Positions 1 to 64,000 of a stretch of DNA of 64,000 nt are shown here, in pieces (within the stretch, counting starts at the first letter, position 1; each line of letters begins with the position of its first letter). The notes beneath the pieces were generated by a model that did not search any database, had not been told where the DNA came from, and worked only from the letters and a program-made list of their open reading frames with translations. The translations under genes were made by a program, and so were the position numbers. Origin of the DNA: Candidatus Aenigmatarchaeota archaeon (GTDB lineage Archaea > Aenigmatarchaeota > Aenigmatarchaeia > Aenigmatarchaeales > JACQIB01); assembly GCA_016198755.1 (NCBI GenBank), contig JACQIB010000001.1, positions 1-64,000 of the forward strand, read 5' to 3'.

Positions 1-72
1 GCAGCCGCAACCACAACTACAGCAGCTGTAACAACTACAACTGCAGCCGCAACAACAACTACAGCAAGATAA
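1..72 (+). CDS. 3' end of an upstream gene with an Ala/Thr-rich tail (partial)
   Basis: Frame 1 reads AAATTTTAAVTTTTAAATTTTTAR then TAA at 70-72. Confidence 0.6.
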   Translation, partial: AAATTTTAAVTTTTAAATTTTAR

Positions 73-83
73 ACACAAAATTT

Positions 84-117
84 ATTGGGGCGGTTTCGCC
101 CCAATTTTCTCTTTTTT
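84..117 (+). terminator. Hairpin plus T-rich tract, putative terminator
   Basis: ATTGGGGCG-GTTT-CGCCCCAAT followed by TTTCTCTTTTTT, just after the stop codon. Confidence 0.65.
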
Positions 118-185
118 AACATGAATGCGCAAACGTATCCAGATTTCAGTAGGATTTAAATAGCTTTGCAAACAAAGGGATTTGG

Positions 186-818
186 TTGAATATGAACTAT
201 AAAATTTTAGCTTTGGTTGTACTTGCTATATTGGTAGCAGGCTGTGTAATCCAGCCTCCAACAGGGGCTGTAACAAAGCCATTTGAGTATGATTTTGCAG
301 GCAAAACTTTCCATTTCCGCGGTAATCTTTTCGAGGCAGAGAAAATTCAGGTAGAGCCAAATGACAGGGCTTTAATAAATGCCCTCTTAGACCCGAATGC
401 ACAGTCTATATCATTTTATTTTATCCCAAACAGCACTGAAAACGGTTTTTATCAGGTTGCAGCTTATGAACTCTCTTACAAGCTAACAATAATAAACCAA
501 TATTATCTCGGAAAAACAATTCCAATACACACTTTCTATCTTGATAGCGCTGATGAGACAATACCAAATGGTCCAACCCAGCCTGCAATAGCTTTTGTAG
601 GCCCTTCAAATGCTGAAAAAACTTCTGTAAGAGTAAACAATAATCTTGTTGTTTTGGAGGGCGTGGATTTTTCAGAGAACGGAAGACAGTATACTGATCT
701 TGATTTGGCTGTTGCTAAAATGCTCCTTGTTCTAATGAAGGCAGAGCAAACACTTAGCCAGAATTCAACTGATACAACTAGCACTTCACAAACCCTTCCA
801 ACTCTCCCAGCGTCTTAA
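186..818 (+). CDS. Putative lipoprotein / secreted protein
   Basis: Signal peptide with lipobox-like LVAGC. Confidence 0.7.
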   Translation: MNMNYKILALVVLAILVAGCVIQPPTGAVTKPFEYDFAGKTFHFRGNLFEAEKIQVEPNDRALINALLDPNAQSISFYFIPNSTENGFYQVAAYELSYKLTIINQYYLGKTIPIHTFYLDSADETIPNGPTQPAIAFVGPSNAEKTSVRVNNNLVVLEGVDFSENGRQYTDLDLAVAKMLLVLMKAEQTLSQNSTDTTSTSQTLPTLPAS

Positions 819-1431
819 CTCCAGTTAAAATATCCTTTTCGTTCACAAGAATAGAGGGCGTTGATTTAATCCCATAAGTGTCTTTTATTTGGTTTACTGA
901 AACTATATCCAGATCTGTTGGCAACGGTATAAGCATTATTTTATTTCCGCACTTGTTCTTTAACTCTGATAAAACCGTGCTCTGCAGCCTCTGGTCCACA
1001 GCAGAGCTTTCATTATACTGAGAATAAAAATATACAACAGTGCTGTATGTTGCATTGCATGCCCTTTTCAGCTGCACAGAATTAAGCCAAAATTGCATTT
1101 GTAACAGTGCATACCTTCTTTTTTCCTCCAAAAGCTGCGGTGTAAATTTGTTTACAGATTCAAACCTCTCTATTTCCAAACCCTGTTTATAGACTTTATC
1201 AGAAAACTGCAAATTTCCCCCAATAAGGCTGTTGCATGAGTCATCTCCAGCCAAAGCAGTCTGGAAAAAAAGATTTTGCAAGCGTGCATCATTCCATTCT
1301 ATATCTATGCCAGTTATTTTTCCCCTTGTCTCCTCCAGCCTCTGGTCATCTATCCAAATCCCTACAAACAAGCCAGCCACAAAAACAGCTACAGATATTA
1401 TAGCAGTAAGGTAAAACACAGACTTGTCCAC
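778..1431 (-). CDS. Membrane-anchored protein with a C-terminal thioredoxin-like fold
   Basis: N-terminal TM helix; C-terminal YGIKSTPSILVN resembles the thioredoxin cis-Pro motif. Confidence 0.6.
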   Translation of the reverse strand: MDKSVFYLTAIISVAVFVAGLFVGIWIDDQRLEETRGKITGIDIEWNDARLQNLFFQTALAGDDSCNSLIGGNLQFSDKVYKQGLEIERFESVNKFTPQLLEEKRRYALLQMQFWLNSVQLKRACNATYSTVVYFYSQYNESSAVDQRLQSTVLSELKNKCGNKIMLIPLPTDLDIVSVNQIKDTYGIKSTPSILVNEKDILTGVKTLGELEGFVKC

Positions 1432-2673
1432 TTACCACCAGCCTCCCTTCCCACGCACATACTTGATTGTTGAAAAAACAAGATTGAACGGGAACAGTGT
1501 TATGTATACAGTCAAATACAGAGCCAAGTCTATCAATCCTTTCCATCCTCCCAATCCCCTCTTAACAACCCCCAAACTTATCTTTATCCATATCAGTGAG
1601 AGGGCAAATGTAAGGAACCCGAAAATGCTGAAAATGTTAGGAAGGAAAAAGAAGCTTGTATCCCAGTATGGGCTAATGCCTTTTGAAACAGCAAACAAAT
1701 TAACTATTATATTATTGTAAACCCCGTTCAGGAAAACATAAGCATAAACACCAGCTCCTATAATAGAGAAAATATATGATAAAACAAAGAACGGGTAAAT
1801 GAAAGATCCAAGGCTCCCATACTTTGTGCTAAACCCAACAGATTTGTATTTTATTGAGGTTTGTATACCGCCCAAATTCCACCTGACTCTCTGTTTCCAC
1901 CACTTTCCAAAACTTGTTGGAGCACTGCTTTCAACCTCAGATCCAAGGCTCATTTTTATCTTATACCCAGCTTTCAAAATCCTCCAGGCTATTTCTATAT
2001 CCTCTGTGAAGTTTTTCTCATCAAACCCGCCAATTTCTTTCAGAACACTTGCTTTGTAAAGGCTTAGTGGTCCTGGAGTAACATAAACTCCATCCACAAG
2101 CTCCAAAAGCTTCCTTGCCCAGACAATCATCATATACTCTATAGCTTGCAGCCTTTCTATCAGTTTCTTTGGTTCCCTGACAAAGACAGATGAGGTTACT
2201 GCAGCAACTCCAGGATACCTGAAATACTGTACAGCCTTTATCAGTGCATCAGGCTTTGGATAAGAATCTGCATCCACACACCCCACAATCTCCCCTTTAG
2301 CTGCTCTAATGCCCTGATTAAGTGGTATAGCTTTCCTACCCCCGTTCACTGTCCTTTTAATCAGGTTTATTCCTGTAAATTTTCCAGCTATCTCCGCTGT
2401 TTTATCTTTCGAACCATCATCCACAACAATAATTTCCAACTTTCCCTTTGGATACTGCAAATTCTTAACAGCTTCTATTGTTCCCCCAATAGATTTTTCC
2501 TCATTGTAAGCAGGTATTATAAGGCTTACAGATGGAAGCAGGCTAAAATCCCCTATTTCATTCCTGAAACTTCCCCTTTGTTTTATATACAGTACAAAGA
2601 ACAGAAAGCCGAAAAATATGCTTAAAGCTGAGAAAACAAGGTATGTTATATCTATAACAGGGTTCAGTACCAT
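1432..2673 (-). CDS. Processive GT2 glycosyltransferase (PgaC/cellulose-synthase-like)
   Basis: IPAYNEE, DDGSKD, DADS, TED and QRVRW motifs plus TM helices. Confidence 0.9.
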   Translation of the reverse strand: MVLNPVIDITYLVFSALSIFFGFLFFVLYIKQRGSFRNEIGDFSLLPSVSLIIPAYNEEKSIGGTIEAVKNLQYPKGKLEIIVVDDGSKDKTAEIAGKFTGINLIKRTVNGGRKAIPLNQGIRAAKGEIVGCVDADSYPKPDALIKAVQYFRYPGVAAVTSSVFVREPKKLIERLQAIEYMMIVWARKLLELVDGVYVTPGPLSLYKASVLKEIGGFDEKNFTEDIEIAWRILKAGYKIKMSLGSEVESSAPTSFGKWWKQRVRWNLGGIQTSIKYKSVGFSTKYGSLGSFIYPFFVLSYIFSIIGAGVYAYVFLNGVYNNIIVNLFAVSKGISPYWDTSFFFLPNIFSIFGFLTFALSLIWIKISLGVVKRGLGGWKGLIDLALYLTVYITLFPFNLVFSTIKYVRGKGGWW

Positions 2674-2703
2674 TCCAATCTCCCCATAGTTTACCCCCTG
2701 CTT

Positions 2704-3852
2704 TTAAATACCTTTTGACTCTGCGGCTTTCATTATCTCTCTAAGAACAACAGTTGCATAGCTGCCTGCTGGCAGCTCAAACTTTATTTTTACCTTTGAT
2801 TTATCTTTGTTCATCTCATCCTCCCCAATAACCCATTCAATCCTGGGTTTTATCAAAATAGCCCTCTCAAACCCTGTGCAGCGCAGCTCTGAAATACCCC
2901 TCGGGGCAAAACTCTCTGCTTTCAGCCCAAGTCCTTTCAACTGCTTTGCTATCTCCTCTTCCAGAGGGTTTGTTGTATCCAAATCAGTTCCATATCCAGG
3001 TAGCGAAGCTTTTCCTTCAATTAAAACCCCTTTTTTCCAGCACTTTTCCAGAGATCTGTTCCAAATAATGCTCTGCACAGCATTTATAAGCATTTTCAAA
3101 ACTCTGAAAGGCAGTCTTCTCAAACAGCCAACAAAATCCTTCGGGTGCTGTGCCAAATAATCTAGCATACTCCTTTCGTAAACAAACTCAGGCGGAAACA
3201 TTCCAAGAGCTTCCCTGTAAGCTTCCTGCTTTCCCCAGTTTTTCCAGACCCAGTCCCTTGCTTTTTTTGCCTCTTCCATTTCCCCATCGAAAACCTTTGC
3301 AATATACATTTTTGCAGCCTGCTCAAACTTCCCTTTAAGTATTGCGAGCCCAGCTTCAGCAGTTACAGCGCGCACTGTACCGAAACGTTGCTCCCCGAAA
3401 ACATTAGGTATACCCATATCCAGTTCTCTTGCAACAACTCTCAGTCTGCTTTCAATCTCCTTTTCTCTCAGCCCTATTTCCCTTATTGTAATCTCAAACT
3501 TGTTTCCTTTCAGGTTTCCAAGCCTTATCCTTCCCCCCTCTTCAATCCCCCATATCCTTATTCCAGGAACTTCTATTTTTTCAACCTGTTCTTTAGAAAT
3601 CCCAAAAACAGAAATTCTTTGTTTTGTTACAGCTCTTTTATCTTTTGTTCCGGCAACTCCAATCCTGCTTGCAGAACAATGGAGAGCTTTTGCTATAGCT
3701 CTCAGGGCTAGGTTATTATCCCAGTTTCTCTTCTCTATCCAGAACTGAATATTCCCCTCCCCCTGAACTTCCTTAGGTATTTCTTCCACTACAAAATCCT
3801 CTACCAGTTCCCTTATCCTCCCCCCAACCCCCTCCCCCATCGTAAAGAACAT
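2704..3852 (-). CDS. truD: tRNA pseudouridine(13) synthase
   Basis: GTKDKRAVTKQ, GNKFEI, PNVFGEQRFG, FELPAGSYAT motifs. Confidence 0.95.
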   Translation of the reverse strand: MFFTMGEGVGGRIRELVEDFVVEEIPKEVQGEGNIQFWIEKRNWDNNLALRAIAKALHCSASRIGVAGTKDKRAVTKQRISVFGISKEQVEKIEVPGIRIWGIEEGGRIRLGNLKGNKFEITIREIGLREKEIESRLRVVARELDMGIPNVFGEQRFGTVRAVTAEAGLAILKGKFEQAAKMYIAKVFDGEMEEAKKARDWVWKNWGKQEAYREALGMFPPEFVYERSMLDYLAQHPKDFVGCLRRLPFRVLKMLINAVQSIIWNRSLEKCWKKGVLIEGKASLPGYGTDLDTTNPLEEEIAKQLKGLGLKAESFAPRGISELRCTGFERAILIKPRIEWVIGEDEMNKDKSKVKIKFELPAGSYATVVLREIMKAAESKGI

Positions 3853-3883
3853 GGGAAGGTTTGATTAGCAGAAGATATAAGTA

Positions 3884-6800
3884 TTAGTTTAGAACAGTGT
3901 TTCTTACTTTTTGAGAATCATTTACAAGATCGTTCCTTGCTTTGTCTACAAATTCCTTTATTTCATCTAGTTTTTTCTTGAAGTTATCATAATCTACTCT
4001 ATTTTTCCCACCCTTTAACAAGTTTGAAAACCCGCCCACCAACCCATCAGTTCTGCCTCTTAAAAACTCTTCCATATTTTCCAAGTTCCCCCCATATTTA
4101 CTCCACATATCAAGTATTTGCTGCTGCGCATCCAAACTGTCCCCAAGCTCGCTTTCCCTCTGCTTCAAATAACGTTTTACCTCCTCCGGTGCATCAGGTG
4201 CAGCAGCAAGTTTTCTTAGCTCATTTACAGTTCTCAGTGCCTCCCCTGCATCATTAGCTTTCACAATAAGCCTGTCAAAATCTTCCATTAGCGTTGGATG
4301 TTCTTCCATAAATTTCTGTACTCTAGTTCCATCAGAAAATACACTTATTCCCCATCCAAAGGTTTCAAAAGCTGCATACCACCCCATAGAAACTCCAAAT
4401 GCCTTTAAACCAGCCGGATTAATTTTCCCTCCAGGAAGCTTTATTTTTCCATACTTTTCTATCCGGTTTTTATATATTCTATGTACAGCAACATCCTTTC
4501 CTATATCCAATGATGTCTCTCTGGCAAAATCTCCGGCAGCTTCACCCAAATTTTTCCTACCACTGTTATAGTCTTCAAGAGCTTTATTATAGCTACCAAG
4601 TATGTCAACTCCAGGCAAGACGGCTTTGTTCAGAACCAGTTTTGCAATGGTTCCAATACTCAAATGTTCAGTCATTTTTTCTACTGTCCAATCAGCACCT
4701 TTCTTAACAATCTTCTTCCCAAGTTCGTTATCTACATTTTTATTGGTGCCCTCTTTGTATGGCATCTTTTGCCCAAAGAAGTCATTCGTCAAACCTTGCT
4801 CAACATCTCTACGATTTATCTTTAATACATCAGATATAATATGGTTTATCCAATTAGAGAGCAACCTGGTGGTATCCAACAAAATGTTGCCCGTTACAAA
4901 TGCTTTCTCGGGCCTCGGATCCACGTAATCCCTTTCCAGTGTTAGTGTCCCATCAGAAAACTCCCTTAGCTCAAGATTAACATCACCATAATTTCCTCTA
5001 TATATTTTTACTGTTCCATGATCAGGTAGCCCCCACATAGTAGGCTGGAAGTCAACGACCTTGAAAATATCCCTTCCTACAACAATTGGCTTGCTGTATG
5101 GCAGAGTTGGAATAAGGTTTGCCAATTTTTCTGTGTTTGCACTAGCAAGGCTTTGCATTGCAGTCTGGTCTGCAACATTGTAGAAGCTCTCTTCTCCAGC
5201 ATCGTTTTTTTGCAGTCTGTAAACATTTCCATTATAAACAATATTCTTCGATTCCCCCCGTTTCATTCCTCTAAATTCTTTGGAAAGAATATCTCCGAGA
5301 CCTCCGCTGAAAGTAGTAATTCCAGACTTAACAGTTGAGCCTATAACAGCATTTTTCATTTCCGTTTCTCTAATCATTTGCAGCTCTTTTTTAATCCTTT
5401 CTTCATTTTCCTGTGCAAATTTATTTGCATAGTTATCCCCGTACTTTTGTTTTATATTGAAGTAATATCCGCCAGGCAGCCACTCAGAAATATACCTTAC
5501 AGAGCTTACATTTCCAAACCCAGCTAGATACCTGCCTGCAACATTCCTCCTTATAGCATTGTTATCCGCACTTGGTGTTATTGAATCTTTTTCAGTTGGA
5601 AATATCTGCACAACTCTTTGTTTAAGTTCAGATAGCTTTGTTTCGAATCCTCTTATTGTCTGTTTTGTAAAAGCAACAGCCGTTCCAATTACGAGAAGGC
5701 CAATTAACGAAACAGCAAGCGCAGTTTCTGTATTATTATCATCATTTTCTCCCCGTCCACCATTTCCGGTTTCAATAGAGAATGGATATGATATATTTGA
5801 TGTATTATCTTCCGAAGATTTAATTAAAACAATAGGAACTTTTATTGTAGCGCGTAATGCATAATCCTTTCCAATAACTTCATTTCTAACTGAAACATCT
5901 CCACCAGCGCTTCCTGAAATAAATGTTTCTGATTGTTTTTCAGTATATCTCAATTCACCAATCTGATTAGAATCATGTACATCCATACAAACCCAGAACC
6001 TATTACCAACAGCAACAGGATATTTTAGTTTGAAAATTCTTTCATCCCCATTTGCTATTGTTGCATTTACAAAACTATCATAATAAAGCAGTGTTCCCAT
6101 CCTATATGCATTATCTGCATACACAAACAGGTTTGTCTGTCGCATAGTTTCCGGAGTAAAGCCAAGAGTACTAACTTCTGTTAATTCTGCTTTTTTTTCA
6201 TTTGTTTCGAATGCTTTACAAAGTTCAATATATCTGTTATCAGGTATAACTCTATTAAGTTTAGAACTGCTGTCAGAATTTTCTGTCTGAAGCTTGATAT
6301 TTTCATAAACAATGTCTTTATTCGGAATAACTTTAATTTCCGAACTATAGACTGCAACTCTTGCATCTATTGCAAAGCTGCCTTGCACATCATTATCAGT
6401 TTTTGTTTGTCCGCCTTCAGGATAGTAATACACACTACTAGAACCACCATTTCTATAGTATGCAAAATATGTTTCTTCTTTGGAGTCTGGTGCACTTAAG
6501 CAGACCCAGAAGTTTCCAGCCACAGGAACTGGAGTTTTAAAGTTAACAATTTCCCCATGTAGATCACCAGTTATAGAATAATTTGAATAGTCTGTACCAA
6601 TAACATTTCCAGGAACTCCACCATTATCAAGCCTAACTGTCCCTTTCAATATTTTGCTGTTAATATCTCCTCCATTAAAACCAGCAGCCCTTATCTGTGT
6701 AACAGCGGCATTTTTATCATTAATACCAACAATATTGCACAGTTCTACTCCGTTTTTAAGTGTACTGCTTGTTTTTTCATCAATATATCCCCAGAATTCC

Positions 6801-8575
6801 CTCAGATTCTTTTCCTTTATAATAGTCCCAGTGAAATTCAGGCTTTCATGAGGTACAGGAATACCCCCAAACCTTGCAAAAATAGCAGTATTGACAGGAT
6901 TTATATATTCATATAATAGTCTTGTTACAGGATTGAAAAAATAATCTGGAAGCCCATTTGAAACTCCTATATTTGTGTCGCGCGTGTAGTATGGTGTGTT
7001 CGTACATATCCAAATTCTATTGTCAGCTAAAATAGGTTCAGGTAAAATAAATGACTCATTATGGTATGATCCTATTTCAATGTCCTTGAAAAGTCTTGAT
7101 AAAAGAATTCCGGGCTTGTTTTTGTTATCATCATAAATCTTTATCTGCACGGTTCTTTTTGCACTTCTCCCGTCAAAACCAGAAACAATAACTTCTTTTA
7201 GTTCAGCTCCATTAAACGGCGGATTCAAAGGTTTGCATAATTCTTTTGGAGCTGTTGTAACATAACCGCCCGAAGCAGAATAACTGCTACTATTAGGCAA
7301 AATCACTTCAGTGTATCCAACAGGCTTATAATCAGCAACAGCAGCAGGATTTGTAATAACATCTGTCCTTATTGCATACTTTCTGGTATAGTGTGCACGG
7401 GTTAAACTCTCGTCTCTATGATTATAATAGTAAGCAAATTCTCCACTTTCGCTAAATGCGAGAAATCCCTGATTTGCATTCTCCACACCGTTGCCCAAGC
7501 AAGCCCAGAACTTCTCAGGCAAATCTACTCTATTCAGTATTATTGTTTCTTCATGAACACCATTTGTTGAAATATATTTTGTCCCTTTTGCAAGCAGAGT
7601 TCCAATTTTCCCAGAGTTATCAGAATAAACTGCGGCACTTATTTTAGATGTTCCTTGATTAAAACCAACACCAGTTACGCCATAAAGCTTGGAATTTGGA
7701 GCTGCGTTTGTAAAAAGTTTGCATACTTCCATGTCAGTAGTACTGGGAATTATGTTATCTGTCAGCATATTAGGAACAATTTCAACATTATCTGTTTTGA
7801 GTGATGTTCTATAACCATCCTTATTATTGTCAGCTGTAATAAAATCATATTCACAAAAATTATCAACCGGATTAAATGTTGGTTTTATACAGTTGTACCC
7901 GCCTCCGCAATCGCTGTCAACACCGCAGTTCAGAACCATGTAAGGTTTTGTTTTTCCGGTGTTTGTATCATTGTATTTTGGAGTAAAACTAGCCCAGCCA
8001 TGTGCAAACCATTGATGTCCACCTACATTTTGTAATGACATATCAAAATAACCAAAAATCGGGGGAGTTCTTATTTCAGCTTGAGGATTACTGTACGTTT
8101 TTTCCACAAAACTATTCTCTGTCTCAGATCTGCAAAACCCTTGTGAAAGCATTCTTGTATTTGTTGTGTTATCAACACAACCATAAGAAAATCCATTATT
8201 CCAGTTCTCATCAAATGCTATTATATCAAAACTAGAAACATGGAAAGATTGGCCAAGTATATTTGTAGCACCATTTACAGTTGCAGTAAACCATGTAGTA
8301 AAGTTTTCGCCAGTAAGCAGGTAAGCTTCTACAGTACCATCACCATCCACATCTGCGTAATGCCAGTCATTTGCACAACTAATTCCCAGCCCAGAAGAGA
8401 AAGGATCATAATCAGTTGGAGCCTGTTTTGTTCCCTCAGAAGGAGTCCAATACATGGAATTATGCGATTCCCCATTGTTATAGAAATCAATGCATATTGG
8501 CTTTACTGCTGCAGCTGGTAGAGCTAGAAAAAGGGAAGTCAATATTAAACCCAGCAAAATATGGCGTGCGTACAT
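3884..8575 (-). CDS. Giant (1563 aa) surface protein: signal peptide, four repeated beta-rich domains, TM helix, long tail
   Basis: Repeats E(L/V)C...GF...DN..G..(F/I)W(A/I/V)C seen four times; TM segment ALAVSLIGLLVIGTAVAF. Confidence 0.75.
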   Translation of the reverse strand: MYARHILLGLILTSLFLALPAAAVKPICIDFYNNGESHNSMYWTPSEGTKQAPTDYDPFSSGLGISCANDWHYADVDGDGTVEAYLLTGENFTTWFTATVNGATNILGQSFHVSSFDIIAFDENWNNGFSYGCVDNTTNTRMLSQGFCRSETENSFVEKTYSNPQAEIRTPPIFGYFDMSLQNVGGHQWFAHGWASFTPKYNDTNTGKTKPYMVLNCGVDSDCGGGYNCIKPTFNPVDNFCEYDFITADNNKDGYRTSLKTDNVEIVPNMLTDNIIPSTTDMEVCKLFTNAAPNSKLYGVTGVGFNQGTSKISAAVYSDNSGKIGTLLAKGTKYISTNGVHEETIILNRVDLPEKFWACLGNGVENANQGFLAFSESGEFAYYYNHRDESLTRAHYTRKYAIRTDVITNPAAVADYKPVGYTEVILPNSSSYSASGGYVTTAPKELCKPLNPPFNGAELKEVIVSGFDGRSAKRTVQIKIYDDNKNKPGILLSRLFKDIEIGSYHNESFILPEPILADNRIWICTNTPYYTRDTNIGVSNGLPDYFFNPVTRLLYEYINPVNTAIFARFGGIPVPHESLNFTGTIIKEKNLREFWGYIDEKTSSTLKNGVELCNIVGINDKNAAVTQIRAAGFNGGDINSKILKGTVRLDNGGVPGNVIGTDYSNYSITGDLHGEIVNFKTPVPVAGNFWVCLSAPDSKEETYFAYYRNGGSSSVYYYPEGGQTKTDNDVQGSFAIDARVAVYSSEIKVIPNKDIVYENIKLQTENSDSSSKLNRVIPDNRYIELCKAFETNEKKAELTEVSTLGFTPETMRQTNLFVYADNAYRMGTLLYYDSFVNATIANGDERIFKLKYPVAVGNRFWVCMDVHDSNQIGELRYTEKQSETFISGSAGGDVSVRNEVIGKDYALRATIKVPIVLIKSSEDNTSNISYPFSIETGNGGRGENDDNNTETALAVSLIGLLVIGTAVAFTKQTIRGFETKLSELKQRVVQIFPTEKDSITPSADNNAIRRNVAGRYLAGFGNVSSVRYISEWLPGGYYFNIKQKYGDNYANKFAQENEERIKKELQMIRETEMKNAVIGSTVKSGITTFSGGLGDILSKEFRGMKRGESKNIVYNGNVYRLQKNDAGEESFYNVADQTAMQSLASANTEKLANLIPTLPYSKPIVVGRDIFKVVDFQPTMWGLPDHGTVKIYRGNYGDVNLELREFSDGTLTLERDYVDPRPEKAFVTGNILLDTTRLLSNWINHIISDVLKINRRDVEQGLTNDFFGQKMPYKEGTNKNVDNELGKKIVKKGADWTVEKMTEHLSIGTIAKLVLNKAVLPGVDILGSYNKALEDYNSGRKNLGEAAGDFARETSLDIGKDVAVHRIYKNRIEKYGKIKLPGGKINPAGLKAFGVSMGWYAAFETFGWGISVFSDGTRVQKFMEEHPTLMEDFDRLIVKANDAGEALRTVNELRKLAAAPDAPEEVKRYLKQRESELGDSLDAQQQILDMWSKYGGNLENMEEFLRGRTDGLVGGFSNLLKGGKNRVDYDNFKKKLDEIKEFVDKARNDLVNDSQKVRNTVLN

Positions 8576-8627
8576 ACGATAGTATAGTAGAATAAGAATA
8601 AAAACTCTCCTTTTCCCTATACGATAA

Positions 8628-9449
8628 TTACAAACTGACAGTCAGAATATCTCTAACACCAAGGGCAAGGCCTAAAATAAAGATAACAATTTTCAGGAAA
8701 TCTCTAAACTTCTCCTCACCTGGCTTTGTGTATTTGTCTAACAGGTACAGAACCAGTCCAATAACAACCAGCTTTATCGGGAACATCATCCATGGCATAT
8801 CTGGCAGCTGGACTATAGGAACAGAACAGTACCTGCCAGTCAAAAGCCCTGTGAGTGGGTGTTGTTCACAGTATGTTTTGAAGAAACTGAGAACAGTAAA
8901 AGTTGCTGAAGCATCTACCATATGGGCGCTCATAATACCCCAGTTTACTTTGCTCAGCAGCTTTGGTTTTAACAGGCTGAAAGCCCAGAGAACAAGTGCC
9001 CAGAATAGAACCAACCCCAAACCAAAAGCAAACACTGGCAGGTTTGTTATTTTTGTAAGCAACAAATTGTAAATCAGTGGAATTAATCCCAATCCAAACA
9101 AAACTTTCCAGTAAGGTATTTTGAACTTTCTTTCTATCACCACAGCCAAAAGCAAAGAGCCTAGGGCAAGTGCAAAAATAAAAAAGTAAATTGGAGGGGA
9201 GCAGAACAATTGACCAGTATACAGCCCATGGTCGCGAAGAGCGCGAGTCCAGCCCCCGTAAATAATAAAGGGAATAAGCCCGATAAACAGGTATTTGTTA
9301 ACTTCTATTTTCAGTTTTCCCAACAGTTTATAAACTCCCCAGACTGCTATTGCAAGCAAAAGTCCATAAGTCAGGCTTCCAATAGGAGTATAATAACTGC
9401 AGAGAGGTCCAAGATAATAGGTTTGAATGAACTCTTCTATTCCCACCAT
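8628..9449 (-). CDS. DUF63 family membrane protein
   Basis: Multi-TM; AHMVDASATF, EQHPL, LGLALGVRD motifs. Confidence 0.8.
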   Translation of the reverse strand: MVGIEEFIQTYYLGPLCSYYTPIGSLTYGLLLAIAVWGVYKLLGKLKIEVNKYLFIGLIPFIIYGGWTRALRDHGLYTGQLFCSPPIYFFIFALALGSLLLAVVIERKFKIPYWKVLFGLGLIPLIYNLLLTKITNLPVFAFGLGLVLFWALVLWAFSLLKPKLLSKVNWGIMSAHMVDASATFTVLSFFKTYCEQHPLTGLLTGRYCSVPIVQLPDMPWMMFPIKLVVIGLVLYLLDKYTKPGEEKFRDFLKIVIFILGLALGVRDILTVSL

Positions 9450-9458
9450 TTTCTAACC

Positions 9459-9794
9459 TCAATAAAGTTTTAATTTTCCTGTTAGTTTGTCTATTAACTT
9501 TTCATCAGCAGGCCCAATACCTAAAGCAGTTGCTGTGCCAGGTTCTAACTGTGTTAAGCCAGCATCCTCTATAAGGGTTGCAGGTAGTTTAGCTTTCTTT
9601 GCTTCCTTAAACAGTTCTCTCAGCTCCTGCTCAGAGGAAACCTTCAAAACAACTTTTTTCATCCCCTCTGAAAGCCACTCATCCTTTTCAGAAGCCTTGA
9701 GGAAAGCTGCAACTGAAGCGTGCGCAGACTGAGCCGAGGCTTTCCCAGCGCCCATTTTCAGGTCCTTTCTAAGTACAATTGCTTGTTTTAGCAT
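9459..9794 (-). CDS. pth2: Peptidyl-tRNA hydrolase 2
   Basis: DLKMGAGKASAQSAHA and DAGLTQLEPGTATALGIGP motifs. Confidence 0.95.
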   Translation of the reverse strand: MLKQAIVLRKDLKMGAGKASAQSAHASVAAFLKASEKDEWLSEGMKKVVLKVSSEQELRELFKEAKKAKLPATLIEDAGLTQLEPGTATALGIGPADEKLIDKLTGKLKLY

Positions 9795-9855
9795 AAACCA
9801 AACTATCTGGGGAAGAATAAAAACCTTTAATTACTTGAAACATTTAAATTCATTT

Positions 9856-10470
9856 ATGCCGCGCATACCGTTTTTCAACTTAGCAAATCAGATAAGCCTG
9901 TTCAGGATAGCCCTCGTTCTTGCAATTTCTTACATTCTTTTCATAGATAGCATTTCCTTTCCTTTTCTTTCAATAAAGAGGCTTCGTGTTTTAGCCTTCT
10001 TTTTGGCTATTTTGGCTATAGTTTTGGATTATGTGGATGGTTTCATAGCAAGGAGAGATAATGTTGGAACAAAAGTAGGCGGAGTCATGGATGTGCTGGC
10101 AGACAGGATTGTGGAGAATATCTTCTGGATTTCTTTTGCTATACTCGGATTGGTACATCCGGCAATACCTATATTAATACTGATTAGGGGGCTGAGCACA
10201 GATGCTCTCCGTTCCTTTGCTTATGCGCGCGGTGCAACGACTTTTGGTATGATGAACTCTTTCTGGGGAAAACTTTTGGTTTCAAGCAGGATAAGCAGGG
10301 GAATTTCAGGCGGATCAAAGCTGATAACATTCCCATTAGTAATTTTCCAGTATGCGTTCCAGCTTTCTTACATGACAGATATTGTAACAGGTTTTGTTCT
10401 TTTCACAGCAGCCTTTACAATACTGCGCGGAATACTGGTTATTTATGACAGCCGCAGACTTTTCCTTTAA
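9856..10470 (+). CDS. CDP-alcohol phosphatidyltransferase (PgsA-like)
   Basis: DYVDGFIARR...G..G.VMDVLAD signature; ATG at 9856 preferred over TTG at 9835. Confidence 0.85.
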   Translation: MPRIPFFNLANQISLFRIALVLAISYILFIDSISFPFLSIKRLRVLAFFLAILAIVLDYVDGFIARRDNVGTKVGGVMDVLADRIVENIFWISFAILGLVHPAIPILILIRGLSTDALRSFAYARGATTFGMMNSFWGKLLVSSRISRGISGGSKLITFPLVIFQYAFQLSYMTDIVTGFVLFTAAFTILRGILVIYDSRRLFL

Positions 10471-11025
10471 TTACCAGGGCACAGCCTTTTCTTTCAGTTT
10501 AAATCCAATAAGGTTCACAGCTCTGTGCAGTATTGGAGTAATAACAAGCATTACAATAACCATACCCCAGTTTATTTCTGTAAACAAAAAGGAAAACACA
10601 AGAGCCCCTAGAATAAAGTTTAACTGATCCAGGAAAGGTATATCAGCTCCTCTATCCATTCCCAACCTTCTTTTGATAAAGCTCCCGCACATATCCCCAA
10701 TCAAAGCCCCAAATGGAACAAGCAAAATTAAAGGAAGAGTATATTGTGGAAGAGAGCCTCCAAGGGATTTTGCATAACTATTCAGGCTGGGCCATAAGAC
10801 AAACTCCGCACTCCCAACCAAACCACCCATACCAACACCCAATCCAAGACCTTCCCAGGTCTTTCCATCACCAAAAATTCTTTTTCCATCCCAAAGAGTT
10901 TTTCCAGAATCTATTGGATGGGTTCCGTGTGCAAGCGGCGGGTACATATTGGCAGCATAAGCAGGAAAAAGAATCCAGAAAGCTTTAACAAATTCTATCC
11001 ATATAAAGAACAGAACTTCAAACAA
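10471..11025 (-). CDS. carS: CDP-archaeol synthase
   Basis: PAYAAN, FGDGKTWEG, GDMCGSFIKRRLG, DQL and VPW motifs. Confidence 0.92.
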   Translation of the reverse strand: MFEVLFFIWIEFVKAFWILFPAYAANMYPPLAHGTHPIDSGKTLWDGKRIFGDGKTWEGLGLGVGMGGLVGSAEFVLWPSLNSYAKSLGGSLPQYTLPLILLVPFGALIGDMCGSFIKRRLGMDRGADIPFLDQLNFILGALVFSFLFTEINWGMVIVMLVITPILHRAVNLIGFKLKEKAVPW

Positions 11026-11596
11026 GCTTTTTCACCCTGAAATTTGCAACCATTAAAGCAAGGGAAATTCCGCATGCTATTGCAAAAACATATTCTGGAA
11101 GGGAGAAAAAACTATAAACTGCAAAAACAGCAGGAAAAATAAGCCCGTTAAAAGTTATGGGCATTCCAATATACCCCTGCGTTGCTGTTATGTTATACCT
11201 AGCCAGCCTGAGCGCACCGCCCATTATAAGCAGAGCAGGTAAAACAAGCCCCAGCGGGTTCGTGCCAATTAGTTTCCAGCTCAGGAAAGCTGGCACAACA
11301 CCAAAGGAAAACAGGTCAGCAAGCGAATCTAAATTTTTCCCAAAATCACCCGAAGTCCCCCTTTTCCTAGAAATTCTCCCGTCATTCCAGTCTAAAAATG
11401 CTGCAATAAGCATCAGAACAACGGCTTCCCATAACCTATTATCGAAAATCAATGCAACAGATCCAAAGCTTACACCAATCTCAGCCAGAGTTATTATGTT
11501 GGCAATTGAAATAAAGTACCACATTGAAAACCTGTCATAATCTCTTACTCTTGCTCCGCGCAACTTTTTTATTTTTGAACGGAAATTATACTTCAT
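11018..11596 (-). CDS. pssA: Archaetidylserine (phosphatidylserine) synthase
   Basis: DWNDGRISR..FGKNLDSLADLFSFGVVPA, RLARYN and GMP motifs. Confidence 0.88.
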   Translation of the reverse strand: MKYNFRSKIKKLRGARVRDYDRFSMWYFISIANIITLAEIGVSFGSVALIFDNRLWEAVVLMLIAAFLDWNDGRISRKRGTSGDFGKNLDSLADLFSFGVVPAFLSWKLIGTNPLGLVLPALLIMGGALRLARYNITATQGYIGMPITFNGLIFPAVFAVYSFFSLPEYVFAIACGISLALMVANFRVKKLV

Positions 11597-12186
11597 TTAA
11601 ACTCCCCCAATACAGTTTCCCCATCCACAACATTCTCCCCCCTACTAACATTTATTTTAAACTGTTTTGATGGAAGGGCTAAAACAGTTGTGGAGCCCAA
11701 AATTATCTTACCTATTTTCTGCCCCTTTTCAATCTTAGTACCCTCTTTCACCGAGCAGACAACCCTCCTTGCCAGCGCTCCAGAAATCTGAACTATAGCT
11801 GCAACAGTTTTTCCGGTTTCCATTACAATAATGTTGCGCGCGTTCTTGAAAAGGCTTTTCTTTATGTAAACAGGCAATCTTTTACCTTCCTGATATTCAA
11901 CCCTTTTTATGGTTCCATTCAAAGGAGCCCGTGTAACATGTACATTTAGCGGGGAAAGCCTTATTACAATAAGCTTTGCTTTTTCCAATCCCTTCACTGA
12001 AAAATCAAAAAGCTTGGAGAAATTCCCTTCAAAAACTTCCACAACCTTTCCGTTTGCAGGTGATACAATACCTTTCTTTGGTACAGTCCTCTCCGGAGAG
12101 CGGTTGAAAAACATATAGAATTCCACACAAGCAACCAAAATTGCAAAAGCAGCAATCCATTCCCAAACCATACAAAACCCTTCCAT
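11593..12186 (-). CDS. psd: Archaetidylserine/phosphatidylserine decarboxylase proenzyme
   Basis: FFNRSPER, VSPANGKV, NVHVTRAP and LGST self-cleavage motif. Confidence 0.88.
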   Translation of the reverse strand: MEGFCMVWEWIAAFAILVACVEFYMFFNRSPERTVPKKGIVSPANGKVVEVFEGNFSKLFDFSVKGLEKAKLIVIRLSPLNVHVTRAPLNGTIKRVEYQEGKRLPVYIKKSLFKNARNIIVMETGKTVAAIVQISGALARRVVCSVKEGTKIEKGQKIGKIILGSTTVLALPSKQFKINVSRGENVVDGETVLGEFK

Positions 12187-12205
12187 TCATTGGTTAAAAA
12201 GGCAT

Positions 12206-12414
12206 TGGTGCCCCCGCTGGGATTTTCACCCTACCTGAGGGGGTAGGGCTGCATTCAACATTGTTTATGTTGTATGCACCGAAACTTTTGAAGTTTCGGT
12301 TGTAGGGGGAAACATCCCCCTGAGCTTTGAACCCAGGTCCTAAGGTCCGCAACCTCATGTCCTATCCATTCTAGCACACGAAGCTTGCTTCGCGCGAAGC
12401 TAGACTACAGGGGC
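12206..12414 (-). tRNA. tRNA-Arg(GCG) with two non-canonical BHB introns (12369-12397 in the D-loop; 12223-12325 in the T-loop); CCA encoded
   Basis: Spliced form GCCCCTG TA GTCTAGCTTGGATAGGAC A TGAGG TTGCGGA CCTTA GGAC CTGGG TTCAAAT CCCAG CGGGGGC ACCA folds as a cloverleaf. Confidence 0.88.
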
Positions 12415-12475
12415 TACAGAAGATTTAAATACCTTTAGCTTTTAAATAGAGCAGAAGTATGGAAGTTGTGAGAAA

Positions 12476-12637
12476 ATGGTATTGAAGTGCAGCACATGTG
12501 GGATTAATCTGGTTGGACAGGAAGAGTTTACAAAGTTTTTATGTCCATCCTGCGGGCAAAAAGAGTTTGTACGTTGCAGGCAGTGCAAAGTCCATTCCAC
12601 CAAGTATAAGTGCGAGTGCGGTTTTGAGGGGCCATAA
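12476..12637 (+). CDS. Small Zn-ribbon protein (DUF1610/HVO_2753-like), not in the ORF track
   Basis: MVLKCSTCGINL...FLCPSCG...RCRQCK...YKCECGFEGP, in the usual position upstream of EF-1beta. Confidence 0.88.
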   Translation: MVLKCSTCGINLVGQEEFTKFLCPSCGQKEFVRCRQCKVHSTKYKCECGFEGP

Positions 12638-12889
12638 ATGGGAACCGTTGCAATATCCATAAAAATTACACCAGAATCCCCAGAAGTGGATATAGAGAAT
12701 ATCAAAAAGAAGATACTTTCTGACATGGTTGTTAAAGACCTAAAAATAGAGCCAATAGCTTTTGGTCTGAAAGCAATCAAAATTTTGATAGTTAAAAATG
12801 ATACAGGCGGGACAGATGATGTTGAGGAAAAAATAAGGGGAATAGATGGGGTTGGAAGTGTGGAAGTGGAAAGCGTTACGTTACTTTAG
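12638..12889 (+). CDS. ef1b: Translation elongation factor 1-beta
   Basis: ITPESPEVD and EPIAFGLKAI motifs. Confidence 0.93.
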   Translation: MGTVAISIKITPESPEVDIENIKKKILSDMVVKDLKIEPIAFGLKAIKILIVKNDTGGTDDVEEKIRGIDGVGSVEVESVTLL

Positions 12890-12903
12890 AAAAGAAAAAG
12901 AGG

Positions 12904-13140
12904 TTGATAGAAATGGTAGAATTTGAAACAATGAGCTCAGCTGAAATAAAGTTCGGGAACAACAAGTTCCTGGAAGTTGCGAGGAAAAAGGCAAAGGGAG
13001 AAAGCGGTGAGACGGAAATTATTTCCATCTCAAAAGGCTTCATAGGATATGATGGGCAGAAAAGGTTCAAGAAATCCCTTGGTTTCCCTGCAGACAAGAA
13101 TATTATAGAAGAGCTGGCTGAAAAGATTAAAACAATCTAG
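12904..13140 (+). CDS. Small hypothetical protein
   Basis: Co-oriented with ef1b; RBS GAGGT; start probably ATG at 12913. Confidence 0.65.
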   Translation: MIEMVEFETMSSAEIKFGNNKFLEVARKKAKGESGETEIISISKGFIGYDGQKRFKKSLGFPADKNIIEELAEKIKTI

Positions 13141-13265
13141 ATTTGTTTTGTTCCACTACAAACTTTACATCCGTAGGGTAGGGAACAGGTTTTACATATA
13201 GTAGCTCCGCAAACCTTACAGGTTGCTGCAGCCAAGCCCCCGCATCCAGTACATATACCAACCAT
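13137..13265 (-). CDS. 42-aa protein with four CxxC motifs (Zn finger), not in the ORF track
   Basis: MVGICTGCGGLAAATCKVCGATICKTCSLPYGCKVCSGTKQI. Confidence 0.75.
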   Translation of the reverse strand: MVGICTGCGGLAAATCKVCGATICKTCSLPYGCKVCSGTKQI

Positions 13266-13306
13266 AAAGAGTTTTAACCTAGCTAGCTTAAAGCTATTGT
13301 GGTTTA

Positions 13307-14158
13307 ATGGTACTCGAGTTTATAGTTGAGAAGGAGCTGAAGAAGCCTGTAAACCTTTTATTAACAGGCATACTGATCTCCTGCATTGCAATAGTTGTTT
13401 CCCTTTCCTTATTCGTAAGAACCCCCTCCCTTGTTCTTGTTGCTTTCATGACTTTGCCTGCAATCTATATTTTTACAAAGTTATTTGAAAAAGAAAGCAC
13501 TGCAGAGCTAAAAGCAAAAACAACTCTGGAGCTGATAAAAAAGAACAAGGATGTAATAGAGATGTATACTATACTTTTCATTGGAATGAGTATCGGAATA
13601 TCTCTCTGGTATGCATTCATGCCAAGGGAAACACTTTCAGTTTTGTTCTCCGAGCAGCTATACAATTTAAACCAGCTTGGTGTTTCTACAGGCTTCTATA
13701 CTTCCAGCTCTATCTTTAACGTTATTGTAGAAAACAATGCAAAACTCGTACTTTTGTCTGCAGCTCTTAGTTTTATTTTCGGTGCAGGCGCCCTCTATAT
13801 TTTATCATGGAACGCTTCTGTTGTTGGCTCTGCAGTTGGAACGCTTATCTATGGTATACGTACAGCAGAGTCAAACTCTGCAATAGGACTCTTGAAAGGG
13901 CTGGGAATGGGAGCAGCTTTTTATATACTGCATTTAGTTCCTGAAGTTATAGCCTATTTTAATGCTGCTATTGCCGGTGCAATAATATCAGTTGCAATAA
14001 TGCGTTACCAACCGCTCACAAAGCACAGCAACAAGCTGATATTTGCAGGCCTTTTCCTGATAGCACTCTCACTGATTTTGATTGTTTTCGCAGCAATGAT
14101 TGAAGTTGGTATAAGTCACCAGATACAATCGATCTTAAATCCTGCGCGCGGTTTCTAG
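13307..14158 (+). CDS. SpoIIM/DUF95-like membrane protein
   Basis: Multi-TM; ENNAKL, WNASVVG, HLVPEV and AAMIE motifs. Confidence 0.8.
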   Translation: MVLEFIVEKELKKPVNLLLTGILISCIAIVVSLSLFVRTPSLVLVAFMTLPAIYIFTKLFEKESTAELKAKTTLELIKKNKDVIEMYTILFIGMSIGISLWYAFMPRETLSVLFSEQLYNLNQLGVSTGFYTSSSIFNVIVENNAKLVLLSAALSFIFGAGALYILSWNASVVGSAVGTLIYGIRTAESNSAIGLLKGLGMGAAFYILHLVPEVIAYFNAAIAGAIISVAIMRYQPLTKHSNKLIFAGLFLIALSLILIVFAAMIEVGISHQIQSILNPARGF

Positions 14159-14646
14159 GGCAGTTTTAGTTTTGCAAGCATTTCTACATAAGTGTTTAAT
14201 CTCTTTACCTGAGCTTCAATAATGTTCAGGGTTCTGAGAACATCCTTGTTTTCCTCTCCCTGCAGTTCTTTCCTGTATTTTGCAAACCTCTCCAAACTAT
14301 CCCCAACAGATTTTTGTATCTTTATAACAAAAGCCCTCTTTAACCCATCCAGCAAGTCCCCCTGCAGTTCAATATACAGGTTCCTGTCTCCAACCTTCTT
14401 TATTTTCTTAATCATACCTAAAAACTCCAGCAAATCCAAGCTAAGGGAGATTGCTGCAGAAGAAACACCAACTTCTTTTGCCAGCTCTTTCATGCTCAGT
14501 GTTTTTCCTGCAACCAAGAGCGCAGCCAGTATCCTCCCATTAATATCAGAATAACCAATAGAGGAGGCTATATCAGCAAAAGCCATGTAAATTTCCTTTT
14601 CAATTTCACGTTTTGTCGTTCCCATGTTCTGCACCTGTCTATTCAC
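14155..14646 (-). CDS. GbsR/MarR-type winged-helix transcriptional regulator
   Basis: GRILAALL...LSMKELAKEVGVSSAAISLSL...GDRNLY. Confidence 0.8.
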   Translation of the reverse strand: MNRQVQNMGTTKREIEKEIYMAFADIASSIGYSDINGRILAALLVAGKTLSMKELAKEVGVSSAAISLSLDLLEFLGMIKKIKKVGDRNLYIELQGDLLDGLKRAFVIKIQKSVGDSLERFAKYRKELQGEENKDVLRTLNIIEAQVKRLNTYVEMLAKLKLP

Positions 14647-14708
14647 TACAGAGTAATAGCTTAGTTTTATATACCACCGCCCCTATAAATCCTTTAAACA
14701 TTAACAAG

Positions 14709-14726
14709 ATTTAAAACGTTTTAAAT
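14709..14726. promoter_or_regulatory. Perfect 18-bp palindrome, putative operator upstream of tes
   Basis: ATTTAAAACGTTTTAAAT lies between a TATA-like element (~14684) and the ATG at 14740. Confidence 0.6.
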
Positions 14727-14739
14727 GTTGTGATAACAC

Positions 14740-16455
14740 ATGGCAGAACTGGCAACAGAGTTTATACCAAAAACAACATTGGAAATGAAAGAGGGAGAAA
14801 CCCTATACTATAAGTCAGCTTCTCTCTGTCCGGAGTGCTTAAAATTAATACCAATGAATGTTTTTGAGAAAGATGGAAAAGTTTTGCTCAGGAAAGCCTG
14901 CAAGGAACATGGAACAATAGAAGATGTTTATTGGGGGAATTCAGAGCTGTTCAAGAAGGCTAAAACATTCGAAGTTAAAGGGAGGGGATTGGAAAATCCA
15001 TTCATAACAAAGGACAATCCTATATGTCCTCAGGATTGTGGTCTTTGTTCAATACACGAGACTCACTCAGGCTTAACAAATTTGGTTATAACAAACCGCT
15101 GTGACTTAACCTGCTGGTACTGTTTCTTTTATGCTGAGAAAGCTGGCTATATTTATGAACCAACTTTAGATCAAATACGCGGAATGGTCGCACAGATAAA
15201 GGATGAAAAGCCAATTGCAGGAAATGCAATCCAGATTACAGGAGGAAACCCTGAACTAAGAGATGATTTGCCTGAAATAATAAAAATAATAAAGGAAGTC
15301 GGAATAGATCATGTTCAATTGAATACAAATGGCACAAACAAACTTTTCAAAGACCTGAACTTTGCAAAATCCATACGCGCCGCAGGAGTAAACACGGTTT
15401 ACCTGAGCTATGATGGTGTAACTCCGCAAACAAACCCAAAGAACCATTGGGAAGCACCTGCAATTTTAGATAACTGCAGGAAATCAAACCTTGGGGTTGT
15501 TCTTGTCCCAACTGTCATAAGGACAATAAACGACCATGAGATAGGAGATATACTGAAATTCGGATTTGATAATAATGATATTATAAAAGGAGTTAATTAC
15601 CAGCCAGTTTCTTTGGTTGGAAGAATGCCCACAAAAGAAAGGGAACGATTCAGAATAACAATACCAGATGTAATTGAAAAGCTTGAGGAAGCTACTAACG
15701 GTCAGGTTGGAAGGGAAGCTTTCTATCCAGTTCCATGTACAGTTATACTTTCAAACTTTGTAGAGGCTTTAACAGGCGGACCCAAATATGAGCTTTCAAT
15801 TAATCCAGCCTGCGGAATGGCAACCTATATTTTCAAGGATGGGGAAAAGCTTATACCAATAACAGACTTTGTGGATGTGGACGGTTTGTATGGATATCTA
15901 CGAGAGCAAACAGAAGCTCTGCAGAGCGGCGCAAACAAGTATGTTGTTATTGCGAAAATGATGACTAAACTCCCTTCATTCATAGACAATGATCGCCAGC
16001 CAAAGTGGCTTAACCTAGGAAAAGTCCTGTTCAATATTTTAGTAAAACATAACTATGAGGCTCTGGGTGCTTTCCACAAGAATGCTTTGTTCGTTGGAAT
16101 GATGCACTTCCAGGACCTATATAATTGGGATATACAGAGGATAAAGAAGTGCGACATCCATTACGCTACACCTGAAGGAGTTATCCCATTTTGTACATTC
16201 AATGTTATACCAGAATGGTACAGGGACAAGATACAGAAGAAACATTCTATCTCTTTACAGGAGTGGGAACAGAGGACAGGTCAGAGTTTGAAGGGAGGAT
16301 ACTACAAGAGGAACATTAAAGCTCTTATGGCAGATCCGCTCTATGCTAAAACTTATCCAAAAATTGCAGCCAAGCTTGCTGCACGCGCTGCTGCTCTTCC
16401 AGTTGCCCAGCCAGCCCAGTCTTCTTGCGCCACAGGCCCAGGCTGCGGTTGCTGA
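14740..16455 (+). CDS. tes: Tetraether lipid synthase (GDGT-macrocyclic archaeol synthase, MJ0619-like radical SAM)
   Basis: N-terminal CPEC..CKEHG, CPQDCGLCSIH, TNRCDLTCWYCFF, MMHFQDLYN and IPFC motifs. Confidence 0.88.
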   Translation: MAELATEFIPKTTLEMKEGETLYYKSASLCPECLKLIPMNVFEKDGKVLLRKACKEHGTIEDVYWGNSELFKKAKTFEVKGRGLENPFITKDNPICPQDCGLCSIHETHSGLTNLVITNRCDLTCWYCFFYAEKAGYIYEPTLDQIRGMVAQIKDEKPIAGNAIQITGGNPELRDDLPEIIKIIKEVGIDHVQLNTNGTNKLFKDLNFAKSIRAAGVNTVYLSYDGVTPQTNPKNHWEAPAILDNCRKSNLGVVLVPTVIRTINDHEIGDILKFGFDNNDIIKGVNYQPVSLVGRMPTKERERFRITIPDVIEKLEEATNGQVGREAFYPVPCTVILSNFVEALTGGPKYELSINPACGMATYIFKDGEKLIPITDFVDVDGLYGYLREQTEALQSGANKYVVIAKMMTKLPSFIDNDRQPKWLNLGKVLFNILVKHNYEALGAFHKNALFVGMMHFQDLYNWDIQRIKKCDIHYATPEGVIPFCTFNVIPEWYRDKIQKKHSISLQEWEQRTGQSLKGGYYKRNIKALMADPLYAKTYPKIAAKLAARAAALPVAQPAQSSCATGPGCGC

Positions 16456-16562
16456 AACGAGTTTCTAAGAAATAAGCCTATATTTAGCAACGTCTATTGA
16501 ATAGGCTAAAAAGCATATATTTATATACTTTGATATATACTAATATATAAAGAGGCACGAAT

Positions 16563-16826
16563 ATGGCAGTGGCACAAATATTACACTATCCAAACCTAAA
16601 AACAGTGTTAATGGTAGAGGAAGTGCTAAAAAGGGCAGATACAGCACTAACAAAACAAGAGATAAAGGAAAGGCTTCCAAAAGCAGTCATGCACCAAACT
16701 TTGAATGTAACATTGGAATACTTGGAAGAAAAGGGGATGGTAGCCTTTACAAGCAAGGGAATAGTTTGGATATACAACCCCAGCTCTAAAATGAAAACCG
16801 CTTTAGAAAACGCAGTAGAAGTCTGA
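16563..16826 (+). CDS. Small winged-helix protein, putative antitoxin
   Basis: HYPNLKTVLMVE motif; directly upstream of a RelE-like gene. Confidence 0.6.
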   Translation: MAVAQILHYPNLKTVLMVEEVLKRADTALTKQEIKERLPKAVMHQTLNVTLEYLEEKGMVAFTSKGIVWIYNPSSKMKTALENAVEV

Positions 16827-16836
16827 GGGGATTATT

Positions 16837-17214
16837 ATGTTTTCCTCAAAGTCAATAAGGACAAAGCTCTCTGAAGAGGCGGATGAGCAATTCAAAGAGT
16901 TAAACAAAATTGTTGGGGAAGAAGTTGCAACTGGCATATCAAGCTCAGAAAATCAAACCCTCCTGCGCTCCGTTAAACGAGCAATTGATATTATAAAGCA
17001 AAATCCATTTGCTGGTACACAAATAAGGAAGGAGCAGATACCTACAAAATACTTGCTGAAATATGATGCAAATAATCTATGGAAGCTTGACCTCTCTAAC
17101 TATTGGAGAATGCTTTACACAGTCATAGGAAGTGAAATAGAGATAATATCATTTATTCTGGACATAGTAGACCATAGGACATATGATAAAGTTTTCGGCT
17201 ATAGAAAAAGGTAA
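16837..17214 (+). CDS. RelE/ParE-like toxin
   Basis: NPFAG, LWKLDLSNYWRMLYTV and DHRTYDKVFGY motifs. Confidence 0.65.
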   Translation: MFSSKSIRTKLSEEADEQFKELNKIVGEEVATGISSSENQTLLRSVKRAIDIIKQNPFAGTQIRKEQIPTKYLLKYDANNLWKLDLSNYWRMLYTVIGSEIEIISFILDIVDHRTYDKVFGYRKR

Positions 17215-17244
17215 TTTAAAAGCCAACACCCCAAATAATAGCTT

Positions 17245-17559
17245 ATGCCAGATTACTGCCAGCTCTTTATCAGCGCTACAACAAAGAAAGAAGCCGAGGC
17301 AATAGGTAGGCAACTTTTAAAGAGAAAATTGATAGCAGGATATCTTCTCCTGAAAGGCCCTTCAATGTTCTGGTGGAAAGGGAAAATTACAAGGACGATT
17401 TACTACAACCTAATGGCCTTTTCTCTCATGAAAAACAAGCCTAAAATTATTTCTGCTGTCAGAAAAGTTACAAACGAGAGCGTTCCAATTATTTCCTTCT
17501 CAAAAATAGATGGGAATAAAGAATTCCTTTCTTGGATAAATAATAGCTGCAAGGCTTAG
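17245..17559 (+). CDS. cutA: CutA divalent-cation tolerance protein (divergent)
   Basis: EAEAIGRQLL..KLIAG, SMFWWKGKI, EFLSWI. Confidence 0.75.
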   Translation: MPDYCQLFISATTKKEAEAIGRQLLKRKLIAGYLLLKGPSMFWWKGKITRTIYYNLMAFSLMKNKPKIISAVRKVTNESVPIISFSKIDGNKEFLSWINNSCKA

Positions 17560-17633
17560 AGCCCTTCTAAGAAATCTCACGTTTTTAGATGGTGTATTTA
17601 AACTTCAAAAAGCAATTATTAAATTAGGTTATT

Positions 17634-17849
17634 ATGGAGGCAATAGTTCAAATAAAACGAGATGGTAAGTGGTTTGTTGCAACAGATTTGGTTACATATG
17701 TTGCAGACCAGGGTCTAACAAGGGAAGAAGCTATTCAGAATCTCCAAACTGGTCTGCGTGAACACTACAAAACTCTTTTTCACATAGCCCAGAAGAAACA
17801 ATCTCATGTAATAATAAAAGACCTTAAAATACCTCAATTTGCAAAGTAA
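17634..17849 (+). CDS. hicB: HicB-like antitoxin
   Basis: VADQGLTREEAIQNL motif. Confidence 0.8.
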   Translation: MEAIVQIKRDGKWFVATDLVTYVADQGLTREEAIQNLQTGLREHYKTLFHIAQKKQSHVIIKDLKIPQFAK

Positions 17850-17864
17850 AATGAGCGTGCTAAA

Positions 17865-18083
17865 ATGAGGCTTCCTGTGATTTCTGGAAAAGAAATGGGA
17901 AAAATATTAGAGAAGCATGGTTTTGTTTTTGTACGGCAGAGTGGGAGCCATCTGCACTATTGGAGTGAAGAAAAGCTAAGACTTGTAACAGTTCCAAATC
18001 ACCCAGAGCTGGCCTTAGGCACACTCCTTTCAATATTAAAACAGGCAAGCTTAGATAGAGGTATATTTGAAAGGAGGAGATAA
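17865..18083 (+). CDS. hicA: HicA mRNA interferase toxin
   Basis: GFVFVRQSGSH..VTVPNH..LALGTLLSILKQA. Confidence 0.9.
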   Translation: MRLPVISGKEMGKILEKHGFVFVRQSGSHLHYWSEEKLRLVTVPNHPELALGTLLSILKQASLDRGIFERRR

Positions 18084-18084
18084 A

Positions 18085-19101
18085 ATGGGAGTGCAGATAG
18101 CTGAGATACTTCCGAAGAAACAGACCTCAATAGAAGAACTAAGGGGTAAAACTTTTGCTGTGGATTCTCTGTTATGGATACATCAGTTCCTTTCAATAAT
18201 CCGCGGACCAGACGGAACTCCTTTAAAAGATTCAAAAGGCAGAATAACTTCCCACTTGTCTGGTATACTTTACAGGAATGCAAAGCTATTGGAAGCTGGG
18301 CTAAAATTGATTTGGGTTTTTGATGGAAAGCCACCGGAATTCAAGTCCAGAACCACAGCAGCTCGTGCTGAGATAAAAGCTGTAGCACATAAAGAGTGGA
18401 AAGAGGCTTTGGAAAGGGGTGATAAAGAAAAAGCAAGATCAGCAGCAATGAGAACTTCTTCTGTAAACGAAGAAATTTTATCCTCTGCAAAGGATCTTAT
18501 TTTGGCAATGGGCATTCCGGTTTTGCAGGCTCCATCAGAAGGTGAAGCTCAATGTTCTGCCCTCTGCTCTTCAGGTTTGGTCTGGAGTGTTGCAAGCCAA
18601 GATTCTGACTCTCTTTTATTTGGAACCCCGCGTTTAGTTAGAAATCTTTCCGTTTCCGGAAAAAGGAAACTTCCGGGAAAACAGGTTTTCGTGGATGTTA
18701 ATCCAGAATTAATAGAGCTGAAAGAGACACTATCGATTTTGGGCCTCACACGAAGCCAGCTGATAACTATGGGACTTCTGGTTGGAACAGATTATAACCC
18801 CGGAGTAATGGGCATTGGACCAAAGAAAGCGCTAAAGCTTGTGAGAGAGGAAAAAACCCTTGAAAATGTTCTGAAAAAAGTGAAGTGGGACGGCTCACCT
18901 GCTGAAGAGCTTTTAAGTTTCTTCCTTAATCCACCAGCTCTTGAAAATCCTAAAATAGAAACTCCAAAACTAAACCCGGAAAGGATAATAAAAATAATGG
19001 TGGATGAGCATGAGTTCTCAGAGGAAAGGATAGAAAAAGTAGTTAAGACTTTAGAAGAACTTAGCAAGCCAAAAGGGTTGAACGCCTTCAGAAAACCCTA
19101 A
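18085..19101 (+). CDS. fen: Flap endonuclease 1
   Basis: MGVQI, QFLSIIRGPDG, FDGKPP, APSEGEAQ, SQDSD and GTDYNPG motifs. Confidence 0.96.
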   Translation: MGVQIAEILPKKQTSIEELRGKTFAVDSLLWIHQFLSIIRGPDGTPLKDSKGRITSHLSGILYRNAKLLEAGLKLIWVFDGKPPEFKSRTTAARAEIKAVAHKEWKEALERGDKEKARSAAMRTSSVNEEILSSAKDLILAMGIPVLQAPSEGEAQCSALCSSGLVWSVASQDSDSLLFGTPRLVRNLSVSGKRKLPGKQVFVDVNPELIELKETLSILGLTRSQLITMGLLVGTDYNPGVMGIGPKKALKLVREEKTLENVLKKVKWDGSPAEELLSFFLNPPALENPKIETPKLNPERIIKIMVDEHEFSEERIEKVVKTLEELSKPKGLNAFRKP

Positions 19102-19445
19102 CCAACCCTTTCCCCTATCTTTGCTTCCTTCTCGGGCTTTAGCAAAACAACTCCTTTATCAGAATAAATGCCCATTACAAGAACTTCTGAGGAAAAGCCT
19201 GCAATCTCTTTTGCTGGAAAATTAACAACAGCCAAAATTTGTTTTCCAACCAGCTCTTCAGGCTTGTAAAGTTTTGTTATCTGAGCAGAGCTCTGCTTTA
19301 TTCCTAACAACCCAAAATCAATCTTCAGTTTGTATGCAGATTTTGTAGATTTCTCATGCTTCTCAGCACTCACTATTTTGCCAACGCGTATGTCTATCTT
19401 CTGAAAATCCTCTATTGTTACTGATACCATAAACCAACATCTCAC
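19098..19445 (-). CDS. csaA: CsaA/Trbp111 tRNA-binding protein
   Basis: DFQKIDIRVG, SSAQIT, VVNFP..IAGFSSEVLV; start probably 19430. Confidence 0.85.
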   Translation of the reverse strand: MRCWFMVSVTIEDFQKIDIRVGKIVSAEKHEKSTKSAYKLKIDFGLLGIKQSSAQITKLYKPEELVGKQILAVVNFPAKEIAGFSSEVLVMGIYSDKGVVLLKPEKEAKIGERVG

Positions 19446-19472
19446 ATTTGAATGTTCATAAAGCTTCTTAAT

Positions 19473-19871
19473 CTAAATAAGTTTAAATAACTCTTCTGGT
19501 GTCAATATTTTTATTCCGTTATACTCTCCTATCTTAAGCAAGTGCTTATCATATGTTATTATATATTTGCTCGAAGATGCTATAGCACACTCTATTATTT
19601 TATTATCGTCCGGATCATCTCTTACAATCTTCACCTCTATAACAGGTCTGACAAGTTTCAAGAAAGATAACACCCTTTGCAATATATATAATATCTCTTC
19701 GTCCGAATATTCGAAGTCCCTTTTTAAGACATTTTTATACTCTGATATAATTTCAGAAGAGGAGAAAATATTGACATCATTGTGTATTAGTTTGAATAGA
19801 AGTTTTTGTGCGCTGCTACCTTCCCAGAGGGTAGCAGAAAGTATCACATTAGTGTCGAGGACGACATCCAT
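19473..19871 (-). CDS. PIN-domain (VapC-like) toxin
   Basis: VVLDTNV, DPDDNKIIECA and ITYDKHLL motifs. Confidence 0.9.
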   Translation of the reverse strand: MDVVLDTNVILSATLWEGSSAQKLLFKLIHNDVNIFSSSEIISEYKNVLKRDFEYSDEEILYILQRVLSFLKLVRPVIEVKIVRDDPDDNKIIECAIASSSKYIITYDKHLLKIGEYNGIKILTPEELFKLI

Positions 19872-19874
19872 AAG

Positions 19875-20144
19875 TTACCGTCTCCGGTTTCTTTGCACAA
19901 CGTTATGTATATACGATTCATTCAAACCTCTCTTTTCTAAGCGCCTTCTGCCCTCTCTTGCTATAATCTCCAGTTCCTTTATAAGATTCTCCTTTGAAGG
20001 CGTTTCTATTTTTTTCAAAACAATCATATCTTTGTTTCCAATAACCGCAAACATCGTGCCATCTGTTGCATGTATTTCCCGCCTCACATCTTGAGGTATT
20101 ACAATCTGACCCCTTGAAGACATTTTTGTTGTTTCCACAGGCAT
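19875..20144 (-). CDS. AbrB/MazE-family antitoxin
   Basis: KMSSRGQIVIPQDVR motif. Confidence 0.88.
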   Translation of the reverse strand: MPVETTKMSSRGQIVIPQDVRREIHATDGTMFAVIGNKDMIVLKKIETPSKENLIKELEIIAREGRRRLEKRGLNESYIHNVVQRNRRR

Positions 20145-20234
20145 ATTATCACCGTTCTTATTATCTTATTATAGGAAAATCTTATATTTAAAGCTTAGCG
20201 TTACTATAAAAGCAATTTCAGCAAAACATTAACC

Positions 20235-21350
20235 ATGTTCAACTTCGTGCAGGCGCAGAAGTTCAAGGATGCTGTGACTTTTGTGCCAAATAAAACAGAG
20301 CCAATACACAACTGGTTTTATTACAAGGAAGGGTTTTCAAAACAGCTGGCAGACTTCTTTATCAAGCAATTCAATCTTACAAACACTTCTCTCGTTTTCG
20401 ATCCATTTATGGGAACAGGCACAACACTCCTCTCATGCAAACAGCAATCAATATCATCCATTGGAATAGATGTAAATCCACTGCTGGTTTTTGTATCAAA
20501 GGTAAAAACAACTGATTATGATTTAGTATCTTTGGAAGAGATAGTGAAAAAGGCTGGCAGCTGGAAGTTTGAAAGACCAAAGGATATTCCAAAAGACCCA
20601 TTTTACAAGAAAGCTTTTTCCCGCTTTTCACTTGAGGATATGGTTTTTCTCAGGAACAAAATAGGTGAGATAGAAAAACCTGAAGAAAGGGAATTCCTTT
20701 TACTTGCTCTAATAGACAGTGCAGTAAAAGGTTCCTATACATACAAGGATGGAGCTGTGCTGAAAATATTCAAAAATCCGCGTCCGCCTGTCAGGAAGCT
20801 TTTCAAGAACAAAATCCACAGGATGCTAAAAGATTTACAGCGCAATCCTTTGCCTAAGGCAATTGCAAAAGCAGAAGATGGGGATGCGCGTTCTTTGCAG
20901 TTAAAAGATGAAATAGTGGACGCGGTTATAACATCTCCCCCATACTTAAACAAAATAGAATATACAAAAGTTTACAGGCTTGAGAATTCTTTATTGGGTT
21001 TAAACTCCCAGCCTATGCTGCCCTCGCATATAGGATCGAAGGCAGAAAGAACAATAGAAGGTTTAGAGAGCCTGCCTATAGCAGCACAAACTTATTTTGC
21101 AGATATGTCTCTTGTTCTGGCAGAGCTGCACAGAGTCTGTAAGCCTTCAGCCCAGCTGGCTGTTGTTGTGGGTGGAGGCTGTTTTCCAACGCAGGCTGTA
21201 AATGCAGATGAAATTTTGGCTTCAACAGCTGAAAAGACTGGCTTTAATGTGGAAAGTATTCTTGTAGCAAGGAACAGCTGGTGCACAAGAGCCAGAACAA
21301 TAAAGGTGGGGCAGATAAGGGAGAGCATTATAATACTCAGGAAGCCCTAA
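20235..21350 (+). CDS. Orphan DNA amino-methyltransferase (probably N4-cytosine)
   Basis: DPFMGTGTT SAM-binding motif followed by the TSPPY catalytic motif. Confidence 0.85.
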   Translation: MFNFVQAQKFKDAVTFVPNKTEPIHNWFYYKEGFSKQLADFFIKQFNLTNTSLVFDPFMGTGTTLLSCKQQSISSIGIDVNPLLVFVSKVKTTDYDLVSLEEIVKKAGSWKFERPKDIPKDPFYKKAFSRFSLEDMVFLRNKIGEIEKPEEREFLLLALIDSAVKGSYTYKDGAVLKIFKNPRPPVRKLFKNKIHRMLKDLQRNPLPKAIAKAEDGDARSLQLKDEIVDAVITSPPYLNKIEYTKVYRLENSLLGLNSQPMLPSHIGSKAERTIEGLESLPIAAQTYFADMSLVLAELHRVCKPSAQLAVVVGGGCFPTQAVNADEILASTAEKTGFNVESILVARNSWCTRARTIKVGQIRESIIILRKP

Positions 21351-21412
21351 AATACAATACTGTTATACTCCCATAGAGATAACTATTTAACCCCCCTTCC
21401 AATACTATTTTC

Positions 21413-22573
21413 ATGAAATACCTTGCTGCAGCCCTTGCTTTAGTAATTTTAGCAGCAGGCTGCACAGGCCAGAGCTTTGGAGTAGATTCTTTAGTAAAGC
21501 AAACACCAGCAGTAAAAAACTTTCTTGCAGACTACCCGAATGCAAAGTTAACTACAAACCTTCTGAACAACCAAACAGTAGCTGCACAGTTAGATAAAAT
21601 AAGGAAAGATTGCGACAATGAGGATTTTCAGGTTAGTAGCTATTATAAAACAGTTCTGACAGATTCTGACTCAAATACAAAATTAACTCTCTGGACAGAT
21701 TCTACAACCTTCGAGGTTGTTTGTGTTATAAAAGAAGGTCTGGGTACAAAATCCACACTCCCGCCAGCAACCCTTCTAAAGTCTGATGGCAATGATTGTT
21801 CTTCCAATCCTGAATGTATAAGCGGATACTGCTTAAACAAGATTTGTTCAACTCCAGGAGCAATTCCAACCACAACTCTAGCAACAACTACAACCACAAC
21901 TAGCACAACCACTGTACCAACAACTACTATTGGAACAACAACCACTGCAAATACTACTACAACAGTGAATGCTACAGTCAATACAGCAACAACCATTTTT
22001 AACGCAACAACAACATCAGCCGGGCAAACAACCACTACATCTCAAGGTCAAACAACAACCACGGCAACAACAACCACTCAGGCAACAACAACCACAGCCA
22101 TGTCATGCCCAACCACAACCACAACGCAGAGCTCATCAACAACACTGTCTCATGGATATTATTACGGGGATTTAGCTATAGATTCATCCCATATATGGAT
22201 AGAGCCAAATTGCCAAGGATGTGGAAATTCCGTGAAAGTTATTGCTGGAGTAAAAAATCTCGGGACAGATTCAGCAGGCGGCAGCATAAACTCTTATCTC
22301 ACAGGAGCTTCATGCCCTTCAAATCCTCAGGCAATAGAATTTGGCAATCTCGCAGCAGCTAGCCAGCACCCAGATATTGATTTTGAAGATAAAACACGAT
22401 ATGTGAATAACGGATGGGTATTTAACTATAATTCTTTGCCTGATGGATTGTACACAGTTCAGATAACTATAATAGGCTCTTCTGATCCTGCAATGGGATC
22501 TCCAGATGTTGACAGTTCAAACAATATTGTCACGAAAACATTCAGGATACCATGTGTTTCCGGTAGTTGTTAA
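21413..22573 (+). CDS. Lipoprotein with a Cys-rich module, Thr-rich linker and CARDB-like domain
   Basis: LAAGC lipobox; CSSNPECISGYCLNKIC; long Thr tract; VKNLG..NNIVTK. Confidence 0.75.
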   Translation: MKYLAAALALVILAAGCTGQSFGVDSLVKQTPAVKNFLADYPNAKLTTNLLNNQTVAAQLDKIRKDCDNEDFQVSSYYKTVLTDSDSNTKLTLWTDSTTFEVVCVIKEGLGTKSTLPPATLLKSDGNDCSSNPECISGYCLNKICSTPGAIPTTTLATTTTTTSTTTVPTTTIGTTTTANTTTTVNATVNTATTIFNATTTSAGQTTTTSQGQTTTTATTTTQATTTTAMSCPTTTTTQSSSTTLSHGYYYGDLAIDSSHIWIEPNCQGCGNSVKVIAGVKNLGTDSAGGSINSYLTGASCPSNPQAIEFGNLAAASQHPDIDFEDKTRYVNNGWVFNYNSLPDGLYTVQITIIGSSDPAMGSPDVDSSNNIVTKTFRIPCVSGSC

Positions 22574-22580
22574 TTTTTTA

Positions 22581-23237
22581 TTAAACACTTCCCTCTGAAA
22601 ACCCATATTCTCCCAGCAATGGAACGAAAGCAAATCTTCCTAAAAACTTCCTTTCAAATTTATTCTTTTCAACTCTTTTAATCAAAATCATTTCCTGTGA
22701 AACCATGTCACCAACAGGGGCAATAGCAAACCCGCCTATTTTTAACTGTTCCAGAAGCGGGCCAGGCACGAAGCGGACAGCAGCAGTAACAATAATCCTG
22801 TCAAATGGAGCTTTATCTTTTAATCCCAGAGAGCCATCTCCCTCAATAACCTCTATGTTCTTTGCTCCAATTCTGTTCAAGTTGTCTTTAGCAATTCTTA
22901 TAAGTGCTTTCAGTCGTTCAGTTGTATAGATTTTCCCTTTCTCCCCAACCAAAACCCCTAAAATAGCAGACTGCCAGCCACTTCCCGTCCCTACCTCGAG
23001 AACATTTTGCCCTTTCTCTACTTTTAATGCTTCTGTCATTAAAACAACAGTAGAAGGCTGGGAAACAGTCTGCCCAAATCCTATATGCACAGGTTCATCT
23101 AAATAGGCATCCTCTTTCCTATCCTCAGGCACAAAAAGCCCTCTTGGGCATTTCCTTATTGCCTCTTCCAGAGGTTTGCTTTTCAAAAATCCATGCTTTT
23201 TAATCTCTCCTATTAGCCTTTCCAACCCCTCACTCAT
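22581..23237 (-). CDS. pcm: Protein-L-isoaspartate O-methyltransferase
   Basis: GQTVSQP, VLEVGTGSGW, APFDRIIVTAA and FVPL motifs. Confidence 0.95.
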   Translation of the reverse strand: MSEGLERLIGEIKKHGFLKSKPLEEAIRKCPRGLFVPEDRKEDAYLDEPVHIGFGQTVSQPSTVVLMTEALKVEKGQNVLEVGTGSGWQSAILGVLVGEKGKIYTTERLKALIRIAKDNLNRIGAKNIEVIEGDGSLGLKDKAPFDRIIVTAAVRFVPGPLLEQLKIGGFAIAPVGDMVSQEMILIKRVEKNKFERKFLGRFAFVPLLGEYGFSEGSV

Positions 23238-23297
23238 ACCTTCTCTATCTGATAGCAGTTTTATAAGCCTTCCTGCAGAATACTCTTTGCGATATTC

Positions 23298-23672
23298 ATG
23301 GACCAGCCACAGCCTGCAAAGAGTAAATGGGGATTCAAGTTTCCTACACTTACAAAGAAAGATAAGATAGGCATAGTCCTTTTGCTTATTTTTCTTATTC
23401 TTATCAATATTCCAGCTTATTTTTCTACTGGTAAATGCGAGGTTGCAAGAGCAGGTTTCAAGTGCGCAAAGTTTACTGATGTACTAAAGGAAAACTGTGA
23501 AGTCTGGGCAAACTATAGCTGTAACACAGCAGCAGATGTTTCCTTCCCTTCTGTGGAATGGTATATTGGAAACATGTGCAGGCTTCAAAGCCAAAACCAT
23601 GGCGGTATTACTTGTACAAACCTGAAAGAAACCTGCAATTCTATTTTGCAAAAGCAGGCCTGCTCAGCCTAA
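23298..23672 (+). CDS. Membrane-anchored Cys-rich hypothetical protein
   Basis: TM helix followed by eight Cys residues. Confidence 0.6.
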   Translation: MDQPQPAKSKWGFKFPTLTKKDKIGIVLLLIFLILINIPAYFSTGKCEVARAGFKCAKFTDVLKENCEVWANYSCNTAADVSFPSVEWYIGNMCRLQSQNHGGITCTNLKETCNSILQKQACSA

Positions 23673-24007
23673 CGCCCTGCAACTTTTTCTCCCGTTTCTA
23701 GATCAATAGCGCGAAAAGCTGCAGCAGGACACGAGTCACACATGCATTTTGCTTCGTTCCTCACATCCCTCACATTTTCATCAACAATAACCTCAAAAAT
23801 GCCAGGTTCAGTTTCCTTTCCCCCTATAAGGTCTACCTTGTTGTCAGCTTGGTTTAGAACAACCAAATGTGGAGCTATAGGTGTGCAAACATCAGCTCCA
23901 ACACATTTGTTTCTATTGTAAAGGATTTTGTACTTTCTGGGTTTTGTATCCTTATCTTTGGTAGCCAATATCGTTGAATCGAATATAGCAGGTTTTTTCT
24001 CAAACAT
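23669..24007 (-). CDS. Ferredoxin (probably 3Fe-4S type)
   Basis: CVGADVC...CP pattern. Confidence 0.75.
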   Translation of the reverse strand: MFEKKPAIFDSTILATKDKDTKPRKYKILYNRNKCVGADVCTPIAPHLVVLNQADNKVDLIGGKETEPGIFEVIVDENVRDVRNEAKCMCDSCPAAAFRAIDLETGEKVAGR

Positions 24008-24047
24008 AAACTAATCTTTGCCTGCCACACTTATAAATATAACACTG

Positions 24048-24491
24048 TTATAAAACTTTAAGCCCTCCCAACAAATCAGTTGAGTGTCCATCAGCCTTAA
24101 CATCAGAATCCACATAAACCACTTTTCCATTCTTTACAACAAAAGTAACTCTTTTAGCAGCTATCAGCGCAGGCACACCAAAAGCTTTGCAGATTTTCTT
24201 TTCCTTATCAGAGAGCAGTGGAAAATTCAGCTTATACTTTTCCACAAACTTTTTATGGCTCTCAACAGAATCTGTGCTGACCCCGAAAACTTTTACTCCT
24301 AATTTTTTAAATTGCTCAATATCGTTCCTAAATCCGCAAGCCTCTCTAGTACAGCCTGGCGTGTTATCACGCGGGTAAAAGTAAACAATTGTTGTTCCTT
24401 TGAAATCTAATTTCTGCAGTTTTCCCTCTTGATCAAAAGCTTCCAAAGGATTTACATCCTCACCTTCCTTTAGCATACAAAAACTAGGCAT
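24048..24491 (-). CDS. bcp: Peroxiredoxin Bcp
   Basis: YFYPRDNTPGCTREAC motif. Confidence 0.92.
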   Translation of the reverse strand: MPSFCMLKEGEDVNPLEAFDQEGKLQKLDFKGTTIVYFYPRDNTPGCTREACGFRNDIEQFKKLGVKVFGVSTDSVESHKKFVEKYKLNFPLLSDKEKKICKAFGVPALIAAKRVTFVVKNGKVVYVDSDVKADGHSTDLLGGLKVL

Positions 24492-24529
24492 TTACTAAAT
24501 TTAAATGTAAAATAACATTAATATCTTCC

Positions 24530-25330
24530 ATGAAATTGCTCTGTTTCAATCCACACAATGACGATACAATTATCGGGGCCGGTGGGACTGTAATAAAGCT
24601 CCTGAGAAAAGGCTGGAAAATAGGGTATGTTTACATAACAGACGGGAGGTATGGAAGCGATATTTTAACCCCGGAAGAAACAGAAAAAATAAGGGCAGAA
24701 GAAGCAAAAAAAGAGAGGAAAATTTTAGGCATAGAAAATTTCTGGAATATGGAAATAGAAGATGGAACACTGGAAAAGTTATCAGCAGGTGAGATAGAAA
24801 GTCTAGAAAAGAAAATCCTAACTATTATATCAGATTTCAGTCCAGACTTCATCCTTATCCCCTCCCTCTCCGAGCTCCATCCAGACCATAGATCAACTCA
24901 CAATATAGTTTACAATCTTGTAAAATCCAATAAGCTCGAGATTCCTGTACTAAAGTATCTTGTATGGTCACTTCCGGATTTTTTCAAGAAAAACTATGAC
25001 TTAGCTGAAAAGGCAATAATAGTAAACATAGACAAGGAATTTGAGGACAAAATAAAAATACTAAAGCTCCATTCCTCGCAAGACAGTGAAGGGAGGTATA
25101 CAAAGATAGTATACCATTTTAATTCCTACATCTCTCTCGTTTTTAAAACATACAAAAATCTGGACTTTGATAAAAGCGAGATAATTGGTATTTTTAACCT
25201 ATTGGAAAAAAACAAAGTATCCTTAGAAAATCTCCTAAAAGACCTGGAAAATCCAACAGACGTTACAATAATGTTCCATGGAAGGCAGGAAAAGAAGATA
25301 AAAGCCCAGCTGGGGGATGACTTTGGATAA
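24530..25330 (+). CDS. PIG-L/LmbE family deacetylase
   Basis: PHNDD, TDG, HPDH and HSSQ motifs. Confidence 0.88.
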   Translation: MKLLCFNPHNDDTIIGAGGTVIKLLRKGWKIGYVYITDGRYGSDILTPEETEKIRAEEAKKERKILGIENFWNMEIEDGTLEKLSAGEIESLEKKILTIISDFSPDFILIPSLSELHPDHRSTHNIVYNLVKSNKLEIPVLKYLVWSLPDFFKKNYDLAEKAIIVNIDKEFEDKIKILKLHSSQDSEGRYTKIVYHFNSYISLVFKTYKNLDFDKSEIIGIFNLLEKNKVSLENLLKDLENPTDVTIMFHGRQEKKIKAQLGDDFG

Positions 25331-25553
25331 AGAAACTTTTACTAAGTACGCAGCAGAAATATGCATACTTTTGGGTCTTCTCCTTATCCTCTACTTTTCT
25401 TTTGTTTTGGGTTTTGTTCAAGCATTTTCAAACATGTTTTCCCATATTGTAAAGGACTTTACAATCGAACTCTCAGACCACCTGTACATAGCAGGCTGGC
25501 TGCTTCTTATCTATGGATTGTACAAGCTGGCAGGAAAGAGGTTTTTATCCTAA
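25317..25553 (+). CDS. Small two-TM membrane protein
   Basis: Hydrophobic profile; operon position. Confidence 0.6.
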   Translation: MTLDKETFTKYAAEICILLGLLLILYFSFVLGFVQAFSNMFSHIVKDFTIELSDHLYIAGWLLLIYGLYKLAGKRFLS

Positions 25554-25571
25554 CCCTGCCTATATAATAAC

Positions 25572-26789
25572 ATGCCAAAGAAGACTCTTCTTGTAGTTTT
25601 GAGTGGAATAGGGGACGGGTTGGTGGAAGGCAGGGAAACATCTCTTCAGAGAGCTGCAAAGCCAACTTTAGATATTATAGCAAAGAACGGCTACTCTGGT
25701 TTGGTTGAAAACAACCTTCCCAACCCAAGCACAGAGCTTTCCCTATTCTCTCTTTTAGGTTATAATTCAGAATATCCTGGAGACGGGTTGGTAGAAGCTC
25801 TTTCAGTCCACCCAAACCTTATAGAAGGCGATGTTCTTGTACGCGCAAACTTCTGCACCGTGCGCGAACAGATAGGTGAAGTAGCGCAGGGAGAGTTTGA
25901 ACCCAGATTGGTTGTAGAAGAGCCCTGGGCAGGCAGGGAGAAAGAAGGGTTGATTGAGCTTTCAAAATCAATAGAAAACATGCTTATAGACGGAGTAAAG
26001 GTAGAGTTTCATAAAACTCTTGGATACCGTGGGTTTGTTTTAATCAGGAACATAGACGTTAAGCCAAACATAACAGATACATATTCAGAAACAGTTGGTT
26101 CACCAGTAAAAATTGTAAAACCTACAGCTCAGGATTCGGGTTCTGTTAGAACAGCAGCAACCCTGAATAAATGGCTTTTGGAAGTCTGGAAACTGTTAAA
26201 AGACCATCCAGCAAACAGGAACAGGCGCTACCCTGCAAACTTTTTACTTTTAAAAGGCGCATCCACACCAATTCCATTTCCTCCATTTTACCAGAAAACA
26301 GGATTAAAGGGAAATATGGTTTCAGGTTTGCCAAGTCCCAAAGGATTAGCCAAGCTTTTGGGAATGAACGTGACAGAAGTGCATGGTGCAAATGCTAGCA
26401 CAGATACAAACCTGAGGGATAAAACTTTGGCTGCGCTAGATGGCCTACGATTACATAATTTTTCTATCCTACACATTTCCGGCTTTGATCGCTGCAGCCA
26501 TGAAAGGAACCCAAACCTGAAAAGAGCCTTTATAGAGAAAGTTGACAACGAGGTTTTCAGGAGAATAATGGAGTACATAAACCTGAAAACCACAAACTTG
26601 GTTGTTGTTTCAGACCACTGCACTCCTGTTCAGACTGGAGTACACGAAGCAGGCAAATTCCCATTTGCTATTGCAGGTGCAGGAATAAAGCCAAACTCTG
26701 TTTCCAGCTTTAATGAGAACAGCTGCAAAGCAGGTCCGTTGGTTTCCATAGAAAACTTCATGGAAGAAATCCTGAAATTCTCAGGCTAA
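25572..26789 (+). CDS. apgM: BPG-independent phosphoglycerate mutase-like protein (divergent)
   Basis: SLLGY, RANF, PANFLL and SDH motifs; the first metal-ligand Asp is replaced. Confidence 0.75.
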   Translation: MPKKTLLVVLSGIGDGLVEGRETSLQRAAKPTLDIIAKNGYSGLVENNLPNPSTELSLFSLLGYNSEYPGDGLVEALSVHPNLIEGDVLVRANFCTVREQIGEVAQGEFEPRLVVEEPWAGREKEGLIELSKSIENMLIDGVKVEFHKTLGYRGFVLIRNIDVKPNITDTYSETVGSPVKIVKPTAQDSGSVRTAATLNKWLLEVWKLLKDHPANRNRRYPANFLLLKGASTPIPFPPFYQKTGLKGNMVSGLPSPKGLAKLLGMNVTEVHGANASTDTNLRDKTLAALDGLRLHNFSILHISGFDRCSHERNPNLKRAFIEKVDNEVFRRIMEYINLKTTNLVVVSDHCTPVQTGVHEAGKFPFAIAGAGIKPNSVSSFNENSCKAGPLVSIENFMEEILKFSG

Positions 26790-27244
26790 GACTTTTTATC
26801 CAACCACCCTGAAATATAGCCCCTATATTTTTGTTTAATTTTTGCAGGCAAGAAACTATATCCCTTTATAATCTTCCTGCACCCTTTAGAGCCGCACCTG
26901 CATTTCATAGACCACTCGCTGTCTTCAGACATGGCATAATCAAAAGTCAATTCTTCTCCCTTCCTTATATTCACCATAGCAACAATTTTTATGGTTCCTC
27001 TAATCCCGCAATTTGGGTTACATGAGTGGTTGATAAATTTCGAATCATCGCTGATTACCAGCCATTTATTGTTGCCGATCTGTACGCTGTGGTTTTCATC
27101 ATATTTTGATATAAACCTAAAGTCCTCCAAAGAGCGGGCTTTGCCTTCAAAAACTAAAACCACACCATCTTTTTTTATATCATTCTTTGCAAACAGGCCT
27201 TTTCCAAACCTGGATTTTCCCACACAAACATCTTTGTTTATCAT
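26786..27244 (-). CDS. SET-domain protein with a post-SET Cys motif
   Basis: GKGLFA, FINHSCNPN, GEELTFDY and CRCGSKGCRK motifs. Confidence 0.92.
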   Translation of the reverse strand: MINKDVCVGKSRFGKGLFAKNDIKKDGVVLVFEGKARSLEDFRFISKYDENHSVQIGNNKWLVISDDSKFINHSCNPNCGIRGTIKIVAMVNIRKGEELTFDYAMSEDSEWSMKCRCGSKGCRKIIKGYSFLPAKIKQKYRGYISGWLDKKS

Positions 27245-27294
27245 AACACCAGTTTACCTTATGGTTTTTAATAAGGTTTTGGAAATCGGAGCTT

Positions 27295-27311
27295 GCGCAA
27301 GGTTTAAATAC
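27295..27311 (+). promoter_or_regulatory. Putative BRE/TATA promoter of the 23S rRNA transcript
   Basis: GCGCAAGG-TTTAAATA upstream of a structured non-coding leader. Confidence 0.5.
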
Positions 27312-27794
27312 CTTCGGCTCACAGTAAAATACCTGTAGAAATGGTGGCTTTGTATGTTGAACCAATAAAGTGGCATTGGAAAACTTAACTTAGGCTTAAA
27401 AAAGCCTCTTTTTCTCGTGGTTCCCCTCAGGAGCTTTGTGCTATAACTGTGGTCCACGGTGTTTTTCCTTGTTGCAGAAATGCAGCATGCTATCATAGTC
27501 CTTAACAGGACTGGCACATACCGTACGTGCCAACAGCCCTCAATGAATTCAAGTAACGCGGCTGAGCCGAAAGGCAATGACATGCCCATGGGGTATATAA
27601 GAGGGTGCAAAAAAACCGGGCAGTGAAGAAACAAAACTGTCTCTTTGAGCAAAAAGCGATGAAAAAAACAAATGACGTTTCGAGCCCGTAAGCAGATGCT
27701 CATTCGAACCTGGGAGTTCGGGTGTAAGGGCAAATAGGAAGCGATGAAAGGTTTAGAACACCTATTGAGCTTTCAAGATCTTTATGATCGATGA

Positions 27795-27831
27795 TGCCAA
27801 CAGAGGAAAGAGGAAAGGGTCTGGAACATCA
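27795..27831 (+). other. 5' arm of the pre-23S processing stem with a canonical BHB
   Basis: TGCCAACAGAGGAAA-GAGG-AAA-GGGTCTGGA pairs with TCCAGACCC-CCTT-AAG-TTTCCTCTGTTGGCA at 32936-32966. Confidence 0.9.
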
Positions 27832-29071
27832 CAATAAAGGATACTGTATGGTGGATGACTCGGCATGGGTTACCGATGAAGAGCGTAGCAAGCTGCGATA
27901 AGCCTGGGTGAGACGCAAGCAGTCTTAGAACCCGGGATTCTCCAATGCGACCTCGCGCCAGTTTAGGCTGGCATTCGCATACAGAAATGTTTGCGAAAGG
28001 GAACCCGCTGAATTAAAGCATTTTAATAAGCGGAGGAAGAAAAATCAAACGAGATGCCGCTATTAGCAGCGAGCGAAAACGGCAGAGACCAACCCGAATC
28101 TTTTTGTGTAAGCAGGAAGAGATGTGGGGCCAGGTACAATCTTTCTTTCGACCTGAAGTTCCGTGGAACACGGGTGCCATAGAAGGTGAAAGTCCTGTAA
28201 GGGAAAAAAGAAAGATTGATTCTGGAGGAAGAGTACCATTCCCCGATTCGGGAGTGGGAATATGGGGGTCATCAATCTCCAAGTCTAAACATAAACCATG
28301 GCCGATAGCGAAAGAAGTACGGTGACGGAATGTTGAAAAGAATTCTTCACCGAAGATGAAAAGAACCTGAAACCATACAGTGATAGTCGCCCATGGCGCG
28401 AAAGGTGCCCTTGTGAAGGAAAACTGCGTGAGCAGTGTGTACGAACAGGGGCTTACAGCGTTATGGGGTTCGTTTCGAAACACGTGGTAGGGAGTTTGCT
28501 TTCCTGGCGAGCTTAAGCTGTAAAACGGCGAAAGCGTAGCGAAAGCGATTGCACGCAGCCCGCAAGGGTCAGGTGCAAGGTTCGAAAGAGCCTGTAGTCA
28601 GGGGGGCAAGACCCGAAACCTTTCGATCTTACCCTGGGCAGGATGAAGTGCGGCGAAAGCTGCATGGAGGTCCGATACCGATGCTAGCGCTAACTTCTCC
28701 AGCAGGAGAAGCTTCCAAGAAAAATCTGATTGGAGGAGGTGCAACCTGCTCGGGTGACCTGGGGTAAGGGGTGAAAAGCCAATCGAGAAAGGTAATAGCT
28801 GGTTCCTCTCGAAATGTCCCTCAGGACAGCCTCGCTGGAGGCAGCTTGTGGGGTAAAGCACTGATTGGGGTGTTAAGGTGGGAAACCGCCGGCACGCCTG
28901 TCAGACTCATAACCTGCAAGCACCGTAGAAGGCGGGAGTGAGGGTACCTGGGTAAGCTAGGTATCCGAAGCGGGAACAACCGCGCCTGAGGTTAAGGTCC
29001 CTAAATGATAACTAAGTCACAAAAGTGGTGTCAGTCCAAAGACAGACGGGGCGTAGGCTTAGAAGCAGCCA

Positions 29072-29927
29072 ATTTGAGTAGTAATCTATACTTTAGAATA
29101 CGAAAATCAATAAAAGGAAGATTGATTAATAGAATAAAGTGCACAAACTACCGCCAAAAAATCCGAAAATCGCGTTGAAGACTGTTAACCTGCAAGGGTT
29201 AACAGCTTTTAGAAAAACTAAGCCTACGATACCCAATTACATAAATCCGCAACTAGCATATCTGGCGGGAGCACTAAGAGATGGTACAATTTCAAAAACT
29301 ACAGGGCCGTATGGCACAAAATACTATCTAGCAATATGCAATAAAGACAAGATATGGCTTGATAGTGTAATACGGCCTACCATAGAAACAATATTCAACA
29401 TAAAACTTGGGAAAATACTGAAAGACAGACAAAAACACCAAATCAGAATAAGAAAATATGGGATAGTGCAATTCTTGGCAGATTTGTTCCAACATCCATA
29501 TGGTAAACAAACCTTATGGAAAACCCCAAAGATCATAGAGGATTCGCATAAAGAAATAAAAAAATGGTTCTTGCGAGGATTCTATGATTCTGAAGGAGGT
29601 TGTGGGAACATAACAAAATTGTATAATAAATATCCGTGGCACAGTCCATTTCCTATCAGATTCCATTCTGGATGGATAAATGAAAAAGAATGTCCTCCAC
29701 TGGATTCTATTAGGTATATATTGACTGAAGATTTTGGTATAAAATGTTCGCCTGTTATCTTTTCTAAGAGATATAAAACAGGCAGATACAAAACTCAAGT
29801 AAAAATGTTTTATATAAAAATTACAGATAAAGAACAAAAATTGAAATTCATTAAAACCATAGGTAGCTCAAATCCAACCAAATTTAAAGAACTATTATTT
29901 TTGAAAGGATTGCTGCTCAAAGCTGAA
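29072..29927 (+). mobile_element. 23S intron 1 (856 nt, ~E. coli 1077/1078), homing-endonuclease intron
   Basis: BHB: CAGC-CA|A / GCTG-AA|C; 15-bp terminal stem TTTGAGTAGTAATCT/GGATTGCTGCTCAAA. Confidence 0.9.
29139..29927 (+). CDS. Double-motif LAGLIDADG homing endonuclease; the linear ORF runs on into the exon to 30068
   Basis: LAYLAGALRDG and FLRGFYDSEGG motifs; AT-rich. Confidence 0.88.
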
Positions 29928-30733
29928 CCGCATAATCAACGCGTAACAGCGGACCGTTCGAGGACTGATGCGCTGAAAATGGACGGGAGTAAGTTATCTA
30001 CCGAGACCTCAGATACCAAAAGGTATAGCGTAGAGAGGCGCTCTGTTCGGGTAGAAGTTGGGGCGTAAGTTCCAATGGACCGTTCAGAGATGAGAATCCT
30101 ACCGATAGTAGCAGCAAAGAAGAGTTGGAATCTCTTCCGCCCGAAAGGCAAGGTTTTCCCGGCAACGATACTCGGCCGGGAGTAAGCCGATCCTAAGTCG
30201 CCCCCTAACGGACGGCGACGAAAGGGAATACGGTTAATATTCCGTAGCTGCAGCCATAGACGGGGTAACCCAAGCCCAGGCAAAATGTTTTTGGATATGT
30301 TCATGTAAGCGAAGCGTTTAAACCCTTGGAGTTCCGTCAAGGAGAGAAAAGGGTGAATGCGTTACAGGCTTCGGCGCAAGCTGGAGTTGAGCAAATTCCA
30401 AGAATCCATGAAAATTTGCCAGGGAGCGATTGGCTGCATTCGTACTCAGAACCGACGCAGGTGACCTTGTCTGAGAAGGACGTGGCGTGACGAGATACAC
30501 CAGGCTAGGGAACTCGGCAACACTGGCCGCGTACGTTCGCTATAAGCGGTGCCCATCTAGAGATAGGTGGGTCTCAGTGACCAGGGCCAAGCGACTGTTT
30601 AACAAAAACGTAGCCGGTTGCTATGCGGAAACGCTGTGTATAACCGGTGAGGCCTGCCCAGTGGCGGTGTGTCAAACTCGGTTTCAACCGAGCTAAGCCC
30701 CGCTAAACGGCGGCGGTAACTCTGACCGTCTTA

Positions 30734-30774
30734 ATCCAATCATGTAGAGAAATCTGTATGGTTGCATTGGGTAC
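30734..30774 (+). other. 23S intron 2 (41-nt hairpin, ~1927/1928)
   Basis: Removal restores GTCTTA|AGGTAGC; stem CAATCATGTAGA-GAAA-TCTGTATGGTTG. Confidence 0.85.
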
Positions 30775-30901
30775 AGGTAGCGTAATCCCTTGCCGATTAA
30801 ATGTCGGCCTGCATCAATGGCTTAACGACTTGGCCGCTGTCCCGGTCTGGAACTCGGCGAACTTGCTATTGTGGTGAAAAGGCCACAGACCCTCAGAGGG
30901 A

Positions 30902-31163
30902 ATCGGAAGAAGTGCTCTCGAAAATTTTAAAAAATAAAAATAGGTGATAAAAATGAGAGAAATCAAAAATTTAATAGAGACAAAGTCTTGCGATCCTATA
31001 ACAGCATTAAATGTTGCAACACAAATAGTGTCAGCAGGAGCAGCAGTTGCATCTGTATACTATGCATCTAAAAAGAAATAAAATAAATACCTACCAACAT
31101 AAGCGAGAAGGTATTATGATCATGAATAGTTAGAATAGAATTTGAGCATTTCTCCGACCTCAT
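30902..31163 (+). other. 23S intron 3 (262 nt, ~2054/2055) carrying a small ORF
   Basis: BHB GAGG-GA|A / CCTC-AT|A; removal restores CAGAGGGA|AGAGAAGACCCC. Confidence 0.88.
30953..31081 (+). CDS. Intron-encoded 42-aa hydrophobic peptide
   Basis: RBS AGGTGA, then MREIKNLIETKSCDPITALNVATQIVSAGAAVASVYYASKKK*. Confidence 0.65.
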   Translation: MREIKNLIETKSCDPITALNVATQIVSAGAAVASVYYASKKK

Positions 31164-31591
31164 AGAGAAGACCCCGTGGAGCTCTGCGGCAGCCTGTCGT
31201 TGCTGTGCGGTCGCGGTTTCATAGAGTAGTTGGGAGAGGTTATATCAGCGTTTTCGGGCGCTGGTTACTCGGCAATGTAACACCAACATCTCGTGACTGT
31301 ACTGCTAACCTCGACTCGGGGGACACCGATTGGTGGGCCGCTCGGCTGGGGCGGTACGCTCATGACAGGAGATCATGAGCGCGCAAAGTTATCCTCATCC
31401 CGGTCAGAAATCGGGAGTAGAGTGTAAACGCAAAAGGATGACTGACTGTGTTCCGCAAAGCAAGGAACGCAGACGCGAAAGCGTGCGTTAGCGATACACC
31501 GAGTGGTCTTTGATGGATTTCGGTGACTTCAGAAAAGCTACCCCGGGGATATGGGTTGGCGCAGAGAAGCGGGTTTTCTTGGAACAATTTA

Positions 31592-31649
31592 ATAAGGCAA
31601 AGCTATCTTGCCAATAGAAATATTGGTTTGCAAAGCAAGCTTTATGCTA
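31592..31649 (+). repeat. ~57-nt hairpin repeat, copy 1
   Basis: ATAAGGCAAAGCTATCTTGCCAATAGAAATATTGGTTTGCAAAGCAAGCTTTATGCTA. Confidence 0.9.
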
Positions 31650-31725
31650 CACATACGTGTAGTGATTTTTCTAGAAAATCCGTGATAACCATCATTCTTC
31701 CACACATGCTATGATCGTACCTTGT

Positions 31726-31782
31726 ATAAGGCAAGCTTACTTGCCAATAGAAATATTGGTTTGAAAAGCAAGCTTTATGCTA
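31726..31782 (+). repeat. ~57-nt hairpin repeat, copy 2
   Basis: ATAAGGCAAGCTTACTTGCCAATAGAAATATTGGTTTGAAAAGCAAGCTTTATGCTA. Confidence 0.9.
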
Positions 31783-31876
31783 ATCAGAGTTTGAGAGCAA
31801 TTACTTTTTGTGGAAGAACATCTCTGCGCCAAGCCACTTCATAACAGAGTCGTGGCGGGCGAGAGCTCCTATCGAC

Positions 31877-31938
31877 ATTTCGTCGAGTATAGGGTTTCAA
31901 TTTTAGAGTTAGCTATGCCAATATTCGCGGAACGAAAA
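31877..31938 (+). other. 23S intron 5 (62 nt, ~2483/2484, H89)
   Basis: Relaxed BHB ATCG-AC|A / CGAA-AA|C; removal restores TATCGAC|CCCGCGCG. Confidence 0.8.
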
Positions 31939-32031
31939 CCCGCGCGTTGCTACCTCGCTGTCGGCTCCCCCCCTCCTGGCTGTGCAGTAGCAGCCAAGGG
32001 TGCAGGTGTTCACTGATTAAAGGGGGACGTT

Positions 32032-32122
32032 AGAAAGTGCAGGATAATGCGTGGTGGGTAATTCTTCCTATTTTTGATTTGATTAGTTAGAATTATCTAC
32101 CCAAATCTTGGCTTTCCGTGAA
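32032..32122 (+). other. 23S intron 6 (91 nt, ~2576/2577)
   Basis: Relaxed BHB GACG-TT|A / CGTG-AA|A; stem GAAAG/CTTTC. Confidence 0.8.
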
Positions 32123-32143
32123 AGCTGGGTTCAGTACGTCGTG

Positions 32144-32508
32144 ATCTGACAAGTGGGTAACGCGGGAGGAAAAGGTCTTCTAGTGAAAAATGACTGGAAA
32201 ATGTTATCCAAAGATTTCACAAATCTCATGCCTCAGATGAACTATATAGCTTAAGCTTTAGCGCTAGCAATGACTATAGTATACCTGGCATGGAAAATAA
32301 TAGATCAAGCTTATAGGGAAAATGAAGTGAACAAAAAGAAGTCACATCTGATTCCCATAAGAAAATTCTCGGGCTATGAATGAACCGTCCCAAAGCACCC
32401 GGCAAAATGTGCGTTCGGAGTAGCTAATGAGCCTTGCTATGAGAATTTTTACAAGCTTGGTTTTACTTTTAAGAAGACCATCCTGCATTCCCATTTAACG
32501 AACGATAG
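32144..32508 (+). other. 23S intron 7 (365 nt, ~2597/2598)
   Basis: BHB GTCG-TG|A / CGAT-AG|A; removal restores ACGTCGTG|AGACAG. Confidence 0.87.
32201..32383 (+). pseudogene. Intron-7 single-TM small ORF interrupted by an in-frame TAA
   Basis: MLSKDFTNLMPQMNYIA*ALALAMTIVYLAWKIIDQAYRENEVNKKKSHLIPIRKFSGYE*. Confidence 0.45.
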
Positions 32509-32574
32509 AGACAGTACGGTTTATATCTTCTGAGGGTGCATAAGTGCCTGACCCGAAGGAGCGGTGAGTACGAA

Positions 32575-32605
32575 ATGCTTACACTTAGCTGTGCGAGCAC
32601 GCAAA
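32575..32605 (+). other. 23S intron 8 (31 nt) in the sarcin-ricin loop (~2661/2662)
   Basis: Relaxed BHB TACG-AA|A / CGCA-AA|A; removal restores AGTACGAA|AGGAAC. Confidence 0.82.
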
Positions 32606-32646
32606 AGGAACGCCGCTTCGCGGCCTCTGGTTGACCAGTTGTCGTA

Positions 32647-32694
32647 ACAGCTTTAGCTATGGCGTTAACACGCAGAGAGCTATTGCTGCGATAA
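32647..32694 (+). other. 23S intron 9 (48 nt, tip of H96)
   Basis: BHB GTCG-TA|A / CGAT-AA|A; removal gives the hairpin TTGTC-GTAA-GGCAA. Confidence 0.78.
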
Positions 32695-32871
32695 AGGCAA
32701 AGCTGGGCAGCTACGCTGTAGTCTTTAAGGCCTGAAGGCATCTAAGGCCGAAATGATCGGGGAAAAGAGGCATTGGCCACAGGCTAGATAACCTGTTTGA
32801 TAGGAGCCGGGTGTAAGCACGAAGCTTCGGCGACGTGTTCAGCCTGGGCTTACTAATAGGCCATTAATTTT

Positions 32872-32928
32872 GCATAAAGCAAGTTAGCTTGCCAATAGAA
32901 ATATTGGCTTGCGAAGCAAGCTTTTGCG
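32872..32928 (+). repeat. ~57-nt hairpin repeat, copy 3 (between the 23S 3' end and the processing stem)
   Basis: GCATAAAGCAAGTTAGCTTGCCAATAGAAATATTGGCTTGCGAAGCAAGCTTTTGCG. Confidence 0.85.
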
Positions 32929-32930
32929 AA

Positions 32931-32966
32931 TGGTGTCCAGACCCCCTTAAGTTTCCTCTGTTGGCA
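32931..32966 (+). other. 3' arm of the pre-23S processing stem
   Basis: Complementary to 27795-27831, forming the BHB. Confidence 0.9.
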
Positions 32967-33048
32967 GATTTTTGTTCTTTAACAATTTAGCGTTAGCTAT
33001 AAAATCTAAAACAAGAAGGCTTAAAACCTTCTGCTCCAATTCTTTCAC

Positions 33049-33744
33049 ATGCAAAACCCAAGGCTCTCAATAATAATGCCAGCCCATAATGAAGAGAGTG
33101 TTATAGCTGGGGTTATAGAGAAGTTTTGCCCAGCCCTTTCTCAGGCAGAAATTATTGTTGTTTGCAATGGGTGCACAGATAATACTTTTGCTGTTTCATC
33201 CAAACTAAAAGAGAAATACAAAAACTTGGTTGTGCTGGACTTTGGAAGGATTTTCAAGGGAGGGGCAATACTTGAGGGGTTTAAAGTTGCGCGCGGAGAT
33301 ATTGTTGGTTTTGTGGATTCTGACGGAGCCTTTGAGCCTTCTGATGTAATAAAGATTGTTGGAGGTATAAGGGAAGCTGGTGGGGCTATAGCAAGCAAGT
33401 GGACCGGGAAAGGATTTGATAGTCCATTCTCGCAAGAAAGGAAGTTCTCTGCACGCGTATGGAATTTTTTTGTTAGATTATTTTTAGGATTAAAACATCC
33501 AGATACACAGGCAGGTTGCAAGTTCTTTAAGAAAGAAGCTGTAGAAGCAATAGATAAAAATTTTTCAGCGCGCGGTTTTGCCTTTGATATAGAGCTGCTT
33601 TACAAGATTGAAAAAGCAGGGTTCAGAGTGAATGAGGTTTTCTGTGTACCAAAAGAAACAAAAGCAGGAATTTTCAGCCTAAAAAGCACGCCTAAAATGT
33701 TTCTGGATCTTCTGAAAGTCTGGTACAACTCCAAGTTTCATTAG
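33049..33744 (+). CDS. GT2 dolichyl-phosphate glycosyltransferase-like
   Basis: IIMPAHNEE, FVDSDG, DTQAGCKFF and FAFDIELL motifs. Confidence 0.88.
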   Translation: MQNPRLSIIMPAHNEESVIAGVIEKFCPALSQAEIIVVCNGCTDNTFAVSSKLKEKYKNLVVLDFGRIFKGGAILEGFKVARGDIVGFVDSDGAFEPSDVIKIVGGIREAGGAIASKWTGKGFDSPFSQERKFSARVWNFFVRLFLGLKHPDTQAGCKFFKKEAVEAIDKNFSARGFAFDIELLYKIEKAGFRVNEVFCVPKETKAGIFSLKSTPKMFLDLLKVWYNSKFH

Positions 33745-35940
33745 GCCATAAAACACCAAGAACAGAAGCCCTAAAATAGACAGGATGTTCCCGAGAGTAT
33801 CGTAAATTGTATCAGAATAATAAAGCTTTACATGGCTCTGGGTTGGATAAATTATCATAAATGATGGTGAAGCCAAATAGACTTTATCCGCTCCTTGCAC
33901 ATGCCAGTTTGGATAATAGCTTATCTTGATTAACACAGGCTTTCCAATACAATCTGTATCAAACTCCAGCTCTTCCATGCTAAACTTTTCATTCTTTGTT
34001 TCACAGGTTCCAACAGCCTTTTTAGGTACAGAAACAATTTCTCTGTAGGCTTCTGTTTCATTCTTTCCATTTTCCTGTATTATAGTCTCGAATTTCTTGT
34101 CAGGTCCGGAGAGAACAACAATCGGTCTGTCCATATTATCTAGGTCCTTAAACCATTCGTAGGTAACTTTCTTCCAGTTTTTCCCGATATATCCAACAGG
34201 TTCATAGAGCTGCGGTTCAGTGTATTTGCCAGTATTGTTCAGCCTGAAAACTTCAAATTCATCAAACTCCTTTAGTGGTACAGCATCTGTTTTTCTGAAT
34301 TCCGTCTTTGTTTTATTTGAAGTAGCTACGAAATAATCTATATTAAAGAACTTCAAATACCGCGTGGCATTCTCAGCACTGTAATAGGAACAGCGCCATT
34401 TTGGTATTGGGCATGTTGGCCCTTCAGAATATGAAGCCTGCATATAGAACATATAGGGGCTTGTAAGAGCACCTTCTATAAACAACCCCTCAAGCGTGGA
34501 TTTTCCAGTGAAAAGTGGCATATTTTCCAGCATCCTTGGCGTTCCAAATTTTTCATGCGTTGAAGAATATTCATGTGCTGTACGTCCATATGGCAGGCTC
34601 TTTACAAAAGAAGTCATATTGCTCAGTGTTGGCCAGTATGCTTTTCCCTCATAACCTGAATAGTTCCAGTTTATCCAGCTCTGTATGAATGTTACATTTC
34701 CAGCAGTCCAGAGCACAATAAGTATAACACATAAAATAGCTCCTCCTTCTTTTAGCCCAAAGTTCATTTTTTTGTTTAAAGCAATACCAGCGACAGCAAT
34801 AACTATCATTGCAGCTATAACAGAATTATAATACTGCACTTTTATGATTGTGTGCATTAGTAGTGCAGTTGCAACAGCGCATGCACTGAAAATTGCACCA
34901 GTTTTGAAATCAAACCCAGAAACAATCTTTCCTATGACTATTGAAGAGAAAACAACAGCAAGAAGCTGGAAAATTGGAACAAATCTTATATCCACCAAAC
35001 CAAGAGGATTTGCAGCCAAATACAGAAGCAGTGGTATTATAGAAGCAACCCCAAGATATACAACTCTTTTATCTTTTCTGTAAAGCAGGAACGAGAAAGC
35101 AGCAAGAATTATAAATGGTATTAGTATTTTTGGCAGGACTTCTCCAACAGTTACATTGAAAACATAATCCAACGGAGTTCTCCATCCTAATTTTGCCATT
35201 GCAGGCACAAACCAAAATCCTACTAAAGAACCTCCCAGAACAAATACTTTTGAAATATATTTTGCATTTTCCTTTATTTTTACAAAGTCAGCAAGGAAAA
35301 CCAATGTTATAATGCCCGCGAACAATAAAGTGTAAATATGAGTCAGTCCAATACCAGCCAAAATTATACCGTTCCTTACCCAAGCCTTCTTTTCTGTTAT
35401 TCCATTATACAGCGAGCCAATATAGAGCAAAACCAGACCTATACTGATACTATAGGTAAACTCCCCTGCCAGTGTGGAAGGTATATTTCCTCCCCACATT
35501 GAGTTTGCTTCCATGAAAAGGAATGCAAGTGTTGAAGCAGCTCCTATAGCTGGTACAGGAAATTCAAATTTCATGTACCTAAGAGAAAAATAAGCTGCGA
35601 AAGGCAGGAAAGCAGTTCCAAGAACAGTTACAAGCTTGAAACCAGCATTCAATCCAACAAACAACCCAAAAAAGCTCATTAAAGCAAATGGAGTAGGAAA
35701 ATAATACTGGAACATTGGCATTCCAGCATACCACCAGTCTGTCCAGCCAATCAGCTTTCCATGAGGCAATAAATAATCATGCATATACTGCGCTGGTGTA
35801 ACATGGGAACCAGTGTCTCCCCCATTTGTTAAATTTTGGGAAAGCAAGAGTTCTGGCTTGAAAAAGCTGAAAATAAAAATTAGACAAGCTATCAATACCA
35901 CAGCATCTACGATTAGTTCCTTTTTCATTTCATTACCCAC
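33679..35940 (-). CDS. Multi-TM GT-C-like protein (6-pyruvoyl-tetrahydropterin synthase-related membrane family)
   Basis: GGDTGSH, W...WYAGMPMFQYY and GGNIPSTLAGEF motifs; many TM helices. Confidence 0.75.
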   Translation of the reverse strand: MGNEMKKELIVDAVVLIACLIFIFSFFKPELLLSQNLTNGGDTGSHVTPAQYMHDYLLPHGKLIGWTDWWYAGMPMFQYYFPTPFALMSFFGLFVGLNAGFKLVTVLGTAFLPFAAYFSLRYMKFEFPVPAIGAASTLAFLFMEANSMWGGNIPSTLAGEFTYSISIGLVLLYIGSLYNGITEKKAWVRNGIILAGIGLTHIYTLLFAGIITLVFLADFVKIKENAKYISKVFVLGGSLVGFWFVPAMAKLGWRTPLDYVFNVTVGEVLPKILIPFIILAAFSFLLYRKDKRVVYLGVASIIPLLLYLAANPLGLVDIRFVPIFQLLAVVFSSIVIGKIVSGFDFKTGAIFSACAVATALLMHTIIKVQYYNSVIAAMIVIAVAGIALNKKMNFGLKEGGAILCVILIVLWTAGNVTFIQSWINWNYSGYEGKAYWPTLSNMTSFVKSLPYGRTAHEYSSTHEKFGTPRMLENMPLFTGKSTLEGLFIEGALTSPYMFYMQASYSEGPTCPIPKWRCSYYSAENATRYLKFFNIDYFVATSNKTKTEFRKTDAVPLKEFDEFEVFRLNNTGKYTEPQLYEPVGYIGKNWKKVTYEWFKDLDNMDRPIVVLSGPDKKFETIIQENGKNETEAYREIVSVPKKAVGTCETKNEKFSMEELEFDTDCIGKPVLIKISYYPNWHVQGADKVYLASPSFMIIYPTQSHVKLYYSDTIYDTLGNILSILGLLFLVFYGLMKLGVVPDFQKIQKHFRRAF

Positions 35941-36515
35941 TTCAGTATCTCAACTGCTTTCATTGTATCCATATCTCTCAATATCAAAAGAGTGTCCCTG
36001 TATGTAGATATAACATGCAGGAGGTTTATATTTTCAGCTCCAAGTGAATCGAGCAGATAAGCAACAACTCCCGGAACCTTTTCTATTTCTGCAGGACTTT
36101 TTATTGATATCAAATCAAGTCCATGTTCAGATCGTATAATATCCTTGCCCTTCAGGTTCTTAACAACTGAAGCTTCCATAACAGTAACATATCCGCTTGG
36201 TCCCCTTGACTGTACTAAACAATCAGCTTTAACAGGAGACCTGCTTATTGCTATAGATACCCCAAACTTTATCTCCATGCTGCTGTTCCTTAGTAAATAT
36301 AATATAGTCTTCTCCCTCTCTGATTTTTGTTTTTTCAGGCGGGATGCAATCCTTATCAATGCAATTTTCACAGCAACTTCAGAACCGCCAGTTTCCATTC
36401 TAATGAGCCTTGCAAGTGCAGAATAGTTTACAATACCCTTCTCAAGAGCCTCCTTTACGTGGGGCTTTCTTTTAACATAAATTCCAACCATTTCTGCAAT
36501 AGTCATATTTGTCAC
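35925..36515 (-). CDS. ACT-domain protein with an N-terminal HTH
   Basis: GIVNYSALAR; PGVVAYLL..L..ENINL. Confidence 0.78.
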   Translation of the reverse strand: MTNMTIAEMVGIYVKRKPHVKEALEKGIVNYSALARLIRMETGGSEVAVKIALIRIASRLKKQKSEREKTILYLLRNSSMEIKFGVSIAISRSPVKADCLVQSRGPSGYVTVMEASVVKNLKGKDIIRSEHGLDLISIKSPAEIEKVPGVVAYLLDSLGAENINLLHVISTYRDTLLILRDMDTMKAVEILKWVMK

Positions 36516-36611
36516 ATATGTAACACATTTGTATTATTTGTATATAAATGTAGCTTAGTTTATTAATCCAAATCCCTGCTGAATAGCAGAAGGTGAAACA
36601 AATGGCAATGG

Positions 36612-37382
36612 GTGGATTACAAAGACTCTGTACAGAAAGCTATAGATAGTATAAAATCTGATATACATACTTCCAAGGCTGAGCCGGATGATTTGTCAGA
36701 ACTTCTTTCAGTTGAAAATGCAGCATGGCCGGCTACGGAAGATGATAATGGTGCTATAGTAGCATCAGAAGAAAAATTCAGGCATAGGATAAAAATAGGC
36801 AGTATATTAAAAGCAGAATATACAGGAGAACCTATAACATGGGACGGTATACAATTAACAGAAGGCACAATTCTTGGAATGATAAGTTTTCAGATGTTGC
36901 AGATGCCCATAGACTTTCAAGATGTAATTAAAAAATCTGAACGCGGAGTTGAATGGGGAGAATTAATTTCAATGGGATTCCCAAAAGATTGGTATGAATT
37001 AACAGACGATGGTTTTCTCTATAAAACACATATACCAAATGGTAATGTTGGTTGTTTGGTTGGCGTTGGAGTTCTTCCTTCCATGCGCGGATTCGGTGTA
37101 GTAAATAATTTAATAGGAGGTGTGGTTTCTGACATGAAAAAATCAGGCTTGGAATGGGCAATTGGATATGGACGTGTTCCAGAATATGGAAAACACCCAG
37201 AAGTTCCCCTGCAGCAGTATGTTAAACGCAAACGTTCAGATGGTAAACCAGTCGATTACGGGCTGCGTTTTCATTATAATAACGGAGCGCATATAGTGTG
37301 CGGTATACCTCAATCTATGAGGCCAAAGGATGACTGGGAAAGCCTTGGTAACGGTGCACTAGTTGTGTACCAGTTGAAGTGA
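36612..37382 (+). CDS. GNAT-family acetyltransferase
   Basis: VGVLPSMRGFGV acetyl-CoA motif; GR.P.Y, LRFH and D.ES.G motifs. Confidence 0.7.
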   Translation: MDYKDSVQKAIDSIKSDIHTSKAEPDDLSELLSVENAAWPATEDDNGAIVASEEKFRHRIKIGSILKAEYTGEPITWDGIQLTEGTILGMISFQMLQMPIDFQDVIKKSERGVEWGELISMGFPKDWYELTDDGFLYKTHIPNGNVGCLVGVGVLPSMRGFGVVNNLIGGVVSDMKKSGLEWAIGYGRVPEYGKHPEVPLQQYVKRKRSDGKPVDYGLRFHYNNGAHIVCGIPQSMRPKDDWESLGNGALVVYQLK

Positions 37383-37386
37383 TGTT

Positions 37387-38082
37387 ATGGAGAAGTTCAA
37401 AATAACAAAAGTAAAAAACAATATATTCAAGATAGAAGAAATGTTATACAAAGAACATGCAAATCTATACCTTTTTATTTCTGACAACTTCTATCTTTTA
37501 GTGGATTCAGGAACAGGATTTTGGAATCTAAAGGAAAAAATATATAAAACTTTTGGAAACAACACAATTTTACTTATCAACACACATGGACATTATGATC
37601 ACATAGGAGGAAATAAACAATTCAGCTTTTCTGCAATACATGAAAATGACCTGAAATCTTTAACAAACCCAACAAAAGAAAATACGGTTTCTTTCAAATT
37701 CTCTAAATCTGATATGTTAACAAACAATAACGAGAGTATTAAATCCTTAAAATCAGCACCAAATATGATTTTACACGGAGGAGAAAAAATTGCGGTTGGT
37801 AAATTTATTTTCAAAATACTACACACGCCAGGACATTCACCCGGAAGCATATCTCTATATGATGAAAAAAACAAGACTTTAGTTTCTGGTGACATGCTCT
37901 ATAACGGTAAACTATATTATAATCTGCCAAAGTCTGATAAATTTCAATATATAGAATCCCTGAAATCCACAAAGAAGATGAAAGTCCAGACTTTATTAGC
38001 TGGACACAACGAAATTATTCTTGGAGAGGAAAACATCCAAAAACTTATGAATAAAGCCATATTCGAGTTAGAGGAGCACTGA
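37387..38082 (+). CDS. Metallo-beta-lactamase-fold hydrolase
   Basis: THGHYDHIGG, TPGHSPG, SGD and GH motifs. Confidence 0.9.
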   Translation: MEKFKITKVKNNIFKIEEMLYKEHANLYLFISDNFYLLVDSGTGFWNLKEKIYKTFGNNTILLINTHGHYDHIGGNKQFSFSAIHENDLKSLTNPTKENTVSFKFSKSDMLTNNNESIKSLKSAPNMILHGGEKIAVGKFIFKILHTPGHSPGSISLYDEKNKTLVSGDMLYNGKLYYNLPKSDKFQYIESLKSTKKMKVQTLLAGHNEIILGEENIQKLMNKAIFELEEH

Positions 38083-38099
38083 TTTTTATTCCATGAAAG

Positions 38100-39782
38100 G
38101 TGAATACAAGCATGAAAGAGCTGCTTTGGCACGGGTTAAAGGAGGCACTGGCACTTGAGATAGGGGTTCCTGTTGGTCTGATAGAAGAGCCAAATAGGGA
38201 GGGTCAGGGAGATTTTGCACTCCCCTGTTTTGAGTTGGCAAAGCAGCAAAAACGCGCTCCACAGGAAATAGCAAAGGAAATTGAAGAAAAACATAAAACT
38301 CCTGCATTCTTTTCTGAAGTGAAAGCACAGGGGCCATATGTTAATTTTTATGTTGATTGGATTGTTTTCGGACAGATACTTTTGGATAAAATAGACAGCA
38401 AGTTTGGAACAAAATTATGTAAAGGAAAAGTGCTTATAGAACATACAAGCATAAACCCGAATGCAAGCCCTCATGTAGGCAGGTCTAGGAATGCTATAAT
38501 CGGAGATACACTTACGAGAATACTCAGATACATGGGCTACAATGTTGAATCCCATTACTATGTGAATGATGTTGGAAAACAGATAGCTCTGATGGTTTAT
38601 TATTCACGCATGAAGAAAATAAAAAAGCTGGACTTTTCCAGTCTGTTAAAGTTGTACATAGAAGCAAATGAGTGGCAGGCTCAAAATCCAGGTGAGGAAG
38701 AAAAGGTCTTTAAACTTCTTTGGAACTATGAATCCGGAAATAAAAAGCTTCAGACTGAGTTTCATAGATTTGTGGATGTAGCATTGAAAGGACAGATAAA
38801 GGTTCTGGGAGAGTTAAACATAAGCTATGATAAGTTTGATTTTGAGAGTGATTATCTTAGGGGCAAAACAATACCAGCCATTCTAAAAAAGTTGGAAAGC
38901 ACAGGCAAACTTTTTGTAGATAGATATGGAAGGAAAGTGCTAGATCTTGCCGGCTTTAACATAGCAATGGAAAGCCCTGTTTTGGTTTTAACAAGAAGAG
39001 ACGGAACATCTCTCTACCAATTAAGAGATATTGCCTATACACTTGATAAAGTAAAGAAAGCAAAGGATTTGAATATACTTATTTTGGGTGAAGATCAGAA
39101 GCTTTATTTTCAGCAGCTTTCTTCTGCCCTGAAAATACTGGGATACGAATCTCCGGCTGTAGTTCACTATTCTTTCATTTTGCTCCCATCAGGCAAAATG
39201 AGCACCCGCACAGGGAATGTTGTTTTATTGGAAGATTTCATGGGCGAAGTCAAAGAAAAGGCAAAGGAGGAAGTCAAACAACGTTATCCGGAACTGAAAG
39301 AAAAAGAGCTAAATCGCAGAGCAAGTGCAATTTCAATTGCTGCTGTGCGTTATTCTATAATAAAGGTAGCTCCGGAAAAAAATGTTCTTTTTAAGCTGGA
39401 TGAAGCCCTAAAGTTCGAAGGAGATACAGGTCCATATATGCTATATACTTATGCGCGCGCAAACAGCGTACTTGAAAAAGCAAAGAAATGGAAGACTTAT
39501 TCTGCCGCAAAATTAGAAGATCCAAGGGAAAGATTTTTATTAAGGCTTCTGGCTCAGTATACATCAGTTCTGGAAAAAAGCAGGGAAGAATTGAGACCTC
39601 ATTATCTGGCTTCCTATACAAGGGAATTAGCAGATGGTTTCAATACTTTTTATCAGGTCCTGCCTGTTCTGAAAGCTGAGAAAGGTTTGAAAGAAGCCCG
39701 CCTACAGCTGGTTAAGGCAGTGAGAGATGTTTTAGGTTCAGCAATGATGCTGTTAGGGTTTACTCTTTTAGATGAAATGTAA
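38100..39782 (+). CDS. argS: Arginine--tRNA ligase
   Basis: EHTSINPNASPHVG, KMSTRTG, YTYAR and C-terminal EM motifs. Confidence 0.95.
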   Translation: MNTSMKELLWHGLKEALALEIGVPVGLIEEPNREGQGDFALPCFELAKQQKRAPQEIAKEIEEKHKTPAFFSEVKAQGPYVNFYVDWIVFGQILLDKIDSKFGTKLCKGKVLIEHTSINPNASPHVGRSRNAIIGDTLTRILRYMGYNVESHYYVNDVGKQIALMVYYSRMKKIKKLDFSSLLKLYIEANEWQAQNPGEEEKVFKLLWNYESGNKKLQTEFHRFVDVALKGQIKVLGELNISYDKFDFESDYLRGKTIPAILKKLESTGKLFVDRYGRKVLDLAGFNIAMESPVLVLTRRDGTSLYQLRDIAYTLDKVKKAKDLNILILGEDQKLYFQQLSSALKILGYESPAVVHYSFILLPSGKMSTRTGNVVLLEDFMGEVKEKAKEEVKQRYPELKEKELNRRASAISIAAVRYSIIKVAPEKNVLFKLDEALKFEGDTGPYMLYTYARANSVLEKAKKWKTYSAAKLEDPRERFLLRLLAQYTSVLEKSREELRPHYLASYTRELADGFNTFYQVLPVLKAEKGLKEARLQLVKAVRDVLGSAMMLLGFTLLDEM

Positions 39783-40298
39783 TCATCCATATCTGAGAAG
39801 TGACTGCAGCTTTTCTATTGAGGAGTTTGTATTGTTGGGATTTATGCCGAGTATTGGTATCTGGAACCTTTTTTTCCTCATTTCCTCTTCTATTTCCTCT
39901 ATTAAAATTCCTTTACCAGGAACATTTCTGTTTCCCTCCTCTATCTGGTAAACTGCACATGTAGGTGAAAATTCCACTCCAAGAATTCCTACAACCTTGT
40001 AGTTTTTAGAAAGGTAAAGTTCTATTTGTTTAATAACATCCTGTGCCATTTTCTTGCACAAAGTCCTGTAGGATTTTGTATCATAGGAACTTTTAGATCT
40101 CGGCTTTCTATTAAGCCCAGAGCCAAATTCCATTTCAGGGCAACCCATTTGTATAAGTCCAATTCCTGCTTCCCCAAGAATATCCAGAATATCCTTAAAA
40201 ACCCCAGGTTGTTTTGCTTTTCCCATTGCAGCAGCGTTCTGATTTAGTATACAGTGAGAAACAAAAACTATCTTTTTACCTCTTTGCATAAAATTCAC
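39783..40298 (-). CDS. CD3072/TudS-related (DUF523-like) Fe-S protein
   Basis: SHCILNQN, CPE and SPTC motifs. Confidence 0.75.
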   Translation of the reverse strand: MNFMQRGKKIVFVSHCILNQNAAAMGKAKQPGVFKDILDILGEAGIGLIQMGCPEMEFGSGLNRKPRSKSSYDTKSYRTLCKKMAQDVIKQIELYLSKNYKVVGILGVEFSPTCAVYQIEEGNRNVPGKGILIEEIEEEMRKKRFQIPILGINPNNTNSSIEKLQSLLRYG

Positions 40299-40538
40299 TT
40301 AGTATACTTTATAACAGTATATTATTTAAAGCACTATAGTTTTTACTTACATTGAGTGGTAAAGTTCAATTTGCGTACGTTTTTTGTCGTATAGTACTAT
40401 AGGTCAATTTAAAGCTCTTGCAGCTTCTAGTAACCATTGTATAGGAATTGCACAAAACAAAATTAACTCGCTCAGTAGAGTAAGTATTTAAACCTTTATA
40501 GCGAGGGTTTAAGTGCTTAATATTGATTCGGTGAATGT

Positions 40539-41669
40539 ATGCCAGCAAGAAGTATCTTAGAACAGGCACTAAATGCCAGAAAAGGCCAAATGCTTAGCCC
40601 AGAGGATAGATTGGCATTTCAAAGTATGTCTGTAACTGATGTTGCAGCTGCAGGTTATGAAATTTTGCGGGAAAAGGGGCGTTACACAAATGGCAGCCCA
40701 AATGGATACGCACCAAATACTTTGCATACCATTTATAGCGGTCTTAATGAAATGAATCCGGCTGCTTTGCCTTCGCTTGGTATAGATATTTCAACATTTA
40801 GTTTTGGACCTTTTAAAGATAGGGATTTAGGAGTATTCAGCCCAGGTACACAATACAAGACTTTGCCAAGAAAAGTGTTGGAAAGAAATGTTTTTACAAA
40901 AACAAGATTTGCACATCAACTATACGGGAGAGACAGAACAGACCCTCATGGAGTTACATTTTATGTTGGTCAGCTTGGAACAGATTTTGATATTTTAGGA
41001 TCAGCAGAAGTAATACGGCCAAGATATTTGAAAAGCTGCTACAGGGGAATAGGTGAGAGTTTCCTACAAACCATAAGGGCAGTTAGAGCTGCAGGAGGCG
41101 AGGCTACAATATGCATGAATGATGGGGATGATATTGCCCCCAATGCTATACAACTTCTAAAGGCTAGTGCAAGAGTGTTCTCTAGAGAGGGATTACAGGG
41201 GCTTGATGCACAGCAGCGCTTTATAGTTATCGACAGGATGGCAATTTCCCAGGACTGGCGGGAAACATTTGAACAGGCAGCAAGAGCACAACTGTCTCCA
41301 TATACGCCGCAGGAGCTTTCTAGAAAAGTTGGTATAGAAAAATTATCTGAAAGAAGGGCAGATGCTATGATGAAAGAAAAGAAGCCCAGCTATCTGGAAG
41401 GAGTGTCTATAGATGAAGCCCTTAAAACAACTATAGTGAAGAGGAGTCCAAGGGTAGCTTTCATACGGAGGAGAATTTTCACAGGTGACAGGATAATTAG
41501 CAGAGAGCCGCAGATGCACAGGGAAGCCAGATTTACTGTTATGACAGGCTATATAGCACTTGCTGATATGTACAAGGCCCAGCTGCGCTTGATTTCTAAT
41601 ACGCAGCCTGAAATGACTCTTGGAGAAAACGATAGTTTGGTTGTTGGTGGAGCTTTAATGGCTGCTTAA
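40539..41669 (+). CDS. Hypothetical protein (376 aa)
   Basis: Long ORF with RBS GGTGA; no recognised motif. Confidence 0.7.
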   Translation: MPARSILEQALNARKGQMLSPEDRLAFQSMSVTDVAAAGYEILREKGRYTNGSPNGYAPNTLHTIYSGLNEMNPAALPSLGIDISTFSFGPFKDRDLGVFSPGTQYKTLPRKVLERNVFTKTRFAHQLYGRDRTDPHGVTFYVGQLGTDFDILGSAEVIRPRYLKSCYRGIGESFLQTIRAVRAAGGEATICMNDGDDIAPNAIQLLKASARVFSREGLQGLDAQQRFIVIDRMAISQDWRETFEQAARAQLSPYTPQELSRKVGIEKLSERRADAMMKEKKPSYLEGVSIDEALKTTIVKRSPRVAFIRRRIFTGDRIISREPQMHREARFTVMTGYIALADMYKAQLRLISNTQPEMTLGENDSLVVGGALMAA

Positions 41670-42529
41670 GCTTCCCTTAATTTATTCCACCAGAATTCAA
41701 AATTTTCTTTCAAAACAGAAACTATTATGGAGTTGTCTAAGAACAGCAATTCGTATACAAACATTTCATCAGAGCCAGCTCCTCCGCTGTCAGGATCTGC
41801 ACCACTTAGTGGAGTTTTATAAATAATAGCTGCTTCTTTTCCATCTGCTATGTTACAGCGCAAATTACCTGTATAGCCTACCCTGACATCCATACCTAAG
41901 TTTTTGGCAATTTCTATATTTTTTTCTGTGGGGTTACCATGTTGATAAGATTTCACAACTGCTCTAATTTTTATACCTTTTTTGATAATCTTCCTAATTA
42001 TTTTTTGGCTTTCTTTAACCCAGGACAAATCTCCAGAAAATACAACAAGTTCATTTTTTGCCTTCTGTTCTATTTCTTCCAGCGTCTTAGTAACATGCCC
42101 CTTCCTTTCTATATACCAAATGTTCCATTTCTCTTCCCTATAAATTTCATTACTCCCAACATTTTGCAGTATGTTTGAAAGGCTTTTTGCAATTTGTTCT
42201 TCTGCTTCAAGTTTCTTTTCAAATTCAGCCTTTCTGGCTTTTATATAATTTACAAGAGAAACTTTTGGATTAACCAGTCTGAATGTTTTTGGTCTACCTT
42301 TGCTTATGAGAACAAGACCCTTTTTCTGCAAATCTTCCAGTGTATCATAGATTCTTGGTAAAGGTATGTTTCCAAGCTTTGATATCTTATCAGCTGAAAG
42401 TGATCCATACTTAACAAGAGCCATAAAAGCCTTCATCTCATATTCTTTTAATCCCAAATCCTTTGACAGGTTCTCTGCATCTCTCAATTCAGCCATATTT
42501 TTCACTCTTTTAACCGTGTAAAAGTTCAA
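41666..42529 (-). CDS. TrmB-family transcriptional regulator
   Basis: LGLKEYE..IPLPRIYDTLEDLQKKGLV..GRPKTF, plus an effector domain. Confidence 0.88.
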   Translation of the reverse strand: MNFYTVKRVKNMAELRDAENLSKDLGLKEYEMKAFMALVKYGSLSADKISKLGNIPLPRIYDTLEDLQKKGLVLISKGRPKTFRLVNPKVSLVNYIKARKAEFEKKLEAEEQIAKSLSNILQNVGSNEIYREEKWNIWYIERKGHVTKTLEEIEQKAKNELVVFSGDLSWVKESQKIIRKIIKKGIKIRAVVKSYQHGNPTEKNIEIAKNLGMDVRVGYTGNLRCNIADGKEAAIIYKTPLSGADPDSGGAGSDEMFVYELLFLDNSIIVSVLKENFEFWWNKLREA

Positions 42530-42625
42530 AGTTCTTCTTGTGCAGAACTATTTAAACCTTCTGCACATACAGGTCGATTTTTGTTAACGCTTAAATAGTT
42601 CTTTCCCATATTCAGAGCAAAGGAG

Positions 42626-45600
42626 GTGAAAAAAATGGGATATGGATGGGGAAAGGATTTGAAAAAGCCCGAGTTTACAAAAGTCTCGGATGTTATTTGG
42701 GAGATTCCAACAAGCTTTAAGAAAGGAATGAACGTTCCAGCAAGAATATACGCAACAAAGCAGATTCTGGATCAGATGGACCTGATGGTTTTTGACCAGA
42801 TAACAAATGTAGCAACGCTTCCAGGAATTTTGAAATATGCTTACTGTATGCCGGATGGACACAGCGGCTACGGATTTCCAATAGGCGGAGTTGCAGCAAT
42901 GGATGCTGTTGAAGGTGTGATATCACCTGGAGGGATCGGATTTGATATCAACTGCCTCCACCCAGACTCAAAAATTTCTCTTTCCAATGGGACTTGGAAA
43001 AAGGTTTCTGATTTAGAGCATGAATGGGAAAATAAAAGAGTAAAGTTTTTTAATATAGAAAACAAAGCAGTTGAAAATGCCACACCCATTATGTTCATGA
43101 AACGTATGGAGGATAATAGTATTTTTGAAATAGTAACAGAAAGCGGAAGAAAAATAAATGTTACGGCAGAACACCCCATTCTAACTCAAAGAGGGTTTAT
43201 CAGAGCCGATAATCTGAAAGAAACAGATAATGTTTACACTCAGCCATTCAGCGGTGTAGAATACGAGAAGCCATCCGACGAGGTCATAGTTTCCTATGTT
43301 GACATAGAAAGAATTTTGGATGTCATAGGAATAACAAACTCTGGAAACGCAAGAGTTCAAATTTTAAATACACTTAAAAGAGTTGGTTTAAATGAAATAC
43401 GGTACAATTCCACGGCCCTGCCAGCTATTTTGAAAATAATGGGATTTGTTTTTGGAGATGGTTGCATATCTATATTGTCAAAAATAAAAAAAGGGATGAC
43501 AGCCTTTTATGGGAAAAAAGAAGATTTAGAAACTATAAAGGAAGACATAAAAAGTTTAGGGTTTAAAGCACAAAATATTTTTTCAAGGCAACGAAAACAT
43601 AAAATAGAAACTTATTATGGAACAAGCGAATTCGATTTTACAGAGCACTCTCTTTTAAAAAAATCCACAGGATTTGCAGCACTTCTCATAGCACTGGGTA
43701 CGCCACATGGAATTAAAACCTCTCAACCTTACAGGATTCCAAAATGGATAATGAAAGCACCTCTATGGCAGAAAAGACTATTTCTCGCAGCATTTTTTGG
43801 AGCAGAGCTTTCCTCTCCAAAAACTATTAATGCATATAATTTTTATATGCATCAGTTAAATATGAACAAACTAGAAATTCTAAAAGAAAATGGCGAAGAA
43901 TTTTTAAATGATATACGTCTACTGCTTTCTGAATTCTGTATAACATCTACATATCCCACTATAGTAGAAGGTAACCAGTATGTAGGCAAAAAAGGAAAAA
44001 CTATAGGTTTAAGAATTTGTATACATTCAAATCCGGACAATTTGGTCAAGCTCTATGAAAATGTGGGATACGAATATAATAAAGAAAAGTCAAATTTGGC
44101 CTGCCTTGCAGCAAATTACACACGCCTAAAGGAATCCATAAAATCACATAGGAGTGACATACGTACTTTGGCTCTTGAAATGTATAAATCAGGCGAAAGA
44201 CCGCGGGATATTAGAGCCGCTTTACTACAAGAAAACATATCAAAAAATTTTATAAACCATTCTATATGGCCTGATAGGAGCAATAATGTAAGGTTGCCTG
44301 CCGCATCAATTACTTTTGCTTTTGATGAATTCAAGAAAAATCTTATAGGAGATGGCATTGTTATCGACAAAATAAAAAAGATCGAACAACACCCCTATAA
44401 AGGATTTGTATATGATATTACAATTAACAATGAAAACCACAATTTTATAGCCAATAATATTATTTCTCACAATTGTGGAATGAGACTTGTTACTACAAAC
44501 CTTACTCTGAAGGATGTACAGCCTAAGCTGAAAGAACTTGTGGATAAGTTGTTCCAGAAGGTTCCAGCGGGAGTTGGTTCAGAAGGTTTTCTAAAGCTTA
44601 CAAAAGATGAGTTCAGGAAAGTTGTTGAGGAAGGGGCAGAGTGGTGCGTGAAAAAAGGATATGGATGGGAGGAAGATTTGCAGAGGACAGAGCTGTATGG
44701 GAGATGTAAGGATGCTGATGCAAAGAAAATCAGCCAGAAATCTGTGGATAGGGGGTATAGCCAGATAGGAACTTTAGGTTCTGGAAATCATTATTTGGAA
44801 ATACAGCATGTAAAACCAGAGAACATTATTGACAAGGCTACAGCAAAGGCATTCGGAATTTTCCCTGATCAGGTTGTAATAATGTTTCACTGCGGTTCCC
44901 GCGGGTTTGGCCATCAGGTTGCAACAGATTATCTTAACACTTTCCTTTCTGTAATGGAAAGCAAATATAAAATAAAGATTTTAGACAGGGAACTTGCATG
45001 TGCTCCGTTTAATTCTCCGGAAGGACAGGATTACTTTACTGCAATGAAATGCGGAATAAATATGAGCTTTGCAAATAGACAGGTTATTCTGCACAGGATT
45101 CGTGAAGTCTTTTCAGATGTTTTCAAACAGCCAGCAGATAAAATGGGTTTACAAATGGTTTATGATGTTGCCCACAACAGAGGTTCTTTGGAAAAGCATT
45201 TAGTGGATGGTAGCTGGAGGGAAGTTATTGTACACAGAAAGGGGGCTACTGCGTGCTTTGGTCCCAACAGAACTGAAGTGCCAAAAATCTGGCAATCCAC
45301 TGGTCAGCCCGTAATTATTGGTGGTTCAATGGAAACAGGTTCATACCTTTTAGTTGGTACAGATAAGGCAGCAGAAACATTTTTTTCAACTGCCCACGGA
45401 GCAGGCAGAACAATGAGCAGGACAAAAGCAAAGGGATTATGGAGAGGGGAACAACTTGTGAAAGATATGCAGAAGAAGGGAATTTACGTGCGCACAGTAT
45501 CTTTCCCAGGATTAGCTGAAGAGGCTGGTGGAGCTTACAAAGATATAGATTCTGTTATAAATGCTGCAGATTTGGCTGGTATTTCAAAGAAAGTTACAAA

Positions 45601-45631
45601 ACTTGTTCCAATAGGAAACGTAAAAGGTTAG
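42626..45631 (+). CDS. rtcB: RNA-splicing ligase RtcB containing an intein
   Basis: MPDGH, GFDIN|C, GTLGSGNHY, HCGSRG, YDVAHN, HRKGAT and STAHGAGR motifs. Confidence 0.96.
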   Translation: MKKMGYGWGKDLKKPEFTKVSDVIWEIPTSFKKGMNVPARIYATKQILDQMDLMVFDQITNVATLPGILKYAYCMPDGHSGYGFPIGGVAAMDAVEGVISPGGIGFDINCLHPDSKISLSNGTWKKVSDLEHEWENKRVKFFNIENKAVENATPIMFMKRMEDNSIFEIVTESGRKINVTAEHPILTQRGFIRADNLKETDNVYTQPFSGVEYEKPSDEVIVSYVDIERILDVIGITNSGNARVQILNTLKRVGLNEIRYNSTALPAILKIMGFVFGDGCISILSKIKKGMTAFYGKKEDLETIKEDIKSLGFKAQNIFSRQRKHKIETYYGTSEFDFTEHSLLKKSTGFAALLIALGTPHGIKTSQPYRIPKWIMKAPLWQKRLFLAAFFGAELSSPKTINAYNFYMHQLNMNKLEILKENGEEFLNDIRLLLSEFCITSTYPTIVEGNQYVGKKGKTIGLRICIHSNPDNLVKLYENVGYEYNKEKSNLACLAANYTRLKESIKSHRSDIRTLALEMYKSGERPRDIRAALLQENISKNFINHSIWPDRSNNVRLPAASITFAFDEFKKNLIGDGIVIDKIKKIEQHPYKGFVYDITINNENHNFIANNIISHNCGMRLVTTNLTLKDVQPKLKELVDKLFQKVPAGVGSEGFLKLTKDEFRKVVEEGAEWCVKKGYGWEEDLQRTELYGRCKDADAKKISQKSVDRGYSQIGTLGSGNHYLEIQHVKPENIIDKATAKAFGIFPDQVVIMFHCGSRGFGHQVATDYLNTFLSVMESKYKIKILDRELACAPFNSPEGQDYFTAMKCGINMSFANRQVILHRIREVFSDVFKQPADKMGLQMVYDVAHNRGSLEKHLVDGSWREVIVHRKGATACFGPNRTEVPKIWQSTGQPVIIGGSMETGSYLLVGTDKAAETFFSTAHGAGRTMSRTKAKGLWRGEQLVKDMQKKGIYVRTVSFPGLAEEAGGAYKDIDSVINAADLAGISKKVTKLVPIGNVKG
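42953..44473 (+). mobile_element. Intein (507 aa) with a LAGLIDADG endonuclease domain
   Basis: Starts CLHPD; block B TAEHP; GFVFGDG and FLAAFFGAE motifs; ends SHN followed by extein Cys. Confidence 0.93.
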
Positions 45632-45685
45632 TCTCGCTATCTACTGCCTATTTAAAATAGCCAATCAATTATTTGCTGTGATAGT

Positions 45686-47191
45686 ATGTTCAATCTTAAA
45701 GGTTTTTTACAGCTAAGTAAGGAAGCTAAAATACCAGAGCTAAAGGGCTGGGTAAAGGAAGCAAACGAAACAATACTGAAGAAGGGAGCAGACCTTAAAG
45801 TCTCAAAGCCTTCCAAAATAACGGTAGCAGAAATAAAAAAAGACAGGCTTTATCTTACAATAGAGGGGGAATACCCGCGCCCGCACGATGCTTTGCAGAG
45901 GTTTAGGAAATTTTTTGCTGAGAAGGCTGGAAAAGAGCACAAAATTGGAGTTAGGGGACAGATAGCAGAAGAATACTCAGCTGTTTTTGAGCTGGAGCAG
46001 AAAGCTCTGAAAACTGTTTCAGTGCCGTTTGCTGAGGTTAAAATAGACGGAAAGAAGTGTTCTCTGAAATTCAAGGATTTGACAGAGGATTTCCTGCAGA
46101 AAAACTATATTGACAGGATAATGAATCTTGTAAAAGAAAAAATAAAATACCAGTTTTATGAGGGCAAAGACGAATTTTCACAAACTACATGGACAGGAAA
46201 AGAGAGGCCCACAAAATACAGGTCTGATCCTTCAGAGGATCTGGAAAATAAATTATGGATAAAGCGCACAGCAAGCAAAGGCCAGTGGGTTATAGGCAGA
46301 GAGTTCACTGTTTTTCTAAACTCCCTAAAAACCCTTATGAAAGAGAATGTTTTCAAAAAGCTCGGTTTTCAGGAGATGATTTTTCCTAAGTTTGAATACT
46401 GGGATTATCCAAAAGGATCAGGCCACGCAAATACCATATATCCTAATGCCTATTTTGTAATGGTTCCGAAAAATAGTTCTACAGAGTTCTGGGAACCTGT
46501 TTCAGACCACTATAAAATAACAAAAGAAATAGACAAAAAAGGAATATTGGAGAGGGTAGAGTCTGTTGGTATAATGAGCTATGCTCAGTGCCCGCCATTC
46601 TGGGCTTTACTCCAGCAATCAACAGTGGATGAGAGCTCTTTGCCATTGAAAGTTTTTGACTGGTCAGGTCCAACATACAGGAACGAGGCAGGCGGAACGC
46701 ATGGTTTGGACAGGCTTGAGGAATTCAGGAGGATTGAGATGATTTGGGTTGCCAAAAAAGAGGATGAGATAAAGATTTGGAAGGATATTGTTGAGTCTTT
46801 AAAGAACTTTTATGATAAGGTTCTTGATTTGGAAATAAGAACAGACAGGGTAACACCATGGTGGATGGCTCATGCAGGTATAAGGACTGATAAGGGAACA
46901 GATGAGATGGGAACAATAGATTTCAATGCTTATCTTCCATACAGAGGGGATAGGAAGCAGGAATGGCTGGAAATACAGAATGCAAGTTCTAATGGAATCA
47001 AGTATACTGACGGGTTTGGCGTGAAACTTCCTAAAGGAGAACTATGGTCTGGATGCGCTGGTGCAGGATTAGACAGGATTGCTGTAGCTTTGTTAGCGCA
47101 GAAAGGAGTTAATCCAAAAGACTGGCCTTCTGCCCTGACAGATTTGGTTCTTCCGGATTTGCAAAACATAAATCCGCTCAAGCTGCTGTAA
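45686..47191 (+). CDS. serS: Serine--tRNA ligase, methanogen (Zn-dependent) type
   Basis: YAQCPPFW, SGPTYRNEAGG..GLDRLEEFRRIE and WSGCAGAGLDR motifs; long N-terminal domain. Confidence 0.88.
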   Translation: MFNLKGFLQLSKEAKIPELKGWVKEANETILKKGADLKVSKPSKITVAEIKKDRLYLTIEGEYPRPHDALQRFRKFFAEKAGKEHKIGVRGQIAEEYSAVFELEQKALKTVSVPFAEVKIDGKKCSLKFKDLTEDFLQKNYIDRIMNLVKEKIKYQFYEGKDEFSQTTWTGKERPTKYRSDPSEDLENKLWIKRTASKGQWVIGREFTVFLNSLKTLMKENVFKKLGFQEMIFPKFEYWDYPKGSGHANTIYPNAYFVMVPKNSSTEFWEPVSDHYKITKEIDKKGILERVESVGIMSYAQCPPFWALLQQSTVDESSLPLKVFDWSGPTYRNEAGGTHGLDRLEEFRRIEMIWVAKKEDEIKIWKDIVESLKNFYDKVLDLEIRTDRVTPWWMAHAGIRTDKGTDEMGTIDFNAYLPYRGDRKQEWLEIQNASSNGIKYTDGFGVKLPKGELWSGCAGAGLDRIAVALLAQKGVNPKDWPSALTDLVLPDLQNINPLKLL

Positions 47192-47221
47192 GCTTTTAAG
47201 CTATATGTCCATAAACTGGAT

Positions 47222-48109
47222 ATGCAAAAAACTCCAGTTGTTTTAATAACAGGATATTTAGGTTCAGGAAAAACTACTTTACTGCGCAAAGTAATAGAAG
47301 AGATGAAAGGAAGGAAAATAGCAGTTTTAATGAACGAATTTGGTTCCATTGGGATAGACGGTAGGGTTTTGAAAGGGAAAGCCGTGGAAATGGTTGAGCT
47401 GAGCGGGGGTTGTGTTTGCTGCTCTTTAACAGGTGAGTTTGAGGCTGCAGTAAAGGAAATACTTGAGAAAATAAAGCCAGAGTATATTTTTGTTGAAACC
47501 ACTGGATTAGCAGAGCCCGATACAATAGTTGGTCTCTTGCAGGATACTATAGCTGATGTGCGCATAGACAGTATAATTTGCATAGCAGATGCAGATTCTC
47601 TCTTGCGTTTTCCAACCCTTGGACATACAGGACGGGTCCAGATTGAACTGGCTGATATTATTCTGCTGAACAAGATAGATTTAGTTCCTTCAGAAAAATT
47701 GCTGGAAATAGAGCATATGCTTAGGGAACTTAATCCAAAAGCAGAAATAACAAGAACGAACCACTGTTCAGTTTCCATTGTTTACCTATTGGGTTTGTAC
47801 ACCCCGAAAGAAATTGAAACCCATGAAAAAGAAGAGCATATACAAGAGGAGTTTTTTTCCTTCAAAAGCGCTGCAGTTTTCAATAGGGAAAAGTTTGAAA
47901 GCTTTTCTTCAGGCCTCCCAGAGAATATTTTCCGTGCAAAAGGGTTTATTGTTTTTCCAGAAGGTGGATTCCTGTTCAATTTTGTTGCAGGAAGGTTTGA
48001 ACTTGAGCCTTTCCCAACAAAGGCCACGGAGCTTGTTTTTATAGGCGGATGCGCCAATTCAGTTAAAGAAAGTCTGTTTGATAAACTGAAAGAATGTGAA
48101 GAAAAATGA
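47222..48109 (+). CDS. COG0523/CobW-family metallochaperone GTPase
   Basis: GYLGSGKTT, NEFG, GCVCC, ETTG, NKID and RAKG motifs. Confidence 0.92.
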   Translation: MQKTPVVLITGYLGSGKTTLLRKVIEEMKGRKIAVLMNEFGSIGIDGRVLKGKAVEMVELSGGCVCCSLTGEFEAAVKEILEKIKPEYIFVETTGLAEPDTIVGLLQDTIADVRIDSIICIADADSLLRFPTLGHTGRVQIELADIILLNKIDLVPSEKLLEIEHMLRELNPKAEITRTNHCSVSIVYLLGLYTPKEIETHEKEEHIQEEFFSFKSAAVFNREKFESFSSGLPENIFRAKGFIVFPEGGFLFNFVAGRFELEPFPTKATELVFIGGCANSVKESLFDKLKECEEK

Positions 48110-48540
48110 GCTACAAATTTCTAGAAGATATTGCAATAGCTGATGTGGCCTTTGAGGCCGACGGAAAAACAATTGAAAATATGTTTGAACAGGCTGGGCT
48201 TGCTTTGGAAAATACAATGGTTAAGGAACTGGAAACCGTAAAAACAACTGATAAGAGGAAAATAACAGCAGAGGGAAAGGATACGGAAACATTACTGCAC
48301 AATTTCTTGGAGGAACTGGTTTACATAAAGGACGCTGAACTTTTGCTTTTTTCCAAGTTTTCAGGCACAAAAATAGCTGAAAAAAATGGAAAGTGGTTCA
48401 TGGAAACCACTGGATTGGGCGAGCCTTTAAACCAAAAGAAACATGAGCTTTTAGTGGATGTAAAAGCAGTGAGCTGGCATAAGTTTTCTGTATCAAAGGT
48501 TAGAGGGGGCTTCAAATCAACAGTAATTCTGGATATTTAA
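48106..48540 (+). CDS. Archease
   Basis: ADVAF, VKAVSWH and C-terminal ILDI motifs. Confidence 0.9.
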   Translation: MSYKFLEDIAIADVAFEADGKTIENMFEQAGLALENTMVKELETVKTTDKRKITAEGKDTETLLHNFLEELVYIKDAELLLFSKFSGTKIAEKNGKWFMETTGLGEPLNQKKHELLVDVKAVSWHKFSVSKVRGGFKSTVILDI

Positions 48541-48899
48541 AAAAATGGCCTGTTCCATGGCTCTTTAGGGAAAATCTTTTGTTGTATATAGAAAATTGAA
48601 ATTCCAACCCCATTAGCTGCAACATCCCAAATATCCATTACCCTATATCCAGTAAACCCCTGTAAAATTTCTATTAAAACTCCATATGCAAAAGCCAAAG
48701 CAAGGCACTTTCCAATATCAAGCTTTTTTGAAAGGAAAAGAGCAAAAAAGAAGTACGCAGCAATATGTATAACTGTTCCCGAAAGGGTTATAGCAGCCAG
48801 CCCGCCGGCAGCTATAGGAGCCAATGAACCTGCAAAAAGGACAGCTGTATAGGTTATAATTAAAACCTTTAGGCTTATCTCACGCATACAAAGATTCAC
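48537..48899 (-). CDS. VanZ-like membrane protein
   Basis: HIAAY..YGVLIEILQ..GYR..D..ANGVG. Confidence 0.75.
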   Translation of the reverse strand: MNLCMREISLKVLIITYTAVLFAGSLAPIAAGGLAAITLSGTVIHIAAYFFFALFLSKKLDIGKCLALAFAYGVLIEILQGFTGYRVMDIWDVAANGVGISIFYIQQKIFPKEPWNRPFF

Positions 48900-48940
48900 T
48901 GCTCAGAGCCTTTAAATACTTCTGCTTCTAAAGTTTCCGA

Positions 48941-49225
48941 ATGCCATCAGCTTCAGCCCCTTATACAAGGAAATATGCACATACCCAGAGCAGGGGACAT
49001 GAAGGTTTAGTAACATGCGGATATTGCGGAAGGCAGGTTCCCAGGTACAAAACATTCATCAAACACAGGGGGTTCCGCATAACAGATCCGATAATTTTAC
49101 AGGCTGTAGACAGGAGCCAGATGCACTTTTTCTCGCAAAAAATGTATGTATGCCCCTCTTGTGCCCGTTCCCACAATATAGTAGAGCGCGGCCGTTCTGT
49201 AAGGAAAAAACACCTGAACCGTTAA
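48941..49225 (+). CDS. rps26e: 30S ribosomal protein eS26
   Basis: RGHEGLVTCGYCGRQVPRYK...YVCPSCARSHNIV. Confidence 0.8.
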   Translation: MPSASAPYTRKYAHTQSRGHEGLVTCGYCGRQVPRYKTFIKHRGFRITDPIILQAVDRSQMHFFSQKMYVCPSCARSHNIVERGRSVRKKHLNR

Positions 49226-49271
49226 AAATAAGCTTTAAAAGGGTTACTGGGCAATTGATTTAGGTGAGTAT

Positions 49272-49598
49272 ATGAAAGTCATTCAATCCAGAGCAATATC
49301 TGCTGCAGAGGCAAGGGATATAGTTGAGACAGCCCAGAAGGACAGGGAACTCGGCTATGAGCAGAATCTGGCAGCAGAGCATTTGAAGAAATTTGTAAAG
49401 CTAAAAACAGAAGATGCCAAAAAACTTGGTGAAGAGCTGGCTTCTGTTATAAGAATGAGCCCTGAAACTCAGGCACAGATAATAAACATTCTTCCCAAAA
49501 CACCGGATGAGCTCAGGCTTATATTTGCAAGGGAAAAATTCAGCCTAAAGGAAGATGAAACAGGAAAAATACTTGAAATAGTTAAAAAATATTCTTAA
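49272..49598 (+). CDS. rpo4: RNA polymerase subunit Rpo4 (RpoF)
   Basis: ELGYEQ..EHL..IINILPKTPDELRLIF motif. Confidence 0.9.
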   Translation: MKVIQSRAISAAEARDIVETAQKDRELGYEQNLAAEHLKKFVKLKTEDAKKLGEELASVIRMSPETQAQIINILPKTPDELRLIFAREKFSLKEDETGKILEIVKKYS

Positions 49599-49602
49599 TC
49601 TG

Positions 49603-50169
49603 TTGATTGATATGAGGGACGAAAACTTTATTGTACTGGATTTTCTTCCAAAAGGAAGGAACGATGCTCGAAGGCCGGAGCCTGTTGCACAGGTTATTGG
49701 AGAGCGCTTTTTCTCTTTGCTTGAAGTTATAGCAAAAGAGGGGGCTACACTGAAACAGGGGGATAAAGTCTATATTGGAGAGGGTGAAAGAAAGGATATA
49801 GATCACATTAAAAGAAGGCTTTCTGTAAGGGAGTTAACAACATTTGCACGCTCAGAGCTGCCTTTTATGATTGAAAAAATTGTAAATAACAACGAGAGCC
49901 GTTATGTCAGTTTTTTCAACAATGCACAGCCAATTACAACCCGCTTGCACCAGCTTGAGCTTTTACCAGGAGTAGGAAACAAGCATATGTGGGACATTAT
50001 TTCAGAAAGGAAAAAAGGGCAGTTCAAGAGTTTTGAAGATCTTAGAAACAGAGTAAAGCTTTTGCCAGACCCAAAAGGCATGATAATAAAGAGGATAACG
50101 CAGGAGCTTGAAAACGATAATGAACGCTTCCGTTTATTTGTACTTGGTCCACCGCAGCGCCGGTTTTGA
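49603..50169 (+). CDS. DUF655 family nucleic-acid-binding protein
   Basis: VLDFLP, FSLLE and RLHQLELLPGVG motifs. Confidence 0.9.
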   Translation: MIDMRDENFIVLDFLPKGRNDARRPEPVAQVIGERFFSLLEVIAKEGATLKQGDKVYIGEGERKDIDHIKRRLSVRELTTFARSELPFMIEKIVNNNESRYVSFFNNAQPITTRLHQLELLPGVGNKHMWDIISERKKGQFKSFEDLRNRVKLLPDPKGMIIKRITQELENDNERFRLFVLGPPQRRF

Positions 50170-50921
50170 ATATGAAGCTGTCACAGAACTTTCTGCTTAG
50201 CAAAACTGTTGCTAAAAGCTTATGCTCTGCAGCCCAGATTTCTAAAAATGATACTGTGCTGGAGATAGGGCCCGGAAAAAGGATAATAACTGAAGAACTT
50301 TCTTTGAGAGCAGGTAAAGTAATAGCAGTTGAAGCTGACAGGGATTTGTGCAAGTTGCTGGAAGGCAAGCTATCAAACAATGTACAGCTTATTAGTGGAG
50401 ATTTTCTTAACGTCATTTTACCAAAATTTAACAAAATAGTTTCCAATTTACCCTTTAAAATATCCTCTCCGGCTCTTTTTCGCTTATTTTCCCTTGACTG
50501 GGAGAAAGCAGTTTTGATCCTGCAGAAGGAGTTTGCCCTGCGGTTGGTAGCAAAGGCTGGAGATAGGAATTATAGCAGGCTTTCTGTTGCCTCCAGCTTT
50601 TATTGCAAAGCAAAAATCCTGCAAACCCTCCCACCTACATTTTTCCGTCCAAAACCTAAAGTTTCTGCTGCAGTTGTTTTGCTTGAAAAAGCAGAACCTC
50701 CCTTTGAGGCTTCAGAAGAATTCTGGGAATTTATAAATAAAATTTTCCAGCACAGAAAAAAGATTCTCCGTGCAGCCCTTAAGTCAGCTAAATTACCAAC
50801 AGAAACTAAATTCGGGAGCAGAAGAGTGTTTACTTTAAATCTTTCTGAGCTGAAACAGGTGTTTGAGGAAATATGTTCTGTTCAAACCATAAAAAATCAG
50901 GTTTCTATAAGGAAACAATAA
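50166..50921 (+). CDS. ksgA: 16S rRNA m6,2A dimethyltransferase KsgA/Dim1
   Basis: SQNFL, VLEIGPG, VSNLPF, QKEFA and FRPKPKV motifs. Confidence 0.92.
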   Translation: MNMKLSQNFLLSKTVAKSLCSAAQISKNDTVLEIGPGKRIITEELSLRAGKVIAVEADRDLCKLLEGKLSNNVQLISGDFLNVILPKFNKIVSNLPFKISSPALFRLFSLDWEKAVLILQKEFALRLVAKAGDRNYSRLSVASSFYCKAKILQTLPPTFFRPKPKVSAAVVLLEKAEPPFEASEEFWEFINKIFQHRKKILRAALKSAKLPTETKFGSRRVFTLNLSELKQVFEEICSVQTIKNQVSIRKQ

Positions 50922-50989
50922 AGCAGGCACTTTTAAATTCCCTGAAAGAAATCCCCCGCGGCAAAGTAACTTCTTCTAAAGAACGATAA
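50873..50989 (+). pseudogene. Truncated MGMT/ATL (alkyltransferase) remnant
   Basis: LKEIPRGKVTS matches the IPxGKVxTY motif but stops before the PCHR motif. Confidence 0.45.
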
Positions 50990-51101
50990 AACAGACTTGG
51001 ACAGGTACTTATACGGCTTTTGACTATAAGGAACAACAAGCTTTATATACTACCTTGTAGTAACTATTATTACCTAATAGTGATATAATAATTGTGATAA
51101 A

Positions 51102-51356
51102 ATGGCACTAAAATCGGGTTCAAAGAGAGTTGGCGTAAGTTCAATCTGTCTGGGCAATGTTATAGCAGATGAAAGCATGATTTACAGCAGGCTGGAGCCA
51201 AAAAGACCAACCGTAGAAAGAACTGGAGATAAGGTTAAGAAATGCTTTTTTTACAAGGGAACAGGGCAGTGTTTAGGAGCAAGATGCTACTGGCCCATGG
51301 TGGGCACATGTTCTACATTTAACAGATTAAAATCAAGGGGGAAGTTCGCAAAGTAA
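51102..51356 (+). CDS. Small Cys-containing hypothetical protein
   Basis: ORF with RBS GTGA and an upstream TATA; C-terminal Cys cluster. Confidence 0.55.
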   Translation: MALKSGSKRVGVSSICLGNVIADESMIYSRLEPKRPTVERTGDKVKKCFFYKGTGQCLGARCYWPMVGTCSTFNRLKSRGKFAK

Positions 51357-51410
51357 AGCAGATAGCTGCTTAGAAGAAGCTTCCAAAACTTCCAAGCAGC
51401 CTGCAATTCT

Positions 51411-51641
51411 GTGATGATTATGCAATTACCAGCACCAGAAGGCAAAAGAACACTCAGGACTGGTATACGTCTTATAGGACCAGTATTAGTTAGGGGATAT
51501 TTGCTTGGTGCTCGTGGAGAAATCCAAGTTACATCTAACTGGGACAGGATAGACCAAGCGCCAGGATATTTGATTGCTGACGGACGCATTGAGTTTGGAT
51601 CACTCCCACTTTATACTGCAGGCTTCACGGAAGCTGCATAA
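51411..51641 (+). CDS. Hypothetical protein
   Basis: ORF only. Confidence 0.45.
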   Translation: MMIMQLPAPEGKRTLRTGIRLIGPVLVRGYLLGARGEIQVTSNWDRIDQAPGYLIADGRIEFGSLPLYTAGFTEAA

Positions 51642-51683
51642 ATCAAATCAAGTTTAAATCCTTTACTATCCCACATATTTGTT

Positions 51684-52454
51684 ATGGTAACGGCACTTCC
51701 AATGGAAACTCTAACTGTTCAGCCTGCTGTTTCAGGACGTTTAGACATACTCAAGGGATATAACTTAGAAATGGATCCACGCCTTACAATAACAGGCAAA
51801 AATCTTTACAAGTCTAGAGAACTTGTACCAAAAGACTTTAGAATATCCACAGCAGCTGAAGAGCTTGCTTTGCAGCTTGCTGAGGAGGCAGCTGGCAAAG
51901 ACCCAAGACAAGCTACAGTATTCGATGACCTTTTTGCAAGGAATGAAGGCCAAGTGTATGTATTTCAATGGACAGAAACAGGCCTGCGTGTGCCCAAGGG
52001 AACGCAACCAGAGTATTTCCAGACAGATTCGAATGGCAGCAAGTATTATCCAAGAATTGTTCTTATTGGAGATAAGGAAGTGGGAGAGGTTCTTGTTCCA
52101 GAAGGAGACGGAAGAGTTGTTACAAAATGGGATAAGGTGTTTGGACTGCCAGCAGAAACAGAGAGTATAAAGTTCCCTCACACACCTTACACTACACACT
52201 TTAGGTTTAATTCAAATCCACAAAAAGACCCTGTATCAGGACAACAGGATGTTGCCGTCGGTCGCAGGAGCAACTGGCCTCACTTTGAGAACGAGAGGTG
52301 CCTGAACGTGGATTCGGACTACGAACGCTGGGGTGCGGGTTCGGATGGTGGCTTCCGTCTAGTTCGGGGTTCAGTCCAGGTGATTGAGAGGCGCAGAATT
52401 AGCCTCGAGGCAGATGCTGTACAGAAAGCATTAGCTTCTGTAGGGTCAGGATAA
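51684..52454 (+). CDS. Hypothetical protein with a C-terminal CLec/FGE-like variable-region motif (candidate DGR target)
   Basis: VAVGRRSNW...GFRLVRG, encoded by a GC/CpG-rich segment. Confidence 0.6.
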   Translation: MVTALPMETLTVQPAVSGRLDILKGYNLEMDPRLTITGKNLYKSRELVPKDFRISTAAEELALQLAEEAAGKDPRQATVFDDLFARNEGQVYVFQWTETGLRVPKGTQPEYFQTDSNGSKYYPRIVLIGDKEVGEVLVPEGDGRVVTKWDKVFGLPAETESIKFPHTPYTTHFRFNSNPQKDPVSGQQDVAVGRRSNWPHFENERCLNVDSDYERWGAGSDGGFRLVRGSVQVIERRRISLEADAVQKALASVGSG

Positions 52455-53552
52455 AGAGCGAAGATATATTTTCAGTTCTTTCAATCCCGCAGTTGTCTTT
52501 ATTCCTGTGGGGGAAAAGTGGGTTCTTTCTGCTGCAAAACCTTTCTTCCTTAAGGCTTCAATTATTGTTTCTATGGGTTTCAGTTCCTTCCCCTTGAAAA
52601 TAAAAGAGAGTTCATAATAGAATTGTGGAATTTCAGATTCCTTAATAAGTTTCTCAAGCAGAGCTGTTTCAAACCTTTTATTTTTATATGTGTTTTCGCG
52701 CAAAAAACTTAAAACTGAGGAACAGAAATCTCTATCCTGTATTTTTCCCGTGAAAAGAGGCCCAAATATAACAGTGTTATATTTACAGTTTCCACAAACG
52801 GATTGTTTTGTTGTAGATCGCCACCCGCATTTTTTACAGTAGCTCACAAACTTTATTTCCTTTAGCAGACCCTCTATTTTTCCTGAGTTCTCAATTTTCC
52901 CGAAAACCCTGTAATAGTGTGATTGTGCAAAGCTGAGCAGAGGAACAAATGCTTTGTCATACTTTGCACAAGCCAAAATTATTGCTGTTGCCAATGCTCT
53001 CACTCCAACTTCAGTATAAAAATCTGTTTTTTCCAGCTGCAGCCCATATTTTCTCAGTCCTGCGGGGGGATAAACCCCGTTCAGCGCTCCCGTATCAGTA
53101 GCAGTAACAGCCAACATCCCTTTATGGTAAATGCTGCGCGCAGCAGAGTCCAAAAATTGCATAGGAGATCCAAATGGGTCCAGATCTATAACATTAAACA
53201 CTTTCTTTCTCATCAGCAGATTGGCATCACCTTTGCTGGCTTTGCAGAATTTTCCAAGTCTGTTAAGTGCAATATTCTTTTTTATCAACCCAACAGCCTT
53301 CGGATTATCATCATTCAAAACAGATTTTACACCAATTTCCTTCCCATATCTCAATCCCCTAATACCAGTCCCAGATAAACCATCCAGAACAGTAATTTTC
53401 CCGTTAAAGCCGGAGCTAAAAACAGAAAGTGATGCAACAGAAATATCCCTGTTTATCTCAGCCTCAGGATTATAGAAAACAGCAGAATCCCATGGCCTGC
53501 CTTTAGGTACAATAAGTTTAATGTCCCCTTCACTCACATTTTTAACTTCCAT
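52446..53552 (-). CDS. trm1: tRNA (guanine26-N2)-dimethyltransferase
   Basis: VFYNP..NRD, SGTGIRGLR, IDLDPFGSP, TATD and RTHF motifs. Confidence 0.95.
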   Translation of the reverse strand: MEVKNVSEGDIKLIVPKGRPWDSAVFYNPEAEINRDISVASLSVFSSGFNGKITVLDGLSGTGIRGLRYGKEIGVKSVLNDDNPKAVGLIKKNIALNRLGKFCKASKGDANLLMRKKVFNVIDLDPFGSPMQFLDSAARSIYHKGMLAVTATDTGALNGVYPPAGLRKYGLQLEKTDFYTEVGVRALATAIILACAKYDKAFVPLLSFAQSHYYRVFGKIENSGKIEGLLKEIKFVSYCKKCGWRSTTKQSVCGNCKYNTVIFGPLFTGKIQDRDFCSSVLSFLRENTYKNKRFETALLEKLIKESEIPQFYYELSFIFKGKELKPIETIIEALRKKGFAAERTHFSPTGIKTTAGLKELKIYLRSLS

Positions 53553-53603
53553 ATAAACTCTGCTAGAACAGATGTTTATATACTTTGTTTTTCAATCTCG
53601 GGG

Positions 53604-54641
53604 ATGGAGGAAATACAAAAAATACTGGCTGAAATAAAGCCATACATAGACAAGGAAGTTATATCACTTTTGGAAAAAACACAGCCGGAAATCCTGAAGA
53701 AAGCTGCATTTGAGTATTTTGCGCGCGGAGGGAAAAGATTTAGGCCAGCTTTAACGGCTTTATCATGCGAAGCTCTTGGAGGTATATGGCAGGATACAAT
53801 ACCAGCCGGAGCAGCAATAGAGATAATGCATGCTTTCGCCCTTATACATGACGATATAGAAGACTATTCAGAAATCCGCAGGGGAAAGCCAGCACTCCAT
53901 ATACAATATGGCCTTCCGCACGCGATAAACGCTGGAGATTATTTGCATATGAAAATTTTCGAGGCTCTTTTGCGCGGGCAAAAAGCATGGGGGAATGAAA
54001 AATTATTTTCAGTTCTGGAGCAGTTTGTAGAGCTTTTAATAATAACAGCGCAGGGGCAGGCAATGGAAATTGAAATGAGAGACAAGCCTTTAGAGGAGGC
54101 AACAATGGAATGGTATGAAAAGATGGCTGTTGCAAAAACAGGCTATTATTCCGGCGGGGGACCCTGTGCGATAGGTGCAACAATTGCTGGTGGAACAAGA
54201 GAGCAAATAGCAGCGCTGAAAAAGTTTGGGATTGCAATTGGAGTTGCTTTCCAGATACAGGATGATGTTCTTAACTTGACAATGAGCGAATCCGAAGAAA
54301 AATTGACTCCAGAAACAGGCGGGGGAGGTGTTGGAAAGGATTTTGCAGGTGATTTGGAGGAGGGAAAGAGGACTTTGATTTTGATTCACTGCTTACAAAA
54401 ATGTTCTGGGCATGAAAAGGAAAAATTCAGGGTTTTAATTGGCAAAAAAGGCCTGAAAACAGAACAAAAGAAAGAGTTAATTGCAATAATACAAAGCACA
54501 AAATCCATAGAGTTTGCAAAAGAATATGCAAGGGAAATGTTGCAGAATGCTTTACTCCAGCTTAAGGAAAAAATCCCTGAAACAGAAGGAAGAAAGAAAC
54601 TGGAAGCAACAGCGCAGTTTCTTATAGAGAGAAAATATTAG
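53604..54641 (+). CDS. idsA: Polyprenyl (geranylgeranyl) diphosphate synthase
   Basis: GGKRFRP, HDDIED..RRG, GQAME, KT and FQIQDD motifs. Confidence 0.92.
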   Translation: MEEIQKILAEIKPYIDKEVISLLEKTQPEILKKAAFEYFARGGKRFRPALTALSCEALGGIWQDTIPAGAAIEIMHAFALIHDDIEDYSEIRRGKPALHIQYGLPHAINAGDYLHMKIFEALLRGQKAWGNEKLFSVLEQFVELLIITAQGQAMEIEMRDKPLEEATMEWYEKMAVAKTGYYSGGGPCAIGATIAGGTREQIAALKKFGIAIGVAFQIQDDVLNLTMSESEEKLTPETGGGGVGKDFAGDLEEGKRTLILIHCLQKCSGHEKEKFRVLIGKKGLKTEQKKELIAIIQSTKSIEFAKEYAREMLQNALLQLKEKIPETEGRKKLEATAQFLIERKY

Positions 54642-54719
54642 CCAATTGTCGTAGTCGTCAATAAATCAAATCAACAGAAAAGCTTTTTATTCTTAGTTTA
54701 CCCCTTTAATTGAGATTTT

Positions 54720-56132
54720 ATGCCCAGCAAACCAGTTGGAATAGAAGCAATGTATGTTTACACTCCTCAATTTTGTGTAACTTCTGAAACATTAGCAAAC
54801 GCAAGGGGCGCAAAATTAACACATTTTACAGAAGGAATAGGTATAGGTTCCTTTTCATTCCCCCCACCAAATGAAGATCATGTAAGTATGGCAGCAACAG
54901 CAGCATTAAGGCTGATGAAAGAACAAGATATAGATCCAAGGGATATAGCAAGGATTGATTTGGCAACAGAAAGCAGCAGGGAGGGTTCAAGGGGAGCTCC
55001 TTCTGATGTTGTAGGAGCATTGGAACAGGCTTTTGGTACAAACAGCTTTCGCCACGTAGCTGGTGTAGAATATAAGTTTGCTTGCATTGGTGGCGTAGAA
55101 GCTCTTAGAAATTCATGTGCACTAGCTGCACCAGACTGGCTTCCAGAAGGGAGACATAATATTGTTATAGCAACAGATTTTGCAAGATATCATTTAAGGA
55201 GCGGTGAGGAGCCAACACAGGGAGCTGCAGCAGCAGCATTATTGATAGGCAGGAAACCAAGGCTTTTGGAGATTGTACCCCGTGCTTATGGTTCAGCAAT
55301 GAGATATGAACCCGGAGACTTCAGCAAGCCAGGCGGAAGATCCATAGCGAATGTAAATGGAGGGCTATCTGTAGGTTCCTATTTAAGTGAAATGAGAACA
55401 GCTTGGTCAGGTTTTATAGCTGCTGTTAAAGAAACAGGATTTATAGTACCTTCTTCAGGGATGTGCGTAAGCGACAGTATAGACAAAGGAATTTGGCATA
55501 ATCCTCACCTGAAACAAGTGCAATCTGCTCATGCTTCCCTACTAATGCATGAATGGATCGGCTTGCCTTCAAAGCAGGATATTTTCAGAAACTTAGGCAC
55601 CCCTCCAGAAAGAGGCGAAACTCCGGATCATGTATTTTATGCTAGTCAGCCCTATAAGGATTATAGAAAACGTTTCATGAAAGAGCCAGTGGTTGTAAGG
55701 GATTTCGATAAGAGGATAAAACCCTCTACTGTTGCTCCTTTCGATATAGGCAATTCTTATTCTGCATCAGTTTTTGTTGGTATTGACAGCCTTTTTGAAA
55801 CAGACCCAGAAGACTTGGCAGGCAAAACAGTTGTTTTGGCTGGTTATGGTAGCGGAAGCCATGCTCTGATACAGGCAACCAGAGTTCCAGAAGATTATAT
55901 GCCTGTAGCAAAAAGGCTTGATTTAATGAATAGGCTGAAAAGAAGAGAACACCTCAGCATAGGCGCATATGAAACATGGCATGATTTTCATGATGGCGTA
56001 CAAAGTGGTCTTGTGAAGCCAAGTGATATTAGCTTGCCAAGATCTTTCGCTAGTCCAACGTTCGTTCTCTCTTCAGTTGGTGCCATCAAAAGTCCGACAG
56101 AAGGACAGAGAACCTATGCTTTGGTAGCATAA
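54720..56132 (+). CDS. mvaS: HMG-CoA synthase (long, bacterial/haloarchaeal-like type)
   Basis: ATES, FACIGG, EPTQGA, HNP, GNSYSAS and GYGSG motifs. Confidence 0.88.
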   Translation: MPSKPVGIEAMYVYTPQFCVTSETLANARGAKLTHFTEGIGIGSFSFPPPNEDHVSMAATAALRLMKEQDIDPRDIARIDLATESSREGSRGAPSDVVGALEQAFGTNSFRHVAGVEYKFACIGGVEALRNSCALAAPDWLPEGRHNIVIATDFARYHLRSGEEPTQGAAAAALLIGRKPRLLEIVPRAYGSAMRYEPGDFSKPGGRSIANVNGGLSVGSYLSEMRTAWSGFIAAVKETGFIVPSSGMCVSDSIDKGIWHNPHLKQVQSAHASLLMHEWIGLPSKQDIFRNLGTPPERGETPDHVFYASQPYKDYRKRFMKEPVVVRDFDKRIKPSTVAPFDIGNSYSASVFVGIDSLFETDPEDLAGKTVVLAGYGSGSHALIQATRVPEDYMPVAKRLDLMNRLKRREHLSIGAYETWHDFHDGVQSGLVKPSDISLPRSFASPTFVLSSVGAIKSPTEGQRTYALVA

Positions 56133-56170
56133 TTTAGAAAGCATTTAAACAGCTGTGATAAATTAGATTC

Positions 56171-56584
56171 ATGTTCAATCCATTCAGGCAGAGGATAATG
56201 GTTACTGCGGTTTTGAAAAATGGAAAAAAATTCCTTTTGCTGCACAGGAAGAAGCTGGGAATACAGGGAGGCAAGTGGCAGTTGCCTGAAGGAGGTCTGC
56301 ATTTTGCTGAAACCCCTGAGCAGGCTTTGATAAGAGAGATGAGAGAAGAAACAGGCCTTTCCCTGCGGGAAGCAAGGCTTTTAGGAGTTCATACTTCCAC
56401 AATGAGTGAGCTTGGAAAACCTCTATACCATGTAATAAGGCTGTTTTACTCCTGCAAAGCCGCAGGAAAAATAAGGCTAAGCAGGGACCACCCAGAGTTT
56501 ATCTGGGTTACGAGAGAGGGTATAAGAAAGCTTAAATTGTTTGAAGGACTAAGGTGGGGGGAAATAAAAAAGTTTTTGCGTTGA
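56171..56584 (+). CDS. NUDIX hydrolase
   Basis: GG.....ETPEQALIREMREETGL Nudix box. Confidence 0.88.
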   Translation: MFNPFRQRIMVTAVLKNGKKFLLLHRKKLGIQGGKWQLPEGGLHFAETPEQALIREMREETGLSLREARLLGVHTSTMSELGKPLYHVIRLFYSCKAAGKIRLSRDHPEFIWVTREGIRKLKLFEGLRWGEIKKFLR

Positions 56585-56589
56585 TTAAA

Positions 56590-57612
56590 ATGGTGTATAT
56601 TGGAACAGCAGAGGCAAGCCCTAACATGCCTTTTGTAAAATACTGGGGAAAAAGAAATGAAGCTCTAATTTTGCCAATGAACTCAAATATTTCAGCAACC
56701 TTCGACTCCAGTCTGGCAACACGCACAACTGTTTTCTTTTCTGAATCCTTGAAAGCCGATGAACTCTGGATAAACGGAAAGCAGTTTCCTCCTGAAAGTT
56801 TGGATAAAGCAATTCCCCAGCTAAACATAATCAGGGAGTTAGCTGGTATACAGATGTTTGCTAAAATATATTCTATAAGCAAAGTTCCTGTTGCAGCTGG
56901 TCTTTCAAGTTCTTCAGCAGGATTATGTGCTTTGGCTCTGGCGTCTGCTTCAGCGCTCGGGCTTAAACTGCCGGCAGAAGAGCTTTCAATTATCTGCAGG
57001 CGCGGCTCAGGCAGTTCCTGCCGCTCAATCTATGGGGGATTTGTAGAATGGGTAAGAGGGGACAAAACAGATGGTTCAGATTCTTATGGTGTACAGATAG
57101 CAGATGATAAACACTGGCCAGAACTCAGAATGCTTGCAGTTTCCATTGAGGAAACAGAAAAAAAGGTTAAAAGCAGGGCAGGAATGAAACAGACTGTTTT
57201 AACTTCCACACTGTATCAAAAACGATTACAGGATATTGGGAATACACTGGATTCTGTAAGGAATGCTATAAGGAACAAGAACTTCCAATCTTTAGCAGAA
57301 TTAACAATGAAAGAAAGCAATAACATGCACGCAGTTTGTATGGATACATGGCCTCCAATACTTTACCTGAATGACAATTCAAGGACTGTTATACAATCTA
57401 TACATGATTTCAACGAGGGCGGGCTGCGCGCAGCCTATACTTTTGATGCTGGCCCAAACCCCTATATTATAACAGAGGAAAAGAACCTAAAGTCTGTTCT
57501 GGAGCTCTTGAAAAAAATGAGTTTCATAAAACATATTTTTATCTCAAAGATAGGCGGAAACCCAAGAGTTCTGGAAGAACATTTGCTGAACGAAAAAGGG
57601 AAACCCGTATGA
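56590..57612 (+). CDS. mvaD: Diphospho-/phosphomevalonate decarboxylase
   Basis: NMPFVKYWGKR, AAGLSSS, GSGSSCRS, SRAGM and TFDAGPN motifs. Confidence 0.93.
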   Translation: MVYIGTAEASPNMPFVKYWGKRNEALILPMNSNISATFDSSLATRTTVFFSESLKADELWINGKQFPPESLDKAIPQLNIIRELAGIQMFAKIYSISKVPVAAGLSSSSAGLCALALASASALGLKLPAEELSIICRRGSGSSCRSIYGGFVEWVRGDKTDGSDSYGVQIADDKHWPELRMLAVSIEETEKKVKSRAGMKQTVLTSTLYQKRLQDIGNTLDSVRNAIRNKNFQSLAELTMKESNNMHAVCMDTWPPILYLNDNSRTVIQSIHDFNEGGLRAAYTFDAGPNPYIITEEKNLKSVLELLKKMSFIKHIFISKIGGNPRVLEEHLLNEKGKPV

Positions 57613-58061
57613 GCCTTGATAAATCAGTTCATTTGAGCGCGGGAGCTTTAGTTTTCTCAGGGAATAAAGTACTTGCAATAAAAAGGCTGAAAGAACCTTT
57701 CAAGGGAAACTGGTCTGTTGTTGGTGGGCATGTAGAAGAGAAAGAACTTCCTAATGAAGCTGCTGTCAGGGAAGTAAAAGAAGAAACAGGGCTTGATATA
57801 GAGCTTATAGACCCGTACATAGAGATTCCTGTAGAATTCTCAGAAGGCTTAAAGCGCCTGCCCCAGCCAATTCTTGTTTCTCTTCTCCCTGTAAAAGACC
57901 ATTACCACATCTCATTCACTTATGCTGCAAAAGCAAAAAGCACAGAGATAAAAATAAACAACATTGAAGGTCTTGTACAGTGGATAGATACGAACAATAA
58001 AGAAATTTCACCTCACCTGCGTTTAGCAATAGACACATACAAAAGAGTTTTGGGAGCATGA
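57609..58061 (+). CDS. NUDIX hydrolase
   Basis: GGHVE..E...EAAVREVKEETGL Nudix box. Confidence 0.88.
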   Translation: MSLDKSVHLSAGALVFSGNKVLAIKRLKEPFKGNWSVVGGHVEEKELPNEAAVREVKEETGLDIELIDPYIEIPVEFSEGLKRLPQPILVSLLPVKDHYHISFTYAAKAKSTEIKINNIEGLVQWIDTNNKEISPHLRLAIDTYKRVLGA

Positions 58062-58113
58062 AAATAAAAAATAAAGGTTTTTATTTGCTTGGAAAAACCA
58101 TGGAGGTTTTCCC

Positions 58114-58857
58114 ATGAAAGCAATAATTTTTGACCTTGAGGGGGTTTTATGCGATACGAGAGAGTGGATGAACCATTCTGTGCGCTCTGCTTTTTTTGAG
58201 CATGGTATAGAGCTCGAATTCTCTGATAAGGAGCTTTACAATATACGCGGCTGCGCAGGCTGCTTGAATTCCCCAGAATGGATACAGGTTCTTTTAGCAT
58301 TCAATGGAAAAAATTATATTAACAAAATATACGAACTGGACAAACCAGAGGAGTTTATAGTCTCTGTACTTGAAAAGGAAAAACCAGACAAGCTTTTAGC
58401 AGGTGAGATAAACAAAACCTACAGGGAAATTTACTATTCCCAGAAAAACCAGTTCCGCACTCCCCTCTCAGGAATTAAAGAAGTTCTTGAAAAGCTCAGG
58501 CCAAATTTTTCTTTTGGTATTTTCTCAAACACAAAGCACGATTCTATTCTAAAATTGTTGGATAACGCAGGCATAAGAGGATATTTTTCTATTGTTGTTG
58601 GGCAGGAGGATGTTTCAAAACAAAAACCAGATCCTGAAGGTTTGTTAAAGGCAATTGCAGAATTAAAATCCACACCGCAGGAAACTATCTATATTGGCGA
58701 TACAGCTTCAGATGTGCAGGCAGCGCGTGCAGCAGGCTGTGTTCCAATTGGTCTGCTGACTGGAATGGGAATTGAGCGCTGGCTGCGCGCAGCAGGTGCT
58801 GTCCATATTTTCCCAACATTGAAAGAATTTATCCAAAGTACGGCAATCGTACAATGA
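58114..58857 (+). CDS. HAD-superfamily phosphatase
   Basis: FDLEGVL, SN, KPDP and IGDTASD motifs. Confidence 0.88.
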   Translation: MKAIIFDLEGVLCDTREWMNHSVRSAFFEHGIELEFSDKELYNIRGCAGCLNSPEWIQVLLAFNGKNYINKIYELDKPEEFIVSVLEKEKPDKLLAGEINKTYREIYYSQKNQFRTPLSGIKEVLEKLRPNFSFGIFSNTKHDSILKLLDNAGIRGYFSIVVGQEDVSKQKPDPEGLLKAIAELKSTPQETIYIGDTASDVQAARAAGCVPIGLLTGMGIERWLRAAGAVHIFPTLKEFIQSTAIVQ

Positions 58858-58963
58858 ACGTCAATCTACTCTTCCGGAAGCATAGCCTTTATATACCTTT
58901 TCCCCGAGTTCTGTTTTTTAACTCCTATAAATCCTTTTCAACAATAGGAGTAAAGGGGATTAT

Positions 58964-60025
58964 TTGAGGCTATTGGAAACAGATGCAAAAGAACTCTTAT
59001 CAAAAGCTGGAATTTCTGTCCCAACAGGGAAAAGAGTGAGTACAGCAGCTGAGGCTGAAGCAGTAGCCAGAGAGATAGGAGAAGTTGTATTAAAGGTTCT
59101 GGGGAAGAAGGGAAGGGGAAAGGCAGGAATGATAAAGTTTGCAAACTCTCCTGCAGAAGCATTTGAGGCAGCAAAGGAGCTTTTAGAAAAATCAGATGAG
59201 GGTCTTATAATTGAGAAAAAGCTGGATATTCTGGAGGAGCTCTATGTTGCCTTTGCAGTTGATTTTTCAATAAGCAAGCCTGTTTTGATTGTTAGCAAGA
59301 AGGGAGGTGTGGAAATAGAAAACCAGGCGGATGTTAAAAAAATACCTATAAACATTCTGCGCGGGCTTACAGCAGAGCAGGCAGGCGAGGCTGTTGCCTA
59401 TCTAGGACACGCAGAGCTTTCACCCTTCCTCCAATTACTGTACAAGCAATTTAGGAAAATAGATTCGGAGCTTTTGGAAATAAATCCTTTAGCTATTACA
59501 GCCAATGGAGCTTATGTTGCTGATGCTCTAATTGAAATAAATGATGACAGCCTTTCCCGCCAACCTTTCAGGCAAGAAACGCCAACTGGAGGCATTGAAG
59601 CGGAGATGGCAGGTGCTGGCTGGTCCTACCATGATTTGGGGGGAAGTGTGGGATTAATCTGCTCTGGTGCAGGCTTGTCAATGGCTACACTTGATTTAAT
59701 CCAGATTTTCGGTGGAAAGCCGGCTAATTTTTTGGACATGGCACAAGTGGATGGAGACGGGATATATAGAGGATTGGAAATACTCTCGAAAAAACAAGGA
59801 GTCCGCTCAATTATTATCAGCCTTTTTGCAGGGTTGAACAGGTGCGACAGCATGGCAGAGGGTATTACAAGGTTTGTAAGGGAGAAGGGGCAGAAAGTGC
59901 CAATAATTGTAAGGATGGTTGGGAACAGAGAGGAGGAGGGTTTTGCAATACTGCGTTCTATTGGCTTAGAGCCCTATAAGGAACTGGAAGCAGCCGTAAA
60001 AAAGGCAGTTGAGGTGGCTGTGTAA
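58964..60025 (+). CDS. Succinyl-CoA-synthetase-like CoA ligase, beta (ATP-grasp) subunit, atypical
   Basis: GRGKAG, EINPL, GAGLSMATLD, PANFLD and RCD motifs. Confidence 0.85.
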   Translation: MRLLETDAKELLSKAGISVPTGKRVSTAAEAEAVAREIGEVVLKVLGKKGRGKAGMIKFANSPAEAFEAAKELLEKSDEGLIIEKKLDILEELYVAFAVDFSISKPVLIVSKKGGVEIENQADVKKIPINILRGLTAEQAGEAVAYLGHAELSPFLQLLYKQFRKIDSELLEINPLAITANGAYVADALIEINDDSLSRQPFRQETPTGGIEAEMAGAGWSYHDLGGSVGLICSGAGLSMATLDLIQIFGGKPANFLDMAQVDGDGIYRGLEILSKKQGVRSIIISLFAGLNRCDSMAEGITRFVREKGQKVPIIVRMVGNREEEGFAILRSIGLEPYKELEAAVKKAVEVAV

Positions 60026-60900
60026 TGGCAATTCTTGTAAATAGTGAAACAAAGGTTTGCGTGCAAGGTATAACAGGGAAAGCAGGAACCCTGCACACTG
60101 GCACAATGCTGGAATATGGAACAAAAATAGTTTCAGGTGTTAGGCCAGGAGCTGAAGGGGAGGAGGTTTTGGGAATACCTGTTTTTAACAGGGTCTCCAC
60201 TGCTGTGGAGGAAACCGGAGCAAACAGTTCCATAATTTTTGTGCCTGCAGCAATGGCTAAAGGTGCTGCACTAGAGGCAATAAATGCCGGAATAAAGCTT
60301 ATTGTAATAATACCTGAGCATGTCCCTTTGCATGATGAGCTTGAGATAATGCAGGCAGCTGAGGACTCGGGAATTGTTGTGGTTGGTCCAAACACTCCAG
60401 GGTTAATAGCCCCCTCACTTAAATGTAAAATTGGCTTTGTACCAAACAAATATTATATACCAGGTTCTGTTGGAGTAATGGCACGCTCAGGAACTTTAAC
60501 TTATGAGATTGTCTCCCGCCTTACTTTGGCTGGAATTGGGCAGAGCACTGCAATTGGAGTAGGTGGTGACCCTGTTATTGGGAGCAGGTTCCCTGACCTG
60601 ATTAAAAAATTTGAGGCAGATCCTGAAACAAAGGTTATTTTGCTTATAGGAGAAGTTGGTGGAACCCAAGAAGAGGAGGCTGCAGCTCTTGTTGCTGATG
60701 GAAAAATAAAAAAGCCTGTTGTAGCCTATATTGCAGGCTTCTCAGCTCCCCCAGGGAAAAGGCTTGGGCATGCAGGTGCGATAATTTCAGGCTCACAGGG
60801 GACCATGGAGTCCAAACTTAAATCCTTTCAAAAAGCAGGAATAGCTGTTGCCAAAACCCCTTCAGAAGTTTTGGATCTTGTGAAACAAAAATTGAGATGA
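60025..60900 (+). CDS. Succinyl-CoA-synthetase-like CoA ligase, alpha subunit
   Basis: QGITG, GPNTPG, RSGTLTYE, GVGGD and phospho-His GHAGA motifs. Confidence 0.9.
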   Translation: MAILVNSETKVCVQGITGKAGTLHTGTMLEYGTKIVSGVRPGAEGEEVLGIPVFNRVSTAVEETGANSSIIFVPAAMAKGAALEAINAGIKLIVIIPEHVPLHDELEIMQAAEDSGIVVVGPNTPGLIAPSLKCKIGFVPNKYYIPGSVGVMARSGTLTYEIVSRLTLAGIGQSTAIGVGGDPVIGSRFPDLIKKFEADPETKVILLIGEVGGTQEEEAAALVADGKIKKPVVAYIAGFSAPPGKRLGHAGAIISGSQGTMESKLKSFQKAGIAVAKTPSEVLDLVKQKLR

Positions 60901-60904
60901 TAAA

Positions 60905-62371
60905 ATGGTAGCAGGTATTGAAGATAGAAGAATATTGGAAGACGCGAGAAATGATGTTAGTGGTATAGTAACTAGTATTGCATCCCAATTGCAACATGGT
61001 ATGCATCTTTACAAGGCACCAGAGACTGTTAGAACTTTATACGGGCTTCCACAGACAGATGAAGCCAGTGAGAAAAAGTGCAGAGCCTATGCTGCTGCAG
61101 CTATCAGGAGATTTTTTGCAGAAAAGTATGGAGTGGATACGGTAGCTTTGGCAAGCACTGCCATAGTCCCGCCTCTGGTTAAAAAATCTAAAAAACTTGA
61201 AAATGGAACAACCGTAGATTTATGGGAGTCAAAAATGCCAAATTATATGGGAGGAGGAGTTGGAGGAAGACCTGTATCTGTTGTCGGGCCTGCAACATTA
61301 GAAATAGAAGTTTACGATAATATAAATGGAAAAGGAGAACCAATAAAAGAGAATGTCGTTTACATTCCGCTTGCACCAACAAGATTTGGTGTTGCTGAAG
61401 GTGTTAGCGCAGGATTAAAATATATTGCAGATTCTGGAAAACCAATAAAATTGAAAGTTGAAAGTATAAGCAGGGTAACGAGGTCCCCTGTATTTAAGTT
61501 TCCTACAGAAGCAAGTGCGGAAAGTGCTGCAAACAGTATTGGTGCGGGTGTTAGAAGTCATTTGGAAACAGAAGATAACGGAAACCTATTTGGAGAAATA
61601 AAGGGACTGGCAGACAAACTAATGAAAGGACATAACGGTTCTCTCGAAGGTCTGCACGCTGTTACTCTGGGTCCATACTTATGGGCAAATTTTGTCTATG
61701 AAATGAGCGGGGATAATTATGGGCACGAAGCTGTAACAGCCGTTACCAGAGAAGTGGTAAGAGAGGTGCTTCTAAAAAAATTGCCTCATGCAGAATTAAA
61801 AATGCTTGCAGGAGGGTTGGATGGTGACTTAAGACCTGCAACCAATCGATATGGTCGTATGGGAAACATCAGGGGAAGATGGGTTACTGCTTCAGCAGAG
61901 ATTACACCAGAAACCCTTAAAAAGAGGTTTGGAAATATAAGTCCGGAAGGATTAGCAGAGTTAAATAACTTAAAGCAGAAGGGAAACGAGATTCTAGGTA
62001 CGCATACTTTAGCTGGCATGGGGCCAGAGATTGTTGAAGGAGTGTTTTATGCGCTTGAGCCCCCAACCTCCCCATTCCTCTCCTCTACAATTAGTATGGA
62101 AACAAATGTTAAAGGTGATAGTTTAATACTAAATGCTATATTCCATAATATGGAAGTGGGCACAGTGCGGGAGGGTCCACTTTCAGATATAGCAAGCGAA
62201 TGCAGGGCTATTACAGGGAACATAGATGGGGCAGGAAACCCGATAGGCAGGAATGCGGTAAGAATGGCTGCGCGCATTGCTGCAGCAACTTTAGCTGGGG
62301 AGCTAAACCAATATGCACAAATGGCAACAGGAAGATTAGGAATGGAAGCCTATAGGAATGGAAAGCCATAG
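60905..62371 (+). CDS. Degenerate HMG-CoA reductase-like protein lacking the catalytic residues
   Basis: Colinear with class I HMGR (YIPLAPT, VTRSPVF, RGRWV.A, MEVGTV, AAATLAGEL), but the E/K/D/H motifs are altered. Confidence 0.7.
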   Translation: MVAGIEDRRILEDARNDVSGIVTSIASQLQHGMHLYKAPETVRTLYGLPQTDEASEKKCRAYAAAAIRRFFAEKYGVDTVALASTAIVPPLVKKSKKLENGTTVDLWESKMPNYMGGGVGGRPVSVVGPATLEIEVYDNINGKGEPIKENVVYIPLAPTRFGVAEGVSAGLKYIADSGKPIKLKVESISRVTRSPVFKFPTEASAESAANSIGAGVRSHLETEDNGNLFGEIKGLADKLMKGHNGSLEGLHAVTLGPYLWANFVYEMSGDNYGHEAVTAVTREVVREVLLKKLPHAELKMLAGGLDGDLRPATNRYGRMGNIRGRWVTASAEITPETLKKRFGNISPEGLAELNNLKQKGNEILGTHTLAGMGPEIVEGVFYALEPPTSPFLSSTISMETNVKGDSLILNAIFHNMEVGTVREGPLSDIASECRAITGNIDGAGNPIGRNAVRMAARIAAATLAGELNQYAQMATGRLGMEAYRNGKP

Positions 62372-62374
62372 AGA

Positions 62375-63637
62375 GTGAAAAGAATGGAACAAGAGCAGAT
62401 TAATGATTTGGTGGAGAAGCTGGAAAGCGGGGCCGTAAAGCTGCATGAGGTTGAAAACTTTACAGCAAATGATAGCAATGCAGCCACAATTGTACGCAGG
62501 GTTTATCTGGAAAAAAAACTTGGCTTCCCATTAAAGCACATTGGCTCAACTATAGTGGACTTTAATGATTCCATAAGCAGGAATATCGAGAATCCAATAG
62601 GAGCGGTGCAAATCCCGCTGGGGTATGCTGGAGATATGAAAATAAACGGAGACCATGTTTCTGGAACAGTCCCAATTTTAATGGCAACAACAGAAGGCAG
62701 GCTTGTTGCCGGTGTTGCAAGGGGAATAACTGTTGCCAATAGGGCTGGAGGTGTAAATGTTTCTGTTCTAAAAGATGGCATGACAAGGGATGTGCTTGTA
62801 AGGACAGGCGGTGCAAAAGAAAGCGCAACCCTTGCAAAATGGATAATGACAGAGGAAGGGTTTAACTTGCTGAAAGAGGGATTTTCAAAAACCACAAAGC
62901 ACGGTAAGCTGAAAGAAGTCAGGCCATATGTTATTGGAAGGGACACACATTTGAGGTTCAAGGCTGAAACGGGCGCTGCAATGGGCATGAATATGCTTAC
63001 AATAGCTGGGAAAGCCGCTGTGGATTATATTTTGCCTAAACTAAAGGAAAAAGGTATAAATGCTTTTGTTGTTTCAGAATCAGGCAATTTATGCTCAGAT
63101 AAAAAACCGGCTTTCATTAATGTTATTGAAGGGCGCGGAGTAACTCTAACAGCAGACATTGTTGTTCCACCTGAAGTTTTGAAGGAGAGGTTCAGGGTTT
63201 CAGCAGCTGCAATAGCAGATCTCTGCAAATCAAAAAACCTTATAGGATCAGCCCTTGCAGGTTCACATGGCTTTAACGCTCATTTTGCAAATATTTTGGC
63301 TTCCATGTTCATGGCGTTCGGGCAGGATGTTGCTCAGATTGTAGAAGGGTCACAGGGGGTAACTGATGCGGCTGTTCTTGAAGATGGCTCTCTCTATTTC
63401 TCTTGCTATCTGCCTGCGATAGAAGTTGGAACCTATGGAGGAGGAACTAAAAGGGAGACGCAAAAAGAGGCTTTGAAGATAATGGGACTCTATGGGGAGA
63501 ATGATCCTGAAGGTATAACAAGACTGAAACTGGCAGAAATTATTGGAGCAGCCTGCCTTATTGGAGATTTGAATCTGTTAGCAATTCAGGCTGCAGGAGA
63601 ACTTTCTAAAACCCATGGCTCAATCAAGAGGGGGTAA
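62375..63637 (+). CDS. hmgA: HMG-CoA reductase, class I
   Basis: ENPIG, MATTEG, AMGMNM, SGNLCSDKK, GQDVAQ, VGTYGGGT and C-terminal His. Confidence 0.95.
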   Translation: MKRMEQEQINDLVEKLESGAVKLHEVENFTANDSNAATIVRRVYLEKKLGFPLKHIGSTIVDFNDSISRNIENPIGAVQIPLGYAGDMKINGDHVSGTVPILMATTEGRLVAGVARGITVANRAGGVNVSVLKDGMTRDVLVRTGGAKESATLAKWIMTEEGFNLLKEGFSKTTKHGKLKEVRPYVIGRDTHLRFKAETGAAMGMNMLTIAGKAAVDYILPKLKEKGINAFVVSESGNLCSDKKPAFINVIEGRGVTLTADIVVPPEVLKERFRVSAAAIADLCKSKNLIGSALAGSHGFNAHFANILASMFMAFGQDVAQIVEGSQGVTDAAVLEDGSLYFSCYLPAIEVGTYGGGTKRETQKEALKIMGLYGENDPEGITRLKLAEIIGAACLIGDLNLLAIQAAGELSKTHGSIKRG

Positions 63638-63761
63638 GTACCTTTTCATATTATCTACCTTAAAACAAAATGTTCTGGTTCTTTTAAAAACCATTTTCTA
63701 ACGTCACCTGCCTTTTTGCCATCAGAAAGCTATATAAGTTTAGCAATACCTCAAAAGGCTT

Positions 63762-64000
63762 ATGATAACAGCTTCAGCCCCAGGTAAAATACTGCTTTTT
63801 GGGGAGCATGCAGTTGTATATGATAAGCTTGGAATAGCTGCTGCAATAGACAAAAGAATAGGGGTTTCAGCCTACAAAGGAGGCACAGCTGTAGAACTCC
63901 AGCAGCCTTTTCATTTTCCAACACTTAGAAAAACACAGGATGAAATAGAGGAACTACACGCACAGTTCAGGCTTTTGTTTGAACAAAAGCAGTTTGATAA
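63762..64000 (+). CDS. mvk: Mevalonate kinase (5' partial, runs off the window), not in the ORF track
   Basis: [26 protein letters not shown]. Confidence 0.88.

Follow-up and report, generated by a model that had tools for sequence, protein, structure and literature searches.

A conserved HMG-CoA reductase-fold paralogue with replaced catalytic residues is encoded beside a variant CoA ligase in archaea

The 488-aa open reading frame at 60905..62371 (+) of the window, the 64,000-nucleotide stretch of DNA analysed here, encodes a paralogue of HMG-CoA reductase (HMGR) that has lost the catalytic residues of the reductase, carries another conserved set of residues in their place and is encoded next to both subunits of a variant CoA ligase. 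We call the clade of HMGR-fold paralogues to which this protein belongs psHMGR. According to passages of PMC11052028, all variants of the mevalonate pathway are taken to begin with the same steps. This view of a shared entry is questioned for DPANN archaea by three observations: HMGR is closely tied to an ATP-dependent ligase, genomes that lack HMG-CoA synthase are enriched in this ligase, and some lineages add a reductase copy with a rebuilt pocket. Together they suggest that HMG-CoA is obtained by another route, which matters for the way in which symbionts with reduced genomes make or salvage their lipids.

Gene layout, fold and conservation

The psHMGR gene is the third of four genes that follow each other closely on the forward strand. 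The first (58964..60025, +) codes for the beta' subunit (353 aa) of an ADP-forming ligase of the succinyl-CoA-synthetase type, assigned with Pfam, NCBIfam and a PDB match, and the second (60025..60900, +) for its alpha' subunit (291 aa), assigned with Pfam and NCBIfam. The start codon of alpha' overlaps the stop codon of beta' (TAATG, read in the sequence), and after 4 nt psHMGR begins with an ATG. The fourth gene (62375..63637, +) encodes a true class I HMGR of 420 aa, which retains the motifs TTEG, AMGMNM, DKK, GQD and GGG and the C-terminal His, scores 340 bits in Pfam and matches PDB 6hr7 with an E-value of 4e-103; its NCBIfam TIGR00533 score of 403.1 lies under the cut-off of 441.8. As the sequence-only reading had stated, the long psHMGR frame is intact and ends 3 nt upstream of this hmgA gene, counted to a GTG start at 62375; the distance is 12 nt if HMGR starts at the ATG at 62384. 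The sole sizeable gap (106 nt) lies 5′ of the four-gene set and contains a possible archaeal TATA box, TTTATATA (58888..58895, +), 69 nt upstream of the beta' start, that might act as promoter element. Four sequencing runs are listed as containing the stretch, all of them DNA and none RNA. Further upstream, at 53604..58857 (+), Pfam and NCBIfam identify the first part of an isoprenoid cluster on the same strand, with genes for a polyprenyl synthase, a divergent HMG-CoA synthase of 470 aa, a Nudix protein, diphosphomevalonate decarboxylase, a second Nudix protein and a HAD phosphatase. Past the end of the window the cluster goes on with three GHMP kinases, IDI2 and GpsA.

The HMGR fold that had been read from the letters alone was confirmed by Pfam, profile search, modelling and structure comparison. 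Pfam PF00368 matches residues 141-478 of psHMGR with 44.1 bits (cut-off 27, E 1.8e-11), BLASTP aligns the protein with the neighbouring HMGR at 30% identity across 182 residues (E 2e-12), and the family profile finds PDB 6hr7 at an E-value of 1.1e-29. An AlphaFold2 model, calculated from an alignment that included true HMGRs, reached a pLDDT of 90.2 and a pTM of 0.90. The best Foldseek match of this model is human HMGR (E 2.8e-24), and VIA-align superimposes it on 6hr7_A with a Z-score of 33.5 and an rmsd of 2.4 Å over 319 residues, while the top fold other than HMGR obtains a Z-score of only 8.9. The fold of class I HMGR (EC 1.1.1.34; 6hr7 from Methanothermococcus, 1dq8 from human) is thus shared over the N, L and S domains. 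The score for TIGR00533 is 59.8, far under the cut-off, and psHMGR therefore fails the equivalog criterion for HMGR.

The clade comprises at least 15 proteins, annotated in their sources as "hypothetical protein". Two archaeal phyla contain orthologues, with identities of 28-67%, and a comparison between the closely related loci L004 and L005 gave a dN/dS of 0.078 for psHMGR and of 0.064 for the adjoining HMGR. Since the window protein has homologues at 67%, 40% and 39% identity and the gene is under purifying selection, a chance open reading frame is excluded; the selection and co-occurrence proposed as a check in the sequence-only reading were found. In a quick tree the 12 psHMGR sequences form one clade (SH-aLRT 100) with a stem too long to place its root among the HMGRs. 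Fused forms of psHMGR were not seen among relatives of 268-854 aa or of 855-2440 aa.

A functionless tandem duplicate of hmgA in decay would account for the loss of all catalytic motifs and for a Pfam score of 44 bits next to a neighbour with 340. The uninterrupted frame of 488 codons, the orthologues in two phyla with 39 invariant positions, the low dN/dS and a gene order fixed in all seven loci with context speak against it, and we regard such decay as highly improbable.

The former active site

Passages of PMC7503714 name Glu559, Lys691, Asp767 and His866 (human numbering) as the catalytic residues of HMGR. In psHMGR every motif loss that had been listed for the frame is present in the alignments: TTEG is changed to PTRF, AMGMNM to NYGHEA, SGNLCSDKKP to AGGLDGDLRP, GQD to EPP and the GGG loop to E-G, and the C-terminal His is missing. 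In an alignment of the family profile with 1dq8, for which the numbering offset was verified at TTE (chain index 138), E559 corresponds to R160, K691 to L309 and D767 to a proline, and H866 has no equivalent; the K691 position is Leu or Met in the clade. Met657 and Asn658 of the NADPH loop lie within the DAMGxN motif of class I HMGR. Both NADPH loops are gone in psHMGR, with DAMGMN replaced by DNYGHE (D-x-Y-G-H-E in the clade) and GTxGGG by EVGT-VREG. The protein thus fails the criteria of catalytic tetrad and NADPH loops for a functional class I HMGR. The interface strand ENVIG of HMGR reads NY[LM]GGG. Equivalents of D690, K692 and K735 are retained as D308, R310 and R325, plus R193; the profile alignment also retains an equivalent of R590, which presumably has a role in HMGR.

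Other residues have taken the place of the lost ones. Across 13 family sequences 39 columns are invariant, many of them at the former active site, and the replacement residues that do not vary in the clade include His274, Asp306, Arg325, Glu375, Ser393/394 and Glu423. The signature H274, D306, D308, R323-G-R325, G371, E375, S393-S394, E417, E423 and N468 is invariant in 13/13 sequences; in a second alignment of 10 sequences (eight further clade members, including a zinc-ribbon subfamily, plus one true HMGR) each position is either invariant or conserved to at least 90%. Even the distant zinc-ribbon subfamily shares the core H274, D306, D308, R323, R325, E375, S393, S394, E417 and E423. Because the lost residues gave way to another clade-invariant set, the pocket seems to have been rebuilt and not given up. 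The label "pseudo-enzyme" given to the frame earlier is therefore not borne out, and the polar residues that do not vary at the former pocket speak against a non-catalytic pseudoenzyme, without settling the matter.

A known paralogue with a new role is the fatty acyl-CoA reductase FcrA. The parts of PMC11948995 that deal with it describe FcrA as derived from class I HMGR and place its gene near that of an acid-activating enzyme (fadD) in some genomes, which makes it a precedent for the kind of change proposed here. As described in these parts, FcrA keeps the four catalytic residues and the use of NADPH and is still a reductase, whereas psHMGR keeps none of the four and fails the tetrad test. 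A literature search yielded no paper on the psHMGR family and no other HMGR-fold protein that is not a reductase; the clade would be undescribed and the first such case.

Gene order and pathway gene content

In all seven loci with gene context (the window, L003, L004, L005, L085, L086 and L144) beta', alpha' and psHMGR are contiguous. True HMGR follows directly 3′ of psHMGR in five of the six loci with a visible downstream side, with gaps of 3-12 nt. The variant ligase also occurs without psHMGR: in Micrarchaeota five of six such loci have a true HMGR adjoining the ligase or two genes off, and in the sixth the contig ends first. The first genome scan returned 80 loci, 77 of them ordinary HMGRs because the scan alignment included true HMGR, and none of these 77 other HMGR loci has the variant ligase within its flanks. 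A tie between the frame and the adjacent CoA ligase, at the point where the mevalonate pathway begins, had been surmised in the sequence-only reading and is supported by both the seven loci and the ligase-HMGR pairs. One trio stands apart. In genome G679 beta', alpha' and psHMGR are flanked by genes for a transporter, a regulator and an alcohol dehydrogenase, and HMGR, which is of a different lineage and 39% identical to the window HMGR, lies on a separate contig.

These arrangements bear on the proposal, raised in the sequence-only reading, that psHMGR is a regulatory or scaffold subunit of HMGR. It might, for example, sit in a dimer of dimers and tune or anchor the reductase without being catalytic itself. 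The small gaps to HMGR fit this proposal, as does a tree that unites the cassette HMGRs of two phyla in a single clade. Class I HMGRs moreover assemble into dimers and tetramers whose active sites lie between subunits, as given in passages of PMC7503714. Following the site architecture in the same passages, a mixed core dimer would not have a complete active site because both half-sites of psHMGR are changed; the dimer of dimers is compatible with this. The replaced ENVIG interface strand and pocket residues that are invariant, and needless for a mere scaffold, also speak against a subunit, as do the ligase-HMGR pairs without psHMGR and the G679 protein, which stays with the ligase and not with HMGR. 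We consider the regulatory heteromer improbable, and less likely than a role as partner of the ligase.

The ligase itself deviates from succinyl-CoA synthetase in one subunit. The alpha' subunit has the domains CoA_binding and Ligase_CoA and passes the NCBIfam SucD criterion (379.5, cut-off 336), i.e., it is an ordinary alpha; its phosphohistidine motif GHAGA (His249) is invariant in 20/20 aligned sequences. The beta' subunit has the architecture of SucC as well (ATP-grasp_2 and Ligase_CoA in Pfam), but with 244.7 bits it stays under the SucC cut-off of 370 and fails this criterion. Its best PDB match, 3ufx_B (E 7e-56), has the canonical loops GGGA and FGGITRAD; the substrate loops of beta' read NFLDMAQVDGD and LFAGLNRCD. 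FAGLNRCD and AQxD (AQVD in the window) thus stand in place of the canonical FGGI[TV]RCD (FGGITRCD in SucCD) and GGGA, and they are invariant across seven cassette sequences. Huang and Fraser reportedly found in 2016 that succinate is bound by these two loops, which lie in the C-terminal domain of the SucC beta subunit.

The variant loops are present in 94 of the best 120 beta' homologues, some of which are named Aminicenantes, Thermodesulfobacteriota or Deltaproteobacteria by their sources, and in this search the variant ligase proved far more widespread than psHMGR. The substrate of the ligase therefore need not be 3-hydroxy-3-methylglutarate (HMG), and a monocarboxylate, for instance acetate or acetoacetate, might suit the Gln and Asp gained in the beta' loops just as well. 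A plasmid search with beta' gave canonical relatives only (≤35% identity), one with P0051 of the zinc-ribbon subfamily gave no match, and a scan of viral contigs for bacterial gene context found a single relative (30%). psHMGR, too, likely has a bacterial branch: the psHMGR-like protein P0088 of the zinc-ribbon subfamily is named Pseudomonadota by its source, and a feature search of the Atlas gave as structural neighbour a cluster of 54 members, mostly Thermodesulfobacteriota, with scores of at most 0.79, too low to be usable.

The content of pathway genes was judged on incomplete metagenome-assembled genomes. G027 (92% complete) contains psHMGR, HMGR and the lower pathway and gave no match to HMG-CoA synthase or thiolase, and the genome of the window (G000, 89% complete) has the divergent HMG-CoA synthase and gave no match to thiolase. 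Canonical archaeal HMG-CoA synthase and thiolase are present in the other three of the five psHMGR genomes (G002, G003 and G679). With these three and the divergent synthase of G000, psHMGR itself fills no obvious hole in the pathway, and psHMGR as substitute for thiolase was rejected, since G002, G003 and G679 have a thiolase. For the ligase a difference was seen: in the Micrarchaeota sample HMG-CoA synthase was found in four of nine ligase carriers versus 49 of 56 HMGR carriers without ligase (Fisher p 0.008, not corrected for kinship), the latter set being defined by the psHMGR profile at an E-value of 1e-15, which misses some true HMGRs (e.g., in G575 and G593).

Possible functions of the ligase and psHMGR

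Our best explanation, which we hold tentatively and at somewhat less than an even chance, is that the ligase activates free HMG to HMG-CoA and that psHMGR is its non-redox partner that handles the thioester. The psHMGR clade would have a single origin from class I HMGR; it would have given up hydride chemistry and NADPH binding, fixed other polar residues in the old pocket and joined the variant beta'alpha' ligase as the third member of a three-gene module. Using ATP and CoA, the ligase would produce the HMGR substrate from free HMG or a near analogue. psHMGR, which would still have the basic residues for holding the carboxylate of HMG, might bind HMG or HMG-CoA beside the ligase and transfer, sort or hand over the thioester without reducing it, possibly by CoA transfer as in EC 2.8.3.13 or by picking the correct arm of the prochiral acid. 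The true HMGR would then produce mevalonate, and the whole might constitute a salvage route or an alternative mevalonate entry that needs neither thiolase nor HMG-CoA synthase. Fold, residue replacements, conservation, selection, gene order and distribution among genomes are shown by the data above, while substrate, physical contact and chemistry of the module are what we infer here.

Free HMG is not known to be a common archaeal metabolite, which speaks against this reading. The activation of HMG is real biochemistry, since succinate-hydroxymethylglutarate CoA-transferase (EC 2.8.3.13) converts free HMG to (S)-HMG-CoA according to passages of PMC8085960. That enzyme is a family III CoA-transferase and unrelated in fold to psHMGR. 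The corresponding family PF02515 was found in none of 10 ligase-carrying genomes, so that there is no contrast for a test of a complementary CoA-transferase.

Alternatively, psHMGR could be a new enzyme outside the mevalonate pathway: the ligase would make some acyl-CoA, which psHMGR cleaves or converts with a metal- or carboxylate-based site, as in a pair of the ATP-citrate lyase type, and the association with HMGR seen in DPANN archaea would be secondary. The likely bacterial psHMGR branch together with the wide spread of the ligase makes such a function possible. The autonomous trio of G679 with its flanking genes is in line with it, and the invariant cluster of His, Asp, Glu and Arg resembles an active site. 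A parallel exists in the window's own genome, where a split citryl-CoA synthetase and lyase (L083, contig C3) are encoded in the order beta-alpha-lyase. Against this stand the ligases that adjoin true HMGR in 5/6 loci without and 5/6 loci with psHMGR, the depletion of HMG-CoA synthase among ligase carriers and the origin of psHMGR from an HMG-CoA-binding fold, of which it keeps the D690, K692 and K735 equivalents. We regard this alternative as rather unlikely, though worth considering.

The likeness to ATP-citrate lyase and to citryl-CoA synthetase plus lyase (6hxj, 6hxq) can also be combined with the HMG-activating ligase favoured above. The gene order is the same, with a third gene after the beta and alpha genes of SCS type, and so is the module layout, in which an SCS-like synthetase is paired with a thioester-processing module; both third genes derive from enzymes that bind a 3-hydroxy-3-substituted acyl-CoA. 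They differ in that the third module of the cassette has an HMGR fold instead of a citrate-synthase fold, and a lyase activity is only putative. The cassette beta' is without a Citrate_bind domain, whereas at L083 both Citrate_bind and a lyase of citrate-synthase fold are present. A second ATP-citrate lyase in G000 is unlikely, as this genome already has its citryl-CoA synthetase and lyase. In a broader and more doubtful form of the HMG reading, ligase and psHMGR would be a two-part, ATP-driven enzyme on the ATP-citrate lyase plan with a thioester module recruited from HMGR; together with HMGR they might give host-dependent archaea a mevalonate entry independent of thiolase and HMG-CoA synthase that starts from imported or recycled hydroxymethylglutarate, and relatives of the module would also occur in anaerobic bacteria.

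The ligase also has neighbours outside the cassette. Open reading frames of 275-297 aa without assigned function that adjoin it do not resemble one another, and G000 contains no relative of any of them. In two loci the ligase is flanked by EamA transporters, which is in line with the HMG reading.

The isoprenoid cluster and its HMGR-like protein

The genome (0.89 Mb, 6 contigs, 89% complete) carries an isoprenoid cluster that starts on the plus strand of the window with a gene for polyprenyl synthase (53604-54641), assigned with Pfam and NCBIfam. It is followed on the same strand by the gene for a divergent HMG-CoA synthase of 470 amino acids (54720-56132), which reaches none of the NCBIfam cut-offs (at best 198 bits, against 800), and by genes for a Nudix protein, diphosphomevalonate decarboxylase, a second Nudix protein and a HAD phosphatase, in that order (within 56171-58857). 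Four tightly packed plus-strand genes come next: those for the beta' (58964-60025) and alpha' (60025-60900) subunits of a variant succinyl-CoA-synthetase (SCS)-type ligase, for a 488 aa protein with the HMGR fold, here called psHMGR (60905-62371), and for a true class I HMGR (62375-63637). The two ligase genes overlap by 1 nt, and gaps of 4 nt and 3 nt separate alpha' from psHMGR and psHMGR from HMGR.

Genes for three GHMP kinases, IDI2 and a glycerol-3-phosphate dehydrogenase of the GpsA type extend the cluster past the window end. This dehydrogenase is of the bacterial, NAD-dependent type (L084 4354-5298, about 68354-69298 of contig C5, plus strand); its place directly after IDI2, as the last gene of an archaeal isoprenoid cluster, makes it interesting with respect to the stereochemistry of the archaeon's lipids. 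The two small Nudix hydrolases and the HAD phosphatase in the mevalonate operon may be prenyl- or mevalonate-phosphate phosphatases; the cluster at locus L003 likewise has a Nudix gene, together with an HD-domain gene. The 256 aa ORF at 51684-52454 of the window, on the upstream side of the gene for the tRNA methyltransferase Trm1, matched no Pfam family.

psHMGR is matched by Pfam PF00368 with 44 bits (cut-off 27), and a profile of 13 family members aligned end to end with the archaeal HMGR 6hr7 (E 1.1e-29). Its AlphaFold2 model (pLDDT 90.2) reached Z 33.5 with 6hr7_A and about 24 with class II enzymes, and nothing besides HMGRs was found above Z 8.9. Since the alignment behind the model included true HMGRs, the sequence evidence is the independent line for the fold. 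For residue comparison the family profile was aligned with human HMGR, where 421 is subtracted from the residue number to give the chain index (verified at the TTE motif); residue roles are those given in the review PMC7503714. The catalytic residue E559 is replaced by an invariant R160, K691 by L/M309 and D767 by proline, and H866 has no counterpart. The NADPH contacts M657 and N658 are H274 and E275, and the GGG loop has become E423-G. Other pocket residues are retained or conservatively swapped (D690 = D308, K692 = R310, K735 = R325). The motif changes listed in the sequence-only reading were all present in our alignments. The gene is not a dead one; dN/dS between two related Micrarchaeota loci is 0.078 for psHMGR (HMGR 0.064, alpha' 0.096, beta' 0.130). 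Because the substituted pocket residues are themselves invariant, psHMGR seems better described as having a rebuilt site than as the pseudo-enzyme of the sequence-only reading.

A word-indexed search found three relatives (67%, 40% and 39% identity), and an exhaustive search gave 92 matches with E values up to 1e-3. In about a dozen of the 92, the motifs of the reductase are missing and the new ones are present; the remaining matches that were motif-checked are ordinary HMGRs. Across 13 members, 39 columns are invariant. Proteins of the family are named "hypothetical protein" by their sources. A distant subfamily with a zinc-ribbon insert (P0015, P0051, P0033, P0077 and P0088) retains H274, D306, D308, R323, R325, E375, S393, S394, E417 and E423; R160 is not retained. 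The insert, as seen in P0015 and P0051, has four cysteines and lies in the N-terminal region. A quick maximum-likelihood tree with 52 rows, which leaves the root position unfixed, unites the 12 psHMGR rows in a single clade (SH-aLRT 100) with a long stem.

The variant ligase and its neighbours

The order beta', alpha', psHMGR, directly consecutive, was found in all seven loci with context (the window, L003, L004, L005, L085, L086 and L144), L004 and L005 being close kin. HMGR lies immediately 3' of psHMGR in five of the six loci with a visible downstream side. The trio of the micrarchaeote G679 stands apart from HMGR, amid a transporter, a regulator and unrelated genes; the HMGR of this genome is encoded on a different contig and is only 39% identical to that of the window. 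The ligase, not HMGR, is therefore the tightest partner of psHMGR. A heteromer of psHMGR and HMGR had been suggested from the tandem genes; it may exist as a dimer-of-dimers, but the idea is weakened by the separate G679 trio and by the loss of both half-sites in psHMGR.

psHMGR is rare. In the window's phylum, a profile scan over 371 genomes found it in two (G000, the window's own, and G027), 24 further genomes having matches to true HMGRs only; in a Micrarchaeota sample of 401 genomes it was found in three (G002, G003 and G679). The HMGRs accompanying the cassette in both phyla form one clade in the 52-row quick tree (SH-aLRT 100), which suggests that the cluster moved between DPANN lineages.

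The alpha' subunit scores above the cut-off of the SucD equivalog model and has retained the GHAGA histidine; beta' is under the SucC cut-off (244.7 vs 370). The beta' loops that correspond to the succinate site of SCS read NFLDxAQxD and FAGLNRCD; in Thermus SCS and in canonical relatives from the window's phylum they are NFLDxGGGA and FGGITRxD. In the window's phylum the variant beta' occurs in G000 and G027 only (over 500 bits; next best 303), and the variant loops were absent from all 10 next-best loci. Among the best 120 homologues in a large protein collection, 94 have the variant and 24 the canonical loops, the named variant carriers including Aminicenantes, Thermodesulfobacteriota and Deltaproteobacteria. 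The variant ligase is far commoner than psHMGR. The longest beta' frame in genome G593 (L176 4692-6479), counted from the first in-frame start codon after a stop, has 595 aa and is about 220 residues longer N-terminally than other beta' proteins; the extra part matched no Pfam family and could be an over-long start-codon call.

Nine genomes of the Micrarchaeota sample carry variant beta' (436 bits or more; next best 308), three with and six without psHMGR. In the latter, HMGR follows alpha' directly in three, lies divergently upstream in one and two genes downstream in one; in the sixth the contig stops 416 nt past alpha'. These HMGRs are true ones with TTE, DKK, GQD and GGG motifs, so the link between ligase and HMGR occurs without psHMGR. 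In a further 77 HMGR loci, all from other archaea, the ligase was absent from the flanks of up to 10 kb. Going by the gene order, psHMGR may be a tandem HMGR duplicate inserted between ligase and HMGR. Two Micrarchaeota genomes have an EamA-family transporter next to the variant ligase (L144 6488-7723, L175 6977-7852); these transporters could bring in its acid substrate. M20-family amidohydrolases with 39% mutual identity recur by the ligase-HMGR pair in two genomes (L176 8267-9388, L177 5561-6781). One micrarchaeal HMGR match (G408:C3:2161-3420) has one in-frame TGA.

Possible role and pathway context

We propose that the ligase would convert free HMG to HMG-CoA, supplied to HMGR, with psHMGR as its putative thioester-handling partner; the ligase substrate, the ligase-psHMGR contact and the chemistry are all three what we infer. 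The proposal draws on the following precedents. An acid-activating enzyme is paired with an HMGR-family protein where fadD lies near fcrA in some genomes, as described in PMC11948995. Free HMG is converted to (S)-HMG-CoA by a known type of reaction (EC 2.8.3.13; PMC8085960). The citryl-CoA synthetase and lyase of the window's genome have the same beta-alpha-third-gene plan as the trio. FcrA, the nearest described case, retains the catalytic tetrad according to PMC11948995, whereas psHMGR is without it. A full-text literature search returned no description of an HMGR-fold protein without the tetrad or of a ligase-HMGR operon. That ligase and psHMGR make up a new kind of two-part enzyme appears rather doubtful to us.

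Several observations speak against the proposal that the ligase supplies HMGR with HMG-CoA and has psHMGR as its partner. The variant ligase appears in bacteria too, as probably does a psHMGR-like branch, one zinc-ribbon-subfamily member being assigned by its source to a Pseudomonadota MAG (protein only, no locus). A structural neighbour in the Atlas is a 54-member cluster, mostly from Thermodesulfobacteriota. In Micrarchaeota psHMGR co-occurs with the complete classical route: HMG-CoA synthase and thiolase were both found in G002, G003 and G679.

In G027 (92% complete) the trio, HMGR, kinases, decarboxylase and IDI2 are all present, and searches with thiolase and three HMG-CoA synthase models gave zero matches. 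Thiolase was matched nowhere in the window's genome, though the divergent HMG-CoA synthase is present. HMG-CoA synthase was found in 253 of the 401 Micrarchaeota genomes, whose completeness is unstated. There it occurs in 4/9 ligase carriers vs 49/56 HMGR carriers without ligase (Fisher p 0.008; the genomes are related and not independent, and the HMGR carriers were defined by the psHMGR profile at E 1e-15, which missed some true HMGRs). When the ligase carriers are taken all together, it is present in four of five with and one of six without psHMGR (p 0.08).

A split ATP-citrate-lyase-type system is encoded on the minus strand of another contig of the window's genome (L083 6663-9478; C3, about 103.6-106.5 kb). 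It consists of a beta protein of 389 aa with a Citrate_bind domain, an alpha protein of 299 aa and a citrate-synthase C-terminal protein of 249 aa; given the small genome, it is probably how acetyl-CoA is obtained here from citrate. At the same locus (13744-15879, minus strand) an intein that carries a LAGLIDADG endonuclease domain interrupts a glucosamine-6-phosphate synthase (GATase and SIS domains).
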